NCBI GenBank assembly: GCA_040751795.1
Contig: JBFMHR010000001.1
Span: 424,722-488,721, forward strand
Origin: Thermoplasmatota archaeon
Lineage (GTDB): Archaea; Thermoplasmatota; Thermoplasmata; UBA10834
Direction of reading: 5' to 3'
Length of the DNA: 64,000 bases
A program made the position numbers and the translations under genes. Positions 1 through 64,000 of this stretch are shown in pieces (within the stretch, counting starts at the first letter, position 1; each line of letters opens with the position of its first letter). The notes under the pieces are model-generated. The model saw nothing but the letters and a program-made list of their open reading frames with translations. It made no database searches and was not told the origin of the DNA.

Positions 1-2
1 AT

Positions 3-1517
3 ACATATGACTCATACGGCAACCGCAAGACCATGACAAGGGAATCGACCACTACGACTTACAGCTACGACGAGTACATGCGCCTCAGGCAAGCAGTCAC
101 TGGAACCTCTGTCAAGACCTTCACATATGATAGCGTGAGGGGGAACCTTGCCACAAAGGCAGACACGTCTGCGAGTTATGAGTTCCATTACGACGCCGAC
201 GACAGAATGTACCTGCTACTGCAGAATGGTGGAGTCGCAGGGTACTATACGTACGACGCCTTCGGACGCAGGGCGAAGGTCATTGAAGGAGATGTGACTG
301 AGACCACCATCTACGCCGGGTCGGCACCCCTCGTCACGATAAGCGGAAGCGGCAATAAGATCACGAAGACCCTCCACGCATACGCCAATGGAATCCATAT
401 AGCCAAGTATGTGTCAAAATACGTCTACTACTATCACCAGGATGAAGTAGGCAGTGTACGGCTTGTGACAGACAAGTTCGGTGCGGTCGTATTCGATACG
501 GATTACCTGCCGTTCGGTGAGTTATTCATGCCGGATGGGCAGGAGGACTTCCTGTTCGTGGACGGCCGAGCCTCCAAGTATGCGGGGCTGATAAGTCTAG
601 GTGCCAGATACTACGACCCCGACGCAGGCAGGTTTACGACACCTGACAAGGTCGTCGGCGCCCTGCCTACTCCCATCACCATGAACAGATGGGTATACTG
701 TCACAATGACCCGATAAACAAGGTGGACGCGTCTGGGATGTGGCCGTGGGACAATATAGTGAACACCATAGTTGATGGAGCCATTGACTTACTCGACGCC
801 GGGGCGAACCTCGTGGGTGATGCAATTGAGTTCGTTGCGGACGTCGTCGTGGAGACGGTGGAGACGGCCATTGAAGTGATCGAGACAGCTGTCGATGTCG
901 CCGTTGCATTGGTGGTCGAAGTCGTAGAGGCGGTCAAAACGGTCGCTGAGATCGTCGTCGCGGGCTGCGAGGCGATCAAGGTTGCCTGGGACAACCTTGA
1001 CCCAGGGCTGAAGCAATGGATTGTCATGGGCTTGTCCATAGCGGCTTCAATCGCCCTTCCAGGGATAGGAGGCGTCCTTGTCAGCTGCCTGATTGACGGT
1101 ACGTTCATCGACATGGTAACGGCAATAAGCACTGGGGATTGGGCCATGCTCGGCATGTGCGCATTGGCGTTCATACCGGGTGGGAAGGCGCTGAAGGGAT
1201 TGAAGGGTCTTGGTGGGCTTGGAGACGTCGCGAAGGTTGGCAAGAAAGCGCCGAAGCGAGTCGCGGTCATTGGTGAGACTCAGGCACGAGTCGACGCAGC
1301 TGCCGCGAAATATGGTGGTGAAACCATGCCGAAACTACCTCCGGGGAATAGAATGGCAGAAAACCGTGCCTGGATAAACTCCAAGATGGATGAAGGATAT
1401 ATCATTGTGGACATTGGGCTGGACCCGAATAAGGCTCGACGTGGGTCTTACTATGCAATGGAATTGCATGAGATACTCGTATCGAGGAATTATCAACGAT
1501 ACTATCCGGTCCCCTAG
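3..1517 (+). CDS. RHS/YD-repeat polymorphic toxin, 5'-truncated by the window edge
   Basis: Frame is open from base 3 (TYDSYGNRKTM). YD repeats (YSYDEYMRL, YTYDAFGRR). RHS core YYYHQDEVGSVRLVTD...YLPFGE...LGARYYDPDAGRFTTPD...NRWVYCHNDPINKVDASG, followed by a variable C-terminal region. Confidence 0.92.
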   Translation, partial: TYDSYGNRKTMTRESTTTTYSYDEYMRLRQAVTGTSVKTFTYDSVRGNLATKADTSASYEFHYDADDRMYLLLQNGGVAGYYTYDAFGRRAKVIEGDVTETTIYAGSAPLVTISGSGNKITKTLHAYANGIHIAKYVSKYVYYYHQDEVGSVRLVTDKFGAVVFDTDYLPFGELFMPDGQEDFLFVDGRASKYAGLISLGARYYDPDAGRFTTPDKVVGALPTPITMNRWVYCHNDPINKVDASGMWPWDNIVNTIVDGAIDLLDAGANLVGDAIEFVADVVVETVETAIEVIETAVDVAVALVVEVVEAVKTVAEIVVAGCEAIKVAWDNLDPGLKQWIVMGLSIAASIALPGIGGVLVSCLIDGTFIDMVTAISTGDWAMLGMCALAFIPGGKALKGLKGLGGLGDVAKVGKKAPKRVAVIGETQARVDAAAAKYGGETMPKLPPGNRMAENRAWINSKMDEGYIIVDIGLDPNKARRGSYYAMELHEILVSRNYQRYYPVP

Positions 1518-1544
1518 CCCAAGTTCCCTGGAGGTCTTTGGCAA

Positions 1545-2108
1545 ATGCCCATTAAACTCAGACAGGAAGGCAGGCTCTGGATGGCTGAGGTCACCCCACC
1601 CCATGGCTGTTGGCAATCGCCCAGACCGATGATGGTTGGCGACTTGACTGAAGCATTGGCAGCTATTGGATGCCGACGAGAAGACATTGACCTTGCGCTA
1701 CGAGAGACATACATGATTAAGCGAGAACAGGACGAGGATGATCGGATTCTGCCAAAACTGCGGCAGGCTCTCGATGGAACATACGCGGTGCCCCCCCAGG
1801 AGCCAGGCGAAGAGGGCATCATAGCTTACATCCTGTTCGAACGAGAGTCTCCGCTGACTCTCTGGGAGATTTCCGACGCTTACGACTACTTGAACCGTGT
1901 GGGCTTAACCGCAGATGTTCTGGCTTGGGCGTTCGTGCGATTGAATGCGAGAGGATGGCTTGCTGAGCACGGCACTCTTTTCGGACTCACGACGGATGGT
2001 CGAAAGACCGTCACGCAGATTGTGGGCGAAGGTCGTATAGAGGACAAAATAGGCCGTCTGGTGGAATGGACCCAAGCCAACCACCTCGCCATAGATACGA
2101 GGGCATGA
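1545..2108 (+). CDS. Putative immunity protein for the RHS toxin
   Basis: 27 bp downstream of the toxin stop, GGAGG SD, same lower-GC composition. Function inferred from position only. Confidence 0.6.
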   Translation: MPIKLRQEGRLWMAEVTPPHGCWQSPRPMMVGDLTEALAAIGCRREDIDLALRETYMIKREQDEDDRILPKLRQALDGTYAVPPQEPGEEGIIAYILFERESPLTLWEISDAYDYLNRVGLTADVLAWAFVRLNARGWLAEHGTLFGLTTDGRKTVTQIVGEGRIEDKIGRLVEWTQANHLAIDTRA

Positions 2109-2592
2109 CTCAATCCACCGTGAGAAGGAGCCATGGGGACGGAGAGAAGAGACAAGGAGCTGACTGAGGTGGAGTCACCTCCTCCTTCCCTTCATCCTAA
2201 TTGAAACACCCACTCAGACTATCCCCACTGCCAAAGAACTCCACTTCGAGTAACCGAGCTCTCGCCCTTGATCACCAGCGAATTCTGACTCGATTTCAGG
2301 GTCCTTGCGCATTTTAATTCCGGGAAGACAATTTATGCTCAAGGGGGAACACACTCTCCCTCGGAGAAGAGGCTGTATGGGCGGACCAAGAACGAGCCGG
2401 CATCCCCACGAGAAGAGAGCGATGAAGAAGCTCATATCCTGGCACAACAGACTTCTGATTGAGATTCTGCCAGTCAATGCACTCCAGAGTCCGCTCCCTG
2501 CACACTGCATAGATGCGCTCACTCGGAAGAGTAGCTTTTTAGCCGTCGAAGAGGATAGAGAGCCCGGAGAAAGACGCGCACGCGTGCTCCCG

Positions 2593-2805
2593 GTGGTTCA
2601 GTTGGACGAACGATCATCTAGATTCGCCTTCAAGCTGGTGCCCTTCGTGGCCCTCCTCGTCGCAGGGGTCATACTGCTGGTGTTCGCCTCGACGACCATC
2701 TGGGCGGAAGGAGAGACCGTATTCTACCTTCCCCTAGGTATCCCGGGAATCGTGGCGGTCCTGGCAGGAGCCATAGGCATATCCCTGGTCGCGCTCGCGA
2801 GATGA
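2593..2805 (+). CDS. Small 2-TM membrane protein (start uncertain)
   Basis: 3' part of ORF 2305-2805 has two hydrophobic helices (LVPFVALLVAGVILLVFA; LPLGIPGIVAVLAGAIGISLVAL). Confidence 0.55.
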   Translation: MVQLDERSSRFAFKLVPFVALLVAGVILLVFASTTIWAEGETVFYLPLGIPGIVAVLAGAIGISLVALAR

Positions 2806-2898
2806 GCATCTCCCAAAGAGACCTCCGTGCCGGAGGGCCTCCTTCCGCCGCAGAAAATCTATCTGTCAAGAACCGCATCGTCAGGCGGGTGCAGCCCG

Positions 2899-3159
2899 AT
2901 GACACATGCGGACAAGAAGGTAGTACCGAGGAAGAGGCTGATGCGCTTCACGGAGTTCTTCATCGTCGGCCTGATGATGGGCATCTCGGAGGACCTGATG
3001 GCGATATACTTCGCCACGGGGGAGACGATCACCATCCAAATCGTCGTCATAGCGTCCGCCGTATCGCTGCCGTTCGCGTTCTTCAGCGAGATGGTCGTGG
3101 ACCACCCCGACTTCTGGCCCCACGTCCTGGGGAAGCTGAGGGCAAGGGCGGACCACTGA
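2899..3159 (+). CDS. Small membrane protein
   Basis: MTHADKK...RFTEFFIVGLMMGISEDLMAIYF...; two hydrophobic segments; coding-like GC3 bias. Confidence 0.7.
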   Translation: MTHADKKVVPRKRLMRFTEFFIVGLMMGISEDLMAIYFATGETITIQIVVIASAVSLPFAFFSEMVVDHPDFWPHVLGKLRARADH

Positions 3160-3292
3160 CCGCCTGGGAGCGGAGAATACCCCAAGGCGGGCGGGGCTTG
3201 CGCATCCCATATGATGCATGCTAGCCGGGCTGTGTGAGAAGTCTTTAACCCGTCGGGTGCGATTCGGTGATGGAGGAACTGGAGGTTTGGAT

Positions 3293-3616
3293 TTGCGAAC
3301 CAAGGCGGACCGCACACGAGACGCGAATGTCTTTCTCCTCGTGGGTCTGCTAGTCATGGGACTAGGGGCCATGCCCCTCATCAACGGCCTCTACGGATAC
3401 TGTGTCATCGTGCCAGCGATCGAAGAATCGGGCGACGCCGTCAGTGATGCTGCGGCAGAGATGGGGATAGACGAGGTCCCGGCCCTCTCGGCCGACAGGC
3501 CTGCCCTGCTCTTCGCGGTCATGATCCTGACAGGCATCTGCATGGTCGCCAGCGGGGCGGCGCTGCTGTCCGTCGGACTGCTGAGGAGAAGGAGATGCGC
3601 TGAGGAAAGGCCTTAG
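3293..3616 (+). CDS. 2-TM membrane protein
   Basis: TTG start after GGAGG at 3281; two TM helices; basic tail RRRR. Confidence 0.65.
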   Translation: MRTKADRTRDANVFLLVGLLVMGLGAMPLINGLYGYCVIVPAIEESGDAVSDAAAEMGIDEVPALSADRPALLFAVMILTGICMVASGAALLSVGLLRRRRCAEERP

Positions 3617-3655
3617 AGCCAGAAGGACGATAGGGGTCCTCCGAGGTTCGGCTCC

Positions 3656-3862
3656 ATGGCAGGGATGAAAGGGATCGTCATAATGGTCCTCATCTTCTTC
3701 TCGGTGATCGCACTCATGCAGTCCCTGCTGACGCTGCTGTCGAGCATCTACCCAGTCGGTGCACGCGAATCGGCCAACAGCGTCGCCCTGTTCGCCATGG
3801 GCGCAGGCTTCCTCGCCACCAGCATATTCGTGTGGAAGAAGTGGGAGGAGGACGGGGCCTAG
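3656..3862 (+). CDS. Small 2-TM membrane protein
   Basis: GAGG SD; 68 aa with two hydrophobic helices. Confidence 0.65.
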   Translation: MAGMKGIVIMVLIFFSVIALMQSLLTLLSSIYPVGARESANSVALFAMGAGFLATSIFVWKKWEEDGA

Positions 3863-3885
3863 GCCATGGACCGAGGAGCCGGGAC

Positions 3886-5133
3886 CTACCATCTCCGCTG
3901 ACGGTGTCTCTCGCCCTGCCGGGGGTGGGCCGGCCGCCTCTGGCCCCTCGGCTGCTTCGGCGCAGGCCTCGCTGCGGCGCCCACCGCGTCCCGCGCCGCG
4001 TCGGAGTGGAACTTGTGGGGCATCACCTCGATCCTCATCCTTATGAGCGCCTCGATCTCCCTCAGCGCGTCCCGCTCGTGGGCCGCGCACAGGGAGTAGG
4101 CGGTGCCCTCCGCCCCCGCCCTCGCCGTCCGGCCGATCCTGTGGACGTAGTTGTCGACCTGGTCCACGGGCAGGTCGTAGTTTATCACATGGGATATGTC
4201 GTCGACGTCGATGCCCCTCGCGGCGATGTCCGTCGCGACAAGCACCCTCGCGTGCCCCGACTTGAAGTCCTCCAGCGCCCTCGTCCTCTGCCCCTGGGAC
4301 TTGTTCCCGTGTATGGCGTCGGCCCGGATGCGGTGGTAGGACAGCATGTCGGCGACCTTGTTGGCCCTCCTCTTCGTCCTCGTGAACACCAGCACGCACC
4401 TCAGGTCCTGCCGCCTCAGAAACTCCAGCAGGACCGCGTCCTTGTTCCTGTCGTCCACGAAGAGGACCTTCTGCTGCACAAGCTTCACCGTGGTCGCCTG
4501 CGGGGCGACCTCCACCCGCACGGGGTGGCGGAGCAGCGTCTTGGCGAGCTCGCTTATCTTCGGAGGCATCGTCGCCGAGAAGAACACCGAGTGCCTGTGC
4601 GCCGGCAGCCTCGCGATGACCTTCTTGACGTCGTTTATGAAGCCCATGTCGAGCATCCTGTCGACCTCGTCCAGGACCAGGAACTCCAGGTCGTTCAGCT
4701 TCACGTGGCCCTGGTTCATCAGGTCCAGCAACCTGCCGGGCGTGGCGACGAGGACTTCGACGCCTCCGGAGAGCGCCCTGACCTGGGGGCCCTGGCCGAC
4801 GCCGCCGAATATCACGGTGTGCCTGAACCTCATGAACGAGCCGTAGGTGGCGAAGCTCTCGTCTATCTGCGCGGCGAGCTCCCTCGTCGGCGCGAGGACC
4901 AGGGTCCTCGGGGACTTGGGGGATATGCGCTTGGGCGCCTGCGACATCAGCTGCAGCAGGGGCAGGACGAACGCGGCGGTCTTCCCCGTGCCCGTCTGCG
5001 CGATCCCGACCACGTCCTTGCCCTGCAGGATATGGGGGATGGCCTGCTCCTGTATCGGTGTCGGTGCCGTATAGCCCTGCTTCGCGACCGCCTCTAGCAG
5101 AGGCGGTATGAGCTTGAGATCCTTGAACTCCAT
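3886..5133 (-). CDS. rhlE: DEAD-box RNA helicase, RhlE-like
   Basis: Q motif GYTAPTPIQ, AQTGTGKT, PTRELA, TPGRLLD, DEVD (variant of DEAD), SAT, ARGID, YVHRIGRTAR; basic tail. Confidence 0.93.
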   Translation of the reverse strand: MEFKDLKLIPPLLEAVAKQGYTAPTPIQEQAIPHILQGKDVVGIAQTGTGKTAAFVLPLLQLMSQAPKRISPKSPRTLVLAPTRELAAQIDESFATYGSFMRFRHTVIFGGVGQGPQVRALSGGVEVLVATPGRLLDLMNQGHVKLNDLEFLVLDEVDRMLDMGFINDVKKVIARLPAHRHSVFFSATMPPKISELAKTLLRHPVRVEVAPQATTVKLVQQKVLFVDDRNKDAVLLEFLRRQDLRCVLVFTRTKRRANKVADMLSYHRIRADAIHGNKSQGQRTRALEDFKSGHARVLVATDIAARGIDVDDISHVINYDLPVDQVDNYVHRIGRTARAGAEGTAYSLCAAHERDALREIEALIRMRIEVMPHKFHSDAARDAVGAAARPAPKQPRGQRRPAHPRQGERHRQRRW

Positions 5134-5327
5134 CTGTCCATCTCTCCGGCGGCCATCCCCGAAGGGGATGATAAAGGGTTGGCCCTGACAAGATGAGCGG
5201 GTGCCCGCTGATGGGGTGCGCCGTGATCATACCCCTTCCGCGGACGCCCGCCGGCGGCCAGGGCCCGGCCTGAGCGCATCGCTCCCGAATGGCCTTACGG
5301 GAGTCGGCGGGGCCTTCGTCCCGGCGA

Positions 5328-6110
5328 CTATGCCGGCGCGAGCTCGAAGCTCTTCAGGACGAACGTCGCCTCTCCCTGCGACAAGGCGACCCCGCTCGTG
5401 ACGCTGTCCGTGCGGCCGAACGACAGGCCGATTTCGTGGATGTCCGCGAGGGCGGCCTCGAACACGCTTGGGTCATAGGTCCCGCTGTGGGGGACCCAGT
5501 CCTCCATGACGAGTACCGCCTTGAGCGTGATTTCATCGTTGAGCGCTATCGAGTCTGTGACGTCCACAAACGACGTCAGGATCACGTGCGCCTCGGAGAA
5601 CCAGAGGTCCGAGAACTCATAGGATCCACCGGTCGTCGTGAAGTGCAGGCAGACCTGAGTCCAATCATCGGTCCGCCTCGCCTCGAACACAGGCGCGTCG
5701 TTGGGGTCGCCCCTGATCTCGAACACGACCTCGATCGTCGCACCGACGGACAGGCTGCCCTCCCACACGTTGTCCAGGTACACGGTGAACCATTCGTCAT
5801 CCGCGTCGTTGAACTCGAACTCGATGTACCCCTCATCGTTGAGGGACGGGAACCTGTAGTCCCAGTAGTAGACCGGATACAGCGTGTTCGGGTTCATCGG
5901 GTTGAAGTCCAAGGACACGTCCTTGACCTTCCAGTTCACCGCGTTCTCCTCCACCAGGTCCGAGAACGTCTGTCCGCTCGCGAACATCGCGACTCCCATG
6001 ACGGAGCCGCTCAGCAGCAGCGCCATCACGCACACTCCCACGAAGACCCCGTAGGCTCCGGCCCTCCTCTCTGGGGCCGGCGGGCTCTTCAGCTTCCTGT
6101 ACTTTGTCAT
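5328..6110 (-). CDS. Membrane-anchored or secreted acidic hypothetical protein
   Basis: N-terminal basic stretch plus TM (VFVGVCVMALLLSGSVMGVAMFA), then an acidic beta-rich domain. Confidence 0.7.
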   Translation of the reverse strand: MTKYRKLKSPPAPERRAGAYGVFVGVCVMALLLSGSVMGVAMFASGQTFSDLVEENAVNWKVKDVSLDFNPMNPNTLYPVYYWDYRFPSLNDEGYIEFEFNDADDEWFTVYLDNVWEGSLSVGATIEVVFEIRGDPNDAPVFEARRTDDWTQVCLHFTTTGGSYEFSDLWFSEAHVILTSFVDVTDSIALNDEITLKAVLVMEDWVPHSGTYDPSVFEAALADIHEIGLSFGRTDSVTSGVALSQGEATFVLKSFELAPA

Positions 6111-6361
6111 GCCTGCTTCACACTCCTCCGGACGCCCCTGGGGCCCTTCCCCCGGGGATCCGAGTGGGACGCGGCGGCCTGGAGAGAGGCCTCTGAGAAG
6201 CATGCAACTCGCTCAGCGACCCCGACTCGCCGGCTGCCAATTCCCCCGCCCACTGACCTGGCGCGCTCGCCAGGACCGTCATCGAATCCACTCCCCCCTA
6301 TTTAGCGTCTGCGTGGTATCGTCGGGTGGGAGACGGTCTAGGGGAGCCCTCCCGCTGAGAA

Positions 6362-6411
6362 GGGGATGAAAATCCACCGGCGGGGGGGACTCGCCGTCCC
6401 CCCCCGCCGGT
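6362..6411 (-). terminator. GC-rich hairpin plus U-rich tract after the clostripain gene
   Basis: accggcgggggggac/gtccccccccgccggt inverted repeat (6376-6411, one bulge), followed on the minus strand by ggattttcatcccctt. Confidence 0.6.
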
Positions 6412-6424
6412 TGAGGTTTGCCCG

Positions 6425-7582
6425 TCAGGCGTGGTACGCGTCGATGAAGTCCGCCCAGCCGGTGTCGGCCCCGAACGCCATCAGCCTGTACGCGCCCTCG
6501 TCGTAGTACCAGTCGTTGTACGTCGCCCAGTAGAAGGAGACGCCCCTGCAGTCCGCCATCTTGGGCCCTCCCCAGCACTTGACGACGTAGGAGAGGAGCG
6601 AGGACTGCATGTCCGCCGTGGCGGTCCTGAGCTGCGTGTCCGTCACGCCCTTCGTGGCCAGCAGGTGGTACCCGAGGTCGTAGAGGTCCAGGAAGGCGGG
6701 CACGGCGGTCATGTAGTGCGTCGCCTTCACCGCCGCCGCGTAGTATGCCTCGTACGTCGGCAGCAGGTACGTCATCCTTGCGGACCAGGCCGTGAACGTC
6801 CCTATGGTCGCCTTCAGCTGGGGGATGTCGATCGAGGCCATGGTCATCTTGCCGCCGTTGGTGTTGGTGTAGTGGGCTGCGTACGCGTCCACCATCACGA
6901 TCGAGAGGTCCCTCGGCAGCATCGTCGGATTGTTCACGAGGGGGGTGAGCACCGTCGTCAGCGGGATGCCGTCCCCCGCCTCGTACTCCTCCGACGCGAC
7001 CATGTACTGGACCAGGTCCGTCTTCGAGACCTGGTACCCGACCTCGATCATGTTCATGTTGCAGGCGTCCATGGCCAGGACGTCTATCGTGTCACCCGCG
7101 TTGGCTATGGCGCTCTGGAGCTCGGGCATGTCTATCGAGCTGGCCGAGGTGTCGTCCGAGCAGATGTAGTGCCACCCGAAGCCGTGGTCCCACAGCATCA
7201 GGGCGAAGTACGTCGACGGCCACAGCGTCGTCGCCCGGTCGATCCACCAGGTCAGGGCCGCGGCGCTGCCCGAGTCCATCTCCGGGTGCGTCTCCACAAC
7301 GGTCACGGTGCTCCCCGAGACCTTGACTATCTCGATCGTCGAGGTCGTCTTCAGGTCCTTGAAGGCGACCAGGTTGACCTGGTCGCTCGGCGGCACGGCC
7401 TGGAGGAACGGCAGCGTCGTCGAAGCCCAGTAGTTCTCCAGGGAGTTGTCCCCCGCGACATAGATCGCGTAGGTCCAAGATGCGGTCGTCTCGGCACTTC
7501 CGGCCGGCGCCATCAGCAGAATGCCAGGCACCAGCAGGATGGCCGCCATCGCCATGCTCAAAACATACTTTCTCATGTCCAT
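6425..7582 (-). CDS. Secreted clostripain-like cysteine peptidase (C11), copy 1
   Basis: Signal peptide; WTYAIYVAGDNSLE, LWDHGFGW (His), DACNM (Cys), VASEE. Confidence 0.88.
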   Translation of the reverse strand: MDMRKYVLSMAMAAILLVPGILLMAPAGSAETTASWTYAIYVAGDNSLENYWASTTLPFLQAVPPSDQVNLVAFKDLKTTSTIEIVKVSGSTVTVVETHPEMDSGSAAALTWWIDRATTLWPSTYFALMLWDHGFGWHYICSDDTSASSIDMPELQSAIANAGDTIDVLAMDACNMNMIEVGYQVSKTDLVQYMVASEEYEAGDGIPLTTVLTPLVNNPTMLPRDLSIVMVDAYAAHYTNTNGGKMTMASIDIPQLKATIGTFTAWSARMTYLLPTYEAYYAAAVKATHYMTAVPAFLDLYDLGYHLLATKGVTDTQLRTATADMQSSLLSYVVKCWGGPKMADCRGVSFYWATYNDWYYDEGAYRLMAFGADTGWADFIDAYHA

Positions 7583-7735
7583 TATGCCCCACTGTCCCGT
7601 AGAAACCCACCTGCGCGGGTCCCCACCGATGGGCGCATCGTTCTAGGCGCATAAGAACCCGACGGACGCCCCCGCGCCGCGATAGTGTAATATCGGCCGT
7701 CGGGAATCCCGGCCTGGAGCAGGGAGGGACCTGGC

Positions 7736-8215
7736 ATGACGCGCGTGACGGTGATATACGATTCGAGGACCGGGAACACGGAGAAGATGGCGAAGGCGGT
7801 CGCCAAGGGCGCCGGGAAGGCCAGGGGCACGGAGGTCGTGCTGCTGAAGGTCGACAAGGCGAAGCTCAGCGACCTCACCGCCTCGGACGGCATCGTGATG
7901 GGCTCCCCGACGTACTACGGGAACATGTCGGGGAAGATGAAGGAGTTCATAGACCGGTCCAACGCCGTGCACGGGAAGCTGGCCGGGAAGGCCGGCGGCG
8001 CGTTCACGAGCTCCGGGGACACGGCCTGCGGGGCGGAGACGACCCTCCTCTCGATCCTCGAGGCGATGATGATCCACGGGATGGTCGTCCAGGGCAGGTG
8101 CGAGAACAAGCACTACGGCCCGACCGCGGTCGAGGCGCCGAACAAGGACGAGCTGGCGCTCTGCGAGGACCTCGGGGAGAGGGTCGCGAGGCTCGCCTCG
8201 GCCCTCCGGGGATGA
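7736..8215 (+). CDS. Flavodoxin-fold NAD(P)H:quinone oxidoreductase (WrbA-like)
   Basis: YDSRTGNTEKMA FMN loop, GSPTYYGNMS, GKAGGAFTSSG. Confidence 0.88.
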   Translation: MTRVTVIYDSRTGNTEKMAKAVAKGAGKARGTEVVLLKVDKAKLSDLTASDGIVMGSPTYYGNMSGKMKEFIDRSNAVHGKLAGKAGGAFTSSGDTACGAETTLLSILEAMMIHGMVVQGRCENKHYGPTAVEAPNKDELALCEDLGERVARLASALRG

Positions 8216-8231
8216 TGCGGAGGAGACCACC

Positions 8232-8729
8232 ATGAAGCCGGTGCTGCTCGTGATAGACGTCCAGAACTTCGTCCTGGACATGTACCCCGGATACTCCGAC
8301 TCGGTGAAGAAGCACGCGAAGACGATGAACGACGCGATAGCGCTGTTCAGGGCGAAGGGGCTGCCCCTCGTGGTCGTGTACCACGAGGACAGGGAGCTAG
8401 GCCCCAGGCCCGGGACTAGGGCGTTCGCGTTCCACGAGTCCATCGACGTGAGGGACTCGGACCCCAGGGTGGTCAAGAACTACCCCAACGGGTTCAACAA
8501 GACATCTTTGGCCGATACGCTGAAGGGGATGGGCTGCGACACGGTGTTCATCGTGGGGCTGAGCGCGGTGGGGTGCGCCATGGCGACCTACCACGGCGCG
8601 ATAGACCTCGACCTGGAGCCCTACTTCGTGCAGGACGGGGTCGCCGCCGACACCGAGGAGCACGTCCGGATGGCGGAGGAGATCTGCAGGACCATAAATA
8701 TGGACGAGCTGGGCCGGAAGCTGGGCTGA
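8232..8729 (+). CDS. Isochorismatase-family cysteine hydrolase
   Basis: LLVIDVQN, KNYPNGFNKT, GLSAVGCA (Asp-Lys-Cys triad). Confidence 0.88.
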   Translation: MKPVLLVIDVQNFVLDMYPGYSDSVKKHAKTMNDAIALFRAKGLPLVVVYHEDRELGPRPGTRAFAFHESIDVRDSDPRVVKNYPNGFNKTSLADTLKGMGCDTVFIVGLSAVGCAMATYHGAIDLDLEPYFVQDGVAADTEEHVRMAEEICRTINMDELGRKLG

Positions 8730-8748
8730 GGCGCTGGGCCGGGCCGGC

Positions 8749-9453
8749 TCAGTCCGGCGGAGGCGGCGGAGGCTCCTCTTCCGCGACCGCACTCGGCGCC
8801 TGCTGCGGCGGCGCAGCATAGGCGGGGTACGCGGGACCCGGCGCCGGGCCGCTCGCGGGGACCGGCCCCGCTGGCACCGCCATCATCTCGAGGTTCGGAG
8901 GGCACATTATCCTCATGCCCGCCTTCAGGCCGCGGTTGTTCACAGCGATGGCGGCCTTCATCCTCGGGACGCAGACCACGCTCGTCGGCTGGCCCTCGGC
9001 GATCAGGCCCTCGAGGCCCCTCATCTGGATGATGGATACCGGCCCGACGGTCCAGGTCAGGCCCTTGCCCCTCGTCATGCTCCTGTACGCCGGGGCGAGG
9101 ACCTCCACCACGGTGCCGTCCGCCAGGGTCTGCGCGAGCTTCCTCCTGAGCACGACGGCGTTCACGGACATCCCGACGGCCACGAGCCCGAAGACGATCA
9201 TGAACACCGAGAGCACCGTCGACAGGGTGTCGTAGGTGATCGCATCGGTGATGAGCGACGGGAGCACGTAGGTGCTCAGTATGAACATCAGGAGGCACCC
9301 CACGGCTATCGCCCTGAGCCCGTTCTGCAGGACCCTGTAGAACCTGCCGGGGAGCGCCCTCTCCGCGTCCGTCAGCGGCCTCCTGACGATCTGCATGTTG
9401 AATGCCGGCGCCTGGTAGCCGGGGTACTGCTGCGGGTAGTTCATCGAGTTCAT
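8749..9453 (-). CDS. Hypothetical 2-TM protein with Pro-rich tails
   Basis: Two TM helices; P/Q/Y-rich N-terminus; PPPPPP C-terminus; 4 bp from the upstream gene. Confidence 0.75.
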   Translation of the reverse strand: MNSMNYPQQYPGYQAPAFNMQIVRRPLTDAERALPGRFYRVLQNGLRAIAVGCLLMFILSTYVLPSLITDAITYDTLSTVLSVFMIVFGLVAVGMSVNAVVLRRKLAQTLADGTVVEVLAPAYRSMTRGKGLTWTVGPVSIIQMRGLEGLIAEGQPTSVVCVPRMKAAIAVNNRGLKAGMRIMCPPNLEMMAVPAGPVPASGPAPGPAYPAYAAPPQQAPSAVAEEEPPPPPPD

Positions 9454-9457
9454 CCCC

Positions 9458-10369
9458 TCAGCCCCCCGGCGGCGCCCTGTTGCACCCTGGGCAGGACCAT
9501 CCCGCCGCCGTGAATATGAGCGTCGAGCCGCAGCTGGGGCATGTGCGCTTGGACAGGGTGTCGGTGCTGTGCACGTCCGTCGGGCGAACCTGGGTCTGGG
9601 CGCCCATCTGGACGTTGGGGAACTGGATCGGGTCGAACTGCATGGGCATCCTGGCGACCTCGGGCAGAGGCCTGGTGACCCCGCCCCTCTGGTCCGCCAT
9701 GGAGCTCAGACGGTGGTCCACGACCACGGACTGCGACGGTGCGTACGGCGTGCCTAGGACGGTCTGGTTCCTTGGCAGTATGGACCCGCCCATGTCCCTC
9801 GGCGGGGGCAGGAGCGAGACCGCGAAGCCGACCAGGAAGCCGCCGATCGCAGCGGCGCCGGCGATCCCCGCGATGCCGGGGACGCCGAACGTCGAGGTGC
9901 CGCCGCCGGTCTTGATGACGTCCATCTCCCAGCTGTTCGTCACATATGAGATGTCGACGTAGCTGCCGCTTCCGAAGATCCTGTTGCCGTCCAGGGTCAC
10001 GGGCAGGTTGTAGACGCCGCCGTAGTTGTCGTAGATGGTGATGGTGATTGATGTCCCGGAGATCCCCCAGTCGAGGTCGACCGTCTGCGAGTCACCAATG
10101 ACATCCGCCGGGTTTATCCAGCCGTCCATGTGGACGACCACGTCGGTGCACTGCAGCCAGAGGTAGCCGCTGCCGTCGGGGTTGAGCGTGAGCTCGGCGT
10201 CGTAGGTGAAGTCCGCGGGGTAGGTGCTGTCGAAGTAGCCCTCGTCGGGCACGGTCGACGTGTATACGCCGGGCGCGTCCGCGGCGACCCCTTCGGAAAG
10301 GGCCACGAGCGAGAGGATGGAGAACACGGTCGCCGAGAGCACGAGACCAAGGCACCTATTCTTAGACAT
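9458..10369 (-). CDS. Single-pass membrane protein with C-terminal zinc ribbon
   Basis: Signal peptide, acidic ectodomain, TM (GIAGIAGAAAIGGFLVGFAVSLL), C-terminal CPSCG...CPGC; GGAGGT SD. Confidence 0.8.
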   Translation of the reverse strand: MSKNRCLGLVLSATVFSILSLVALSEGVAADAPGVYTSTVPDEGYFDSTYPADFTYDAELTLNPDGSGYLWLQCTDVVVHMDGWINPADVIGDSQTVDLDWGISGTSITITIYDNYGGVYNLPVTLDGNRIFGSGSYVDISYVTNSWEMDVIKTGGGTSTFGVPGIAGIAGAAAIGGFLVGFAVSLLPPPRDMGGSILPRNQTVLGTPYAPSQSVVVDHRLSSMADQRGGVTRPLPEVARMPMQFDPIQFPNVQMGAQTQVRPTDVHSTDTLSKRTCPSCGSTLIFTAAGWSCPGCNRAPPGG

Positions 10370-10489
10370 GGAATACCTCCATGGATCTTGTCCCTTCTGG
10401 TTGGCCCGTCATAGACTCGAGGCCGTATATACGGGGTGACTCGCCCATATCAGGGGTGATAACGACTCCCGATGAAGCGGCTGGCAGGG

Positions 10490-11623
10490 TCAGTTCCCCG
10501 TCCACACCGGTGCGGTCCACGCCGTGAGCCCTTCGACGATTCCGTTCAGCGGCGAGGCGGTCGTCACGCGCACGAAGAAGTACCTCGGCGCGCCCTCCCC
10601 GCTCAGCTCTATCTCCATGTCGGAGAAGCTGTTGCCGTCCGGCTCGCAGCTCCAGACCGTCACGTTGTGGTCCGACACTATCTCGATGAGCGTGATATCG
10701 TCGCCCAGGACGTCGGGGTCGGACACCTGCAGGGACGCCGTGTAGCCCGCAGCGCCCGGGTCGGTCAGGTTCGAGCCCATGACCGCGCCGTCCACCTCGA
10801 ACCGTATCTCGAGGTTCGAGTCCAGGGTCGCATAGCCCCTCCCGGCCCTCATCGCGTCGTAGAGGTCGTCGCGCGTGAGGCTCGGCGCCAGCAGGACGGT
10901 CCTGATCCCCAGCGTGGATATCCAGGTCCCGTAGTGGTCGTCCTCGGTCGCTGTGGGCATCATGTGCCATCCCGCATCGAGCGCTTTGACGTAGCTCTCG
11001 TCGCGGTAGCCCCAGTTGTAGCACTCGAGCATGCCCATGCCCGCGTCCCTCTCCTCGGTGCAGAAGTCGAACTGGAAGTAGTCCCAGGCCACGGGGCACC
11101 CGTACGACAGGGGGTGGTTCCACTGGCCGATGGCGCCCGGTTCCTGGGCGATCCAGTCGTAGAGCCACGGGAGGAAGGACCCGCCTGTCATCCTCGTGCC
11201 CTCGTAGTAGGCGTTGGGGGCGAGGCCCGGCGGCGGGGCCATCGTCCTCGTGCCGTAGATGTTGAGCTCGTTGATCCCGGTCAGGTAGTACTCGTAGCCC
11301 GCCATGGCGACGAACTCCCCGTCGATGTTGTTCCCGTCCGCGGACTCCAGTAGCGCCTCCCACTCGGCGTCGTTGAGCTGGAAGTAGTGGTCCGTGACGG
11401 CGAGGAAGTCGGCCCTCTCGCGCGCGTACGCGTACGCGTCGTCCGGGAGGGCGGTGCCGTCCGAGTACGACGTGTGCGAGTGCAGGTCGCCGAAGTAGAG
11501 GTTGTAGACGACCTCGTCCGTCCGCGCCTCGTCCCCGATGACTGCTCCGCAGAAGAGGCAGGGCCCCACCATGGCGATCACGACTGCAAGCGAGAAGGCT
11601 GAGTATCCCTTCCTGAGCATCAT
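10490..11623 (-). CDS. Secreted PHP-family (CehA/McbA-like) metallohydrolase, copy 1
   Basis: GDLHSHTSYSDG, AVTDH, GYEY, QWNHP, EDDH; signal peptide. Confidence 0.85.
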   Translation of the reverse strand: MMLRKGYSAFSLAVVIAMVGPCLFCGAVIGDEARTDEVVYNLYFGDLHSHTSYSDGTALPDDAYAYARERADFLAVTDHYFQLNDAEWEALLESADGNNIDGEFVAMAGYEYYLTGINELNIYGTRTMAPPPGLAPNAYYEGTRMTGGSFLPWLYDWIAQEPGAIGQWNHPLSYGCPVAWDYFQFDFCTEERDAGMGMLECYNWGYRDESYVKALDAGWHMMPTATEDDHYGTWISTLGIRTVLLAPSLTRDDLYDAMRAGRGYATLDSNLEIRFEVDGAVMGSNLTDPGAAGYTASLQVSDPDVLGDDITLIEIVSDHNVTVWSCEPDGNSFSDMEIELSGEGAPRYFFVRVTTASPLNGIVEGLTAWTAPVWTGN

Positions 11624-11705
11624 GCCCTTTCGTCCCCCCGATTACGCCCGGAGGGGTATCCCTGACAGCTCTATTTATGGATACTGACTCCCCCTCCTCA
11701 GGGGG

Positions 11706-12353
11706 TCACGCGCGCTTCCGACGCCTCCAGAACCCGAGGCCGCTGTCCACAGTGTAAGGGGGCGTGTCGTTGTCGGTCCTGAGCTCGTCCTTCGCCGCGA
11801 CCTTCGCCCTCCCCGGACCCATCGGTCCGTCCCCCTGGCCTCGGGCCCCGCCGGGCCACCCGCGGGGCGGCTCGCCGAACTGGATCTCCAGGCAGCCGCC
11901 GGCGCAGTCGGACAGGCCCAGCGCCGAGATGTCATCGTCGCTCAGCTCGACCTCGAAGGACCTGATGTCCGGCGACATGCGGACGATCATCGGACGGGTC
12001 CGGCTCCCGCACCTGACGACGACCTCCTTCCCCGGGCGGGCGTTCACCTTCTCCATCATGAAGGGCGAGACGCCGACGACGCCCTTCGGGATCGCGCCCG
12101 ACGCGACGACGTCGGCCGTCCTGAAGGACCAGAAGTCCGCGGCGTTCCCGAAGGCACCCTCCGTGACGTGCGTGTTCGACTGCACCATGGCGCCCCCGAT
12201 GGCGGCGCGCGAGCGCAGTTCCTGCACGAGCCCCTCCGCCGCCTCCCGGCCGCCCCACTCCCGCCTGTGGGCCGTGTCGCCCTGCCCGTCGCGCACGGCG
12301 ACGTCGAAGCTGTCGACCTTCCCGCGCCTCCTCCTGCCGAACAACGGGGCCAT
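11706..12353 (-). CDS. Hypothetical protein, possible CDC48-N-like double-psi beta-barrel
   Basis: Coding-like codon bias; central GVVGVSPFMMEKVNARPGKEVVV...ELSDDDISALGL pattern. Confidence 0.6.
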   Translation of the reverse strand: MAPLFGRRRRGKVDSFDVAVRDGQGDTAHRREWGGREAAEGLVQELRSRAAIGGAMVQSNTHVTEGAFGNAADFWSFRTADVVASGAIPKGVVGVSPFMMEKVNARPGKEVVVRCGSRTRPMIVRMSPDIRSFEVELSDDDISALGLSDCAGGCLEIQFGEPPRGWPGGARGQGDGPMGPGRAKVAAKDELRTDNDTPPYTVDSGLGFWRRRKRA

Positions 12354-12503
12354 CCCCTGACCATCCTCCCCGGGGACAGATATCGCTGCCCCGACATAAG
12401 ACGCTGCCTAGAGGACGCGCGGCGGAAGCCTGGGGGCCACGGACACGCTTAAGCCGCGGCACGCGCCTTCCGGTCTCGTGGGTGGTCGGGCCTGAGGGGA
12501 GGC

Positions 12504-12737
12504 GTGGACAGCGACACGGCAGACCTGCTGAGGGGCGCGCGGGCGGACGCGAGGGAGTCGTTCTACCGTCCGTCGGGCGTGAGGACCTGCGTCATCGCCC
12601 TGCTGGCGGCGCTGTCCATGGCCGTCTCGGTCGTGGGGCTGCTCGCGGAGGACCCGCTGAGGCTCGTGCTGGTCCTCGGCGGGGCCTTCGGGATGGTGAC
12701 GGCCGCGGCCTGGTTCACCTGGCGCAGCGCGGTGTGA
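12504..12737 (+). CDS. Small 2-TM membrane protein
   Basis: GTG start after GAGGGGAGG; two hydrophobic helices; 18 bp before the next gene. Confidence 0.6.
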   Translation: MDSDTADLLRGARADARESFYRPSGVRTCVIALLAALSMAVSVVGLLAEDPLRLVLVLGGAFGMVTAAAWFTWRSAV

Positions 12738-12755
12738 CACGGGAGGGGGGTCGAC

Positions 12756-13262
12756 ATGAAGTGCGGATTCTGCGGGGCCGAGAACCCCGACGGTGCGAGG
12801 AACTGCTCGGTGTGCCAGATGGGCATGGGATACACCGCCAAGAGCCCTCAGGAGTCGTTCAGGCGCAAGCCGGAGTTCCACCCGCGCTCAACGCGCATGG
12901 TCCCCGACTCCAGGACCATGCTGCCCGTCGGGGCGGGCGGGATACTCATACTGAACGCGGTCTTCGCCCTCAGCGGCCTCATGGTCGGGAACGTGGCCGT
13001 CCTGGACGAACACCCGGAACTCTCGGAGCAGCTCCTGGTCGCCGACCTCATTTTCGGCGGGCTGGCTGTGCTGGTTCTCCTGGCCGGGGCGCTGGTCATC
13101 ATGAGGAGGGCGTGGGGGCTCGGGGTCGTCGCCTCGATCGTCTCGTTCTTCATGGCGCTGATGTTCGGCCTGTTCTGCGGGATCACCCAGGCCTTCGTCG
13201 CGGTCGCGGCGATGGTCCTGCTGTTCCTCTCGAGGGACGAGTTCCGCAGGCAGAGGGCCTAG
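12756..13262 (+). CDS. Zinc-ribbon membrane protein
   Basis: MKCGFCGAENPDGARNCSVC followed by about 4 TM helices ending SRDEF. Confidence 0.82.
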   Translation: MKCGFCGAENPDGARNCSVCQMGMGYTAKSPQESFRRKPEFHPRSTRMVPDSRTMLPVGAGGILILNAVFALSGLMVGNVAVLDEHPELSEQLLVADLIFGGLAVLVLLAGALVIMRRAWGLGVVASIVSFFMALMFGLFCGITQAFVAVAAMVLLFLSRDEFRRQRA

Positions 13263-13361
13263 AGGGCTGAAGTCGCCTGCCACCCTTAAGTAAGCCCGGG
13301 ACAATCCAGGGGCGTCCAGGAGTGGCCCATGAGCCCTCTCCGGGACCGACAGGTGGGGAAC

Positions 13362-14570
13362 ATGAAGGCAGTCATAGTGGGAGTGGGAGCGGTGGGCTCG
13401 GTGGTCGCCGACCTCCTTACGAGGTCGGAGGAGTACGACGAGGTCGTCGTCGGGGACATAGACCTCGAGAGGGCCAAGGCCATGGAGAGGCGGCTGTCGA
13501 GCGACAAGGCCTCCGCGGCGAGGATAGACGCGTCGGACACCGAGGGCATGGCCAGGGCGTTCAAGGGGGCGGACCTCGTCGTCAACGGCGTCATACCGAA
13601 GTTCAACTTCAACATCATGGACGCGTGCCTCGCGGCGAAGGCGAACTACGCCGACATGGCGAGCGACATATTCCTCTCGAAGGAGAGGCCGGGGGAGGTC
13701 GTCAAGGAGCCGCCGATCCAGTGGGAGATAGCGAAGTACACGGCGGCGTACGAGAAGGCGGGCATCATTGGCATGCTCGGCCTCGGCTGCGAGCCCGGGA
13801 TCGCCAACGTCTTCGCGCGCCTGGCCGCGGACAAGATGGACACGGTCAAGGACATACTCATCAGGGACGGCGACACCGGCCAGATAGAGGGGTACGAGTT
13901 CGCGCCGCTCTGGTCGCCCCAGACGCTCATAGAGGAGGTCCTCATGCCCGCGATGGTCTACAAGGACGGGGCGTACAGGAAGGTCAAGCCCTTCAGCGGG
14001 AAGGAGCAGTTCGAGTTCCCGTCGCCCGTCGGGACCCTCCCGATCTACAACGTCGACCACGAGGAGCAGGAGACCCTCCCGACGTACATCGGGGAGGTCC
14101 TCGGCAAGGGGTGCGAGTACTGCGACTTCAAGCTCGCCCTCGGGGACGAGTACGTGGAGACCATACGGACGGTCGGCAGGCTGGGGATGCACAGCTCCGA
14201 GAAGATCGACGTCAAGGGGGCCAAGGTGGCGCCGATAGACGTCGTCTCGGCCTGCATACCCGACCCGGCCGCGATCGGGGACAGGGCGACCGGGGAGTTC
14301 ACCGCTGTGAACGTGACCACCGGCACCAAGGACGGCAAGGACGTCGGGTACAGGATCCACACATACATGAACCACAAGGACTGCTGGAACACGCATGGCC
14401 ACAGCGCGACCGCGTACACCGTCGGGGCGCCGATGGCGATAGGTGCCATCCTGATGGCCCGCGGGCAGATATCCCAGAAGGGCGTGTTCCCACCGGAGAT
14501 GCTCGACGCCAAGCCGATCGTCGACATGCTCCCCGAGTTCGGCATGAACTGCATCGTCACGAAGCTCTGA
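13362..14570 (+). CDS. Saccharopine dehydrogenase-family oxidoreductase (lysine 6-DH or carboxynorspermidine DH-like)
   Basis: Rossmann GVGAVG, NYADMA, GLGCEPGIANVFA, WSPQTLIEE, DHEE, GVFPPEMLD. Confidence 0.87.
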   Translation: MKAVIVGVGAVGSVVADLLTRSEEYDEVVVGDIDLERAKAMERRLSSDKASAARIDASDTEGMARAFKGADLVVNGVIPKFNFNIMDACLAAKANYADMASDIFLSKERPGEVVKEPPIQWEIAKYTAAYEKAGIIGMLGLGCEPGIANVFARLAADKMDTVKDILIRDGDTGQIEGYEFAPLWSPQTLIEEVLMPAMVYKDGAYRKVKPFSGKEQFEFPSPVGTLPIYNVDHEEQETLPTYIGEVLGKGCEYCDFKLALGDEYVETIRTVGRLGMHSSEKIDVKGAKVAPIDVVSACIPDPAAIGDRATGEFTAVNVTTGTKDGKDVGYRIHTYMNHKDCWNTHGHSATAYTVGAPMAIGAILMARGQISQKGVFPPEMLDAKPIVDMLPEFGMNCIVTKL

Positions 14571-14653
14571 GCGGGTCCGCGCCGAACATGTCTGCCGCGA
14601 ACTGCTAATATTGCGGAGACCCCTGCACCACGTCGGTTCAGGAGGAGTTCGGA

Positions 14654-16171
14654 ATGGCCGCAGCAAAGGGACGGAGGAAGGGCCTCACCACAGCCTTCGG
14701 GAGGCCCGTGGGAGACGACCAGAACAGCGAGACCGCGGGCCCCAGGGGCCCGGTGCTCGTGCAGGACACGCACCTGCTCGAGAAGCTGGGGCACTTCGAC
14801 CGCGAGCGCATACCCGAGCGCGTCGTGCACGCGAAGGGCGCGGGCGCGCACGGGTACTTCGAGGTCACGGCGGACGTGACGAGGTACACGAAGGCGAAGT
14901 TCCTCTCGAAGGTCGGCAAGAGGACCGACGTGTTCGTGAGGTTCTCCACCGTCGGCGGTGAGAGGGGCTCCGCGGACGCGGAACGGGACCCGAGGGGTTT
15001 CGCCGTCAAGTTCTACACCGAGGAGGGCAACTACGACCTCGTCGGGAACAACACCCCCGTGTTCTTCATCAGGGACCCGCTCAAGTTCCCCGACTTCATA
15101 CACACTCAGAAGCGCAACCCGAGGACCAACCTCAAGGACCCCGACATGTTCTGGGACTTCCTGTCCCTGACGCCCGAGTCGGTCCACCAGGTCACCATCC
15201 TCTTCTCCGACAGGGGCACCCCCGCGACCTTCAGGAACATGAACGGCTACAGCAGCCACACCTACCTGTGGTACAACGGGAAGGGGGAGCGGTTCTGGGT
15301 GCAGTACCACCTCAAGACGGACCAGGGGATCAGGAACCTCACGAGGCAGGAGGCGGACGCCATGAGGTCGAAGGACCCCGACCACGCGACGAGGGACCTG
15401 CACGACGCCATCGAGCGGGGGGATCATCCATCGTGGACCCTCGAGATGCAGATAATGCCGGCCGACGAGGCCGAGGACTACAGGTGGGACGTGCTCGACA
15501 TCACCAAGGTGTGGCCCCACGGCGACTACCCGACCATGAAGGTCGGGAAGCTGGTCCTGAACAGGAACCCGGTGAACTACTTCGCCGAGGTGGAGCAGGC
15601 CGCGTTCGCGCCCAGCAACCTCGTCCCCGGGATAGCGCCGTCGCCCGACAAGCTGCTGCAGGGGAGGCTCTTCTCGTACCACGACACGCACCTGCACAGG
15701 CTGGGCCCGAACTACCACCTCATCCCCGTGAACGCGCCGAAGAACGCGCCGGAGGCGAGCTACCAGAGGGACGGCCCGATGAGGGTCGACTCCGGGGGAG
15801 GTCCGGGCCCGAACTACTGGCCCAACAGCATGGGCGGACCCGGGCCTGACGCGGCCGCCATGGACCCTGCCTCCGACCTGTCGGGGAAAGCGGCCAGGCA
15901 GCCCTACTCCCACCCCAACGACGACTTCGTCCAGCCTGGGGCGCTGTACAGGAAGGTCATGACGGAGACCGACAGGGAGCACCTGGTGGGGAACATCGTC
16001 GCCCACCTGGGCGGCGCGCAGAAGCGCATCCAGCTGAGGCAGGCGGCCCTGTTCTTCAAGGTGGACCCGGACTACGGCCGCAGGGTGGCAAAGGGGCTAG
16101 GCCTCAGCGTCAAGGAGGTCGAGGGGCTCGCGAAGATGTCGCAGGAGGACCGCGTCAAGGCGACGAGCTGA
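14654..16171 (+). CDS. katA: Monofunctional heme catalase (small subunit)
   Basis: [17 protein letters not shown] active-site signature, [20 protein letters not shown] proximal ligand. Confidence 0.97.
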
Positions 16172-16210
16172 CGCTGCGCGACCGCCCGGCCCTCAGGGAC
16201 CTCGCCCGCT

Positions 16211-17734
16211 CTACGACGACAGTCCGAGTATGAACCCGTACGCCTCCAGCCCGAGGGCCGTGTCGGAGTCGAACAGCGCGGAGACGGCTCCTTCCATGTC
16301 TCCGGACGCGAGCGCATCCTCGGCCAAGTCCTCCGCCTCCGCATTCGCCTCGAAGGCCCCGGCCTCCCACCCGCCCAGCACCGGCGCGAGCTCTATCCAT
16401 GCGGCGAAGGTGCCCTCCCTGAGCAGGCTCGCGGCCTTCCACACGGTGCCGTCGGCGTAGGCCGAGAGCGCATCCGCGAGCTCCTCTGGCCGCTGCATCA
16501 GCCCGTTGTGCAGCGGGAAGTAGGGCGTGTAGCCCGGACAGTTGATTGAAGTCCACATGACGGACATGGTCTCCGGGTGCACGGGGTCTATCTCGAAGAC
16601 GCCCGCCGCCACCGTCCTTATGTTGCAGATCGAGAAGCCGGGCCACCCGAAGCCCCATGTGCCCCACGGCATCTCGGGGTGGGCGTCTATGACCTCCTGC
16701 GGCTGCGAGCATCCCCAGTCGTCCACGTCCCTGGTGAAGGTGGTGAGCTCCTGCGCGCTGACGACGTCCCCGCTGCCGTGAAGCAGCTCGTAGGCCCGGT
16801 CCATCCTCGAGACCGATGGCACCCAGAAGTACCCGAAGTCGTCGTTCACGACCCAGTCGAAGAACGGGTCGAGGATGTAGTGGTTCGTGTGCACCGCGAC
16901 GCCGTCTGTGATCCTCGCCCACGTGGTGTCCTCGCCGTCGCCGAAGGAGTAGCATGACGACACGGCCTCTATGAACGCGGCCTCGTCCCTGTCCGCGACC
17001 ATCACGCTCGTGCCTCCGTACTTGTCGACGGCGCTAACGAGTTCGATGGACTCGTCCACGTCCGCGCACATCTCGAGCACGTGCCTGTTGAGCGGGTTCT
17101 CGTCCCAGCCGCCCTCGAAGTACTCCGGCACCGGCACCCAGTTGTTGCCGTCCGCGAGTCCTTCATCGTTGATGCCGAACGATATCCCCCAGTCGCCCGC
17201 TCCCGCGACGGCGATGAAGCCGTGCTTGCCGTCGATCGGCTCCACGATGAGCAGGACGTTGGGCGCGTTGGCGTCCCTGGTCTTGGACGCCAGGGTGTTC
17301 CCGCTCTCCGAGCCGGAGCCCACCGCGACGACGATCGTGCAGCCGTCGTGCGACCTGACGGACGAGCCGAACATGTTCATGGCCATGAGCTCGCCGAAGT
17401 CCACGCCCGCGGCCTCGGCCATGGCGCGTATCTCCGTGACCATGTGCTCGGGCATCGACGGTGAGAGCTCAACGGCCCTCGCGGCCATGGCGCCCCTGTC
17501 CATGCCCTTCGACCTCGCCTCGGCCCAGAACGCTCCGAGGTTGTCCCTGATCATCGGGCCGACCGCCTCTCCGTAGGCGGTCCCCCGCTCCTCGTGCGTC
17601 CCCGAAAGGACCACGACGGGCATCCCGTCAACCGTCGGGAGGGCGTCATCGCCCTCCGCGCCGGCCGGCACGAAAACCGTCAGGCTCAACGCGATCGCAA
17701 TGCATGCAACCAGAGAAGTGACTGACCCCCTCAT
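16211..17734 (-). CDS. Secreted C45-family Ntn-hydrolase/peptidase
   Basis: Signal peptide; SGTHEERGTAYG; autocleavage site DG|CTIVV; KTRD; GINDEGLA; HTNHY. Confidence 0.8.
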   Translation of the reverse strand: MRGSVTSLVACIAIALSLTVFVPAGAEGDDALPTVDGMPVVVLSGTHEERGTAYGEAVGPMIRDNLGAFWAEARSKGMDRGAMAARAVELSPSMPEHMVTEIRAMAEAAGVDFGELMAMNMFGSSVRSHDGCTIVVAVGSGSESGNTLASKTRDANAPNVLLIVEPIDGKHGFIAVAGAGDWGISFGINDEGLADGNNWVPVPEYFEGGWDENPLNRHVLEMCADVDESIELVSAVDKYGGTSVMVADRDEAAFIEAVSSCYSFGDGEDTTWARITDGVAVHTNHYILDPFFDWVVNDDFGYFWVPSVSRMDRAYELLHGSGDVVSAQELTTFTRDVDDWGCSQPQEVIDAHPEMPWGTWGFGWPGFSICNIRTVAAGVFEIDPVHPETMSVMWTSINCPGYTPYFPLHNGLMQRPEELADALSAYADGTVWKAASLLREGTFAAWIELAPVLGGWEAGAFEANAEAEDLAEDALASGDMEGAVSALFDSDTALGLEAYGFILGLSS

Positions 17735-17816
17735 CCCGACGTCCCCCCGTCGCGGGAGGCACCGACCCGTCCGGCCGGGCCGCCCGCGCTCGGCACCCCG
17801 ACCGCGTTACAGCCTA

Positions 17817-18162
17817 GAAATCGGTTGCGGTCAGGATCTCGAGGCCACCTGTCCGCGGCGAGGGGATGGCGCTCGGACGCAGAGAAGCCCTTAAGCCGCC
17901 GGGAGCGGTTCGGAGTACGGATACGGCCATGAAGTGCGCGAACTGCGGCTCGGAGAACCCCGAGGGGAAGAAGTTCTGCGGCGACTGCGGCAAGGAGCTT
18001 GCGGAGGCCCCCGCGGCGCCCGAGGGGGACGCGGGGAGGAAGTGCAGCTCCTGCGGCCGAGCCCTCGAGATGGAGACCAACGTCTGCCCCTACTGCGGAC
18101 GATGGGTGAAACGGTCCATGTTCGGGTAATGGCAGCGCCGCAGGCCGGAAATCGGTTGCGGT
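17817..18162. repeat. 15-bp direct repeat gaaatcggttgcggt flanking the small zinc-ribbon gene
   Basis: Identical copies at 17817-17831 and 18148-18162. Confidence 0.75.
17929..18129 (+). CDS. Small double zinc-ribbon protein
   Basis: MKCANCGSENPEGKKFCGDCG...CSSCG...CPYCG (four CxxC). Confidence 0.85.
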   Translation: MKCANCGSENPEGKKFCGDCGKELAEAPAAPEGDAGRKCSSCGRALEMETNVCPYCGRWVKRSMFG

Positions 18163-18178
18163 TTGCATCGGACGGCCC

Positions 18179-18634
18179 TCAGCCGAACATCGGGTCCCTG
18201 GTGCGACTCTTGTGCGGAGCTGCCCCCGAATCCGCCGGCTGCGGACCCTGGGGCTCCCCGCTGGGGCAAGGTCCGTCCGCGCAGGGCCCTTCGGGCCCCA
18301 GCAATGCGCGCGGCCTCCCCCCGTCGGCCGAGCGCTTCCTGTTGTACCTCTCGAGCTCGTCGAGGACCTGGTCCGCGCCCCAGAATCCGAATGTCCCCCT
18401 GGCCATAGAGAGCATGTCCAGCATGCCCGCGACGTACGAGTTGCTCGCGACCTCCTCGCTGGGGGACTCCTCGATTCCCTGCCTGTTCTCGCGGATGAAG
18501 CGCCTCGTGCTCACCGCAACCGCCGCCCGCGCCCTGAGCGCGTGCTCCTCCCAGGTGTCGGACTGCCTGGCCGCCCGCGAGGATCTCCTGGCCTTCCCCT
18601 TCCTCACCCCTGCCTTGCTCCTGCCCCCTGACAT
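18179..18634 (-). CDS. Hypothetical protein
   Basis: ATG after a GGAG SD; helical core with genome-typical codons. Confidence 0.5.
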   Translation of the reverse strand: MSGGRSKAGVRKGKARRSSRAARQSDTWEEHALRARAAVAVSTRRFIRENRQGIEESPSEEVASNSYVAGMLDMLSMARGTFGFWGADQVLDELERYNRKRSADGGRPRALLGPEGPCADGPCPSGEPQGPQPADSGAAPHKSRTRDPMFG

Positions 18635-18860
18635 GCGAAGGACTCCTGCACGTGGATGATGGCATGCGGAACGAAGGGCCTTCGCGGAGACGGTATCGCA
18701 CGAGCTCCTACGATATCGGCGGAGGCCATCCATCAACGCTTGTCCTAGGCCGCCCGGGAAAGCGCGCAACCTTATTATAGCAAAGTCTCGGATTCGCGTG
18801 TCAGTACCGGGGCGATGGACGTCTTTGTCCATCGCGCGGGCACGGAATTGGGGGAAGAGA

Positions 18861-20273
18861 ATGAGAGTGACTCAGAAGCGCGTTTTGATGGTAGGGTTGC
18901 TGCTCTCCGCATCGATGGTCATGTCGGGCATGGTCGCTGCCGGCCCTGTCCTGCAGCCGCCTCCGACGGCCGAGGCCGAGGACGGGGGCACATGGACCGT
19001 ATTCGTGTACCTTTGCGGCGACAACAACCTCGAGAGCTATGCGATCGAAGACCTGGTCGAGATGGAGAACGTCGGGTCCCAGAACGGCGTGACGATCATA
19101 GTCCTGCTGGACACGCTGACCTACACGGAGGACACTCACTGGCTCCTGATCGAGAAGGGCGTGACGCACTACGACGCCGAGACGGGCGAGCTTGACTGCG
19201 ACTGCGACCTGTTCGAGGAGGAGGGTTGCCCCGGCGAGGTCGACATGGGCGATGGCGAGAGGCTCACATGGGCGGTCGTGACCGCGTTCTCGTACGCCCC
19301 CGCGGACCACTACATGCTGGTGCTGTGGGACCACGGCGGCGGATGGAGGGGCGTCTGCTACGACGACGGCTCCCTCGCGGACGTGCCGCAGGGCTGGGTC
19401 TCCAGGCTCACCACGCCGGAGACCGCAGCATCCCTCGCTGCCGCCCAGGAGCAGCTCAATGCGCTCGAGGGGACCGAGGACTATAAGCTCACCATCCTCG
19501 GCTACGACGCCTGCCTGAACGCGATGATCGAGGTCGTGTACCAGAACAGGAACATCGCGGACTACATGTTCGCGTCCATCAACCTGGTCCCCGGCCAGGG
19601 GATGGGCTACGAGGGCTTCCTGTCATTCATGGTCCAGGACCCGAGGCCGTCGGTCGAGGAGATTGGCATCGAGATAGTCGACTCGTACATCGAGTTCTAC
19701 GAGAACCTGATATCGGAGACGGGCCAGGGCATCGAGTACTTCGGCGACACGACCCTGTCGTTCATCAAGCTCGGCGACCGCGTGACGCAGCTCGGCGAGG
19801 ACATCGACGCGCTCGCGCACGAGCTGATCGACGGCGGCTACATGGACACGCACAGGGGCGCAATAGAGTCGGCGGAGTCGCAGACCCCGAGGATACCGAC
19901 CTACATGGGGGAGCAGTTCCCCTTCATCGACCTCGGCCTGTTCGCCGAGAAGCTCGGCGAGAAGATCCCCGACCTCAAGCCCCTGACGGACAAGGTCGTC
20001 GAGGGCGTCGACGAGATCGTCGTCTACGAGAACCACGTCACCTCCGCCAGCGGGGCGGTCCTGAGGACGTCGGGCATATCGGTGTACTTCACCTGCTCGT
20101 ACCACTGGATCAACCCGGCCTACTGGTTCGAGGACATAGAGGACGCGGAGCTCTACGGGCTGAACACGCTGTACTACGGCATGGACTTCACCGTGAACAC
20201 CTGGTGGGACGAGTTCGTCTTCACCTTCTGCCAGGCATACGACGAGAGCGTCCTCGACCTCGAAGAGGACTGA
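18861..20273 (+). CDS. Secreted clostripain-like cysteine peptidase (C11), copy 2
   Basis: Signal peptide; WTVFVYLCGDNNLE, LWDHGGGW, GYDACL. Confidence 0.9.
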   Translation: MRVTQKRVLMVGLLLSASMVMSGMVAAGPVLQPPPTAEAEDGGTWTVFVYLCGDNNLESYAIEDLVEMENVGSQNGVTIIVLLDTLTYTEDTHWLLIEKGVTHYDAETGELDCDCDLFEEEGCPGEVDMGDGERLTWAVVTAFSYAPADHYMLVLWDHGGGWRGVCYDDGSLADVPQGWVSRLTTPETAASLAAAQEQLNALEGTEDYKLTILGYDACLNAMIEVVYQNRNIADYMFASINLVPGQGMGYEGFLSFMVQDPRPSVEEIGIEIVDSYIEFYENLISETGQGIEYFGDTTLSFIKLGDRVTQLGEDIDALAHELIDGGYMDTHRGAIESAESQTPRIPTYMGEQFPFIDLGLFAEKLGEKIPDLKPLTDKVVEGVDEIVVYENHVTSASGAVLRTSGISVYFTCSYHWINPAYWFEDIEDAELYGLNTLYYGMDFTVNTWWDEFVFTFCQAYDESVLDLEED

Positions 20274-20287
20274 AACCGCAGCAAACC

Positions 20288-20323
20288 GTGCGGCCCGAGA
20301 GGGCCGCACACTCGATTTTCATT
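20288..20323 (+). terminator. Hairpin with GAGA tetraloop plus U-rich tract
   Basis: gtgcggccc-gaga-gggccgcac (perfect 9-bp stem, 20288-20309), then gattttcatt. Confidence 0.65.
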
Positions 20324-20347
20324 CATCCGCGAGAGCGAGTCCGCCGT

Positions 20348-21859
20348 CTATCCCCATAGCGCCGAGTACTTCCTCTCGAGGTACCTGGTGAACGGCTCCG
20401 GGGAGAGCGGCCTCCCCGCGACCTTCTCGACCAGCTCGGCCGCGTCGTACAGCGAGCCCCAGCGGTGGACCTCCTCCCTCAGCCACCCGATGACCGCCTG
20501 CGGCCTCCCCTCGGCGACCTCCTGCTGCCACCCGGGCATGTCCTTGTCGAGCCTCTCGACGTACATCCCGTCGTAGACGTTGCCCATCGCGTAGCTCTGG
20601 AAGTACCCGAAGGAGCCGGAGCTCCAGTGGACGTCCTGCATGACGCCCTCGACGTCGTCCTCGACCTTCACGCCGAGGTACCTGTCGTAGAGGTCGTTCC
20701 ACACCCGGGGGAGCTCCTTCACCGCGACCTTCCCGCCGAAGAGCGCCCTCTCGATCTCGAACCTTATCGCGACGTGTATGCAGTAGGTGACCTCGTCCGC
20801 CTTCACCCGTATCTTGGTCCTCGCGACCCTGTTGAGCGACCTCATCAGGCCGTCCAGCTGTAGGTCCGAGTAGGCCGGCGCCGTGAGCTCCTTGAACCTC
20901 GGGAGGTAGTGGGACCAGAACTGCCTCGAGGTCCCGACCATGTTCTCCACGAACCTGGAGCACGACTCGTGCACCCCCATGCTCGCGGGGTGCGACACCG
21001 GCTGGTAGATCCACTCCCGGTTGATGTTCTGGTCGTACATGGCGTGGCCGGACTCGTGCATCGCGCCGAGGAGCGTGTCGAAGAGGCCGTCGTCCTTCAG
21101 CCTGATGGCGATCCTGACGTCGTCCACGTAGCCGGTGGTGAACGGGTGGATGGTCTCGTCTATGCGGCCCCTGGCCTTGTCGGAGACGGTGTCGAAGCCG
21201 AGGAGGTTGACGACGTCCTTGACGACCTCCCTCTGCGCATGCAGGGGCACCTTCCTCAGGAGGACGGACGGGCCTGCGGCCTCCGACGCGGGGGCGAACT
21301 TGTCCGTGAGCCTGACGAGGTCGCGCCTCAGGCCGGCGAGGATCTCCGCCGCCTGGTCCCCGGTCATGCCCCGCTCGTAGTCGTACATCAGGGAGTCGAA
21401 GACGGTCCTCGTCCCCCTGGCCTCCATGGCCGCCTCGGCCAGCTTGGCGCTGAGGTCGACCATCCTCTCCAGCTCCGGCTCGAAGACGCGCCAGTCCTTG
21501 GCGTTCCTCGCCCTGGCCCACGCGTCCCTCGCGGTCGCGGTCTGCTTCGTGTACTCGCCCAGGAGGTCCTCGGGGACGCTCATGGCGATGTCCCTCTCCC
21601 TCCTCAGGAGGTGGAGGTTCCTGGACTGGACCTCGTCGAGGGAGGCGCGCTCCCTCTCGCACTCGCGCAGGAGCGTGCCGAGCTCGTCGCTCGTGAGAAG
21701 CCTGTGCCCCAGGCGCCTGAGGAGGCCCAGCTGGTCCCCCCTCATGTCCGTCCCGCCCGGGGGCATGTAGGTCTCCATGTCCCACATCATCATCAGGGCG
21801 GTCGAGTCGATCAGCACTGTCTCGCGGTACCTGTCCATCAACTTCTGATAGGAGCTCAT
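20348..21859 (-). CDS. Carboxypeptidase M32 (Taq-type)
   Basis: WDMETYMPPGG, HPFT, HESGHAMY, HESCSRF, IRVKADEVTY, QDVHW, GYFQSY. Confidence 0.95.
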   Translation of the reverse strand: MSSYQKLMDRYRETVLIDSTALMMMWDMETYMPPGGTDMRGDQLGLLRRLGHRLLTSDELGTLLRECERERASLDEVQSRNLHLLRRERDIAMSVPEDLLGEYTKQTATARDAWARARNAKDWRVFEPELERMVDLSAKLAEAAMEARGTRTVFDSLMYDYERGMTGDQAAEILAGLRRDLVRLTDKFAPASEAAGPSVLLRKVPLHAQREVVKDVVNLLGFDTVSDKARGRIDETIHPFTTGYVDDVRIAIRLKDDGLFDTLLGAMHESGHAMYDQNINREWIYQPVSHPASMGVHESCSRFVENMVGTSRQFWSHYLPRFKELTAPAYSDLQLDGLMRSLNRVARTKIRVKADEVTYCIHVAIRFEIERALFGGKVAVKELPRVWNDLYDRYLGVKVEDDVEGVMQDVHWSSGSFGYFQSYAMGNVYDGMYVERLDKDMPGWQQEVAEGRPQAVIGWLREEVHRWGSLYDAAELVEKVAGRPLSPEPFTRYLERKYSALWG

Positions 21860-21952
21860 GTGAACTGCCCTCGGGGGTGGCGGACTGGCCGGGTGATGAC
21901 GGTCCATGGTGATTAGCCTTTGCGAGGCTACCGATTTGTGTGAGAAACGCGA

Positions 21953-21971
21953 GGGGCCGAGGCCCGGCCCC
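21953..21971 (-). terminator. Hairpin after the 22003-22344 gene
   Basis: ggggccg/cggcccc stem, followed on the minus strand by gcgtttctc. Confidence 0.45.
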
Positions 21972-22002
21972 GTCGCCTATCGGTTTGTCTCCTGGACCGG
22001 GC

Positions 22003-22344
22003 TCACTTCCCCTTCTTCTTCGGCGGGAGGACCATCCAGTCCCCCACCTCCCGGAGCACGGTCAAGTTGAACGATCCAGGGACGAAGAAATCGCTGTCGT
22101 CTATGCACAATCTGTCGAAGACCGGGTCGCTGTATTCCCGCAATACGTCGAAGTCGGAGAACTTCTTGCACTCCCAGATCCATGTCACGTCGTAGCGGCC
22201 GATGTTCATGGTCGAGCCGTATACGCCCTTCAGCGTCCACCCGGGTGGGCTGTGTTTCCTGAACGCGTCGATGTTCTTCGTGATATGCTCCTTGTATTCG
22301 AGGTCCCTCCCCTTCTCAATGTTCGCACTCCATAGCACTAACAC
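22003..22344 (-). CDS. Small alpha/beta-barrel (GYD/NIPSNAP-like) protein
   Basis: GTG after strong AGGAGGAGGTGA SD; GWTLKGVY...GRYDVTWIWE pattern. Confidence 0.7.
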   Translation of the reverse strand: MLVLWSANIEKGRDLEYKEHITKNIDAFRKHSPPGWTLKGVYGSTMNIGRYDVTWIWECKKFSDFDVLREYSDPVFDRLCIDDSDFFVPGSFNLTVLREVGDWMVLPPKKKGK

Positions 22345-22502
22345 CTTCTCACCTCCTCCTCGAACCACCCTCGAGGTTACCTTTCAATGGGGCCCACCTG
22401 ATACTAGTAAGTTCGCGGGGATCCGTTCGTCGGCCGCCGAAGTCGCCCTGAGCGGGGGAGGGCTGAGGCCTTGAAGTACGGCCTCCCCGATTCGGAGGAA
22501 CG

Positions 22503-23180
22503 ATGACGGAGTTGGCCCGTGCGGACGGAGGGGCGCCTCAGGCGTCGGCCGTCTCATTCCGGCCCTGCGCCCCCGGCGACATACCCGCGTGTGCACGCCT
22601 CGCGCGCGACGCGTGGCCGGCAGGGCCTTCCGTCGCCTCGAAGGAGCTGGAGCTCGCCGGGATGGAGGGGTACATGCAGTACTCCCTCGACGCGTCCAAC
22701 TGGAGCGAGGTCGCGTGCACCGACGAGGGGATGGTCGGGTTCCTGTTCGGGAGGATAGACGGCCTGCCGACGGGCCCGCCCCCGGAGCGGGGGCTCCTCG
22801 GTGAGCTGCCCTCGCTGCTCTCGTCCATACTGGACCACGACCGGAGGGAGCCGAGGATGCTCGCGTTCCTCTGGAGCCTCGCGATGACCGAGTTCAAGGT
22901 GAGGGTGAACACCCCGCAGTCGGACGCGGCAGTGGAGATGTTCATAGTCGACGCGGCCTGGAGGGGGAAGGGGGTCGGGACGACGCTCCTCGACAGGTTC
23001 CTGAAGGCCGCGAAGGACGCCGGGGCCAGGCGGGTCACCGTGTACACGGACGAGCTCATGAGCAACTGGCGGTTCTACGAGGGCCGCGGTTTCACCCGCG
23101 TGGCCACCTTCCACGACGACATAACCTCGCACTACTCCGGGTCCCCGGCGCGGGGGATCATCTTCGCGATGGACCTGTAG
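22503..23180 (+). CDS. GNAT N-acetyltransferase
   Basis: VDAAWRGKGVGTTLL acetyl-CoA motif; NWRFYEGRGF. Confidence 0.9.
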   Translation: MTELARADGGAPQASAVSFRPCAPGDIPACARLARDAWPAGPSVASKELELAGMEGYMQYSLDASNWSEVACTDEGMVGFLFGRIDGLPTGPPPERGLLGELPSLLSSILDHDRREPRMLAFLWSLAMTEFKVRVNTPQSDAAVEMFIVDAAWRGKGVGTTLLDRFLKAAKDAGARRVTVYTDELMSNWRFYEGRGFTRVATFHDDITSHYSGSPARGIIFAMDL

Positions 23181-23201
23181 CCCAGGGGTATGCGGGGTCG
23201 C

Positions 23202-23888
23202 TCAGAACCTGCCCTTCGCCCCGCCGCCCCCGGACCTTCCACCGCCGAACCTGCCCCTCGTGAGTATGCCTCCGAGCCAGAAGAACGCCCTGCCCCGGGT
23301 GGCGACGCCCACCACCAGGAACACGGCGATGGCGAGCCCGAGCTGCCAGTAGTCGATCCTCAGGAACTCGATGTCGTACCCATCTTCGTTGATCCTCTCG
23401 GGGTCCGCGGTCAGCTCCTCCACGAGGGCGGCGACCGTGTAGAATATGCCTGGGTAGTAGTCCTGGACCGCGAGGTACGGTTCGAGGTTCTCCCTCCCTA
23501 TCGTGCCGACCTTCGCGTCGTTGAGGATCCCCTCGAGGCCGTAGCCGACCTCTATCCTCCACATCTCCTCCTCGGTCGACACGAGGAGGAGGACGCCGTT
23601 GTCCAGGTCCTCCTTCCCTATGCCCGATTCCCTGAATAGCTCCACGGCGAAGATGTCAATCCCCATGGGGAGGGTGGTGTCCACGATGACTATGGCCACC
23701 TCGTCGGAGGTGACCTGGTCCAGCTGGTAGCAGATCTCGTCGAGGGTGGATATCTCGTCGTAGGTGAGGACGCCGACGAAGTCGTTCGCGTAGAGGTATA
23801 TCTCAGGCAGGTCCTGGGCGGCCGATGGGGACGGCAGGAGCGCTGAGGCCATGATGACGACAGCCAGCGCGCGCCCGTAGCCCTTCAT
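23202..23888 (-). CDS. TPM-domain membrane protein
   Basis: NDFVGVL, GIGKEDLDNGVLLLV, RIEVGYGLEGILND, C-terminal FGGGRSGGGGA. Confidence 0.92.
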   Translation of the reverse strand: MKGYGRALAVVIMASALLPSPSAAQDLPEIYLYANDFVGVLTYDEISTLDEICYQLDQVTSDEVAIVIVDTTLPMGIDIFAVELFRESGIGKEDLDNGVLLLVSTEEEMWRIEVGYGLEGILNDAKVGTIGRENLEPYLAVQDYYPGIFYTVAALVEELTADPERINEDGYDIEFLRIDYWQLGLAIAVFLVVGVATRGRAFFWLGGILTRGRFGGGRSGGGGAKGRF

Positions 23889-23912
23889 GTGCCGCCCCGC
23901 CTCGAGGGACGC

Positions 23913-24470
23913 CTAGGCCTCGCCCGGGATCGGGTCGTAGTAGCGCTTCTCCTCGAAGCCGAACATCCCCGCGAAGAGCACGCCCGGGACGCGCTTGATC
24001 TTGCTGTTGTAGTCCCGCACGTACTCGTTGTAGTACATCCTCTCGACGGCGATCCTGTTCTCGGTCCCCGCGACCTCGTCCATGAGGTCCGCGACGAGCG
24101 GTATCGAGCTTAGCACCGGGTAGTTCTCGGCGGCGAAGTAGGCGAGGACGATGGTGTTGATCTCCCCGTCGAGGGCGATGGACGTGTTGAGCCTCTCCTC
24201 GCTGGTGAGGGCGTTGAGCCACTCCATCCTCAGCGCGGTGATGTTCGCCAGGGTCGACGCCTCGAACTGCGTGTACTGGCTGGTGATGTTCACCAGGTTG
24301 GGGATGAGGTCTATCTTCCTCTGGTACTCGTTCTCGACCTGTGCCCACTGGGACTCGACCTGCTGCTCCGCGTCGACGAGGCCGTTGTAAGTCACGACGA
24401 TCAGCGCCAGGACGATGACCACGGCCACTACCGCGATTATCAGGGCCAGCAGGGGCTTCGAGAGCTTCAT
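23913..24470 (-). CDS. lemA: LemA family protein
   Basis: N-terminal TM, YNGLV, WAQVENEYQRKIDLIPNLV, ENYPVL, GTENRIAVERMYYN. Confidence 0.93.
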   Translation of the reverse strand: MKLSKPLLALIIAVVAVVIVLALIVVTYNGLVDAEQQVESQWAQVENEYQRKIDLIPNLVNITSQYTQFEASTLANITALRMEWLNALTSEERLNTSIALDGEINTIVLAYFAAENYPVLSSIPLVADLMDEVAGTENRIAVERMYYNEYVRDYNSKIKRVPGVLFAGMFGFEEKRYYDPIPGEA

Positions 24471-24534
24471 GAACGGCGTTACAGGAGAGCCTGTAGAAAT
24501 AACCTTGGCCCAAAGTCGTCCGGGGGGTCGGGGC

Positions 24535-25026
24535 CTACGTGGACACGACCACCTTGTACGACCTCTTCCCGGTCATGAGGTCTATGTCTATCCGGCCGAT
24601 GTTGACGCGCCTGACGGAGTCGTCGTCGACCTGCTCCGCAGCGACCTTCTCCGGGTCCCCCTCGTGCTTCAGGATCATGGTCATGAGCGCGTGGCGCTTC
24701 TCCTCGACGTCCTGGACGAAGGTGACCCTGCCCCGGAACTGAGTCGTCTGGTAGAGGTGGTCGCAGCTGCCGTGGGCGTACCCGAGGTCTATGAGCGCCT
24801 GCCCCCAGACCCTGTTGTCCCTCCTGAGGGCGTCGACCTTCCTCCCCTCGTGGGCGCAGTGGAAGTATATGGCTTTCCTCGCCTCGTCGTAGCCGTGGCT
24901 GAGGGTGGCCAGGTACGGGCCGTCCTCGTCGCTCATGGCTATGGTCACGTGCCTCGTCTCCTTCAGGACCCTGACCATCTCCGCCCTGTCCGTGACCTCC
25001 TTCTCCTTGCGCCTGATGCCTTTCAT
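24535..25026 (-). CDS. Pyridoxamine 5'-phosphate oxidase/NimA-like flavin-binding protein
   Basis: IRRKEKE, PYLATLSHGY, IYFHCAHEGRK, MTGK. Confidence 0.87.
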   Translation of the reverse strand: MKGIRRKEKEVTDRAEMVRVLKETRHVTIAMSDEDGPYLATLSHGYDEARKAIYFHCAHEGRKVDALRRDNRVWGQALIDLGYAHGSCDHLYQTTQFRGRVTFVQDVEEKRHALMTMILKHEGDPEKVAAEQVDDDSVRRVNIGRIDIDLMTGKRSYKVVVST

Positions 25027-25142
25027 GGTACAGCCTCCGGCGTCCTCAGGGAACCCCTTCCGGCGATTAGTAGGTATGTCCGCTCCCGGGATGGAAGATC
25101 CGATGCCCCGGCCCGCGGGCCGGGGCGTTGTTCGTGTTTATG

Positions 25143-27302
25143 TCAGCCCAGCACCTCGACGAGGGGCACCGCCGCGTTCCCCCACTCGACCGCGAGCTTC
25201 AGGACGTCCTCCTCGTACCACGGTTCCAGCTGGTCCTCCATCACGGACTGCAGCTGCGCGAGCGCTTCGTCGGTCGTCATCGACCCGTCCTTGAGGCCCA
25301 GGTACACTCCCTGTATGTCGACATAGTCCTGGGCCTGGTCGAAGTCGTCGCCCCAGTACATGAAGCAGTCCGTCATCTGGGAGAAGACCTCGACGTACGC
25401 CCCCCTGCTGCAGTAGACGCCCCACTCCATGCTCCGGACGGCCTCGAGGGACGACGCAGCGCGGTCCCGGTCGCCCGCCTCCAGCGCAGCGGCTGCCGCC
25501 GTCACCGCGGAGTAGTCCGTCGCGTGCTGGTGCGGCCTGAAGAGCGGTTCCCACGACGGCATCATGCCGCCCTCGCCCATTGTCCACGGGATGAGTATCC
25601 TCCTCGCGTCGATGATCGCGCGGTTGAGCTCGTCCGCGTCGGCGATGGCCGCGGCCTTCTGCTTCGGGGTCTTCGCCGCGGCGTACGCAGCCTCGATCTC
25701 GTCCGCCCTGACGTTGATGGCGGCGGACACCGCCTCCATCTCGGTCAATGCGGCCAGGGCCGCGTCGATGTTCGCGCGCTGCGACGGCACCATCGGCCTC
25801 TCAGAGCAGAGGTCCTGCTGCGCCCAGTCGCACACGAGCACGAGGTCGAGGGGCAGCACCAGCGCGCCCACGGCCCTGTAGCCCATGAGGGCGGTCAGCT
25901 CCAGGACCATGCCGAGCATGTCCGGGGACTGGATCTCGATCGTGTCGAGCTGCGTGTGGTAGTACGGGTCGAAGCCCGTCCCCCAGACCATCTCGACCGC
26001 GGTGCCGCCGCCCTTGCCGGCGAAGGACCACGCGTCGGTCCAGGTCCACACGGGCGTGTAGCAGTTCAGGACGTTGAGGTAGCCCAGGTCGGATATGGCG
26101 CTCCAGACGAAGTCGGAGACCTCCAGCGATATCTCGAGCCACACCTTCCCGTCAACCTTCGGGAAGCTCCCGCCGTCGATGTTGAGCTCCATGACCAGGC
26201 CGTCCATGATCTCCGGGTGCTTCACGACGAACTCGTACGAGCCCACGAGCCAGTTGAACCATGTGCCGTCCGGGCCGCCGCTCTCCTCCGAGCCGACGGA
26301 GCAGAACACGAGCGTCCTCTCGTTCACGTAGTCGCCCGAGGCCCTCGCCTCGGAGAACATCCTAGCCATCTCGAGCACGACCGCAACGGACGAGCAGTCG
26401 TCGAAAGAGCCGTTCCACCAGGTGTCTATGTGCCCCGATATGACGATGTACTCCTCCGCCCTGGTCGTCCCCAGGAGCACGCCCGCGACGTTGACCGAGC
26501 TGGCGTCGGAGTCGAAGTCCGTCCTGCCCGTGACCTTCAGCGTGACCTTGCCCTCCGCCATCAGCTCCTGGAGCCTCGCGGCGGAGTTGGGCGATATGGA
26601 TATCGCGGGTATTCGGGAGAACACCGAGTCCTGCTTTATCCCCTCGGGGTGGTCCGCGCCGTCGAAGTAGCCGTAGAACATGACCGCGGACGCGCCGTGG
26701 AGCGCGGCCTCCTCGGCGGGCGTGTTGGGCCAGCCCTGCGTGTTGTCGTTCCTGTGCACGAGCGCGATGGCGCCCTCGAGGCTGTCATCCGGGCCGCACG
26801 CCCCGTCGAAGTCCGCATGGGTCCCGTAGCCCACGTCGACCACATCGGCCACCAGGACGGTCCCGTCATCGTTGTTCCCGTGGGTGTAGAGCTCGCCGTC
26901 GATGTAGCCCCAGACGGACTGGGCGTCGCCGTACGTCGTGGCCGGCACGTCCTCATAGCCCTCGGAGACGATCTCCACGGTCGCCATCTCGGCGTGGTCC
27001 CAGTTGGACACCCTGTACTCCTCCCACCACACCTCGTCCAGGGGCATGGCCTCCATCTGGCCCTTCACGTACTCCTGCGCCGCCCTCTCCTCGGGGGACC
27101 CCGAGGTCTTCTCGCCGAGCGAGGACAGGTACTCCAGCTGCTCCCACGCATGGCCGTAGTCGATGCGGTCCATGAAGGCCGCCTCGTCAGCCGCGAGGGT
27201 GACAGGTTTGTTGGTACCTATCGCAGGCAGGCCGTAGCACACCGGCATCGCCAGGACGGTCATGAAGAACAGGCCCACGACTAGACTCTGCACTCTGCGC
27301 AC
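25143..27302 (-). CDS. Secreted M28 metallopeptidase with PA domain
   Basis: Signal peptide; PA insert (DVGYG...GAIALVHR); ISGHIDTW, DDCSSVA, SEESG, NIDG, YHTQLD. Confidence 0.88.
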   Translation of the reverse strand: MRRVQSLVVGLFFMTVLAMPVCYGLPAIGTNKPVTLAADEAAFMDRIDYGHAWEQLEYLSSLGEKTSGSPEERAAQEYVKGQMEAMPLDEVWWEEYRVSNWDHAEMATVEIVSEGYEDVPATTYGDAQSVWGYIDGELYTHGNNDDGTVLVADVVDVGYGTHADFDGACGPDDSLEGAIALVHRNDNTQGWPNTPAEEAALHGASAVMFYGYFDGADHPEGIKQDSVFSRIPAISISPNSAARLQELMAEGKVTLKVTGRTDFDSDASSVNVAGVLLGTTRAEEYIVISGHIDTWWNGSFDDCSSVAVVLEMARMFSEARASGDYVNERTLVFCSVGSEESGGPDGTWFNWLVGSYEFVVKHPEIMDGLVMELNIDGGSFPKVDGKVWLEISLEVSDFVWSAISDLGYLNVLNCYTPVWTWTDAWSFAGKGGGTAVEMVWGTGFDPYYHTQLDTIEIQSPDMLGMVLELTALMGYRAVGALVLPLDLVLVCDWAQQDLCSERPMVPSQRANIDAALAALTEMEAVSAAINVRADEIEAAYAAAKTPKQKAAAIADADELNRAIIDARRILIPWTMGEGGMMPSWEPLFRPHQHATDYSAVTAAAAALEAGDRDRAASSLEAVRSMEWGVYCSRGAYVEVFSQMTDCFMYWGDDFDQAQDYVDIQGVYLGLKDGSMTTDEALAQLQSVMEDQLEPWYEEDVLKLAVEWGNAAVPLVEVLG

Positions 27303-27436
27303 TAGACTCCCCCCAAGCACTTCCCCCTGACATCCCCCGTCAGGGCACACCCGGATGGCGCACTGACAAGATAAACCGTTCCCATGCCGCACCGGCACGG
27401 TGAGCCGGTCAGTACGCCGCCGGCGGGCCTCCCCCG

Positions 27437-27446
27437 ATATATATCT
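27437..27446. promoter_or_regulatory. Palindromic TATA box between the divergent M28 and PHP genes
   Basis: gatatatatc in a GC-rich intergenic region. Confidence 0.5.
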
Positions 27447-27526
27447 TGTCATTCTGTAACAGGGACATAGAAATACGCATCATGGCGATACACCGGCCCG
27501 AGGAAAGGGGGGAGCTTGAGATCCCT

Positions 27527-28657
27527 GTGATACGTGGGAGTCTAGCGAAGATTCTGTGCCTCTCGCTGGTCCTCGCCCTGACGATCCCGCTGCTGGGCGC
27601 GCAGGCGGCCTCGGCCAAGGGACAGGGCAAGGACAAGAGCGATACGACGACATACAACCTCTACTTCGGTGACCTGCACACGCACACGGGCTACTCCGAC
27701 GCCTATGACGCGGAGAGCACGCCGTGGGACGCGTACGCGGCCGCGATAGCGGGTGGGGCGGACTTCATGGCCGTGACGGACCACATGCAGATCTGGCACG
27801 CCTACAGCGCGTACGTGCTCGACGAGGAGGAGTGGGCCGACTGCCTGGCGGCGGCGGACTACTACACCTCCGACACCTTCGTCGCGATGGCCGGGTACGA
27901 GGCGTGGCTCCTCGCCAACTGCGGCGAGATCAACGTCTACAACTCGCGCGAGTTCCCGCCCGCGGAGACGCTGGGCAACCGCATGGAGAGGCTCCCGAGC
28001 TTCTACGACTGGATCACATCGGTGCCGGGCGCCATAGGCCAGTTCAACCACCCGCTCTACGTCAGCGAGGACTTCATGGACTACGCCTTCTACAGCGAGG
28101 CGAGGGACCTCGGCATGGGGGTCATCGAGGTGCACAACGAGGACTTCTACGAGCCGAGCTACATCAAGGCGCTCGACGCAGGCTGGCATGTGATGCCCGC
28201 GGCGAACTCCGACACGCACTACTCCGACTGGATCGCCGGGCACGAGGTCAGGAGCGTCCTGCTGGCCGAGAGCCTCACGCCCGAGGACCTGTACGCGGCC
28301 ATGTCCGCCGGCAGGGGGTACGGCACCCTTGACAGGAACCTCAGGGTCGAGTTCACCCTGGATGGGGCGGCCATGGGCTCCAACCTCTCTGCACCGGACG
28401 GCGCCTACACGGCCTGGATCAAGGTCGAGGACCCCGACGGGGCGGAGCTGGACGAGATAACCCTGGTGGAGATCGTGACCGACGGCGGCGTGGTCGTGGC
28501 GTCGATGCCGACGTCCGGGTCGCTCGTGGAGCTCACGGTGGACCTCTCCTCGGAGGACTCGAGGTACTTCTACGTCAGGGTGACGACCGCCTCACCCCTG
28601 AACGGGGACGTGCCCGGGGTGACGGCCTGGACGGCGCCGGTGTGGACGGGCCGATGA
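27527..28657 (+). CDS. Secreted PHP-family (CehA/McbA-like) metallohydrolase, copy 2
   Basis: GDLHTHTGYSD, AVTDH, QFNHP, NSDTH; ends TAWTAPVWTG like copy 1. Confidence 0.85.
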   Translation: MIRGSLAKILCLSLVLALTIPLLGAQAASAKGQGKDKSDTTTYNLYFGDLHTHTGYSDAYDAESTPWDAYAAAIAGGADFMAVTDHMQIWHAYSAYVLDEEEWADCLAAADYYTSDTFVAMAGYEAWLLANCGEINVYNSREFPPAETLGNRMERLPSFYDWITSVPGAIGQFNHPLYVSEDFMDYAFYSEARDLGMGVIEVHNEDFYEPSYIKALDAGWHVMPAANSDTHYSDWIAGHEVRSVLLAESLTPEDLYAAMSAGRGYGTLDRNLRVEFTLDGAAMGSNLSAPDGAYTAWIKVEDPDGAELDEITLVEIVTDGGVVVASMPTSGSLVELTVDLSSEDSRYFYVRVTTASPLNGDVPGVTAWTAPVWTGR

Positions 28658-28831
28658 ACTAGGCGCATCCGACCGCGTGAATCGAACACGGTCAGGGGAC
28701 CCTCCGCCCGGGCGGGACGGCGCCGGACCGAACATGATTTAAGGCCTTCGTGTCAGAGAATAGCAATCCTTATCTCAGTCGGATGGATGCCCCAACTGGA
28801 CGCATCACCGGAATCAGTGGGGGTTCTGCGC

Positions 28832-30298
28832 ATGACGACGTTCTCGGATAGGTTCAGGGTGAGGAAGCCGGTAGGGATCTTGAGCAGGGAGGACAAGACC
28901 GCAATACACGAGGCAGCGCTCGAAGTGATGGAGACCGTCGGCATACGTATCCACAGCAAGTCCGCCAGGGACGCGCTCAGGAACGCCGGCGCGCTCGTCG
29001 ACGAGGCCACGGCCGTGGTCAAGTTCCCGAAACACGTCACCAACTCATTGATGGCATCGGTGCCGGAGAACATCGTCCTCGCGGGGAGGGAGAAGGAGTA
29101 CGACCTGCCCATGGACGGCAGGCACTGCTTCTACACCACCGACGGGTGCGGCATATCCGTGTGGGAGAACGAGACCCAGAGCAGGAGGCTCGCGGTCCTC
29201 CAGGACATAAGGGACAGCGCCAGGATGGCCGACTACCTCCAGTACTGCAGCATCTACGAGCCGACGGTCGTGCCCTCCGACGTGCCCGAGGACAGGCACG
29301 TCATAGTCGCGATGAAGGAGGCGTTCGACATCTCCAGGAAGCACATCCTCAGCGAGTCGACGTCCAACCCGGACGAGGCGCTCACGCAGGTCAGGATGGC
29401 GTCCGAGATCGTCGGCGGCATCGACGAGCTCAGGAAGAGGCACATAATGTCCGCGATGGTGTGCACCATGTCCCCGCTCACGCTCGACGGGAACGCCACC
29501 GAGGCGGGGATGGTCTGGGCCGACGCGCACGTGCCCGTGTGCATCACGGGCATGGCGATGGCCGGCGTGAGCTCCCCCGCGACCCTCGCGGGCAACATAG
29601 TCGTGAACCACGCGGAGACGATGTCCCTCGCGTGCGCCATCCAGGCCCGCTCGAAGGGGGCGCCGGCCATGTACGGCTCCGTCCTGTCCAACGTCGACCC
29701 GAGGACGGGGGCCATAATGCTGGCGTCACCCGAGGGCATCCTGCTCTGCATCATGGCCCACGAGATGGCGAAGCATGTGAAGATGCCGTCAGCCTGCGGC
29801 GGGCTCGGCTCGAACTCGAAGGTCCCGGGCATGGAGAGCTGCATAGAGAACAGCCTCGTGGCGCTGGGCAGCACGCTCTTCGCCCAGGAGGTCAACAACG
29901 GCCTCGGCCTGCTGGACTGCTCGACCGTCCTCTCGTACGAGCAGATGGTCATCGACAACGACATCGTGGGCAGGGCGCTCGTGTTCGGCAGGGAGATACC
30001 CGTCACCAAGGAGACGCTTCACCTGGACCTGATCAAGGAGGTCGGGATACTCGGCATGGGCAAGAAGAAGGGCAACTTCCTCGGCGAGAGGGCCACCATG
30101 CAGGAGGTCCGGCAGTTCTTCAGGTCCGACGTGCTCTCGAGCGAGCCCTTCGACCAGTGGGTGGCCAAGGGCAGGAAGAGCGAGGTCGCGGCCGCGAAGG
30201 AGAGGGCGGACTGGATCCTGAAGAACCACCAGCCGGAGATGCTCGACCGGGACATATCCGCGAGGCTGGCGGGGATAGTCAAGGGAGCCAGCGGGTAG
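28832..30298 (+). CDS. MttB-superfamily (trimethylamine methyltransferase-like) corrinoid methyltransferase, non-Pyl, copy 1
   Basis: LSREDKTAIHEAALEVMETVGI, SPLTLD, MAGVSSPATLAG, LSYEQMVIDND, GNFL; no internal TAG. Confidence 0.9.
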   Translation: MTTFSDRFRVRKPVGILSREDKTAIHEAALEVMETVGIRIHSKSARDALRNAGALVDEATAVVKFPKHVTNSLMASVPENIVLAGREKEYDLPMDGRHCFYTTDGCGISVWENETQSRRLAVLQDIRDSARMADYLQYCSIYEPTVVPSDVPEDRHVIVAMKEAFDISRKHILSESTSNPDEALTQVRMASEIVGGIDELRKRHIMSAMVCTMSPLTLDGNATEAGMVWADAHVPVCITGMAMAGVSSPATLAGNIVVNHAETMSLACAIQARSKGAPAMYGSVLSNVDPRTGAIMLASPEGILLCIMAHEMAKHVKMPSACGGLGSNSKVPGMESCIENSLVALGSTLFAQEVNNGLGLLDCSTVLSYEQMVIDNDIVGRALVFGREIPVTKETLHLDLIKEVGILGMGKKKGNFLGERATMQEVRQFFRSDVLSSEPFDQWVAKGRKSEVAAAKERADWILKNHQPEMLDRDISARLAGIVKGASG

Positions 30299-30340
30299 GC
30301 GGGGACACCCTCGCAGTCCCTGACCACCGGAGGTAAGGAC

Positions 30341-31780
30341 ATGGCAGTCGCAAGGCTGAGGTTCCTCGACAAGGACGAGGAGGAGCTCATACACCGCAAG
30401 AGCATCGAGTGCCTCGAGACCATAGGCGTGAAGGTCAAGAGCCCGCGCGTCCTCAAGATGCTGGCCGACGCGGGGGCCAGCGTCGACGCCAAGAGCCAGG
30501 TCGCTCTGATTCCGGAGGCGATGGTCCGCGAGGCCCTGAGGACCGTTCCGAAGGAGATGACGCTGCACGGCCGGGAGAAGAGGCACGACATGCGCATCCC
30601 GGTCAGCTCGTGGCCGTACTGCGGGACGACCGGGCTCGGGACTTACACCATCGACATCGAGACCGGCCAGAGGCGCGACTCCACGGTCAATGACATCGCC
30701 AACTGCGTGAAGGTCGCCGACGCGCTCGAAGGCGTCGATTACGTGCAGACCTCCCTGACCGCGACCGAGGTCTCGCCCCTAGCCCACGGGCTCCACGAGC
30801 TCTGGACCGCGTTCCAGAACACGACCAAGCACGTGCAGGGCGTCGAGATCTTCAACGCCGAGGACGCCCTGAAGCAGATCGAGCTGGGGGCGCTCATAGC
30901 CGGGAGCGCGGAGATGCTGAAGAAGGAGCCGCGCTTCACCGTGATCCACTGCTCCATAGCGCCGCTCATGTTCGAGCACGACGCCGTGGAGGCGATGGTC
31001 GAGTTCGCGAAGGCGGGGGTGCCCGTCACCACGATGTCCATGTCCCTCTCGGGGGGGACGGCCCCGGTGACGATGGCCGGCACGCTGGTGAACGCCAACT
31101 CCGAGAACCTCGCGAGCTACGTGATAGGACAGGCGGCGAGCAGGGGCGCGAGGACGATCTACTGCTCCTCCTCCACGCCGGTCAACATGATGACGGGGAT
31201 GATATTCTACGAGAGCGTCAACCAGCCGCTCATAGCGGCCGGGCTCGCCCAGATGGCCAACAGGTACGGCGTCCCGTGCATGGTGGGCGACTGGGGGGTG
31301 AACGACACCGAGGAGCCCGGGGTCCCCCACACTCTCAGCGAGACCATGGGGATCGCCCTGAGCACCATGACGGGGACGGACATGCAGGGGGGGATAGGCA
31401 CCCTGGACAACGCGAAGGGGGTCGCCCTCGAGCAGCAGGTCATCGACGCCTACATCTGGGAGAACGTGCGGAGGCAGATGACGCCCTTCGAGATAAGCGA
31501 CGCCACGGCCGCCCTGGACGTGATCAGGCAGGTCGGCCACGGCAACACGTTCCTGTCGAACGTGCACACCGCGAGGAACTTCAGGAAGGAGGTCGTCCTG
31601 CGTGACCCCGCCAAGGGGAGGTTCGAGGCCACGACCTCCAAGGCCATGGTGGCGGAGGCGAGGGAGATCGCCAGGAGGCTGCTGAGGGAGCACGAGGTCC
31701 CGTCGCTGGACAGGGGCGTCCTCGAGGAGGGCGCCAGGGTCATCAGGGAGCGCGAGAAGGCGGTCGCCTCGACGCGGTGA
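30341..31780 (+). CDS. MttB-superfamily corrinoid methyltransferase, non-Pyl, copy 2
   Basis: IHRKSIECLETIGV, NTTKHV, GGTAPVTMAGTLVNANSENLA, EQQVID, VGHGNTFL; GGAGGT SD. Confidence 0.9.
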   Translation: MAVARLRFLDKDEEELIHRKSIECLETIGVKVKSPRVLKMLADAGASVDAKSQVALIPEAMVREALRTVPKEMTLHGREKRHDMRIPVSSWPYCGTTGLGTYTIDIETGQRRDSTVNDIANCVKVADALEGVDYVQTSLTATEVSPLAHGLHELWTAFQNTTKHVQGVEIFNAEDALKQIELGALIAGSAEMLKKEPRFTVIHCSIAPLMFEHDAVEAMVEFAKAGVPVTTMSMSLSGGTAPVTMAGTLVNANSENLASYVIGQAASRGARTIYCSSSTPVNMMTGMIFYESVNQPLIAAGLAQMANRYGVPCMVGDWGVNDTEEPGVPHTLSETMGIALSTMTGTDMQGGIGTLDNAKGVALEQQVIDAYIWENVRRQMTPFEISDATAALDVIRQVGHGNTFLSNVHTARNFRKEVVLRDPAKGRFEATTSKAMVAEAREIARRLLREHEVPSLDRGVLEEGARVIREREKAVASTR

Positions 31781-31787
31781 GGGCGCG

Positions 31788-32807
31788 CTACTTCCTCGGC
31801 CGCGACTTCTTCCCCGGCAGGTACCCCTCCGGGACCTCCATCGCGAACCTGCAGACGTCGTCGCCCCAGAGTATGGACTTCAGGACCTCCGTCCTGACGG
31901 GCTTCCCGAAGGCGACCTCGTAGGGCATCTTCTCGTAGCCCGCGCTGCAGTAGCAGAGGTTGTGCGGGATGTCCTCGCCGGAGAGGATGGCCTCCCTCGC
32001 GAGGAGGCAGTGGCAGCCGTAGTACCTCTTCATCCTCGGGTCCTTCTCCTTGAGGTACTCTATCATCATGTAGGGGATCTTCGTCTGGTAGATCTTCTTC
32101 CCCCTGCGGACGCCTCCTGCGACCTCGGGGTTGGATTTCACGAAGTCGAGGGCGTCCCGGTCGATCATCTGGTTGTAGAACGGGGTGCCGCTCCTCATGT
32201 GGCCCTCGAGGAGCTTGACCGTCCTCTCCCTGCGCCTCCTCATGTACTCGTCGACGTCCTTGGACGCGAGGAGCATCTCCCGCTCCTCGGTGTAGTACTT
32301 GGGGGAACCGGCGTGGACGCCCACGAGCAGCACCTCGCGCGTCCCCTCCTCTCCGAGGCCCGACTCGAGCCTGGAGATGAAATCGCAGGTCGCCTTCGGC
32401 ATCTCCTTCGGGTCGGTCCCGATCGGCGGCGACCTGAACCCTCCCAGCACCTCGCCGTACCTCTTCTTGCCGTGCTTCTTCCTGACGACCTCGCAGAGGT
32501 CGTCCATGACCTTGGCGCCGTCCAGGGCGTTGAGGACGCCCATCTCCATGTCGGTGTTGCCCGTATATCTCGCGTAGCGCAGGAGGCCGAGGAACGAGTC
32601 GAAGTTCCCCTTGCCCTTGTCGGTGGCATCGACCATGAACGCCCTCGCGTCCCTGCCCTTGGCCTTCCCGAGCTTCCTGCCCTTCCTCTTGAGGTATGAC
32701 TCGAAGTCCTCCACGACCTTGACGTTGGCCCCTATCGTCTTCGCGTCCATGTTCTTCGGGACGCGCTCTCCCGCCTTCAGGAACGCCTTGAAACCAGCCT
32801 CGTCCAC
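31788..32807 (-). CDS. Cys-rich V4R-like (DUF6144-type) protein
   Basis: YYGCHC...LCYCSAGY...FGKPVRTEVLKSILWGDDVCRF. Confidence 0.7.
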   Translation of the reverse strand: MDEAGFKAFLKAGERVPKNMDAKTIGANVKVVEDFESYLKRKGRKLGKAKGRDARAFMVDATDKGKGNFDSFLGLLRYARYTGNTDMEMGVLNALDGAKVMDDLCEVVRKKHGKKRYGEVLGGFRSPPIGTDPKEMPKATCDFISRLESGLGEEGTREVLLVGVHAGSPKYYTEEREMLLASKDVDEYMRRRRERTVKLLEGHMRSGTPFYNQMIDRDALDFVKSNPEVAGGVRRGKKIYQTKIPYMMIEYLKEKDPRMKRYYGCHCLLAREAILSGEDIPHNLCYCSAGYEKMPYEVAFGKPVRTEVLKSILWGDDVCRFAMEVPEGYLPGKKSRPRK

Positions 32808-32924
32808 GGCATCACCTTCTCTCAAGGTGCATGGCCAATTGAGCCTATGTAAATGACTGAGGAACCGCCTTGAAGGCCCGCCAAGGCATTATATGCAGCC
32901 AGGAGGATTCGAGGCGAGGATGGG

Positions 32925-33626
32925 ATGAACATGGGCTGTCCTAACTGTGGAGCGCAGACCGTCGACGGAGCGGCATTCTGCAGCGTGTGCGGCGCTAGGG
33001 TGGGCGCCCCCGCGTCGGGGCCCCAGACGCCTATGCCGTCGGCGCCGGCCAACCCGATCTGGTACCAGAGCTTCTACCGCATCAGGAAGAAGGTCCTGGC
33101 CATCACGAACCAGTACTGGATCGAGGACGCGGGCGGCGGCGTGCTCGGCTACTCGAAGCAGAAGCTGATCAGGATCAAGGAGAGCATCAGGGTCTTCACG
33201 GACGACTCGATGTCGTCCGAGCTCTTCAGGATACAGCAGGAGCAGATAATGGACATGTGGGGGACCTTCGCCGTGGTCGACTCGGCGACCGAGGCGGTCG
33301 TGGGGAAGATCCGCAGGGAGGCGCTCTCGTCGGGGTTCTACAAGGACGCGTACGTGCTCCTCGACCAGTACGGGAACGCCGTCGGCAGGGTGGCGGAGCG
33401 CGCCGGCAGGGGCCTCGCGAGGAAGTACGTCCCCCTGGGCAACCTCGTCCCCGAGCAGCTGGTGGTCGAGTTCGGCGGGCGGGAGGTCGCCGAGGTCAAG
33501 CAGCAGTTCAAGGTCATCGGGGACATCTGGGAGGTCGACTGCTCCCGCCTGCCCGCCCGGTTCGACAGGCGGACGCTCATAGCGGCGATGCTGCTGATGG
33601 GAATGATCGAGCGGGACAGGAAGTGA
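32925..33626 (+). CDS. Zinc ribbon plus LURP-one/scramblase-like domain protein
   Basis: CPNCG...FCSVCG; YRIRKKVLAITNQYWIEDAGG...KQK; DRRTLIA. Confidence 0.8.
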   Translation: MNMGCPNCGAQTVDGAAFCSVCGARVGAPASGPQTPMPSAPANPIWYQSFYRIRKKVLAITNQYWIEDAGGGVLGYSKQKLIRIKESIRVFTDDSMSSELFRIQQEQIMDMWGTFAVVDSATEAVVGKIRREALSSGFYKDAYVLLDQYGNAVGRVAERAGRGLARKYVPLGNLVPEQLVVEFGGREVAEVKQQFKVIGDIWEVDCSRLPARFDRRTLIAAMLLMGMIERDRK

Positions 33627-33712
33627 CGGGGGGCGCCGCAGGGGCCCCTATATGAACCCGGGCGGGGCGGGGGAGCCAGCCGGCCCCACCAGGGCCGGGT
33701 TCCGCTCGATTG

Positions 33713-33722
33713 TTATATATAC
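33713..33722 (+). promoter_or_regulatory. TATA box upstream of the large surface-protein gene
   Basis: ttatatatac in an AT-rich patch. Confidence 0.5.
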
Positions 33723-33843
33723 ATCCGTAATATCTTCACCGCGTTAAGGATTCCACAGGGATGGTCTTCGCTACGCGCCAGGTCCCGGCGGACGTCACGA
33801 CAGGATGCCGTCGACGGCGCATTGCATACGAGGTGTCAGCACA

Positions 33844-36800
33844 GTGCCGGATGACGGGAACCCAGTTTGTCCATCTTGCGGGCGCGCCGTGCCCCCAGGG
33901 GGGGACAAATGCCAATTCTGCTCAGCGACCGAGAGCCCTCCACCGGCCGCGGCGCCCGCCGGCGAGGCCGCCGCCCGGCCTCTTCTGACCGCTGGCGTCG
34001 AGGTCCCCATGGCGGCGCTGCCTGCCGCGGTGATCGACGGAGGGGCTGCGCCCGAGGCGCCCCACGAGAAGGGCACGCCCCCGACGGCTGACACCGGGGC
34101 CGGAGGGCCCGCGCCCGAGGCGCAGACACCTCCCGGGACCCAGGCCTCGCAGCCCCCGACGCCCGGGCCATCCGAGGTGTCGCTCGCGGGCGAGGTGCTC
34201 ACCGCGCCCCGTCCGGACAGGGGCCTCACCAACGGGAGGGGGGCGGTGAACGGCATGGGCCTCGTCAACGGGACGGGGATAGTCAACGGCAGGGGGCTGG
34301 TCAACGGCCGCGGGAGGATAAACGGGAACGGCGCGGCCCGGGGCCCACCGCCCGGCAGACGCAGGAGGCCCATGGCCGGATGGCAGTTCCTGGCGGTGCT
34401 TGTCGCGCTCGTGGTCGTCCTGCCCGCCCTGGTCTACTTCTCATACTCGCGCGGTAGTGACGCCTTCACCATTGACGGCAAGTTCGGGGACTGGGATGGT
34501 TCCAAGACCTACAGCGTGACAGCGGAGGGGGCCTCGCCCCTGACCGCGATAGACGGCTGGTCCGTGGGGGCTGACGGAACGCACGTGTTCCTCTACGTGG
34601 AGGCCGCCGCGGACGTGATGGGGGCGGACACCGTCGAGGGGCTCTACCTGTTCATAGACTCCGACGGGGACGGGGCGACGGGCTACGATGCTGGTGCCGT
34701 CGGCGCCGAATTCCTCATGGAGATGAGCGGCTGGAACGGGTCGGTGCAGTCCTCGACCATGCGCACGTTCGACCCCGAGGGCGCCGATAGGCTGGACTGG
34801 GGATCCTGGTACGGCGTCGGCGGCACGACCTCCGCGCTCAGCGGCAACAGGCTGGAGGCGGGGTGCGACATAGGCGTCGCCGTCGGCGCGGAGGCCAGGT
34901 TCCTCCTCGTCTCTCAGGACGAGACGGGAGGGCGCGCCGCGAGCACCGGCGTCCCGCTGGAGGGCGGGGTCCTGCTGGTGACCCAGCGGCTCGCCGACTC
35001 GGCGCCGCTCTCGGGGGTCCTGCCCGCCTCGCCGGAGACCCCCCTGCTCACCCTGGAGTTCACCTGCGAGGGCGCCGGAGGGACTGTGGAGATGGTGGAG
35101 GTCGCGACGGACCTCGCCCACCAGGACGGGGGCTCGTTCGTGCCGTTCTCCATCCAGCCCGGCGAGTCGGTCGTGAGGACCGTCTCGTTCGACACCTCTT
35201 CGCTCTCCGCCGGACACCTCGCGTCGGCCCATGTGACCTGCGACGGCGTCCAGTCCAGCTTCGCCTGCGTGGTCGTCCAGGGCCACCCGGCCCGTGCCTA
35301 CGTCGGCTCGGCGCCGGAGAGCGTGCACATAGACGGCGCCTTCGGCGACTGGTACGGCCGCACCGCCTCGGACATCGACGACCTCCCCGTCGCCAACTCC
35401 GACATCGACGTCAGCGAGGTCGGAGTGCACAACACCACCAGCATGGCCTCCTTCTTCGTGAGGGTCGGGGGGGACATGTTCGGCGGGGCGAGCGTGCCCG
35501 TGATCGACGGGAAGCCCGTCCAGGGCGGGTCCGGGACGCCCCTGCCGGCCGAGAGGAAGACCGGGGAGGACATCACGCGCATATTCATAGACAGCGACAT
35601 GTCGGCCCTGACCGGCATGAGCATCTCGGCCGGCCCGAAGGTCATCGGGGCGGACTACAGGATCGACGTCCGGGGGATCCACGGGGAGGTGGCGTCCTCG
35701 TCGCTCCACCGTTACTCCGGCACGTCGTGGGCCGCGGAGGCCTGCGAGGTCGCCGCCAGGGTCGACGGGCACCGGCTCGAGGTGGGCGTCGCGACGGCCG
35801 CCATCGGGGGGGAGGCGCCCCTCGACTTCATGATCCAGACCACCGACTGGAGGCAGGCCTTGGACCTGGTCGCCCTCGACGCCGCGACGATGCTCGCCGT
35901 CACGGGCGGGATATCCATGGGCGCCGGGACGGAGACATGGGCCGTGGACACCTCGGCGACCGCCTCCTCGGCCACGGCCCTTTCCACCCAGAGGAAGCTG
36001 TTCCACGACGGCACCAACGTCTGGAGCGTCTTCTACGACGGCACGAACACGGTCTACAAGTACAGCACCGACGGCGGGCTGACGTGGACGGCGGCGGGGC
36101 AGCTGTTCAAGACCGCCGGGATACTCGACGTCTCCATCTGGTACGACCAGCCCTCCGAGACCGTCTACGCGATAGGCGACACCTCCGCCACGTCCCGCGC
36201 CGTGTACCTGCAGAAGGGGACCGTGTCCCCGGGCACCAGCAGCATATCGTGGCAGGCGAGCGACTCCTTCGTCACCGTGACAGGCTACAGCACCCCCTCG
36301 AAGAGCCCGTTCATATGCATGGACGCGACCGGGCGCCTGTGGTTCATGGCGGCCGCGAGGAGCGACTCGCCCCCGAGCTACAACCTCGCGGTGTACAGGA
36401 GCGCGTTCGCCGGCACCATATCCGCGTGGACCTTCTCGGGGACGATGATCCCCTCGGACATAACCGCCATGGGCGCCAAGGGCTCCATCCTGCCCACGGG
36501 CACGGGGGGCGACGTCTGGGCCGTGTACAACTACGAGGACACGGTCGCCGCCAGGAAGTGCTCCGGCGGGTCGTGGGGCGCCCAGGACACGCTGTACTCC
36601 ACGACCGGTTCGCTCAGCTTCATAGACACGGCCCCCGCGAGCGCCCTCGTCGACGGGGACGGGGTCCTCCACGTGGTGTACGGGGACGGCACGATAAGCG
36701 CGGGCTCGAACCAGAGGCCGCACATCCAGTACGCGTACCGCGGCTCCGGAGGCTGGTCGTCGCCCATCAGGCTGGACGACACCGACGACACCGTCGGGCA

Positions 36801-37143
36801 GAGGTACCCCACGATATCCCTCGACACCACCACGGGCGACGTCTACGCGCTCTGGGTCCAGAGGGATAACAACAACATCATCTGCAAGAAGAACGTGAGC
36901 GGGACCTGGTCATTCGTCACCATCGGCGGCCAGACGAGCTACGCCAAGCAGTACCTGACCTCGGTCTACTCGGCCGCGGGGGAGGGACTCCTCTGCTGGC
37001 AGTGGACGCAGAACTCGAGCTCCCCGTACCACGTGCTGTACGACAGCATCCCGGAGTTCTCGGACGTGTTCGTCCCCGTCCTGCTCCTCCTGGTGGTGTT
37101 CATCGCCGTCAACAGGAGACGGGCCGGGCGCGACGCGGGCTGA
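33844..37143 (+). CDS. Large cell-surface protein: N-terminal zinc ribbon, GxxNGx repeats, TM, duplicated IDGxFxDW domains, Asp-box propeller, PEF-CTERM
   Basis: GTG after GAGGTG SD; CPSCG...CQFC; TM WQFLAVLVALVVVLPALVYF; IDGKFGDW and IDGAFGDW; YSTDGGLTW; IPEFSDVFVPVLLLLVVFIAVNRRR. Confidence 0.85.
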   Translation: MPDDGNPVCPSCGRAVPPGGDKCQFCSATESPPPAAAPAGEAAARPLLTAGVEVPMAALPAAVIDGGAAPEAPHEKGTPPTADTGAGGPAPEAQTPPGTQASQPPTPGPSEVSLAGEVLTAPRPDRGLTNGRGAVNGMGLVNGTGIVNGRGLVNGRGRINGNGAARGPPPGRRRRPMAGWQFLAVLVALVVVLPALVYFSYSRGSDAFTIDGKFGDWDGSKTYSVTAEGASPLTAIDGWSVGADGTHVFLYVEAAADVMGADTVEGLYLFIDSDGDGATGYDAGAVGAEFLMEMSGWNGSVQSSTMRTFDPEGADRLDWGSWYGVGGTTSALSGNRLEAGCDIGVAVGAEARFLLVSQDETGGRAASTGVPLEGGVLLVTQRLADSAPLSGVLPASPETPLLTLEFTCEGAGGTVEMVEVATDLAHQDGGSFVPFSIQPGESVVRTVSFDTSSLSAGHLASAHVTCDGVQSSFACVVVQGHPARAYVGSAPESVHIDGAFGDWYGRTASDIDDLPVANSDIDVSEVGVHNTTSMASFFVRVGGDMFGGASVPVIDGKPVQGGSGTPLPAERKTGEDITRIFIDSDMSALTGMSISAGPKVIGADYRIDVRGIHGEVASSSLHRYSGTSWAAEACEVAARVDGHRLEVGVATAAIGGEAPLDFMIQTTDWRQALDLVALDAATMLAVTGGISMGAGTETWAVDTSATASSATALSTQRKLFHDGTNVWSVFYDGTNTVYKYSTDGGLTWTAAGQLFKTAGILDVSIWYDQPSETVYAIGDTSATSRAVYLQKGTVSPGTSSISWQASDSFVTVTGYSTPSKSPFICMDATGRLWFMAAARSDSPPSYNLAVYRSAFAGTISAWTFSGTMIPSDITAMGAKGSILPTGTGGDVWAVYNYEDTVAARKCSGGSWGAQDTLYSTTGSLSFIDTAPASALVDGDGVLHVVYGDGTISAGSNQRPHIQYAYRGSGGWSSPIRLDDTDDTVGQRYPTISLDTTTGDVYALWVQRDNNNIICKKNVSGTWSFVTIGGQTSYAKQYLTSVYSAAGEGLLCWQWTQNSSSPYHVLYDSIPEFSDVFVPVLLLLVVFIAVNRRRAGRDAG
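34222..34332 (+). repeat. Coding hexapeptide repeat G-x-[VTI]-N-G-x, 6 copies
   Basis: GLTNGR GAVNGM GLVNGT GIVNGR GLVNGR GRINGN. Confidence 0.9.
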
Positions 37144-37210
37144 GGGGCGGCACGGGACCGCCCCATGCAAAGTGCTTTGAGGGCGCGAGGCGTCATGGGG
37201 GGAGGCAACC

Positions 37211-38173
37211 ATGTCACCCCGGTTCGCCCTCGCGGCCATGGTGGCGACGGCGGTCGCCCTGGCGGCCCCCTGCCCCTCCTCCGCCTGGGGCAACGGGGGC
37301 TACTCCGCCGACTACGATGACCCGGACTACGGCACCCACGACTGGATAGCCGACCGGGCGCTCGCGCTCCAGGCGGAGGACGTCGCCTTCCTCGCCTCCA
37401 CGTACCACTCCGAGTACCTCCTCGGGACGGAGGCGCCGGACAACCCCGAGCTCATAGGCGACTCGGCCAACCATCACGTCTACTACTATTCGTCCGGGGC
37501 ACTGCAGGACGACGCGGGCGCAGTCCGCGCGCAGGCCCTCTACGACCTGGCCCTGGCCAGCCTCGAGGGCGATGATCTCTCCGCGGCGGCGTACCAGATC
37601 GGGGTGATGACCCACTACATAGCCGACATGGGGGTGTTCGGCCACACGATGGGCGCCGACACCGACTGGGGGGCGGAGACGCACCACTCCGACTACGAGG
37701 AGGCCGTCGGGGAGATGCTCGGGGAGGTGTCCCTCCCGTCCGGGACGGCGCTCGGCAACATGAGCGCGCGCGATGCGACGCTCGACCTCGCGCGGAACAC
37801 GACCTTCGGGGGCGGCGACGTGAAGGCGAACCTGTGGATGGACGCCAACTACGACTGGTCCGACCCCGTGTTCGAGGCGAGCGCGGTGGCCTCGCTCCAC
37901 GGCGCCGTGTCGGCGGTGGCAGCCGCCCTGAACAACCTCCTCGTCGCCGCGGCCTACGAGCCGCCTCCCGAACCTGAGCCGGAACCCGAACCGGAGCCCG
38001 AGCCCGACGAGCATCAGCCGGAGCCGGACGAGCCCGTCCCCCCCGGCGAGGAAACCGGGACGGACGACGGGCCCGGCCTTCTCCTGCCGGCGGCGGTGTC
38101 CGCCGCCATCGTCGCCCTCGTCTCCGCGATCATATTGGCCCTCAGGCGCGGCCCGGGCAGGAAGGGCCGTTAG
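37211..38173 (+). CDS. Membrane-anchored zinc-dependent phospholipase C/S1-P1-like protein
   Basis: Mature N-terminal Trp (SA|WGNGG), THDWIA, HYIAD, GHT, HSDYE; (PE)n linker; C-terminal TM plus basic tail. Confidence 0.82.
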   Translation: MSPRFALAAMVATAVALAAPCPSSAWGNGGYSADYDDPDYGTHDWIADRALALQAEDVAFLASTYHSEYLLGTEAPDNPELIGDSANHHVYYYSSGALQDDAGAVRAQALYDLALASLEGDDLSAAAYQIGVMTHYIADMGVFGHTMGADTDWGAETHHSDYEEAVGEMLGEVSLPSGTALGNMSARDATLDLARNTTFGGGDVKANLWMDANYDWSDPVFEASAVASLHGAVSAVAAALNNLLVAAAYEPPPEPEPEPEPEPEPDEHQPEPDEPVPPGEETGTDDGPGLLLPAAVSAAIVALVSAIILALRRGPGRKGR

Positions 38174-38226
38174 GCCTCCGCTTCGGCGAATAAGATATAT
38201 GCCGGGGCCAAGGCTGTGCCTCACGT

Positions 38227-38880
38227 ATGTCGGATGACACCGCATCCAAAGGACCGTGCTGCGTGACCGACCTGTTCAGGAGGCTGGGGCCGCGGACGGG
38301 CGGCGCCCTCCTCCTCATCGCCGGCTCGGTCGCCCTCATGGGGATAATCACGGCGGAGACGCTCTACCCCGACTACAGCACCGCCGACAACATGATCAGC
38401 GACCTCGGGGCCACTGAGCCGCCCAACAGCATCATCGAGCAGCCGTCGTCGTACATCTTCTCCGGCGCGATGGCCGTGACGGGGCTGCTCGTGCTCGCCG
38501 CCACCTACTCGGTGCACCTATCGTTCAAGTCGAAGGCGTTCACCGTGCTCTTGGGGCTCTTCGGCCTCGGCGTCCTGGGCGTCGGGATATTCAACGGCAG
38601 CTGGGGGACCGTCCACGCCCTCTTCGCGATGACGACTTTCGTGGCCGGCGCGCTGGCCGCGATAGTGTCGTTCAGGGTCCTCCCCGGGCCCATGAGGTAC
38701 GTCTCCGTCGTCCTGGGGCTGGTGTCGTTCGTCACGCTACTCCAGTACTTCGCCCTCGGGGACTCCAGCCCCATGCTCGAGATGGGCGAGGGCGGGGTCG
38801 AGAGGTGGATCGCCTACCCCGTGGTCACCTGGGTCATGGGGCTCGGCGGGTTCATGATGGGCGCCCGAGAGAAGGCGTGA
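38227..38880 (+). CDS. DUF998-family membrane protein
   Basis: YPDYSTADNMISDLG, GVGIF...VH, GGVERWIAYP. Confidence 0.85.
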   Translation: MSDDTASKGPCCVTDLFRRLGPRTGGALLLIAGSVALMGIITAETLYPDYSTADNMISDLGATEPPNSIIEQPSSYIFSGAMAVTGLLVLAATYSVHLSFKSKAFTVLLGLFGLGVLGVGIFNGSWGTVHALFAMTTFVAGALAAIVSFRVLPGPMRYVSVVLGLVSFVTLLQYFALGDSSPMLEMGEGGVERWIAYPVVTWVMGLGGFMMGAREKA

Positions 38881-39227
38881 ACGGCCTCAGGGGCGCCGCA
38901 GGCGCAACCCTTGGCCCTGAGCTTCATGGCCTGTGCCGCCACCGGCTCGAGGAGCGTGTCCTGGACATCGCCCCTCTCGGCGCCGGGGACCGCGGAGACG
39001 TCCAGCGGGGACATGTGGCGGTACCCCCTGGCCTCCATCTCCCTGACCTGCTCCTCGTGCCTCGCGGAGAGGGCGAGCAGCTTCCCCCTCCACCTGAGGA
39101 CCTCCGGGTGGCGGGAGTAGCCCCTCTTGCCGTCGAGGATTATGCTCCATACCGCGCGGAGCTCCCTGTGCTCCGCGAGGAGGTGGTTCCTGCAGAGGCA
39201 GGTGACGGGCATGTCCCAAATGCGCAT
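38814..39227 (-). CDS. Pyrimidine-dimer DNA glycosylase (T4 endonuclease V-like)
   Basis: MRIWD...LCRNHLLAEHRELRAVW...GYSRHPEVLRW...RHEEQVREMEARGYRHMSPL. Confidence 0.8.
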   Translation of the reverse strand: MRIWDMPVTCLCRNHLLAEHRELRAVWSIILDGKRGYSRHPEVLRWRGKLLALSARHEEQVREMEARGYRHMSPLDVSAVPGAERGDVQDTLLEPVAAQAMKLRAKGCACGAPEAVHAFSRAPIMNPPSPMTQVTTG

Positions 39228-39342
39228 GCGGGGAGGGACGGCGCGGGGAGACATATCGGATGCGCCGCACACGCGGGACGGCCGCCACCACCCGACCCCG
39301 TGCGGCGATAGTACCATTAGCCCCGCCCGAATCGTCGGGGCC

Positions 39343-39828
39343 ATGACAGCCAAAGTCGATAGGCCGAGGCCGGCGGCCGTGAAGGCCCTCGTCGCGACCA
39401 TGGCGTTCTTCTCGTTCGTCGGGCTCATGACCGGGTACGGGCTCCTCTCGGACCCCACCGGGGCAGGCATCGGCCTCTCCCAGGACCTCCTCGAGGACGC
39501 CCCCGTCGGCGACTTCACGATGGTCGGCCTCTTCTTCGTGGCCTTCTTCGGCATCCTGCCCGCGCTCGCGGCCTACGGCCTCTGGATGACCCCGAGGTGG
39601 GGCTGGACCGATGCCGTGAACAGGTGGACGGGCCAGAACTGGGCCTGGACCGCGACCGCCGCCCTGGGCGTGATACTCCTCCTCTGGATCGCGGTGGAGG
39701 TGGTCTTCGTGGGGGCCCTGACGGGCATAGGCGGCGCCATGCAGGTGACCATAGCCGTGCTGGGGGTGGCCGTTCTGGCCCTGGTGACGAGGCCCTCGGT
39801 GAAGTCCTACGCGAGGCTCGAGGGGTGA
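39343..39828 (+). CDS. 4-TM membrane protein
   Basis: GYGLLSDPTGAGIG...GVILLLWIAVEV; four hydrophobic helices. Confidence 0.75.
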   Translation: MTAKVDRPRPAAVKALVATMAFFSFVGLMTGYGLLSDPTGAGIGLSQDLLEDAPVGDFTMVGLFFVAFFGILPALAAYGLWMTPRWGWTDAVNRWTGQNWAWTATAALGVILLLWIAVEVVFVGALTGIGGAMQVTIAVLGVAVLALVTRPSVKSYARLEG

Positions 39829-39855
39829 GCCCCCGGGCATCGGGGACGTCCCGCC

Positions 39856-40263
39856 CTAGACCGGTCCGGCCAGGCGCCCCATCAGGTACGGGGCCACCGA
39901 CTCGGTGACCAGCACGAGGACCCATATCCTGCCCTCGAGGACGTTGTAGTCTGCCAGGAGGGCGTCCCAGGAGTTGCCCATCACATAGTGCCCGAAGCCG
40001 AACTCGAAGAGTATCGTCAGCGCCACCCATATGAGGCCCATGGCCCAGAGGTCAGCCGCCGACCGCTCTATGTCCGACCAGTTCAGGAACAGGTAGGCCA
40101 TGACCAGTATGACTGTGGAGAGGGTGACGGAGCTGAGGGCGCGCCCGGCGTCCTCGCCCAGGGCGGGGATGAGCGCCCCCTGCCTCAGCGCGGCGTTCAG
40201 CATCGCGAACCCGACGAGCAGCCCCCAGAGGCCGAGGGTCCAGAGAAGCAGCTCCTGCCTCAT
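39856..40263 (-). CDS. 4-TM membrane protein
   Basis: MLNAALRQ...LTILFEFGFGHY...LLADYNVLEGRIW; ATGA overlap with the upstream gene. Confidence 0.78.
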   Translation of the reverse strand: MRQELLLWTLGLWGLLVGFAMLNAALRQGALIPALGEDAGRALSSVTLSTVILVMAYLFLNWSDIERSAADLWAMGLIWVALTILFEFGFGHYVMGNSWDALLADYNVLEGRIWVLVLVTESVAPYLMGRLAGPV

Positions 40264-40643
40264 GCGGGCCGTCCCTTCCCCAGGTAGTCGCCCCTGGTCA
40301 GCAGCAGGAAGGCGGTGATCACGGCCGCGGGGACCATCCCTGCTGCGGCCGAGGGCTGGACGGCGGCGAGCGCCCACGCGTCGAAGGCGACCGTGTACGC
40401 CCCCACGGCGACCGTGCCCCAGAAGCCCCAGGGCCTGAGCAGGTACACCCCAGGGAGGAGCGCCAGCCCGGCCACGCCGATTGCCAGGAAGCTGTACGAC
40501 ACGAACGCCTCGACCAGCGCGGACTGCTCCTCCTCGAACTGCATGTCCCCGGTGGTGCTCATGTAGAATATCGCGACCCTGACCGCGTAGTACAGGGCCG
40601 CGAAGAGCACGACTAGGACCAGGAACACCCTCTTACGTTCCAT
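40260..40643 (-). CDS. 4-TM membrane protein
   Basis: Four hydrophobic helices; translationally coupled to the next gene. Confidence 0.72.
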   Translation of the reverse strand: MERKRVFLVLVVLFAALYYAVRVAIFYMSTTGDMQFEEEQSALVEAFVSYSFLAIGVAGLALLPGVYLLRPWGFWGTVAVGAYTVAFDAWALAAVQPSAAAGMVPAAVITAFLLLTRGDYLGKGRPA

Positions 40644-40715
40644 GGCTGCCTGGAGCCGCGTGAGCGGTACAACTATGTTGCGACGTCCCGTTCCGGCGTG
40701 CCCGGGCCGCCGTCC

Positions 40716-42521
40716 TCATATGAGGTGCGCGAACCTCGTCCTCACGACCCTGTCCAGGGTGTCCAGCACGAGGAACATGCTGCCGACGAGGAGGAAGGTC
40801 CCGATCAGCGGCATGAGCACATAGTCCCATTCGCCCGTCATCAGCATGCTCATGTCGTAGGCGAACCCGAAACTGTAGCCCCAGCTCCCCAGGTCGGTCA
40901 CGGACAGGAAGTCGCAGAGGAACACCGCCACAGCCGTCATGGGGGCACCGTACTTGAGTGCCCCAAGAGTCCACGAGGCGAGGGCGGGGCCGAAGCGGAC
41001 CGGGGGGGCGCCCAGGACGGAGCCGCGCCCCGCGGCCGCAAGGCGCCTTCTCGCCGAGACGAATCCATGGCACACGGACAGGGTGACCAACGCGGCGACT
41101 GGCACCATGAAGTCGAGCGAGGCCGAGAGGTAGCCCTGCGGATCGGTCCCCAGCTCCGTCCCGTGCCGGGCGAGGAGCAGGATCCCTGCGAGGCACACCA
41201 TCGGGATGGCCACCATGCCCTGCATCACCCCCGCGACGAGGCCGTCCGCGTAAGGCCTCAAGAGGCCCATGACGGTGCCCAGTGCGATGCCCATGAGCGA
41301 AGCGAACACCGCCGCCGCGACAGGCACTGCGACCATGGGGGCGGCGCCGTCCAGGAACATGTCCGTCGACGAGTGGAGCCACGGGTAGACGATCTCGTCC
41401 GAGGAGAGCATCGGCCCCACTACGGCCAGAGCCGCCATGCCGAGGAAGACCAGGAGCGACGCCACGCCGATCGGGCTCCTGAGGTAGTCCCTGAGAACCC
41501 CTTTCACGGCATCCTTGACCGCTCCCGGATGTGACGCGTGGGCGGGAGCAGGGCCGGCATCTCCCGGGGCCGCACCGTCCTCTCGCAGGTAGAGGTCGAG
41601 CCGGCGCCCCGGCCTGGCGATGGTCACCACGGTCTCCAGGGCATAGTTCGTGAGGAAGACTATCAATGACAGCAGGAACACCGATGCCTGCATGGCGAAG
41701 TAGTCATAGCTGGCGATGGACTGGACCAGCAGGTATCCGAGGCCCCTGAAGGAGAAGAACACCTCGACCCCGACCACGAAGCACATCGACGCAGCGACGA
41801 GGTACTGGATGGTCGGCATAGCGACGAACAGCCCGTCCCTGAGCTTGGGTCCCCCGCTCCCGGAGGTAGGGGCTGCGCGCACCTGCCCGTCCCTGATGGC
41901 GAGCGCGAACACGCCCAGCGAGCCGAGGGTCAACGACGAGACGGGGAGTATCAGGTGCTTCAGGTACTCCGACAGGTATGCTGGGTCGTCCCTGGTCATC
42001 CCAGGGGGGACAGGGCCGCCGATGGGCAGCAGGTCCGTCTGCACCGCGAATGCTGATGTGAGGACCCACGCCCACCCCAACACGGGGAGAGCGAACATCG
42101 CGAGCGGGAACAGGGAGAGCATCTGCCTCGCCGTGTGGCCCCTCAGCCGCGAGACCAGGAACGCGAACAGAACCCCGACAATGAGGCACGCCGCGAGCAT
42201 GGCCGAGAACAGGGCAAGGGTCCCCCACATGTCGTCGTAGATGATATCGGAGACGTCTGTCCCGTAGAGGTAGCTGACGCGGAAATCGCCTGTCAGCATG
42301 TCGCCAATGAATTGGACGTACTGCGCGTACAGCGGCTCCTCGAAGATGGAGCGAGTCTCCTCCCAGTATTCGACTGGCACCATCGGGTTGCGGGGCGTGG
42401 CCAACGACATGGGGTCGCCTGGCAGCACCCGGAGGATGACGAACTCGACCGTGAGGATCACCATGATTCCTATGAAGAATACGAGCAACCGTCTCAGAAC
42501 GTACGACAGTTCCTTGTTCAT
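40716..42521 (-). CDS. Fused DppB-DppC-like peptide ABC permease with degenerate EAA loops, copy 1
   Basis: RRLL...LPGDP...PLYAQY...TGDF..S, HLILPV, VEVFFSFRGLG (DppB half); DppC-like C-half with SWG...W..LMP. Confidence 0.8.
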   Translation of the reverse strand: MNKELSYVLRRLLVFFIGIMVILTVEFVILRVLPGDPMSLATPRNPMVPVEYWEETRSIFEEPLYAQYVQFIGDMLTGDFRVSYLYGTDVSDIIYDDMWGTLALFSAMLAACLIVGVLFAFLVSRLRGHTARQMLSLFPLAMFALPVLGWAWVLTSAFAVQTDLLPIGGPVPPGMTRDDPAYLSEYLKHLILPVSSLTLGSLGVFALAIRDGQVRAAPTSGSGGPKLRDGLFVAMPTIQYLVAASMCFVVGVEVFFSFRGLGYLLVQSIASYDYFAMQASVFLLSLIVFLTNYALETVVTIARPGRRLDLYLREDGAAPGDAGPAPAHASHPGAVKDAVKGVLRDYLRSPIGVASLLVFLGMAALAVVGPMLSSDEIVYPWLHSSTDMFLDGAAPMVAVPVAAAVFASLMGIALGTVMGLLRPYADGLVAGVMQGMVAIPMVCLAGILLLARHGTELGTDPQGYLSASLDFMVPVAALVTLSVCHGFVSARRRLAAAGRGSVLGAPPVRFGPALASWTLGALKYGAPMTAVAVFLCDFLSVTDLGSWGYSFGFAYDMSMLMTGEWDYVLMPLIGTFLLVGSMFLVLDTLDRVVRTRFAHLI

Positions 42522-42647
42522 GCCACCAGGACCCCAGACTTCGCCCGGACAGAATCGCCGGACGCGGTATAATAGCGTTCGCAGGGGCTGCCCCTGACCG
42601 CATCGATCCGCTGGACGGCCGAGGGCCTGGATGCTCGGCCCGTCCCG

Positions 42648-43292
42648 TCAGCACTCCGGCAGGAAGTCCTTCCTGGAGGCGGCCAGCAGGAGGAGGCCGA
42701 CGAGCGCGAGGAATGCCCCCATGAGGAAGCCTATGGATAGGACGCCGAAGATGGCCCCCATGATGGCGAGCTCGTACCTCGTCTCAGTGAGGGCGAAGAG
42801 CCCGCCCGCGACGGCCAGGAGCCCGGCGGCGATGGCCCAGGCCTGGAGGGCGACGTACTTCACGAAGAGGTCGTCCGCGGACGAGACCCACGGGAGCACC
42901 CCCTCCATGGTGTCCATCAGCGACCCGGCCACCTCCGGGTTGAGCCCCGCGATGCCCTGGCCGATCCCCAACGCGCCGGCCATCATGACGAGTATCCCCG
43001 CCATGGCCACCCTCGACGACCTCCCGGCGGCGGCCGGATTCTCGGACCAGTGGACGCACTCGTTCTCCGGGAGGTCCTTCGGCAGGTTGCGCATGATGAC
43101 CTCCCTGACGGTCATGGTGCAGGAGCTGCAGACCTCCGCCCCCTCCTCCACCGGCTGGCCGCAGTGGGGGCACAGGAGGGACCCCGGGGCCCGGGCGTGC
43201 TCGTGGGCCATGGGCCTGCCGCACAGCCTGCAGCGCTCCGCGCCCTGGGCATTCATCGTGCCGCAGTGGGGGCACATGGCCGAGTCGGTCAT
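42648..43292 (-). CDS. Double zinc-ribbon membrane protein
   Basis: CPHCG..CRLCG..CPHCG..CSSC; 4-TM domain ending SRKDF, paralogous to 12756-13262. Confidence 0.82.
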   Translation of the reverse strand: MTDSAMCPHCGTMNAQGAERCRLCGRPMAHEHARAPGSLLCPHCGQPVEEGAEVCSSCTMTVREVIMRNLPKDLPENECVHWSENPAAAGRSSRVAMAGILVMMAGALGIGQGIAGLNPEVAGSLMDTMEGVLPWVSSADDLFVKYVALQAWAIAAGLLAVAGGLFALTETRYELAIMGAIFGVLSIGFLMGAFLALVGLLLLAASRKDFLPEC

Positions 43293-43332
43293 CGCCCCTT
43301 GATTTTGCGCCGGGCGGATGATACCTTTTCGC

Positions 43333-44295
43333 CTATGGCGCCTGGATGCCTATGCGGTCGAGGTCGATGTTCCCGCCGGACACGACCACGGCGACCTTCT
43401 CGCCCGGGGTGAACCGCACCTTCCCCTGGATGATGGCGGCGGGGCCTACCGCCCCGGAGCCCTCGACGACCTGCCTCTCGTTCCTCATCAGCCAGATGAT
43501 GGTGTCCCTCAGCTTCTCCTCCTCTGCGAGGACGACGTCGTCGAACCAGCGGAGGGCGAGGTCGAGGTTGAGCTGGGTTATCCCCCCTGCGAGCCCCTCG
43601 CAGAGCGTCGGTGGAACGGGCACCTCCACGAGCCTCTTGGCCCTGAAGCACTCGTGAAGCGTGTGGGCCGCCGTGGACTGGGCGCCCATGATTCTGACCG
43701 AGGGGCTCACCGTCTTCGACCACGTCGCTATGCCTGATAGCAGGCCTCCTCCCCCCACGGGGCACACAATCGTGCCGACGTCCGGGAGGTCCTCGAGTAT
43801 CTCCACCCCCACGGTCCCATGGCCGGCCATGACGTCGTAGTCGTCCGTGCCGGATATGAAAGTCATGGCGCCGCCCCTCGCGAGCTCCTGGCAGTGGGCG
43901 AACGCCTCGTCGAAGTAGCTACCGTGGAGGACCACCTCGGCCCCGAGGGCCTCGCACTTGCTCACCTTCACCTTCGGGGTGTTGGCCGGGACGCATATCG
44001 TCGCGCGGATGCCCAGGCTCCTCGCCCCGAGGGCGACGCCGAGGGCCCAGTTCCCCGCCGACGCGGTGATGACCCCCCTCCTCCTCTCCTCCTCGGAGAG
44101 GAGGCTCATCCTGTACAGAGCGCCGCGGACCTTGTACGAGCCAGTCCTCTGCAGGTTCTCCCACTTGATGTGCACCTCGGCCCCGCTGACGTCGCTGAGC
44201 GCCTTCGAGTGGGTCAGGGGCGTCCTCGTTATCGACCCATCGACCGCCTTCCTGGCCTTCAGCACGTCGACCGCGGTGAAGCCCGTTCCGCCCAT
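43333..44295 (-). CDS. PLP-dependent Ser/Thr dehydratase-family enzyme without an ACT domain
   Basis: KWENLQRTGSYKVRGA, ASAGNWA, PVGGGGL, VEGSGAVG, SGGNID. Confidence 0.9.
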   Translation of the reverse strand: MGGTGFTAVDVLKARKAVDGSITRTPLTHSKALSDVSGAEVHIKWENLQRTGSYKVRGALYRMSLLSEEERRRGVITASAGNWALGVALGARSLGIRATICVPANTPKVKVSKCEALGAEVVLHGSYFDEAFAHCQELARGGAMTFISGTDDYDVMAGHGTVGVEILEDLPDVGTIVCPVGGGGLLSGIATWSKTVSPSVRIMGAQSTAAHTLHECFRAKRLVEVPVPPTLCEGLAGGITQLNLDLALRWFDDVVLAEEEKLRDTIIWLMRNERQVVEGSGAVGPAAIIQGKVRFTPGEKVAVVVSGGNIDLDRIGIQAP

Positions 44296-44299
44296 CGGA

Positions 44300-45298
44300 T
44301 CAGACCTCGATGCAGAAGCCCTTGCCCGAGCGTTTCGCCTTCTCGTAGACGAAACTCGATATGGCGACGTCCTGGACGGCGATGCCGGTGAGGTCGCAGA
44401 CCGTGACCTCCTTGTCCGACTCCCTCCCCGGCTTCCTCCCGAGGAGGACCTCCCCGAGCTCGGCGTGCACGTCCTCCTCCTTCATGCTGCCGTCCTCGAG
44501 CGCGTGGTGCACCTCTCCTAGCCTCGCGCACTGCCTGAGGCTGTCGACGACGACCTTGTCGGCCCTCGCCAGTATCTTCGTGTCGAGCTCCTGCTTCCCC
44601 GGCTCGTCGGAGCCCATCGCGGTTATGTGCGCCCCGCCTGAGATCCACTCGACCTTCACGACCGGGGAGGTGCTCATGGTCGCTGTGACGATGACCTCGG
44701 CCCCCCTGACGGCCTCCTCCACGGTGGCGGTCGGGACGACCTTGACCCCGAGGGCCTTGGACATCTCCGAGGCGTAGGCCTCCGCCTTGGCGCGGTCCCT
44801 GCCCCAGACCCTGAGCTCGCCGAACCCCCTGACCTTGCTGAGCGCCACGACCTGCAGCCTGGCCTGGGTGCCCGTGCCTATGACGGCCACCTTGGACACG
44901 TCCTCCTTCGCCAGGGCGTCCGCGGCCACCGCGCCCGCCGCGGCGGTCCTCAGGTCGGTGAGGAAGCACCTGTCCACCTCGAAGCACAGGGGGAGGCCGG
45001 TCTTTGAGTCGAAGAGGAGAAGCATGCCGTGGCTGGATGGCATGCCCCGTTTCGGGTTGTCGTAGAACCCTGAGGCGATCTTCACCGTGTAGGACGGGGT
45101 GCCCTTGACGTAGCCGGGCTTGATGTGCACGTCCCCGTTGCCGTCGGGGACGTTGAGGGCGACCGGGAACGGCACGACGGCCCTGTCCGAGTTGTAGGCC
45201 TTGAACCCCTCCCGTACCGCAGCGATCGCGTCCTCCATCGTGACCAGGGACTCGATGTCCTCCTTGGTCAGCACCAGCACCTTCGTCATATCACCCAT
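44300..45298 (-). CDS. Ornithine cyclodeaminase/mu-crystallin-family imine reductase
   Basis: VKIASGFYDNP, LTDLRTAAAGA, IGTGTQA, HITAMGSD, DLTGIAVQD. Confidence 0.9.
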   Translation of the reverse strand: MGDMTKVLVLTKEDIESLVTMEDAIAAVREGFKAYNSDRAVVPFPVALNVPDGNGDVHIKPGYVKGTPSYTVKIASGFYDNPKRGMPSSHGMLLLFDSKTGLPLCFEVDRCFLTDLRTAAAGAVAADALAKEDVSKVAVIGTGTQARLQVVALSKVRGFGELRVWGRDRAKAEAYASEMSKALGVKVVPTATVEEAVRGAEVIVTATMSTSPVVKVEWISGGAHITAMGSDEPGKQELDTKILARADKVVVDSLRQCARLGEVHHALEDGSMKEEDVHAELGEVLLGRKPGRESDKEVTVCDLTGIAVQDVAISSFVYEKAKRSGKGFCIEV

Positions 45299-45395
45299 GT
45301 GCGAGAGCCTCCCTTCCGCGGCGACGACGCCACGGCCTGAATGGACCGTGCCCGCATTAGACTTTCCCCGGCCGGGGAGAGGCCAGGCACTGCCA

Positions 45396-45404
45396 TATAT
45401 ATAG
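45396..45404. promoter_or_regulatory. TATA box between divergent genes
   Basis: tatatatag. Confidence 0.45.
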
Positions 45405-45439
45405 TGCGGAGTTTATTCATGTCCCGGGGTTCTGGTAGG

Positions 45440-47350
45440 ATGGAGCGGGTCTCTCATGGGACGGTCATGGGCATCGTGAAGAAGGTCACCTCGGTCGCGC
45501 TGGCGGTCCTGTTGCTCGCGTCGTTCAACTTCGCGGCGTTCTACATCAGCCAGGGCGACCCGTTGCTCTGGATGGTGCCGAAGGGCAGCGACTACGAGAT
45601 CAAGGAGATGATCATCGACGAGGCGAGGCTCGACGAGCCGCTCTACGTGCAGTACCTCGACTACATGCTTGACACGTTCACCGGCGACTTCAGGGTCAGC
45701 ACATCGGCGTTCAGGGGCGTCGACATCCAGGACATCATATGGGACGATGCGGGGAACACCCTCGCCCTGCTCTCGCTCGGGCTGGTGGGGTCGCTGGCGC
45801 TGGGGGCGGCGCTGGAGATGGCCGTCGGGAGGAGGCGCGCCGGCGCCAGGGCCGCCCTCGCGCACGGGGTGTCCCTCCTGCTCATGAGCATGCCTGTGTT
45901 CGCCCTCTCGCTGATGGTCATGTGGGGGATCGTCCAGTTCGACGTGGGCCTGCCCCTCTGGGGGGACGGCACCTCCGCGCCCTATGACGAGGGGGACCTC
46001 CGGTCCGTCGCCGAACACATCATCCTCCCCGTGTCCCTGGTCGTCCTTTCCTCGGCCGGGATGGCGTCCCTGCTCGTCAGGGAGGGACTCCGGCCGACGG
46101 GCGCCGCCGGCGCGCCGATGAATGGCTGGATGCCGGCGTTCGCCTCGGGCCTCGTCAGGCTGAGGCCCGCGCCGCACTTCTTCGTCGCATGGACCATGGC
46201 CGTCGCCCTGTTCGTGGACGCGGCCTTCAGCTACGACGGCCTCGGCTCGATGATGCTGACCGCCCTCTACCACCTGGACTTCCCGCTGCTGATGGCAGTC
46301 GTGTCCATAGCCTCCCTGATCACGTTGGCGGCGTCCCTGCTGACGAGCGCGTGCCTCCACCTCGTCGCGGGCAGGAGGCTGACCGATTCGCTGTCGGACT
46401 GGGGCCGGAGGGAGCCCGCCGGCGCCGCCCCGGCGCCCTCGGGGGAGCCGGCGCCGGCGGTCCGGAGGGACTGGATCGACGCCGCATGGTCTTGGTTCAG
46501 GTCGTCCGCGGCGGGGATGGCCGCACTGGCCGTGCTCGCCGTGGTCATCGTGCTCGGCGTCCTCGCGCCGGTGATCGCCCCGGCCCCCGACCCGTCGGGC
46601 CTCGAGTACCTGGAGCCGTACGTCTACCCCGACTGGCGCAACCCCCTCCCGCCCTCGCTCGAACCTTCGCCCTACTCGGGGATGACTCACTACCTCGGCA
46701 CCGACCCCGTCGGGAGGGACGTGCTCAGCCTCTGGCTGTTCGGGGCCAGGGACGCGGGGCTCCTGGTCGCTGCGCTGGTCCTCGGCGCGGTCGCGATCGG
46801 CCTCGCGATAGGCGCCCTCGCATCGGAGACCGCCGACATCTCCGGGCGCGCCCCGAGGGCGGCCGACCTCCTCCTCACAGCGGGCGGGCGTGCGATGGTC
46901 GCCGTCCCGCTGCCCCTCTTCATCGCCGCGCGGTTCGTGACCCAGCGCGACATCAGCCTGGCCCCTGTTTTCCTGCTGCTGGCGTTCTACGCCTGGGCGT
47001 GGTTCCTCATCGCCCGGCCCGTCAGGGCGGCGACGAGGCGCGCCAACGGGCTGGTCTCCAGGTCCGTCTGGCTACCCTCCTCCCTGGCGGAGTCGCTCTC
47101 GGTCGCGAAGTTCGCAGCCCCCGTCGCGTTCCTGGTGCAGTTCCAGCTGTGCGCGATAGGCTTCGGGAGCGGTTCCGATGTGACGTGGGGGAGGCTCATG
47201 GACACGGCCTACTCGTACGCGGCCTTCATGACCGGGGACTGGCACCTGATCCTCCCGCCGCTGGTCGGTGTGACGGTCGTCTGCGCAGCCGCGTTCGTCC
47301 TCCTGGACAGGGCAGAGCACGCCGTGAGGGCGGCCGCGCCGGCCCCGTGA
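45440..47350 (+). CDS. Fused DppB-DppC-like peptide ABC permease with degenerate EAA loops, copy 2 (start 45440 or 45467)
   Basis: GDP...LDEPLYVQY...TGDF, SMPVF, HIILPV, FSYDGLG, DFPL; DppC half PPS...HYLGTDPVGRDVLS, TWGRLM...WHLILPP. Confidence 0.82.
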   Translation: MERVSHGTVMGIVKKVTSVALAVLLLASFNFAAFYISQGDPLLWMVPKGSDYEIKEMIIDEARLDEPLYVQYLDYMLDTFTGDFRVSTSAFRGVDIQDIIWDDAGNTLALLSLGLVGSLALGAALEMAVGRRRAGARAALAHGVSLLLMSMPVFALSLMVMWGIVQFDVGLPLWGDGTSAPYDEGDLRSVAEHIILPVSLVVLSSAGMASLLVREGLRPTGAAGAPMNGWMPAFASGLVRLRPAPHFFVAWTMAVALFVDAAFSYDGLGSMMLTALYHLDFPLLMAVVSIASLITLAASLLTSACLHLVAGRRLTDSLSDWGRREPAGAAPAPSGEPAPAVRRDWIDAAWSWFRSSAAGMAALAVLAVVIVLGVLAPVIAPAPDPSGLEYLEPYVYPDWRNPLPPSLEPSPYSGMTHYLGTDPVGRDVLSLWLFGARDAGLLVAALVLGAVAIGLAIGALASETADISGRAPRAADLLLTAGGRAMVAVPLPLFIAARFVTQRDISLAPVFLLLAFYAWAWFLIARPVRAATRRANGLVSRSVWLPSSLAESLSVAKFAAPVAFLVQFQLCAIGFGSGSDVTWGRLMDTAYSYAAFMTGDWHLILPPLVGVTVVCAAAFVLLDRAEHAVRAAAPAP

Positions 47351-47406
47351 TCGGGCGTGGGCAACCATTTTGAGCCCGGAGCGGCCTACGGTGCGCAGGG
47401 TTCCAG

Positions 47407-48399
47407 ATGTCGAGAGGGGCTAAGATCGCGGTCGCAGTCGGGGTCGTGGTGCTCTTCCTCCTCGCGGTGATAGTGATCACCCAGCCGAAGGAGGAGACGG
47501 TGATAACGAACGAGGACAGGCTCGCGGCCATACCGTCCTCATCGGTGAAGATGGGGCCGGAGGACGACGAGTATTTGCCGGTGGTCCACTCCTCCGAGTG
47601 GCAGCAGCCCATCCCGATGCCCGGGCCGGTCAACACGGCCGGGGCGGAGGACAGCCCGTACATTACCGACGACGGCGACTGGTTCTTCTTCTTCTTCACG
47701 CCCGACGTCACAGTGCCCGCCAACGAGCAGCTCCTCGACGGGGTCACTGGCATATGGTGGACGAGGATGATGGGCGGCGAGTGGACCCCTCCCGAGAGGA
47801 TCGTCACCCACGACGACCTCTCCCTGGACGGGGCGCAGGCCTGCGTCGGCACCACCCTCTGGTTCGCGTCCATCAGGAGCGACAACTTCGGAGAGATAGA
47901 CGTCTACACCGCGCAGTACGAGGGCGGCGAATGGACGGACGTGGAGAACGCGGGCGAGCAGCTCAACGTCGACTACGACATAGGCGAGTTCCACATCATG
48001 CCCAACGGCACCATGATGTACTTCCACAGCGGCAAGTGGGACGACGGAGCGAGCATGGACATCTGGTCCTCCGTCAAGGTGGGGGACTCGTGGTCCGAGC
48101 CCGTCAAGGTCCCGGGGGTCAACACCGACTGGGCCAACGAGGGGTACCCGTACGTCACCCCGGACGGGCAGGAGCTGTGGTTCACGGCCGAGAGCAGGCT
48201 GGGCATGGGCTACACCGGCCCAGCGATATTCAGGTGCGTGCTGCAGCCGAACGGGACCTGGGGCGAGCCGGAGGAGGTCGTCTCCAACTTCGCAGGCGAG
48301 TGCACCATGGACGACGACGGCAACCTCTACTTCGTCCACCACTACTTCGTCGACGGGGAGATGGTCGAGGCGGACATCTACGTGGCCATGAAGAGCTGA
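47407..48399 (+). CDS. Membrane-anchored PD40/TolB-like beta-propeller protein
   Basis: N-terminal TM; repeats VNTAGAEDSPYITDDG, VNTDWANEGYPYVTPDGQELWF, DIWSS...WSEP. Confidence 0.8.
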   Translation: MSRGAKIAVAVGVVVLFLLAVIVITQPKEETVITNEDRLAAIPSSSVKMGPEDDEYLPVVHSSEWQQPIPMPGPVNTAGAEDSPYITDDGDWFFFFFTPDVTVPANEQLLDGVTGIWWTRMMGGEWTPPERIVTHDDLSLDGAQACVGTTLWFASIRSDNFGEIDVYTAQYEGGEWTDVENAGEQLNVDYDIGEFHIMPNGTMMYFHSGKWDDGASMDIWSSVKVGDSWSEPVKVPGVNTDWANEGYPYVTPDGQELWFTAESRLGMGYTGPAIFRCVLQPNGTWGEPEEVVSNFAGECTMDDDGNLYFVHHYFVDGEMVEADIYVAMKS

Positions 48400-48412
48400 G
48401 CCCTGGCCGGGC

Positions 48413-48901
48413 TCACTCCCCCAGCGAGGCGGCGAACTGCCGGGCGTACTCCCTGGCCCTGTCCAGCTCGCCCTCGTCCAGCGGGCCCTTCATGTCCTTG
48501 ACCGAGCACCTGAGGCACGGGCTCCGGACCTTCAGCCCCCTCTTCTCCGCGAGGGCGGCAAGGAAGCCGGCCGCACCCGGCTCGACCCACTTCCTCGAGC
48601 TCTCGCGCTTCTTGGGGTCGTCGCCCCGGTAGGGCGCGTACGTGTCGAAGACCGCGATTGGCTTCGCGCCCCACGCCCCGACGTCGAGCTTCTTCACCAG
48701 CCTCTTGGAGGGGCGGGTCATCTTCTTGAACCTGGTCGGGGAGCCCACCATCAGGAAGCCGCCCTCCGAGGGCACCTCGCGGCTCACCCTGAGGTTCAGC
48801 ATGGCCACCTGGTGGCCGGCCCTCTCGATCTCCTCCCTCATCGCCTCCGCGACGGCCCTCGTGTTCCCGAAGTAGCTGTCGAACGCGATCACGCCCTTCA
48901 T
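48413..48901 (-). CDS. Flavodoxin
   Basis: FDSYFGNTRAVAE, VGSPT, AVFDT, GPLDEGELDRA. Confidence 0.85.
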   Translation of the reverse strand: MKGVIAFDSYFGNTRAVAEAMREEIERAGHQVAMLNLRVSREVPSEGGFLMVGSPTRFKKMTRPSKRLVKKLDVGAWGAKPIAVFDTYAPYRGDDPKKRESSRKWVEPGAAGFLAALAEKRGLKVRSPCLRCSVKDMKGPLDEGELDRAREYARQFAASLGE

Positions 48902-49040
48902 GGTATCCCGCGGGTGAATCGCCCTCGGCCCTCTTAACCCTGTCAGCCGGGCCGGCCGGGCCCGGCCGCGCCTGGGGCGCCAGCCGGGACAGGCAATGTT
49001 TCAAATGCTATACTACGCTTTCACCCTGAGGCACCGCCCG

Positions 49041-49682
49041 ATGATGGGGACGCTCGACACCGAGACTGTCAAGAGGAGGCTGCGGTTCGACTACGTCCGC
49101 GTCAAGAACGAGCCCGGGTCCAGGGCCGTCGACGGCATCACCTCCCTCATGGCGCACTTCCACAGGCAGCAGCTGAGCATCAACGAGGTGATCCAGGAGG
49201 CCTCGGACATAATCCAGAGGCAGTTCAAGCTCAAGTGGGTCATGATCGGCATCAAGGGGAAGGCCGACGGCCTGTTCCGCTACACCGTCATGACCGGCAT
49301 GAACAAGGACGTCTGGGAGAGGCAGAGGAGGAGGACCTACAGGGCGGAGGACTTCGACCCCTCCTGCGCGACCTACAGGTTCGGGGAGATATCGGACCTC
49401 ACCAGGGTCTACCTCCAGGAGGAGAACATGCTCTACAGCGAGGAGGAGAAGAAGCTGGTGCAGAGGCCTGCCCTCCTCTTCTCCAAGCGCGTCTCGTCCA
49501 GCGAGACCCTGGAGGCGGATTTCATCGACACTCTCATGTACGGGCCCGGGAGGACCCTCCTCGGATGGATAGAGTACTCGGGCACGGTCGCGAACGAGTT
49601 CCCGCAGCCGGTGGTCATCAGGCAGATCGAGGGCTATGCGGCGGTCCTCGCGGCCGCGGTGGCCGTCCACCTGCACTCCTGA
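49041..49682 (+). CDS. Stand-alone GAF-like domain protein
   Basis: INEVIQEASDII...WVMIGI...FRY...LLGWIEYSG...FP...IRQIEGYAAVLAAAV. Confidence 0.62.
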   Translation: MMGTLDTETVKRRLRFDYVRVKNEPGSRAVDGITSLMAHFHRQQLSINEVIQEASDIIQRQFKLKWVMIGIKGKADGLFRYTVMTGMNKDVWERQRRRTYRAEDFDPSCATYRFGEISDLTRVYLQEENMLYSEEEKKLVQRPALLFSKRVSSSETLEADFIDTLMYGPGRTLLGWIEYSGTVANEFPQPVVIRQIEGYAAVLAAAVAVHLHS

Positions 49683-49697
49683 GGGGCGTGCCGCACC

Positions 49698-50453
49698 ATG
49701 AGGGCCAGGAGGGCCTTGGTCAGGGAGCCGGGGAGCGGGTTCTCGAGGTGCATATCGACGCACCCCATGAGGCACACCATAGACGTCGGGCGCGCGCGGG
49801 CGCAGCACGCGATGTACGTCTCCACCCTGGAGTCACTCGGCCTGGAGGTCATCCGGATCGACAGGGACGACTCCCTCCCCGATTCGTGCTTCGTCGAGGA
49901 CACGGCCATCGTCCACGGGGAGAAGGCGCTCGTGGGCAGGCCGGCGAAGGAGGCGAGGAGGCGCGAGACCGGGGCGGTCATGTCCGTCCTGTCCCGGCAC
50001 CTGAGCGTCAGGTCGGCCGAGGAGCCGGCGACCGTCGAGGGCGGGGACGTCCTCCACCTCGAGGGGAGGCTCGTGTGCGGGCTCAGCAAGCGGACCAACG
50101 CCGAGGGCGCCAGGCAGCTGTCCGACTGGCTGGAGGTCAGGGTCGACACGGTCGAGGACCCCTCGGTCATGCACCTGAAGAGCCACGTCAGCCACATAGA
50201 CGGGGACAGGGTGCTCGTGACGAGGGCCTTCGCCCGGCACCCAGCGCTGGACGGCCTCGACAGGCTGGTGGTCCCCGACGGGGAGGAGTACGCCGCCAAC
50301 CTCCTGTCCGTGGACGGCACGGTCGTCATGCCGAAGGGCTACCCCGCGACCGAGGCGCTCCTCAGGCGCCACGGCGTCGAGGTGGTGGCCCTCGAGATGA
50401 CCGAGTTCCCCAAGTGCGACGGTGCGATGACGTGCCTGTCGGTGCTCTTCTGA
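49698..50453 (+). CDS. Dimethylarginine dimethylaminohydrolase (amidinotransferase family)
   Basis: PDSCFVEDTAIV, RRRET, VEGGDVL, RTNAEG, HLKS, DGAMTCLSVLF. Confidence 0.9.
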   Translation: MRARRALVREPGSGFSRCISTHPMRHTIDVGRARAQHAMYVSTLESLGLEVIRIDRDDSLPDSCFVEDTAIVHGEKALVGRPAKEARRRETGAVMSVLSRHLSVRSAEEPATVEGGDVLHLEGRLVCGLSKRTNAEGARQLSDWLEVRVDTVEDPSVMHLKSHVSHIDGDRVLVTRAFARHPALDGLDRLVVPDGEEYAANLLSVDGTVVMPKGYPATEALLRRHGVEVVALEMTEFPKCDGAMTCLSVLF

Positions 50454-50494
50454 CCGATGAGAAACTGAGAAAAGGGTTTGCGGGTCTCGGTCGC

Positions 50495-51730
50495 TCAGGC
50501 GACTCCCCAGAACGACTCGAGGAACGCCCACCATCCGATGTTCGGGAACTCGAAGCCCATGTAGAGCTCGTAGCTCCCGGCGCTCGCGACGGTGTACATG
50601 CTGTACGACGGCGGGACGAGTATGCCCATGCCGGTGTAGCCGAACAGCTCGTTGTTCTTGCAGACGCCCATGCCGATGACGCACTCGGAGTAGGCCGACA
50701 GCACGGCCGCGCAGTCCGCGGCCACCGGGTCGTCCTCATCCACGCCGTCCAGGATGCCCTGCACGAACATGCCGAGGTCCACCTGGCCCGCGGACCTCGC
50801 GCCCCACGGGTTCACTGCGGCCATCTGCGCGGCGGAGATCACGGCTCCGTACGACCCCATGTCGCCCGCCATGGTCGCCGCCATCCTCAGGACCGCCGAC
50901 CCGAGGGCCTCCACCTTGGACATGTCGAACACCGACTGCGACGTCAGTATCTCGCTCTGGTAGGGCGGGACGCTGAAGTACTCGGTGAACTCCTCGACGA
51001 TGACGAGGCTCAGGGCCCTCTCGCCCATGTCCGGGTCCTCGATCAGCCGTCTGAGTATCTCGTCGTACGAGAAGCCCCTCCAGCCGATGTAGTTCTCGCT
51101 CGCGACCCAGTAGTCCATGTCGACCCCGTTGGCGTGGTACTCGTAGATGGTCTCCAGCTGGCCTATCGAGCACTCGTCCGCGGCCATGATGTCCATGTGG
51201 TGGCCGTCGAGCGCCCCGATCAGCTCGTGGTGGGACAGCCAGTCCGTCGATATGGTGCCGTCGGGCATGGTCTCGTCGCAGGCGACGCCGTGCACGCCGG
51301 AGCCGTGGTCCCAGAAGAAGAGCACCATGTGCTCGGCCGGGAAGCCGTCCGCGGCATACTGGAGGAACATCTCCATCGTCGCCTGGTCGCCCATGTTGAG
51401 CTCCCCCAGCTCCTCGAGGACCACGCGCTCGTGCCCCTCGATGGTCATCAGGACCGCCGGCTCGTACAGCTTGTCCATGAGTATCAGCACGTTGACGTCC
51501 TCGCTCGACCCCCCGAGCTCCAGCTCGAGGAGATCCGTCTCGGTGTACTCGTCGAGGTTGTTGTCCGCGACCAGGTACACGAGCATCGTCCAAGTGGCGA
51601 TGCCGTCCTCGGTGACCTCCTCGGCGACCCCGTCCTCCGGCGCGACGTCGTTGACGCCGTTGCCGGCACCCCCACCGGCGGAGCTCAGGCCCGCGAGAAG
51701 CGAGACCGCGAGCAGCGCCGAGACCAACAC
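50495..51730 (-). CDS. Secreted clostripain-like cysteine peptidase (C11), copy 3 (true start probably further upstream)
   Basis: WTMLVYLVADNNLD, ELNMGD, FWDHGSG, AADECS, VASE. Confidence 0.87.
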   Translation of the reverse strand: MLVSALLAVSLLAGLSSAGGGAGNGVNDVAPEDGVAEEVTEDGIATWTMLVYLVADNNLDEYTETDLLELELGGSSEDVNVLILMDKLYEPAVLMTIEGHERVVLEELGELNMGDQATMEMFLQYAADGFPAEHMVLFFWDHGSGVHGVACDETMPDGTISTDWLSHHELIGALDGHHMDIMAADECSIGQLETIYEYHANGVDMDYWVASENYIGWRGFSYDEILRRLIEDPDMGERALSLVIVEEFTEYFSVPPYQSEILTSQSVFDMSKVEALGSAVLRMAATMAGDMGSYGAVISAAQMAAVNPWGARSAGQVDLGMFVQGILDGVDEDDPVAADCAAVLSAYSECVIGMGVCKNNELFGYTGMGILVPPSYSMYTVASAGSYELYMGFEFPNIGWWAFLESFWGVA

Positions 51731-51853
51731 ACAGATTGCTCTCTTCGAACTCTCGTTTAGAGGTATCCCCTCACCCCCTGTAAGACCGAGGGGTGGAACG
51801 GCCTCGGCCCGTTTAACCCTGCCGATACTGACTATATGAACGCGGCGGGGGGC

Positions 51854-53098
51854 TCAGCGCCCCTCCTGCTCCTCGTCCGTCCTGATCTTGAAGTCCCTGA
51901 ACACGAGGAAGAACAGGGTTATCCCGGCCGCGTAGAACGCGGCCGCGATGTAGAAGGGCAGCCTGTAGTCCCCGTCCTCCAGGATCTCCCCGCCCACGAT
52001 GGTGCTCGCGCTGTTGGGGAGCCGCCAGACGATGGAGTTCAGGGCGCTCGCGAATCCCCGCTCCTCCTTCCTCACTATGCCCATCATGAAGGAGTCGAGT
52101 AGGGGCACGGCCATGTTCATCAGGGCCGCCCGGACGAGGTAGAGGCCCGCCGCCATTATGGCGCCGGGCGCGAACGCGAGGCTGAGCATGAAGACCGTCG
52201 ATACGGCCTGCGTCAGCACTATGGCCCTGATCATCCCGAGGTTCTTGGCGAGCCCCGCGCTCGCCATGGCCACGATGCCTATTGTTATGTTCGAGACCGC
52301 GAGCAGGGGGCCGCTCCAGGCGTCGGTGACGCCGAACTTCAGCCACATCCATGTCGCTATGAGGGGGATGATGAAGCCCGCGCCGAGCCCGATGAGGCTG
52401 TTGATGCCCGAGAACTTCAGGAGGACCCGCGTGCTGTCCCCGCGGATGAGGCCGGTCTGGGGCCTCATCACCTCCTCGTAGTCCCTCAGCAGCGGCCAGA
52501 GCAGCACGGGCGACACGGCGGCGAGGGCCGTCATGGCGATGTAGGCGTAGTTGTGCACCTCCTCGGACGAGAGGCCGGTCCACGCCTGTATCGCGGGGAA
52601 CACGAAGGGCAGCGCCATGCCTATCCCGAACGAGGCGTTCCCGACTATGAACGAGAGGGAGAACGCGTGGGTCCTGTTCTCGTTGGTCGTCTGGTCGGCT
52701 ATGAGCGCGTTCCATGTCGACGCGAAGCCCCCCTCGCACAGCCCCGCGATGGAGGTGGCGATCAGCAGCGGGAGCAGTTCCTGGGTGAAGGCGAAGACAA
52801 GGATGGACGGGGGTATCCCCAGCATGCCCAGGAGGAAAATCGTCTTGCGGCCCCGACGGTCCGCGAGGATCCCGATGGGGATGGCGCTCAGCACGAACAC
52901 CAGCCCGTTCACGCCTATGAGGAGGCCCACGTCGCCAGTGGTCAGGCCCACCTCGGGCAGGTAGGCGGTTATGGCGATGATGATGTACCCGTAGGCTACG
53001 CTGGAGAACGACGTGAGGTAGATCAGCTTCTTGACCCTCGGCGGGACGGACTTGAACCCGACCCGACCCTCCTTCTTCCCGGACTCCCCTCTCTCCAT
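51854..53098 (-). CDS. MFS transporter
   Basis: About 12 TM helices; motif A GILADRRGRK. Confidence 0.92.
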   Translation of the reverse strand: MERGESGKKEGRVGFKSVPPRVKKLIYLTSFSSVAYGYIIIAITAYLPEVGLTTGDVGLLIGVNGLVFVLSAIPIGILADRRGRKTIFLLGMLGIPPSILVFAFTQELLPLLIATSIAGLCEGGFASTWNALIADQTTNENRTHAFSLSFIVGNASFGIGMALPFVFPAIQAWTGLSSEEVHNYAYIAMTALAAVSPVLLWPLLRDYEEVMRPQTGLIRGDSTRVLLKFSGINSLIGLGAGFIIPLIATWMWLKFGVTDAWSGPLLAVSNITIGIVAMASAGLAKNLGMIRAIVLTQAVSTVFMLSLAFAPGAIMAAGLYLVRAALMNMAVPLLDSFMMGIVRKEERGFASALNSIVWRLPNSASTIVGGEILEDGDYRLPFYIAAAFYAAGITLFFLVFRDFKIRTDEEQEGR

Positions 53099-53220
53099 CT
53101 GCGGCCTGGCACCTCTAGCGGGCTCTGCCCGCGAGGGCCTCCGAATGGGATAGGCCCAGATAAAGGCACATCACCCACAGAAAAGATGAACAGACTGTAG
53201 GGGCATTCGACACAGCGCCA

Positions 53221-54276
53221 ATGCTCAGGAACGAGGTCGAGAAGGCCGTCGACGAGACGGTCGCCAAGCTCGGTCAGATGGGGGTCCCGCCGGTCAGGAG
53301 GTGGATCCTGGAGTACGTGCTATGGAAGGAGAAGTCCGACCCGGCGCTCCAGAGGGCCACCGAGGAGTGCCTCTCCTACCGCCCCATGCTGAAGCTCCTG
53401 TCCTCGCAGAACCCGGACGGGACCTGGCCGATCCCGAGGCAGAGGAAGGCCGAGGAGGACGCCGGGCCCGGGCCGCCCTACGGGTGGACCCACACGACCA
53501 TGGTCAGGAACCTCTACATGCTCTTCGAGTACTGGGCCACGAGGGACATGGGCCACATCGCGGACTCCCTCGAGCTCCTCCTCAGCTGGCAGGGGGAGGA
53601 CGGGTTCATAAAGGGCCCGGAGGAGAACGGGATCCCGAGGCCTTACAGCAACGGGCTCACCCTCGGCGTGCTAATCAAGTTCGGCATGAAGGGGGACCCG
53701 AGGATCGAGAGGCTCGTGGGCGCCCTCATGAAGGCCCAGCGCCACGACGGCGGCTGGAACATCCCGTACATCCAGGACATGAGGTACCTCCCCGAGTTCA
53801 GGTACCTGGGCCTCGACGCGTTCAGGCAGCGCCTGGCGGCGGGGGACGTCCCGGATTACGACCCGCGCGACTACGACGACGTCCCCAGCTGCATATGGAC
53901 CACCCTCGGGGCCCTCCGGGGGATATCGATGTACCGCTCGCTCAACGGGGAGAGGAACGTGAGGAGGGCGGCGGAGTTCGTCCTGGACAGGTTCTTCATG
54001 AGGAACCACCACGCCTCGTTCTACCAGTCGGGCAGCAACTGGACGATGCTGAAGTTCCCGACCTACTACGGCAGCGGCCTCACCGCCCTCGACACCCTCG
54101 TCCACATGGGCTTCGGGCCCAACGACGAGCGCATGGAGAAGCCCATCAGGTGGCTGCTGGGCGCCCGGTCGAAGGACGGCATGTGGCACAGGACGGAGAG
54201 GCCGCACCCGATAGACGACCAGTGGATCTCCCTGGTCTGCCTCGAGATCCTGGGGCACTTCAGGGAGATGTACTGA
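53221..54276 (+). CDS. Prenyltransferase/squalene-oxidase (QW) repeat alpha-alpha barrel protein
   Basis: QNPDGTW, QGEDGF, QRHDGGW, RSKDGMW. Confidence 0.75.
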   Translation: MLRNEVEKAVDETVAKLGQMGVPPVRRWILEYVLWKEKSDPALQRATEECLSYRPMLKLLSSQNPDGTWPIPRQRKAEEDAGPGPPYGWTHTTMVRNLYMLFEYWATRDMGHIADSLELLLSWQGEDGFIKGPEENGIPRPYSNGLTLGVLIKFGMKGDPRIERLVGALMKAQRHDGGWNIPYIQDMRYLPEFRYLGLDAFRQRLAAGDVPDYDPRDYDDVPSCIWTTLGALRGISMYRSLNGERNVRRAAEFVLDRFFMRNHHASFYQSGSNWTMLKFPTYYGSGLTALDTLVHMGFGPNDERMEKPIRWLLGARSKDGMWHRTERPHPIDDQWISLVCLEILGHFREMY

Positions 54277-54282
54277 GGGCGG

Positions 54283-55356
54283 TCAGCGGAGGCCGTGCTC
54301 CGCGAACTCCCCCTCGCAGGGGTTGCCCATGCACAGGTGCATCTTCAGCTTGACCGGGTCCAGGACGATGGAGTAGGTGGTCTTCGTCTGCTCGTGCGCG
54401 GGCAGCCCCCTGTCGGCGTGCCTGCATATCGAGCCGGGCCTGTTCACGTGGTCCCTCACGATCTCCATGAGCGACTCCTTGGTCACCTGGCCGAGCTGGG
54501 ACCTTATGAGCCTCAGGGCCCTGTGGTACCTCACGATGGTGCTCGACGCCCCCTCGATGGTGCGCACGCCGGGTCCCCCGAAGGCCGTCTCGTACTGGGC
54601 GAGCCGGGGGTGCAGGTAGTGGTTGGTGTGGACCAGGAAGCCGCGCTCCGGGCACAGGACCGCGAAGTCCGTCGCGGTGCCCTCGACGCAGTACATCTCG
54701 CCGCTGGAGTGGGTGATGTTGTTGTTGTAGCTCGACGCCCTGTGGGGCGGCGTGGCGGCCGCCAGGGCCTCCCCCGGCGTCGTGGACGCGAGGACCTTGG
54801 GGGCGACCATGAGCTTGGGGACCCCTACCCGCATGTCGTTCTGGTAGAGGGAGTTGCCCGTGAGCGTGATCCCGGCCGAGTTGAGCCCGGTGATCCACTC
54901 GAGGCCGCCCATGGTCATCACGAGCGCCGACGGTCTCCCCTTGGGCCTGCACTTCAGGAGCACGAGGAACTGCTCGGAGAGGGGCGTCCAGTCCTCCGTG
55001 TGGGCGGAGTAGACCCCGCCGTCAGCGGTCGCCTCGCCGTTGACCATGATGTCGGAGCAGAGCCCCTTCTCGTCGAGGCAGAACGACAGGAAGAGGTCCT
55101 CGAACGGGACGCCGGAGCCCTTGGAGTAGCCCCTGACGTATGCGACCTGGTCGGGGTTGTACGCCTCCACGAACGGGAGGTGCTTTGCCGCATTGACCCT
55201 CGACCTCTCCCAGTCCAGGGACCTCCTCTGGAGGTTCTCCCTGGCGGCCGCCATCATGCCGCGCACCTCGCGCCTGCACGCTGACCCGACCTTCGACCCC
55301 ATCGCCTCGTACGACCCTGAGGCCTCGACTACCTTCGCGCGACGACCCTTGGCCAT
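54283..55356 (-). CDS. Cytoplasmic C45-family Ntn-hydrolase
   Basis: GL|CSDI, AHTEDW, GLNSAG, HTNHYL, ICRH, GNPC. Confidence 0.85.
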   Translation of the reverse strand: MAKGRRAKVVEASGSYEAMGSKVGSACRREVRGMMAAARENLQRRSLDWERSRVNAAKHLPFVEAYNPDQVAYVRGYSKGSGVPFEDLFLSFCLDEKGLCSDIMVNGEATADGGVYSAHTEDWTPLSEQFLVLLKCRPKGRPSALVMTMGGLEWITGLNSAGITLTGNSLYQNDMRVGVPKLMVAPKVLASTTPGEALAAATPPHRASSYNNNITHSSGEMYCVEGTATDFAVLCPERGFLVHTNHYLHPRLAQYETAFGGPGVRTIEGASSTIVRYHRALRLIRSQLGQVTKESLMEIVRDHVNRPGSICRHADRGLPAHEQTKTTYSIVLDPVKLKMHLCMGNPCEGEFAEHGLR

Positions 55357-55437
55357 CGGTATCACTGCCGGGCCACGCTATGGCCGGGCCCCGTCAAGAA
55401 CCTTACTGTCCCCCCGGGGGCGCTCCCTCCGCGCGCG

Positions 55438-56241
55438 TCACTGGGAGAGGAGGCTGTATATCATCTCGCACGCGGCCAGGTAGACCCCTCCCGTGAATAT
55501 CGCCTTCACGGCCTTGGTCCTGAGCCGCTTGAGGCCCCAGGTGGAGCCGATCAGGCCCATCACGAACACGATGGGTGTGAGGGCCGCCACGAGGTCGTAC
55601 TGGATGGATACCCCCTCGGTGAAGGCGTAGGCCAGGAACGCCGCGGGGGTCAGCACCGCCCCCATGAGGGCCGACGTCCCTATGGCGTACCTGGGCTCGA
55701 ACCTGAACACGTAGATTATGAGCGGGACGCTCACGACGCCCCCGCCGATCCCGAAGCTGCCTATGAGGAAGCCGGTCAGGACGCTGACGCCCACCCCGGC
55801 GAGCCTGCACCTGAGGCTCCAACCCGCCGGGCACCCGACGTAGTCCTTCCTGGCCTTCCGGAGGTCGTAGATCATCTTGGTCGCCACTATGACCAGGAGC
55901 GACGCGAAGGCCGCCTTGATGACCCTCTCGTCGACCGTGGTCGTGAACAGGACTCCCGCGAGGACGCCCACCAGGCCCCCCGCCGCCAGCATCGCCCCCA
56001 GCCGGAAGTGGACCAGGCCCTTCCTGCTGTGGGTGTATGTCGCGCTGAGCATCGTGACGAAGGCGAAGCAGAGCGAGAGCGGGACTATGTCCTTCATCAC
56101 CAGGCCCACGAAGAACAGGTCCATGATCGGGACGTACAGCTGCCCGCCCCCCAGGCCGAGGTTGGAGTAGAAGAACGCCACCGCCCCCGCCAGGACGGCG
56201 ACCGTCAGGACCGCGTCGACCCCGAGGGTCTCGAAGGCCAT
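55438..56241 (-). CDS. TauE/SafE-family membrane exporter
   Basis: GLGGGQLYVP and GIGGGVVSVP repeats; AIGTS. Confidence 0.88.
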   Translation of the reverse strand: MAFETLGVDAVLTVAVLAGAVAFFYSNLGLGGGQLYVPIMDLFFVGLVMKDIVPLSLCFAFVTMLSATYTHSRKGLVHFRLGAMLAAGGLVGVLAGVLFTTTVDERVIKAAFASLLVIVATKMIYDLRKARKDYVGCPAGWSLRCRLAGVGVSVLTGFLIGSFGIGGGVVSVPLIIYVFRFEPRYAIGTSALMGAVLTPAAFLAYAFTEGVSIQYDLVAALTPIVFVMGLIGSTWGLKRLRTKAVKAIFTGGVYLAACEMIYSLLSQ

Positions 56242-56361
56242 GCGTTCGTCAACGCCCCGAGCGTATAAAACCTGTCCCCTTGTACAGTCGTTCGAACCTC
56301 ATGGGCATTTTAAGAAATATCTGCGAACAACCGACGCATAAAGTCAATCCGGAGTAAATCC

Positions 56362-56371
56362 TTTTATATAT
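56362..56371 (+). promoter_or_regulatory. TATA box of the AOR gene
   Basis: ttttatatat about 40 bp upstream of ATG 56412. Confidence 0.6.
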
Positions 56372-56411
56372 TGTCGCAATTCATTCGGTGCCCGTACCAG
56401 GGGTGTCCAGC

Positions 56412-58208
56412 ATGAGGGTTCTCCACGTCGACCTCAAGTCAGGGGCTCTCGAAGGCCGAGAAGTCCCGAAGAAGGACCAGACCGACTACCTCGGAGGCAG
56501 GGGCCTCGCCGCCAAGATGCTCTACGAGGAGAACAAGCCGAGGGTCGACCCGTTCGACCCCGAGAACCGCCTCATATTCATGACGGGGCCCTACACCGGC
56601 ACCTACGGCGCCTTCAGCGCGTTCTACAACGTCACCACCAAGTCGCCCCTGACGGGGGCGATCCTCTCGGCGCACTCGGGCGGCCACTGGGGCCCGATGC
56701 TGAGGAGGACCGGGTACGACGGCATAGTGGTCAGGGGGAGGGCTGCCGCCCCGTCGTACCTGCTCATCAACGACTCCGGGCCCGAGCTGCGCGACGCGGC
56801 CGACCTGTGGGGCAAGGACGTCTTCGAGACCACTTCCACGCTCAAGGCCAGGCACGAGGGCGCGAGGTCCACGGTCATCGGCCCCGCGGGGGAGAGGAGG
56901 TCCCGCTACGCCGCCATAATGAACGACATGCACAGGGCCGCCGGCAGGGGCGGCGTCGGCGCGGTCATGGGCTCCAAGAACCTCAAGGCGGTGGTCGTGC
57001 ACGGCACCAAGGAGGTCCCCCAGGCGGACCCAGAGAAGCTCAAGGAGATCTTCAAGACGGCCACGGCCACGGTGAAGGAGAAGTCCGCTGCGTTCATGAA
57101 GTACGGGACGTCCATGGTCGTGGGCATCACAGGCAAGGCGGGCACCATACCCACCAGGAACCTGCAGACGGGCTACTTCCCCGAGTACGAGAGGATCGGC
57201 GGGGACGCGGTCGTCAACGGGCACAAGAAGAGGGACGTCGCGTGCTACAGGTGCCCCCTGCACTGCGGGAACGTCACGAGGGCGGAGAAGGACTACCATG
57301 TTGAGACCGAGGGGCCGGAGTACGAGACCCTGGCCATGTTCGGGGCCAACATAGGCAACTCGAACCTGGAGTCGATCATCATGGCCAACGACCTCTGCAA
57401 CAGGTACGGCCTCGACACCATATCCTGCGCCGACACGATCGCGTGCGCCTTCGAGCTCTTCGAGAAGGGCATCGTCACGGAGAAGGACACCGGCGGGCTC
57501 AGGCTCGAGTGGGGCGACCACGGGGCGATGGTCAGGCTCGTGGAGATGACGGGCAGGGGAGAGGGCTTCGGCGCGATGGTCGGGGAGGGCTCGAGGAGGC
57601 TCACCGAACGATACGGGCCCGAGGCGGCGCAGTACGCCATGAACGTCAAGGGCATGGAGTTCCCCGGCTACGACCCGCGCGGCATCCAGGGGATGGGCCT
57701 CGCCTTCGCGACCTCCACCCGCGGCGCGTGCCACCTCAGGGCGACCATGTACGTGCCCGAGCTGTTCCAGGGCGTCCTGGACCGGTTCACGGTCAAGGGC
57801 AAGGCCAAGCCGCTCAAGGAGCTCCAGGAGCTCTTCACCGTCATGGACAACCTCATCCTGTGCAAGTTCGGCGGGAGGAACGCCTTCGCCAACTCGTGGG
57901 ACAACATGGTCTCCCTCGCCAACGCGGCCACCGGGTCCGGCTACACCGCCGATGCGCTGAAACAGGTCGGGGCGCGCTCGTGGACCGTGGAGAGGCTCTT
58001 CAACCTCAGGGAGGGGCTCGGGAGGAAGGACGACACCCTCCCCGACAGGCTCTTCACCCTGCCGATACACGACGGCCCCTCGAAGGGGGCCGTGGTCAAC
58101 AGGGCGGACTTCGAGGCCGAGCTCGAGGCGTACTACGGGCTGTGGGGCTGGGACTCGCAGGGGGTCCCCACCAGGGAGGCGCTGGCGGCCCTCGGCATCA
58201 CATTCTGA
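56412..58208 (+). CDS. aor: Aldehyde:ferredoxin oxidoreductase family (W-pterin)
   Basis: YLGGRGL, KSPLTG, RAAGRGGVGAVMGSKNLKA, CYRCPLHC, GPEYET, GLDTIS, RGACH, ERLFN. Confidence 0.94.
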   Translation: MRVLHVDLKSGALEGREVPKKDQTDYLGGRGLAAKMLYEENKPRVDPFDPENRLIFMTGPYTGTYGAFSAFYNVTTKSPLTGAILSAHSGGHWGPMLRRTGYDGIVVRGRAAAPSYLLINDSGPELRDAADLWGKDVFETTSTLKARHEGARSTVIGPAGERRSRYAAIMNDMHRAAGRGGVGAVMGSKNLKAVVVHGTKEVPQADPEKLKEIFKTATATVKEKSAAFMKYGTSMVVGITGKAGTIPTRNLQTGYFPEYERIGGDAVVNGHKKRDVACYRCPLHCGNVTRAEKDYHVETEGPEYETLAMFGANIGNSNLESIIMANDLCNRYGLDTISCADTIACAFELFEKGIVTEKDTGGLRLEWGDHGAMVRLVEMTGRGEGFGAMVGEGSRRLTERYGPEAAQYAMNVKGMEFPGYDPRGIQGMGLAFATSTRGACHLRATMYVPELFQGVLDRFTVKGKAKPLKELQELFTVMDNLILCKFGGRNAFANSWDNMVSLANAATGSGYTADALKQVGARSWTVERLFNLREGLGRKDDTLPDRLFTLPIHDGPSKGAVVNRADFEAELEAYYGLWGWDSQGVPTREALAALGITF

Positions 58209-58304
58209 GCCCGCGTCCCCCGTTCATATAGCCAGGGGGCGTTATCAGGTGCGATAACCGATGGGCTCTGTTTATAACGCCCTTGAGACCTATTCACGCC
58301 CCAG

Positions 58305-59225
58305 GTGTCTCACTTGATAGAAGCCAAAGGCCTTGTCAAGGACTTCAGGACGGTCAGGGCCCTGGACGACGTCTGCCTCAACGTCGGCAGGGGCGAGATA
58401 TTCGGGTTCTTCGGACCCAACGGGGCGGGCAAGACCACCTGCATCCGCGCCCTCTGCGGCCTCACGAGGCCGACTCAGGGCTCGGCCGACGTCCTGGGCA
58501 TCGACGTCGTCCGCCACCCCGTGCGCGTGCGCGACAACGTCGCCATCATGAGCGAGGAGACCCGGTTCTACGAGGAGATGACCCCGAGGAGGTACCTCCA
58601 CATGTTCGCCAAGCTCATGCTCATGTCCAAGGTGGAGAGGCTGAGGGCGCTCGACCTCGCGTCGGGCCTCGCCGACCTCGGGACCTTCATCGACAGGCCG
58701 ATATCGCAGCTCTCCCAGGGCCAGCGCCAGAGGGTGTCCCTCGCCAGGGTGCTCATGGCCGAGGCGCCGCTCCTGTTCCTCGACGAGCCCTTCGAGGGCA
58801 TCGACATAATGCACAGGAAGAGGCTCAGGGAGTACCTCAGGGACTACGTCTCGAAGGGGAACACCGTCTTCTTCACGTCGCACAACCTGATCGAGGCCGA
58901 GCACATTGTCGACAGGTTCGCGTTCATCAACAAGGGGAAGCTCACGGCCGTCGGCACGGCCGACGAGCTCAAGGAGAAGTACCTCCTGCCGATGTACACC
59001 CTCCACGTCTCCGACCCCCAGAGGGCCATGGAGGTCATCGACTGCGGCATGAAGGTCCAGAACATCAAGGTCGTCGACGGGAACGTCGTCGTCATGCTCC
59101 GCAAGCGGAACGACGCCGCCGAGGCGTCCAGGCTGGTGGTGCAGGCGGGGATAGACCTGTTCGAGATCAAGGCCGCGGGCACGATGGAGGACGTCTTCGA
59201 GCGCACCGCGAGGGGTGGTTTCTGA
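58305..59225 (+). CDS. ABC-2 type transporter ATP-binding protein
   Basis: GPNGAGKTT, LSQGQRQR, LFLDEP, SH loop. Confidence 0.93.
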   Translation: MSHLIEAKGLVKDFRTVRALDDVCLNVGRGEIFGFFGPNGAGKTTCIRALCGLTRPTQGSADVLGIDVVRHPVRVRDNVAIMSEETRFYEEMTPRRYLHMFAKLMLMSKVERLRALDLASGLADLGTFIDRPISQLSQGQRQRVSLARVLMAEAPLLFLDEPFEGIDIMHRKRLREYLRDYVSKGNTVFFTSHNLIEAEHIVDRFAFINKGKLTAVGTADELKEKYLLPMYTLHVSDPQRAMEVIDCGMKVQNIKVVDGNVVVMLRKRNDAAEASRLVVQAGIDLFEIKAAGTMEDVFERTARGGF

Positions 59226-61198
59226 TGTCCGAGGAGCCGCTGCCCCCGCCGGACGAGGAGCTCCCCGTCCCTCCCCAGGAGCCGGAGCCGCCGCAGGAGC
59301 CGGAGCCGCCGCAGGAGCCGGAGCCCCCGAGGGAGCCCGAGCCGCCGGCCGAGCCTGAGCCGCCGCGAGAGCCGGGGCCCCCGCCGGAGGCCCCGCGCGG
59401 GCCCGACCAGTACTCCGAGCTGAAGCTCAGGAGGTCCGGGCCCCTCTCCACGCTCAGGAGGGCGGCCACCATATTCCACAAGGACCTGGGGACGATGGCG
59501 AAGCACGGGCTCATCAGCTCGATCATAGTCGCCGTGTTCCTCGGGATAGTCTTCTCGGTCGCCAGCTACTCGATGTCCATCGCCCTCACCATCGACTTCG
59601 GCGAGGGGGATGGCGACGGCGGCGACGGGATCGATCTTCCGGGAGCGACGGAAGGGATACCGCCTGTCGCTGACGCGGGGGCCGACAGGACCGTCGAGGC
59701 GGGCACGCTCGTCACTCTGGACGGGTCCGGGTCCACGGACAACGCGGACATCGTCTACTACGCGTGGTACTTCGAGGAGAGCTTCGTCGAGGTCGACCTC
59801 TACGGCGAGGTCGCGACCCACAGCTTCATGGCCGTCGGCGAGTACAACATCACCCTGACGGTCGTGGACAGCTCGTGGAACATGGACGAGGACAGCTTCA
59901 TGCTCACTGTCGAGAGGTCCGGCACGGACGCGGAATGGCCTGTGGCCGACGCCGGACAGGATCTCGATGTGATGGCCGGAGCCACCGTCGTACTGGACGC
60001 CTCCAACTCGACCGACAACGTCGGGATAGTCGAGTGGACATGGTCCTTCCACGACGTCGTCCCGCGCGTGCTCCACGGCGAGACGGTCAGCTACACATTC
60101 CTCAACGCGAACAACTGGGAGGGGTACTGGGGGACCCTCGTCGTGAGGGACGCCTCCGGCAACACCGCGATGGACGACTTCAACGTCAGGGTGAACCCGA
60201 CTGGCACCGACTACAACCAGCCCTCCGCCCAGTTCGACTCCGACCCCGTCGTCATGATCGGGGACGACGTGACCCTGGACGCTTCCAGCTCCTTCGACTA
60301 CGACAGCATGATCGCCGACTACACATGGTACATCAAGCACAACGAGACGGAGTGGACCCTCAGCGGCCAGGTCACGAGCTTCGAGGCCGACGAGTGGGGC
60401 CCGTACGAGATCATCCTCGCGGTCCGCGACATGTCCGGGAACGTGGCCACCACGGACCGGATGGTCATAGCCCTCCCCGAGGGCTTCGACATCGACCAGG
60501 TCTCGTGGGCCGCGACGCCGTTCGGCCAGGACGTGTCGTTCAACCTCCTGACCTACGCGTACGGCATGTCCCTGCTGGCGTCGGTGATCTACATCGCCGG
60601 GCTCTTCGGCAAGGGCTTCGCCCACGAGGTGCAGAAGGGGACCATCAAGGCCCTCTTCTTCGGGCCGGTCTCCGTGACCACGGTGATCTTCTCGAAGCTC
60701 CTGTACCCGATAGCCATCGGGCCCCTGTTCATCTACCCGCTGGTGGTCATCGGGATGACGCCGTTCAACCAGGACCTCGGCGACATACTCCTCATCGCGA
60801 CGGTGTCCTACCTGCTGGCGGTGCTCGTGCTCGTCTCCGCCGCCTTCGGGTCGTGCATGATCTACGCAGCGGCGAAGAGGATGGTCCTCAAGCCCACGGT
60901 CGTCACCAGGGTGTTCATGTACCTCTCCCTCGTCGCCACGATGACCGTGTTCGAGTGGCTGTCGTTCCTGATGGACATGCAGTTCGAGACGGAGCAGTGG
61001 GGCGACATGTACCTCGACTACGGGGGCGCCGTCGCGCTGCTCTCGCCCTTCCACCAGGGAGGGCTCCTGCTGTCGGACCTGATACTCCAGAGCGGGGCGT
61101 CCCCCGACTGGTGGGTGTTCGCGATACCCGCGGCGCTCATAGTCGGCGGGGTCCTGGCGTCAAGGAGGCTGTACCCCGACCTGTTCTCGAGGGAGTGA
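59225..61198 (+). CDS. ABC-2 type permease with three PKD domains inserted after TM1
   Basis: TGATG overlap with the ATPase; IFHKDL; TM1; PVADAG...LDGSGSTD, PVADAG...LDASNSTD, PSAQF...LDASSSFD; FAHEVQKGTIKALFFGPVS...SKL; further TMs. Confidence 0.88.
   Translation: MSEEPLPPPDEELPVPPQEPEPPQEPEPPQEPEPPREPEPPAEPEPPREPGPPPEAPRGPDQYSELKLRRSGPLSTLRRAATIFHKDLGTMAKHGLISSIIVAVFLGIVFSVASYSMSIALTIDFGEGDGDGGDGIDLPGATEGIPPVADAGADRTVEAGTLVTLDGSGSTDNADIVYYAWYFEESFVEVDLYGEVATHSFMAVGEYNITLTVVDSSWNMDEDSFMLTVERSGTDAEWPVADAGQDLDVMAGATVVLDASNSTDNVGIVEWTWSFHDVVPRVLHGETVSYTFLNANNWEGYWGTLVVRDASGNTAMDDFNVRVNPTGTDYNQPSAQFDSDPVVMIGDDVTLDASSSFDYDSMIADYTWYIKHNETEWTLSGQVTSFEADEWGPYEIILAVRDMSGNVATTDRMVIALPEGFDIDQVSWAATPFGQDVSFNLLTYAYGMSLLASVIYIAGLFGKGFAHEVQKGTIKALFFGPVSVTTVIFSKLLYPIAIGPLFIYPLVVIGMTPFNQDLGDILLIATVSYLLAVLVLVSAAFGSCMIYAAAKRMVLKPTVVTRVFMYLSLVATMTVFEWLSFLMDMQFETEQWGDMYLDYGGAVALLSPFHQGGLLLSDLILQSGASPDWWVFAIPAALIVGGVLASRRLYPDLFSRE
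59270..59383 (+). repeat. 18-bp coding tandem repeat PP(Q/R/A)EP(E/G), about 6 copies
   Basis: ccgcaggagccggagccg units. Confidence 0.85.
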
Positions 61199-61214
61199 GG
61201 GCATCGAAGGGTTA

Positions 61215-61613
61215 ATGTCAACCTCAGCGATAGCCAGGCCCGTGAAGGTCTGCATCCCCTGCGACGCGCCGGGAGGCCCGGACGCGGCCATCGCGTCGGC
61301 CTTCGAGGAGACGCCGCTGCTCGACTACTACGAGGTGCACCCGGACGGGATGTTCGAGCATACCTCCCAGGCCAGGAACTGCGGCGCGGCGACCTGCGTC
61401 GACCCCGTCGACGCGATCATAGGCAGGGGTGTCGAGGCGGTCGTGGTGACCTCCCTCTCGCCCTCGTCCCTCATGAGGTTCCACAACGCGGGGGTCAAGG
61501 TCCTTGTCACGGACAACCCATCCGTCAGGGCGACCCTGGACATGCTGGCGGCCGGCGAGCTTCAGGAGCTCAAGATGGACATGTTCGCCGAGCTCGGCAA
61601 GGTGAAGAACTAG
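61215..61613 (+). CDS. NifB/NifX-family (dinitrogenase FeMo-co biosynthesis domain) small protein
   Basis: KVCIP...IASAFEETP...GVEAVVV...FHNAGVKV...VRATL...GEL. Confidence 0.78.
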   Translation: MSTSAIARPVKVCIPCDAPGGPDAAIASAFEETPLLDYYEVHPDGMFEHTSQARNCGAATCVDPVDAIIGRGVEAVVVTSLSPSSLMRFHNAGVKVLVTDNPSVRATLDMLAAGELQELKMDMFAELGKVKN

Positions 61614-61644
61614 GGGTTTTGGATAAGGCGTTTCCTCTGAAGGT

Positions 61645-62094
61645 TCAGAGCGAGCCGAGCTTTGCCTTGTTGGACAGGTTCTCCTTCGCCATCCGCTCGA
61701 GGATGCGGACCGCCCCGTGCAGGATGTTCTTGGCGGTCCTCGCTGTGTCGACATAGAACCTGGCGGAGGTCTCCTCGACCTTCGCCGCATATGCGGCGGC
61801 GACCTTGGCGCCCGCCCCCTTCGGGACGGCGGTGTCGACCGCGTAGTCCGCGCCCCTGATGTCCGATATCGGCTCAAGGACCGCCTCGTTCAGCTTCTCC
61901 CTGCGCGTCTCCTCCAGGAGCGCTATGCGCCCCCTGTGGTCCTCCGCGAGCGCCCTGAAGGCCTCGGCCCCCGCGGCGCACGACGGGTCCGCCGCGAGCT
62001 CCTCGTAGACCGCCGCGGCGACCCTCTCCAGCTCGAGCGCGAACCGGACGAGGGTGCCGAAGGTCGTTATCTCGGGGAACTCGCCCTGGACCAT
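61645..62094 (-). CDS. Ferritin-like/rubrerythrin-domain protein
   Basis: FALELERVAAAVYEELA...LAEDH...AAKVEETSARFY...MAKEN; TGATG coupling to mmsA. Confidence 0.75.
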   Translation of the reverse strand: MVQGEFPEITTFGTLVRFALELERVAAAVYEELAADPSCAAGAEAFRALAEDHRGRIALLEETRREKLNEAVLEPISDIRGADYAVDTAVPKGAGAKVAAAYAAKVEETSARFYVDTARTAKNILHGAVRILERMAKENLSNKAKLGSL

Positions 62095-63575
62095 CAGAAC
62101 CACCGGGTTATGACGACCTTCCTGTCCGTGAAGAACTGCACGGCGTCCTTGCCCTGGCCGTGGAGGTCGCCGAAGAACGAGCCCTTGTACCCCGCGAAGG
62201 GGAAGTAGGCCATCGCGGCGGCGATGCCGACGTTGATGCCTATGTTCCCGCACTGGGTCTTGTACCTGAACTCGCGCGCCCACTTGCCGTTCTGGGTGTA
62301 GATCGAGGAGGCGTTGCCGAACGGGCTCCTGTGTATGAACTCGATCGCCTCGTCGAGGTTCTTCATCCTGTGGAAGCAGACGACCGGGCCGAAGATCTCC
62401 TCCTTCGCGATGGCCATGTCTGGCGTCACATCGTCGAACACGGTCGGGCCGATGAAGTGCCCCTTCTCGTACCCCGGGACCTTGATGTCCCTGCCGTCAA
62501 GGAGGAGCTTCGCGCCCTCGTCCACGCCCTTCTGGATGTAGCCAAGGACCTTCTCCTTGGCCGCTGCGGAGACGACCGGCCCCATCTGGGAGCTCTCGTC
62601 CAGGCCGCAGCCGACCTTGAGGTTCTTCGACGCGTCGAGCCACTTCTTGAGGAGCGGCTCCGCGACGTCCCCGATGGCGATCATGTTGGAGCCCGCGAGG
62701 CACCTCTGGCCCGCGCACCCGTAGAACGATGCCAGCATGTTGTTGACCGTCTTGTCGAGGACCGCGTCGGGCATGATTATGAGGGAGTTCTTGGCGCCGC
62801 CCTGCGCCTGCACCCTCTTGCCCCTCTCCGCGGCGGTCTTGTATATCCACTTCGCGACGGGCGTCGAGCCGACGAACGAGACGCCCTTGACGTCCTTGTG
62901 GTCGAAGAAGGTGTTGACCGCGTCCTCCCTGCCGTTCACCAGGCTGATCACGCCCGGCGGGAAGCCCGCCTGGTCGATCAGCTTGAACATGTACTGGGTC
63001 GTGATGGGCACCTGCTCCGACGGCTTAACTATGAACATGTTGCCCGTGGCGACCGCGTACGGCCAGAACCAGAAGGGCACCATGCCCGGGAAGTTGAAGG
63101 GGCATATGCCCGCGAACACCCCGAGCGGGGAGATGATTACCTCCTCGTCGATGTTGGAGGCGGCCCCGTCCTCGAGGTTGTAGCCCATCTGCAGCGAGGT
63201 TATCCCCGCCGCCACGTCCACGTTGTCTATACACCTGCGGGTCTCGCCCCTCGCGTCGTCGATCGTCTTGCCCTGCTCCTGGGAGATGATCCTCGCGATG
63301 TTCTCGTACTCGCGCTCCATTATGGTCTTGAGCTTGAAGAAGCACCTGGTCCTGTCGCCGGGGGCCGTCTCCCTCCAGCTCCACCAGGCATCCTGGGCCG
63401 TCTCTATGGCGGCCCTGGTCTCGTCCGCCGTCGAGAGCGGGACCTGGGCTATGACATCGGTAGTCGCCGGGTTCCTCACGTCGAGGGCCTTGGACGAGCC
63501 GGAGTCGACCCACTCCCCGTTCACGTAGTTCTTCAGTCTCCCGTAGTTCCTGCTAACTGGATCCAGCACAGCCAT
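62094..63575 (-). CDS. mmsA: CoA-acylating (methyl)malonate-semialdehyde dehydrogenase
   Basis: PFNFP, KPSE, FVGSTP, QAQGGAKN, GCAGQRCLA, EEIFGPV, FFGDLHGQGKD, KVVITRW. Confidence 0.94.
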   Translation of the reverse strand: MAVLDPVSRNYGRLKNYVNGEWVDSGSSKALDVRNPATTDVIAQVPLSTADETRAAIETAQDAWWSWRETAPGDRTRCFFKLKTIMEREYENIARIISQEQGKTIDDARGETRRCIDNVDVAAGITSLQMGYNLEDGAASNIDEEVIISPLGVFAGICPFNFPGMVPFWFWPYAVATGNMFIVKPSEQVPITTQYMFKLIDQAGFPPGVISLVNGREDAVNTFFDHKDVKGVSFVGSTPVAKWIYKTAAERGKRVQAQGGAKNSLIIMPDAVLDKTVNNMLASFYGCAGQRCLAGSNMIAIGDVAEPLLKKWLDASKNLKVGCGLDESSQMGPVVSAAAKEKVLGYIQKGVDEGAKLLLDGRDIKVPGYEKGHFIGPTVFDDVTPDMAIAKEEIFGPVVCFHRMKNLDEAIEFIHRSPFGNASSIYTQNGKWAREFRYKTQCGNIGINVGIAAAMAYFPFAGYKGSFFGDLHGQGKDAVQFFTDRKVVITRWF

Positions 63576-63667
63576 CCTATCGATTCCTCTTGGTCGTCAG
63601 ACCGGTCTCACAGCGTCTGAGCCGAGCCTGCGCCGCAGGCGGACGGAGGAACGACGACCCCCCTCAT
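63576..63667 (-). promoter_or_regulatory. Structured mmsA leader with uORF MRGVVVPPSACGAGSAQTL* (63667-63608)
   Basis: Three consecutive Val codons. ggtcgtc pairs with gacgacc, and the overlapping gtcgttcctc pairs with the SD region gaggaatcgat. Confidence 0.45.
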
Positions 63668-63756
63668 ACAGGTTCGCCTGCGACAACGGACTCCCGTCAA
63701 CATTTCGCCGCATAGTTCGCAATATGTTCGACTCAGGGCCCCCTATTCCGAGGTTA

Positions 63757-64000
63757 CATTCTACGGATGAGGTCCAGTTTTGCCAGAATGTGCTCCCTCT
63801 GTATATACGTTTTGGTGCGCCTGGCTCCGCGGCCAGCGCAGGGGCGGGACGAAAACACGGGAAGTGGTTTGGCGAAGGGGATGGTATGTAGAAGAGGTCC
63901 CTCGTCTATATCGAATGTGGTGAACAACGATGAGACGAGAGACCATGGTATATGTGGGCCTGGACGTACATAAAGAATTCTGCCAAGCTTGTGTCATCGA
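63757..64000 (+). mobile_element. IS110-family element, left end (boundary approximate)
   Basis: Composition shift to lower GC; about 170 nt of non-coding sequence with hairpins and a TATA; then the transposase N-terminus. Confidence 0.7.
63930..64000 (+). CDS. IS110 (DEDD) transposase, 3'-truncated by the window edge
   Basis: (MRRET)MVYVGLDVHKEFCQACVI, the hallmark IS110 N-terminal GxDxHK motif with the first catalytic Asp; GGTGA SD at 63919. Confidence 0.85.
   Translation, partial: MRRETMVYVGLDVHKEFCQACVI

Follow-up and report, generated by a model that had tools for sequence, protein, structure and literature searches.

The 64,000-nt stretch of DNA analysed here (the window; positions 424,722-488,721 of contig JBFMHR010000001.1, assembly GCA_040751795.1, which is contig C1 of genome G000 in our numbering) ends exactly where its contig ends. 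A preliminary description of this locus read an open reading frame starting at 63945 (MVYVGLDVHKEFCQACVI) as the beginning of an IS110-family transposase gene in an archaeon, and the roughly 170 nt before its start codon as the structured, non-coding left end of the element, encoding a bridge RNA. The reading frame is indeed present and continues past the end of the window. The question which this locus raises is whether the DNA in front of it belongs to the element at all and, if it does not, where the element begins and where its guide RNA is to be sought.

We conclude that the tail of the window is the opening 120 bases of an archaeal RNA-guided mobile element of established type. With a probability of about 0.85, an IS1111-type (IS110-family) insertion sequence of 1,282 bp, present in three copies, has the left end of one copy at nucleotides 63881-64000. 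The candidate guide RNA likely sits at the opposite (3') end of this element, beyond the window; the window itself includes no more of the element than its left tip and left subterminal repeat, the hairpin of the 5' leader and the first 56 nt of tnp (Table 1). The 16S rRNA of the genome is matched best, and at full length, by the archaeal model (1505 bits), in agreement with the origin first proposed; the host is a Thermoplasmata-like archaeon.

Table 1. Features at the right-hand end of the window (coordinates are window positions)
Feature	Position	Strand	Evidence
mmsA-like aldehyde dehydrogenase, 493 aa	62094..63575	-	ORF; Pfam Aldedh E = 1.4e-135
Host intergenic DNA	63576..63873	.	Varies among the three left flanks; present in five element-free genomes; no match to RNA model R1
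Left target half-site GAAGG	63874..63878	+	Matches left target guide (GAAGG-GG); empty sites of relatives
Core dinucleotide GG, recombination point	63879..63880	+	Junction comparison; empty sites
Element left end (tip ATGG, 64-nt 5' non-coding, 56 nt of tnp)	63881..64000	+	Identity to other copies
Left subterminal inverted repeat TATGTAGAAGAGGTCCCTCG	63885..63904	+	Pairs with reverse complement of right end
5'-leader hairpin enclosing TATA-like TCTATATC (63905-63912), ending at start codon	63896..63944	+	Minimum-energy fold
Start of tnp ORF, MVYVGLDVHKEFCQACVI...	63945..64000	+	ORF; domains of full protein

Boundaries of the element and its transposase

When the last 401 bases of the window were searched against the genome itself, two further places were found, both on contig C34. 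The three flanks on the left side have nothing in common until ...AAGG GG ATGG, and the three on the right side nothing past ATAGA GG TTTG; the sequence common to the copies begins at about 63874-63879, and not some 170 nt before the ATG as had been supposed. In an alignment of 16 related elements, 5' conservation likewise starts at (A/G)GGATGG, approximately 65-70 nt before the ATG, and about 190 nt are conserved 3' of the stop codon.

A DNA search of 30 relatives with nucleotides 63250-63874 revealed matches in five genomes of the same genus (80-87% identity). These have no element, their sequence continuing directly into a class-III aminotransferase gene, and their empty sites read GGAAGG-(G/T)G-TTT(G/C), with a single GG or TG. 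From these uninterrupted sites it follows that 63757-63873 is host DNA lying between the aminotransferase and mmsA-like genes, both on the minus strand, and that the point of recombination is the GG at 63879-63880. The definition of the ends from other copies or empty sites, which the preliminary description had recommended, therefore leads by way of three junctions, some 30 relatives and five same-genus empty sites to a boundary well inside the proposed RNA. A second GG follows the right tip (...ACATAGA). One clade of relatives has AG in place of GG, and has it at all four positions, namely both junctions and both guides. Our first boundary, with AAGGGGATGG as the opening bases of a 1,292-bp element, was rejected, since the empty sites show that AAGG and TTTG are target bases; their constancy appears to be imposed by the guides described below. 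The insertion site, GAAGG-GG-TTTG, is situated 17 nt beyond the stop codon of the aminotransferase gene and approximately 300 nt upstream of the mmsA-like gene, in keeping with the position first proposed.

The intergenic block beside this site, cagttttgcc.gaatgtgctccct..gtatatacgttttggt (63757-63873), is near invariant in the five same-genus genomes and could serve the mmsA-like gene as promoter or leader, or the aminotransferase gene as a terminator region. It has no Rfam match. The hairpin at 63816-63840 that follows is variable, and is absent from one of the five genomes (L226).

Counting one copy of the core, the element measures 1,282 bp, of which 64 nt at the 5' end and 190 nt at the 3' end are non-coding. 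Its subterminal inverted repeats agree at 18 of 20 positions and are set in by 4 nt at the left tip and by 2 nt at the right one; two 1-nt gaps kept them out of the automated repeat search. Between subfamilies the repeat varies on both ends together. The 5'-leader hairpin (inverted repeat I16, 12 nt, 92% complementary) was drawn by hand onto 28 relatives, where 79% of the cells pair and four of ten pairs change on both sides; RNAalifold applied to the left end did not return it, and its conservation seems only moderate from these alignments. In this hairpin a portion of the left subterminal repeat is base-paired to the nucleotides immediately ahead of the start codon, an arrangement that may restrict the translation of read-through transcripts.

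The transposase was characterized from the complete copy on C34, the only one with an assembled interior, where tnp encodes 341 amino acids, within the 330-350 aa range of IS1111 transposases. Both domains expected from the preliminary reading were found above their curated cut-offs, DEDD_Tnp_IS110 (PF01548; 2.4e-28) and Transposase_20 (PF02371; 2.7e-22), and the NCBIfam model transpos_IS110 ("IS110 family RNA-guided transposase") gave E = 1.1e-75 and 255 bits against a cut-off of 140. The protein aligns end to end with the IS621 recombinase (PDB accession number 8wt6; E = 1.8e-16), D7, E52, D90, D93 and S252 corresponding to IS621 D11, E60, D102, D105 and S241, which are listed as catalytic residues in PMC11208158. 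The IS1111 motif GL-P----S(t)G is represented by GLVPTVSQSA, with the serine in place and then A, not G. The longer non-coding region downstream of tnp (190 versus 64 nt) is the IS1111 layout.

A candidate guide RNA at the 3' end

Relatives were collected in two ways. A protein-level scan of reference genome contigs gave 254 candidate stretches, of which 139 were confirmed and 80 kept. Among the closest 22 loci (48-84% identity), 20 are from metagenome-assembled genomes (MAGs) of Thermoplasmata/Methanomassiliicoccales. One relative, L016, is a 1,205-bp contig in a MAG labelled Actinomycetes, and its protein is nearly identical to that of the element at L015; here a repeat contig was probably assigned to the wrong bin. 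A motif derived from the donor loop described below was then used to scan reference genomes (19 stretches, 18 with archaeal titles) and metagenomes (at least 120 stretches), and combination gave 144 distinct copies among the matches listed. For the RNA alignment, A1, 119 distinct stretches of 150 nt were reduced to the 69 that were less than 93% alike; eight without a target loop (L091, L106, L111, L141, L162, L192, L200 and L176) were dropped, and the element's own copy, L015 and L017 were added, for a total of 64 sequences.

The RNA candidate is approximately 114 nt long and possesses four helices. It corresponds to element positions 1061-1174 (C34:278496-278609, minus strand), beginning about 11 codons before the end of tnp and reaching into the first part of the 190-nt 3' non-coding end. 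In the element's own copy the order from 5' to 3' is the 5' strand of P1, CAAACC, P2 with the stop codon in its loop, GAAGG-GG and the 3' strand of P1, followed by a linker, the 5' strand of P4, ..CCAT.., P5, ATAGA-GG and the 3' strand of P4. RNAalifold, given the 64 sequences, returned P1, P2, P4 and P5 unaided. In the resulting 19-pair structure 98.1% of the cells pair, and 7 pairs (36 cells) vary on both sides; none of 500 shuffles reached it on any of five measures, and control structures slid along the alignment pair in 21-56% of cells. P5 and the internal ATAGAGG were fixed by the search pattern, so that their conservation is partly imposed, while P1, P2 and P4 were unconstrained. In P1, CCCC/GGGG is replaced by CCTC/GAGG, which keeps the pairing at the price of a changed codon (Pro to Leu). 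Additional donor-loop pairs proposed by RNAalifold (GCC with GGY, TA with TA) were omitted, since they would bury the guides and show no two-sided changes.

Folded alone, the element's own RNA is no more stable than its shuffles (z = -0.05), and its minimum-energy fold gives only P1 and P2. A search of Rfam 15 with the full copy and the window end (E <= 1) revealed no match to an RNA of the element, the sole match being a neighbouring tRNA-Thr; Rfam may hold no model of the IS1111 type. A covariance model, R1, built from A1, as the preliminary description had suggested for its own candidate, recognized two AG-core elements outside its training set, L024 (84 bits) and L025 (62 bits). It matches one place in the element's own genome and nothing in the 64-kb window at E <= 1. 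Weak R1 matches (14-22 bits, E from 4e-4 to 0.04) were observed in Nitrosopumilus (L026, L028 and L062), about 100-290 nt after a tnp match, the transposases there being only about 36% identical.

At the RNA level, one sediment metatranscriptome contained 0.06 of the sampled words, as contigs 90-95% alike and not as the element's own sequence. Together, six contigs account for portions of tnp in its 5' half and for some 45 nt of the donor loop. Antisense donor-loop sequence is joined to a left tip in one of them, which must therefore derive from a rearranged relative.

The 3' region carries same-sense copies of both junctions, and in the 16-element alignment these vary along with the junctions themselves. 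Among the matches listed, 121 copies have a readable target loop, 101 of them with a right flank and 37 with a left junction, and there are 39 distinct guide pairs. The right target guide, compared as its reverse complement with the core plus right flank (offset of +/-1 allowed), matched at a mean of 6.84 of 9 positions over 80 non-redundant sites, against 4.43 +/- 0.21 (maximum 5.09) for permuted pairings, 0 of 2000 being as high; for the left target guide and left junction the mean was 6.85 of 9 over 27 non-redundant sites, against 4.67 +/- 0.30 (0 of 2000), and in both cases the copies are kin, so that the permutation counts overstate independence and are not probabilities. The match extends to singletons with unrelated flanks, including GCAATGCC with GG-CATTGC, GCGAAACC with GG-TTTCGC and ACGAAACC with GG-TTTCGT. 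The element's own guides, GAAGGGG and CAAACC, fit all three of its insertion sites, with 6 nt each. In the AG-core elements L015, L017, L024 and L025, which were found through the protein search and not through the motif, both junctions read AG where the others have GG, and so do the left target guide and the left donor guide.

The donor guides vary less. ATAGAGG, the left donor guide, is identical to the right tip with its core, and both places read ATAGAAG in the four AG-core elements; co-variation of the donor guides rests on this one clade. The right donor guide is just 4 nt long (CCAT) and shows no co-variation, and the tip of subfamily B, ATGT, mismatches it. In this subfamily, furthermore, the right target guide fits only at an offset of 1 nt, leaving the core uncovered. 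Guides which do not fit their flanks were observed in L018, L158 (minus-strand copy) and L117, where one flank is that of another subfamily; these may be hybrids that arose by recombination between elements.

Within the RNA, the region of the right target guide is complementary to the stretch that follows the left donor guide, GGTTTGTCCGC (repeat I17; L002:446-457 and 542-553; 12 nt, 83%), from which it follows that the donor guide of the element's own subtype runs on with the first four target bases, TTTG. This extension is found in the own subtype and is missing from subfamilies A and B. We make no claim for handshake-like extensions (AT beyond the left target guide, TTTG beyond the left donor guide), as A and B lack the second.

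Taken together, these comparisons suggest that the 3' region is very probably the bridge/seek RNA of this family. Such an RNA would fold into two internal loops. The target loop would be closed by P1 (CCCC/GGGG) and topped by hairpin P2, with the right guide CAAACC on its 5' side, complementary to the top strand GG+TTTG, and the left guide GAAGGGG on its 3' side, with the sense of the left target and core. In the donor loop, P4 (GGGAC/GTCC) would form the closing helix and hairpin P5 the top, with CCAT on the 5' side complementing the left tip ATGG and ATAGAGG on the 3' side repeating right tip plus core. We infer that the RNA is transcribed and bound by the DEDD/Ser transposase, which would align the junction of a circular intermediate (...ATAGA-GG-ATGG...; predicted as ...ACATAGA-GG-ATGGTATG...) with the target, GAAGGGGTTTG for the element's own copy, and swap strands at GG. 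Strand exchange guided by RNA at the core is reported as demonstrated for IS621 and for seekRNA elements of the IS1111 type (PMC11208160, PMC11187229).

A different explanation of the same region would be that it is recognized as DNA, or is a 3' untranslated region or terminator, with protein-DNA contacts choosing the target and the guide-like matches arising secondarily because both the ends and a repeated target are conserved. In its favour are the slight representation in the one metatranscriptome, the lack of a thermodynamic signal in the element's own RNA, the near constancy of the donor guides, and the circumstance that in the two big subfamilies target conservation extends over about 30 bp, beyond the coverage of the guides, so that a repeated target could inflate the matches. 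Against it are four helices with compensatory changes, one of which costs an amino-acid change, and the co-variation of guide and flank in many singletons with unrelated flanks. Moreover, the matches are situated at a depth of 100-230 nt within the element and cover both strands around one core, as in the IS1111/IS110 systems studied experimentally. We consider this explanation quite unlikely.

The window copy and the DNA upstream of it

Since the contig breaks inside a repeat, and only 120 nt of the copy at the window end are visible, this copy might be a dead fragment or an assembly artefact and not one of three intact insertions. With the window end and the C34 copy as BLAST queries, we located three left junctions (the C1 end, that is, the window; one internal to C34; the C34 start) and three right junctions (one internal to C34; the C23 end; the C45 start), and no fourth end. 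The junction sequences overlap by 126-138 nt at 98-100% identity, the pattern expected of an assembler that breaks at a repeat, and 127-135 nt of the window tail are identical to the two other copies. The right flank of the C34 copy is the class-III aminotransferase gene (Pfam 4e-110), and joining the left flank of the window to it restores exactly the empty site of the relatives, colinear with all five genomes. The sole assembled interior is itself an argument for caution: the two flanks of C34:278388-279671 do not belong together, synteny with the five relatives assigning its right flank to the window insertion and not to the left flank with tRNA-Thr. This mismatch points either to a wrong assembly path through identical copies or to recombination between two copies. 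With three left and three right ends accounted for, we regard a fragment or artefact at the window end as very improbable, and an intact insertion as the preferred reading.

Much of what had been described in the DNA before the start codon exists. The TATA-like gtatatac (63801-63808), the hairpin tgcgcctggc...gccagcgca (63816-63840) and the gggac (63846) and gtccc (63897) are all in place, and 63757-63944 folds better than its shuffles (-73.8 kcal/mol, z = -3.57, 1 of 200 as good). The TATA-like box, the hairpin and gggac are host DNA, however, the gggac/gtccc stem crosses the boundary between host and element, and the one part of this structure that is element sequence is the hairpin at 63896-63944. 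The short complementarities to a presumed left junction at 63757 lose their partner, since no junction is situated there. That the family uses a bridge or seek RNA was very probably foreseen correctly, and loops complementary to target flanks and tips do occur, in the 3' RNA and thus outside 63757-63944.

That a bridge RNA is nevertheless encoded at 63757-63944, 5' of tnp, as in IS110-group elements such as IS621, is hardly credible: the stretch is non-coding and folds well, and a left-end RNA is the IS110-group arrangement described in PMC11208160, but the existence of empty sites in itself refutes such an RNA, the three copies have dissimilar sequence at 63757-63873, the relatives' elements lack this segment, five genomes possess it with no element there, the true 5' non-coding end amounts to just 64 nt, model R1 passes over the window, and the proposed stems straddle the boundary. 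The upstream region varies among copies and the long non-coding end lies 3', the arrangement which the preliminary description had itself named as contrary to its reading. The outcome is therefore a correction: the proposed bridge RNA is host intergenic DNA up to 63873.

Mini elements, subfamilies and relation to known systems

Among the matches listed, 126 copies could be classified, and 55 of these lack tnp and are mini elements about 275-335 bp long; the other 18 of the 144 copies lie too close to a contig end. A mini element consists of left end, candidate bridge RNA and right end (e.g. the metagenome loci L206, L208, L219, L113 and L116). Both flanks are available for 45 of them, and these fit the minis' own guides. 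In full-length elements, the right target guide and the 5' helix strand are encoded in the last codons of tnp. Subfamilies A and B, likewise represented by metagenome loci, insert into a single host motif about 30 bp long (TCGCCTTTCCTCCCCTATGGTCTTTTCCGAGG), facing opposite ways and about 7 bp apart; their left target guides are CATAG-GG (A) and CCTAT-GG (B), and the right target guide of A is TTTCCTCC. In the minus-strand copy of L180 an element of subfamily A is located inside the tip of one of subfamily B. Perhaps the guide RNA behaves as a portable module, with mini elements re-aiming a transposase supplied in trans, retargeting altering the C-terminal tail of the transposase, and the two subfamilies carrying guides of opposite sense for their common motif and inserting into each other's ends, an idea which we put forward only tentatively.

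By its structure the element appears to belong with the IS1111-type seekRNA/bridge RNA elements. As described for ISEc11, ISKpn4, ISPa11 and ISPst6 (Siddiquee et al. 2024, PMC11187229; Durrant et al. 2024, PMC11208160), these likewise have a DEDD transposase of 330-350 aa, subterminal inverted repeats (about 7-17 bp) and a long non-coding end 3' of tnp, and in their RNA, according to PMC11187229, the match to the target's top strand precedes, 5', that to the bottom strand, the same order as here. Their insertion is site-specific, as it is in this family, where two subfamilies use a repeated host motif. Unlike the named elements, the present ones have archaeal hosts (Thermoplasmata/Methanomassiliicoccales), read SA and not SG or TG at the serine motif, and carry the 5' helix strand and right target guide within tnp codons; the family is described here by sequence comparison. 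IS621, an IS110-group member (PDB 8wt6), belongs to the same protein family and shares the catalytic DEDD and Ser residues. Its RNA resembles the candidate in having two internal loops that each address both DNA strands about a core of 2 nt, with left guides of 7 nt and right guides of 4-10 nt. In contrast to IS621, the RNA lies here 3' of tnp, the order of guides within the loops is reversed, and the core is GG (AG in one clade), not CT.

The mini elements recall MITEPpu9 of the Pseudomonas putida element ISPpu9, described in PMC12288879 as a short tnp-less derivative with IS110-family ends, which is presumably moved in trans. According to the same source MITEPpu9 carries the small RNA Ssr9, whereas the minis carry the candidate bridge RNA itself. 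A literature search combining bridge RNA, MITE and IS1111 found only this ISPpu9 paper.

Archaeal members of the family are on record, with 662 archaeal IS110-family recombinases in one source (10.1101/2024.06.21.599552) and the ISfinder entry ISHvo10 mentioned in another (PMC11187229), and Durrant et al. 2024 (PMC11208160) report predicted bridge RNAs for 93% of the IS1111 entries. A full-text literature search for papers pairing IS110 with "Methanomassiliicocc" returned none. The element would thus be an archaeal addition to the known RNA-guided IS1111 type, which published supplementary tables may already include.

Knowledge of the mechanism is unchanged by this family. For annotation, the locus demonstrates that the left boundary of such elements has to be set from copies or empty sites and not from neighbouring hairpins. 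This is a well-defined archaeal element family, represented by more than 140 copies from genomes of Thermoplasmata/Methanomassiliicoccales and from metagenomes of sediment, and its guide code can be read as a 2-nt core (GG or AG), a left target guide of 7 nt and a right target guide of 6-10 nt. Its natural guide variants and tnp-less guide carriers provide material for the study of bridge recombination in archaea and for compact recombinase/RNA pairs.
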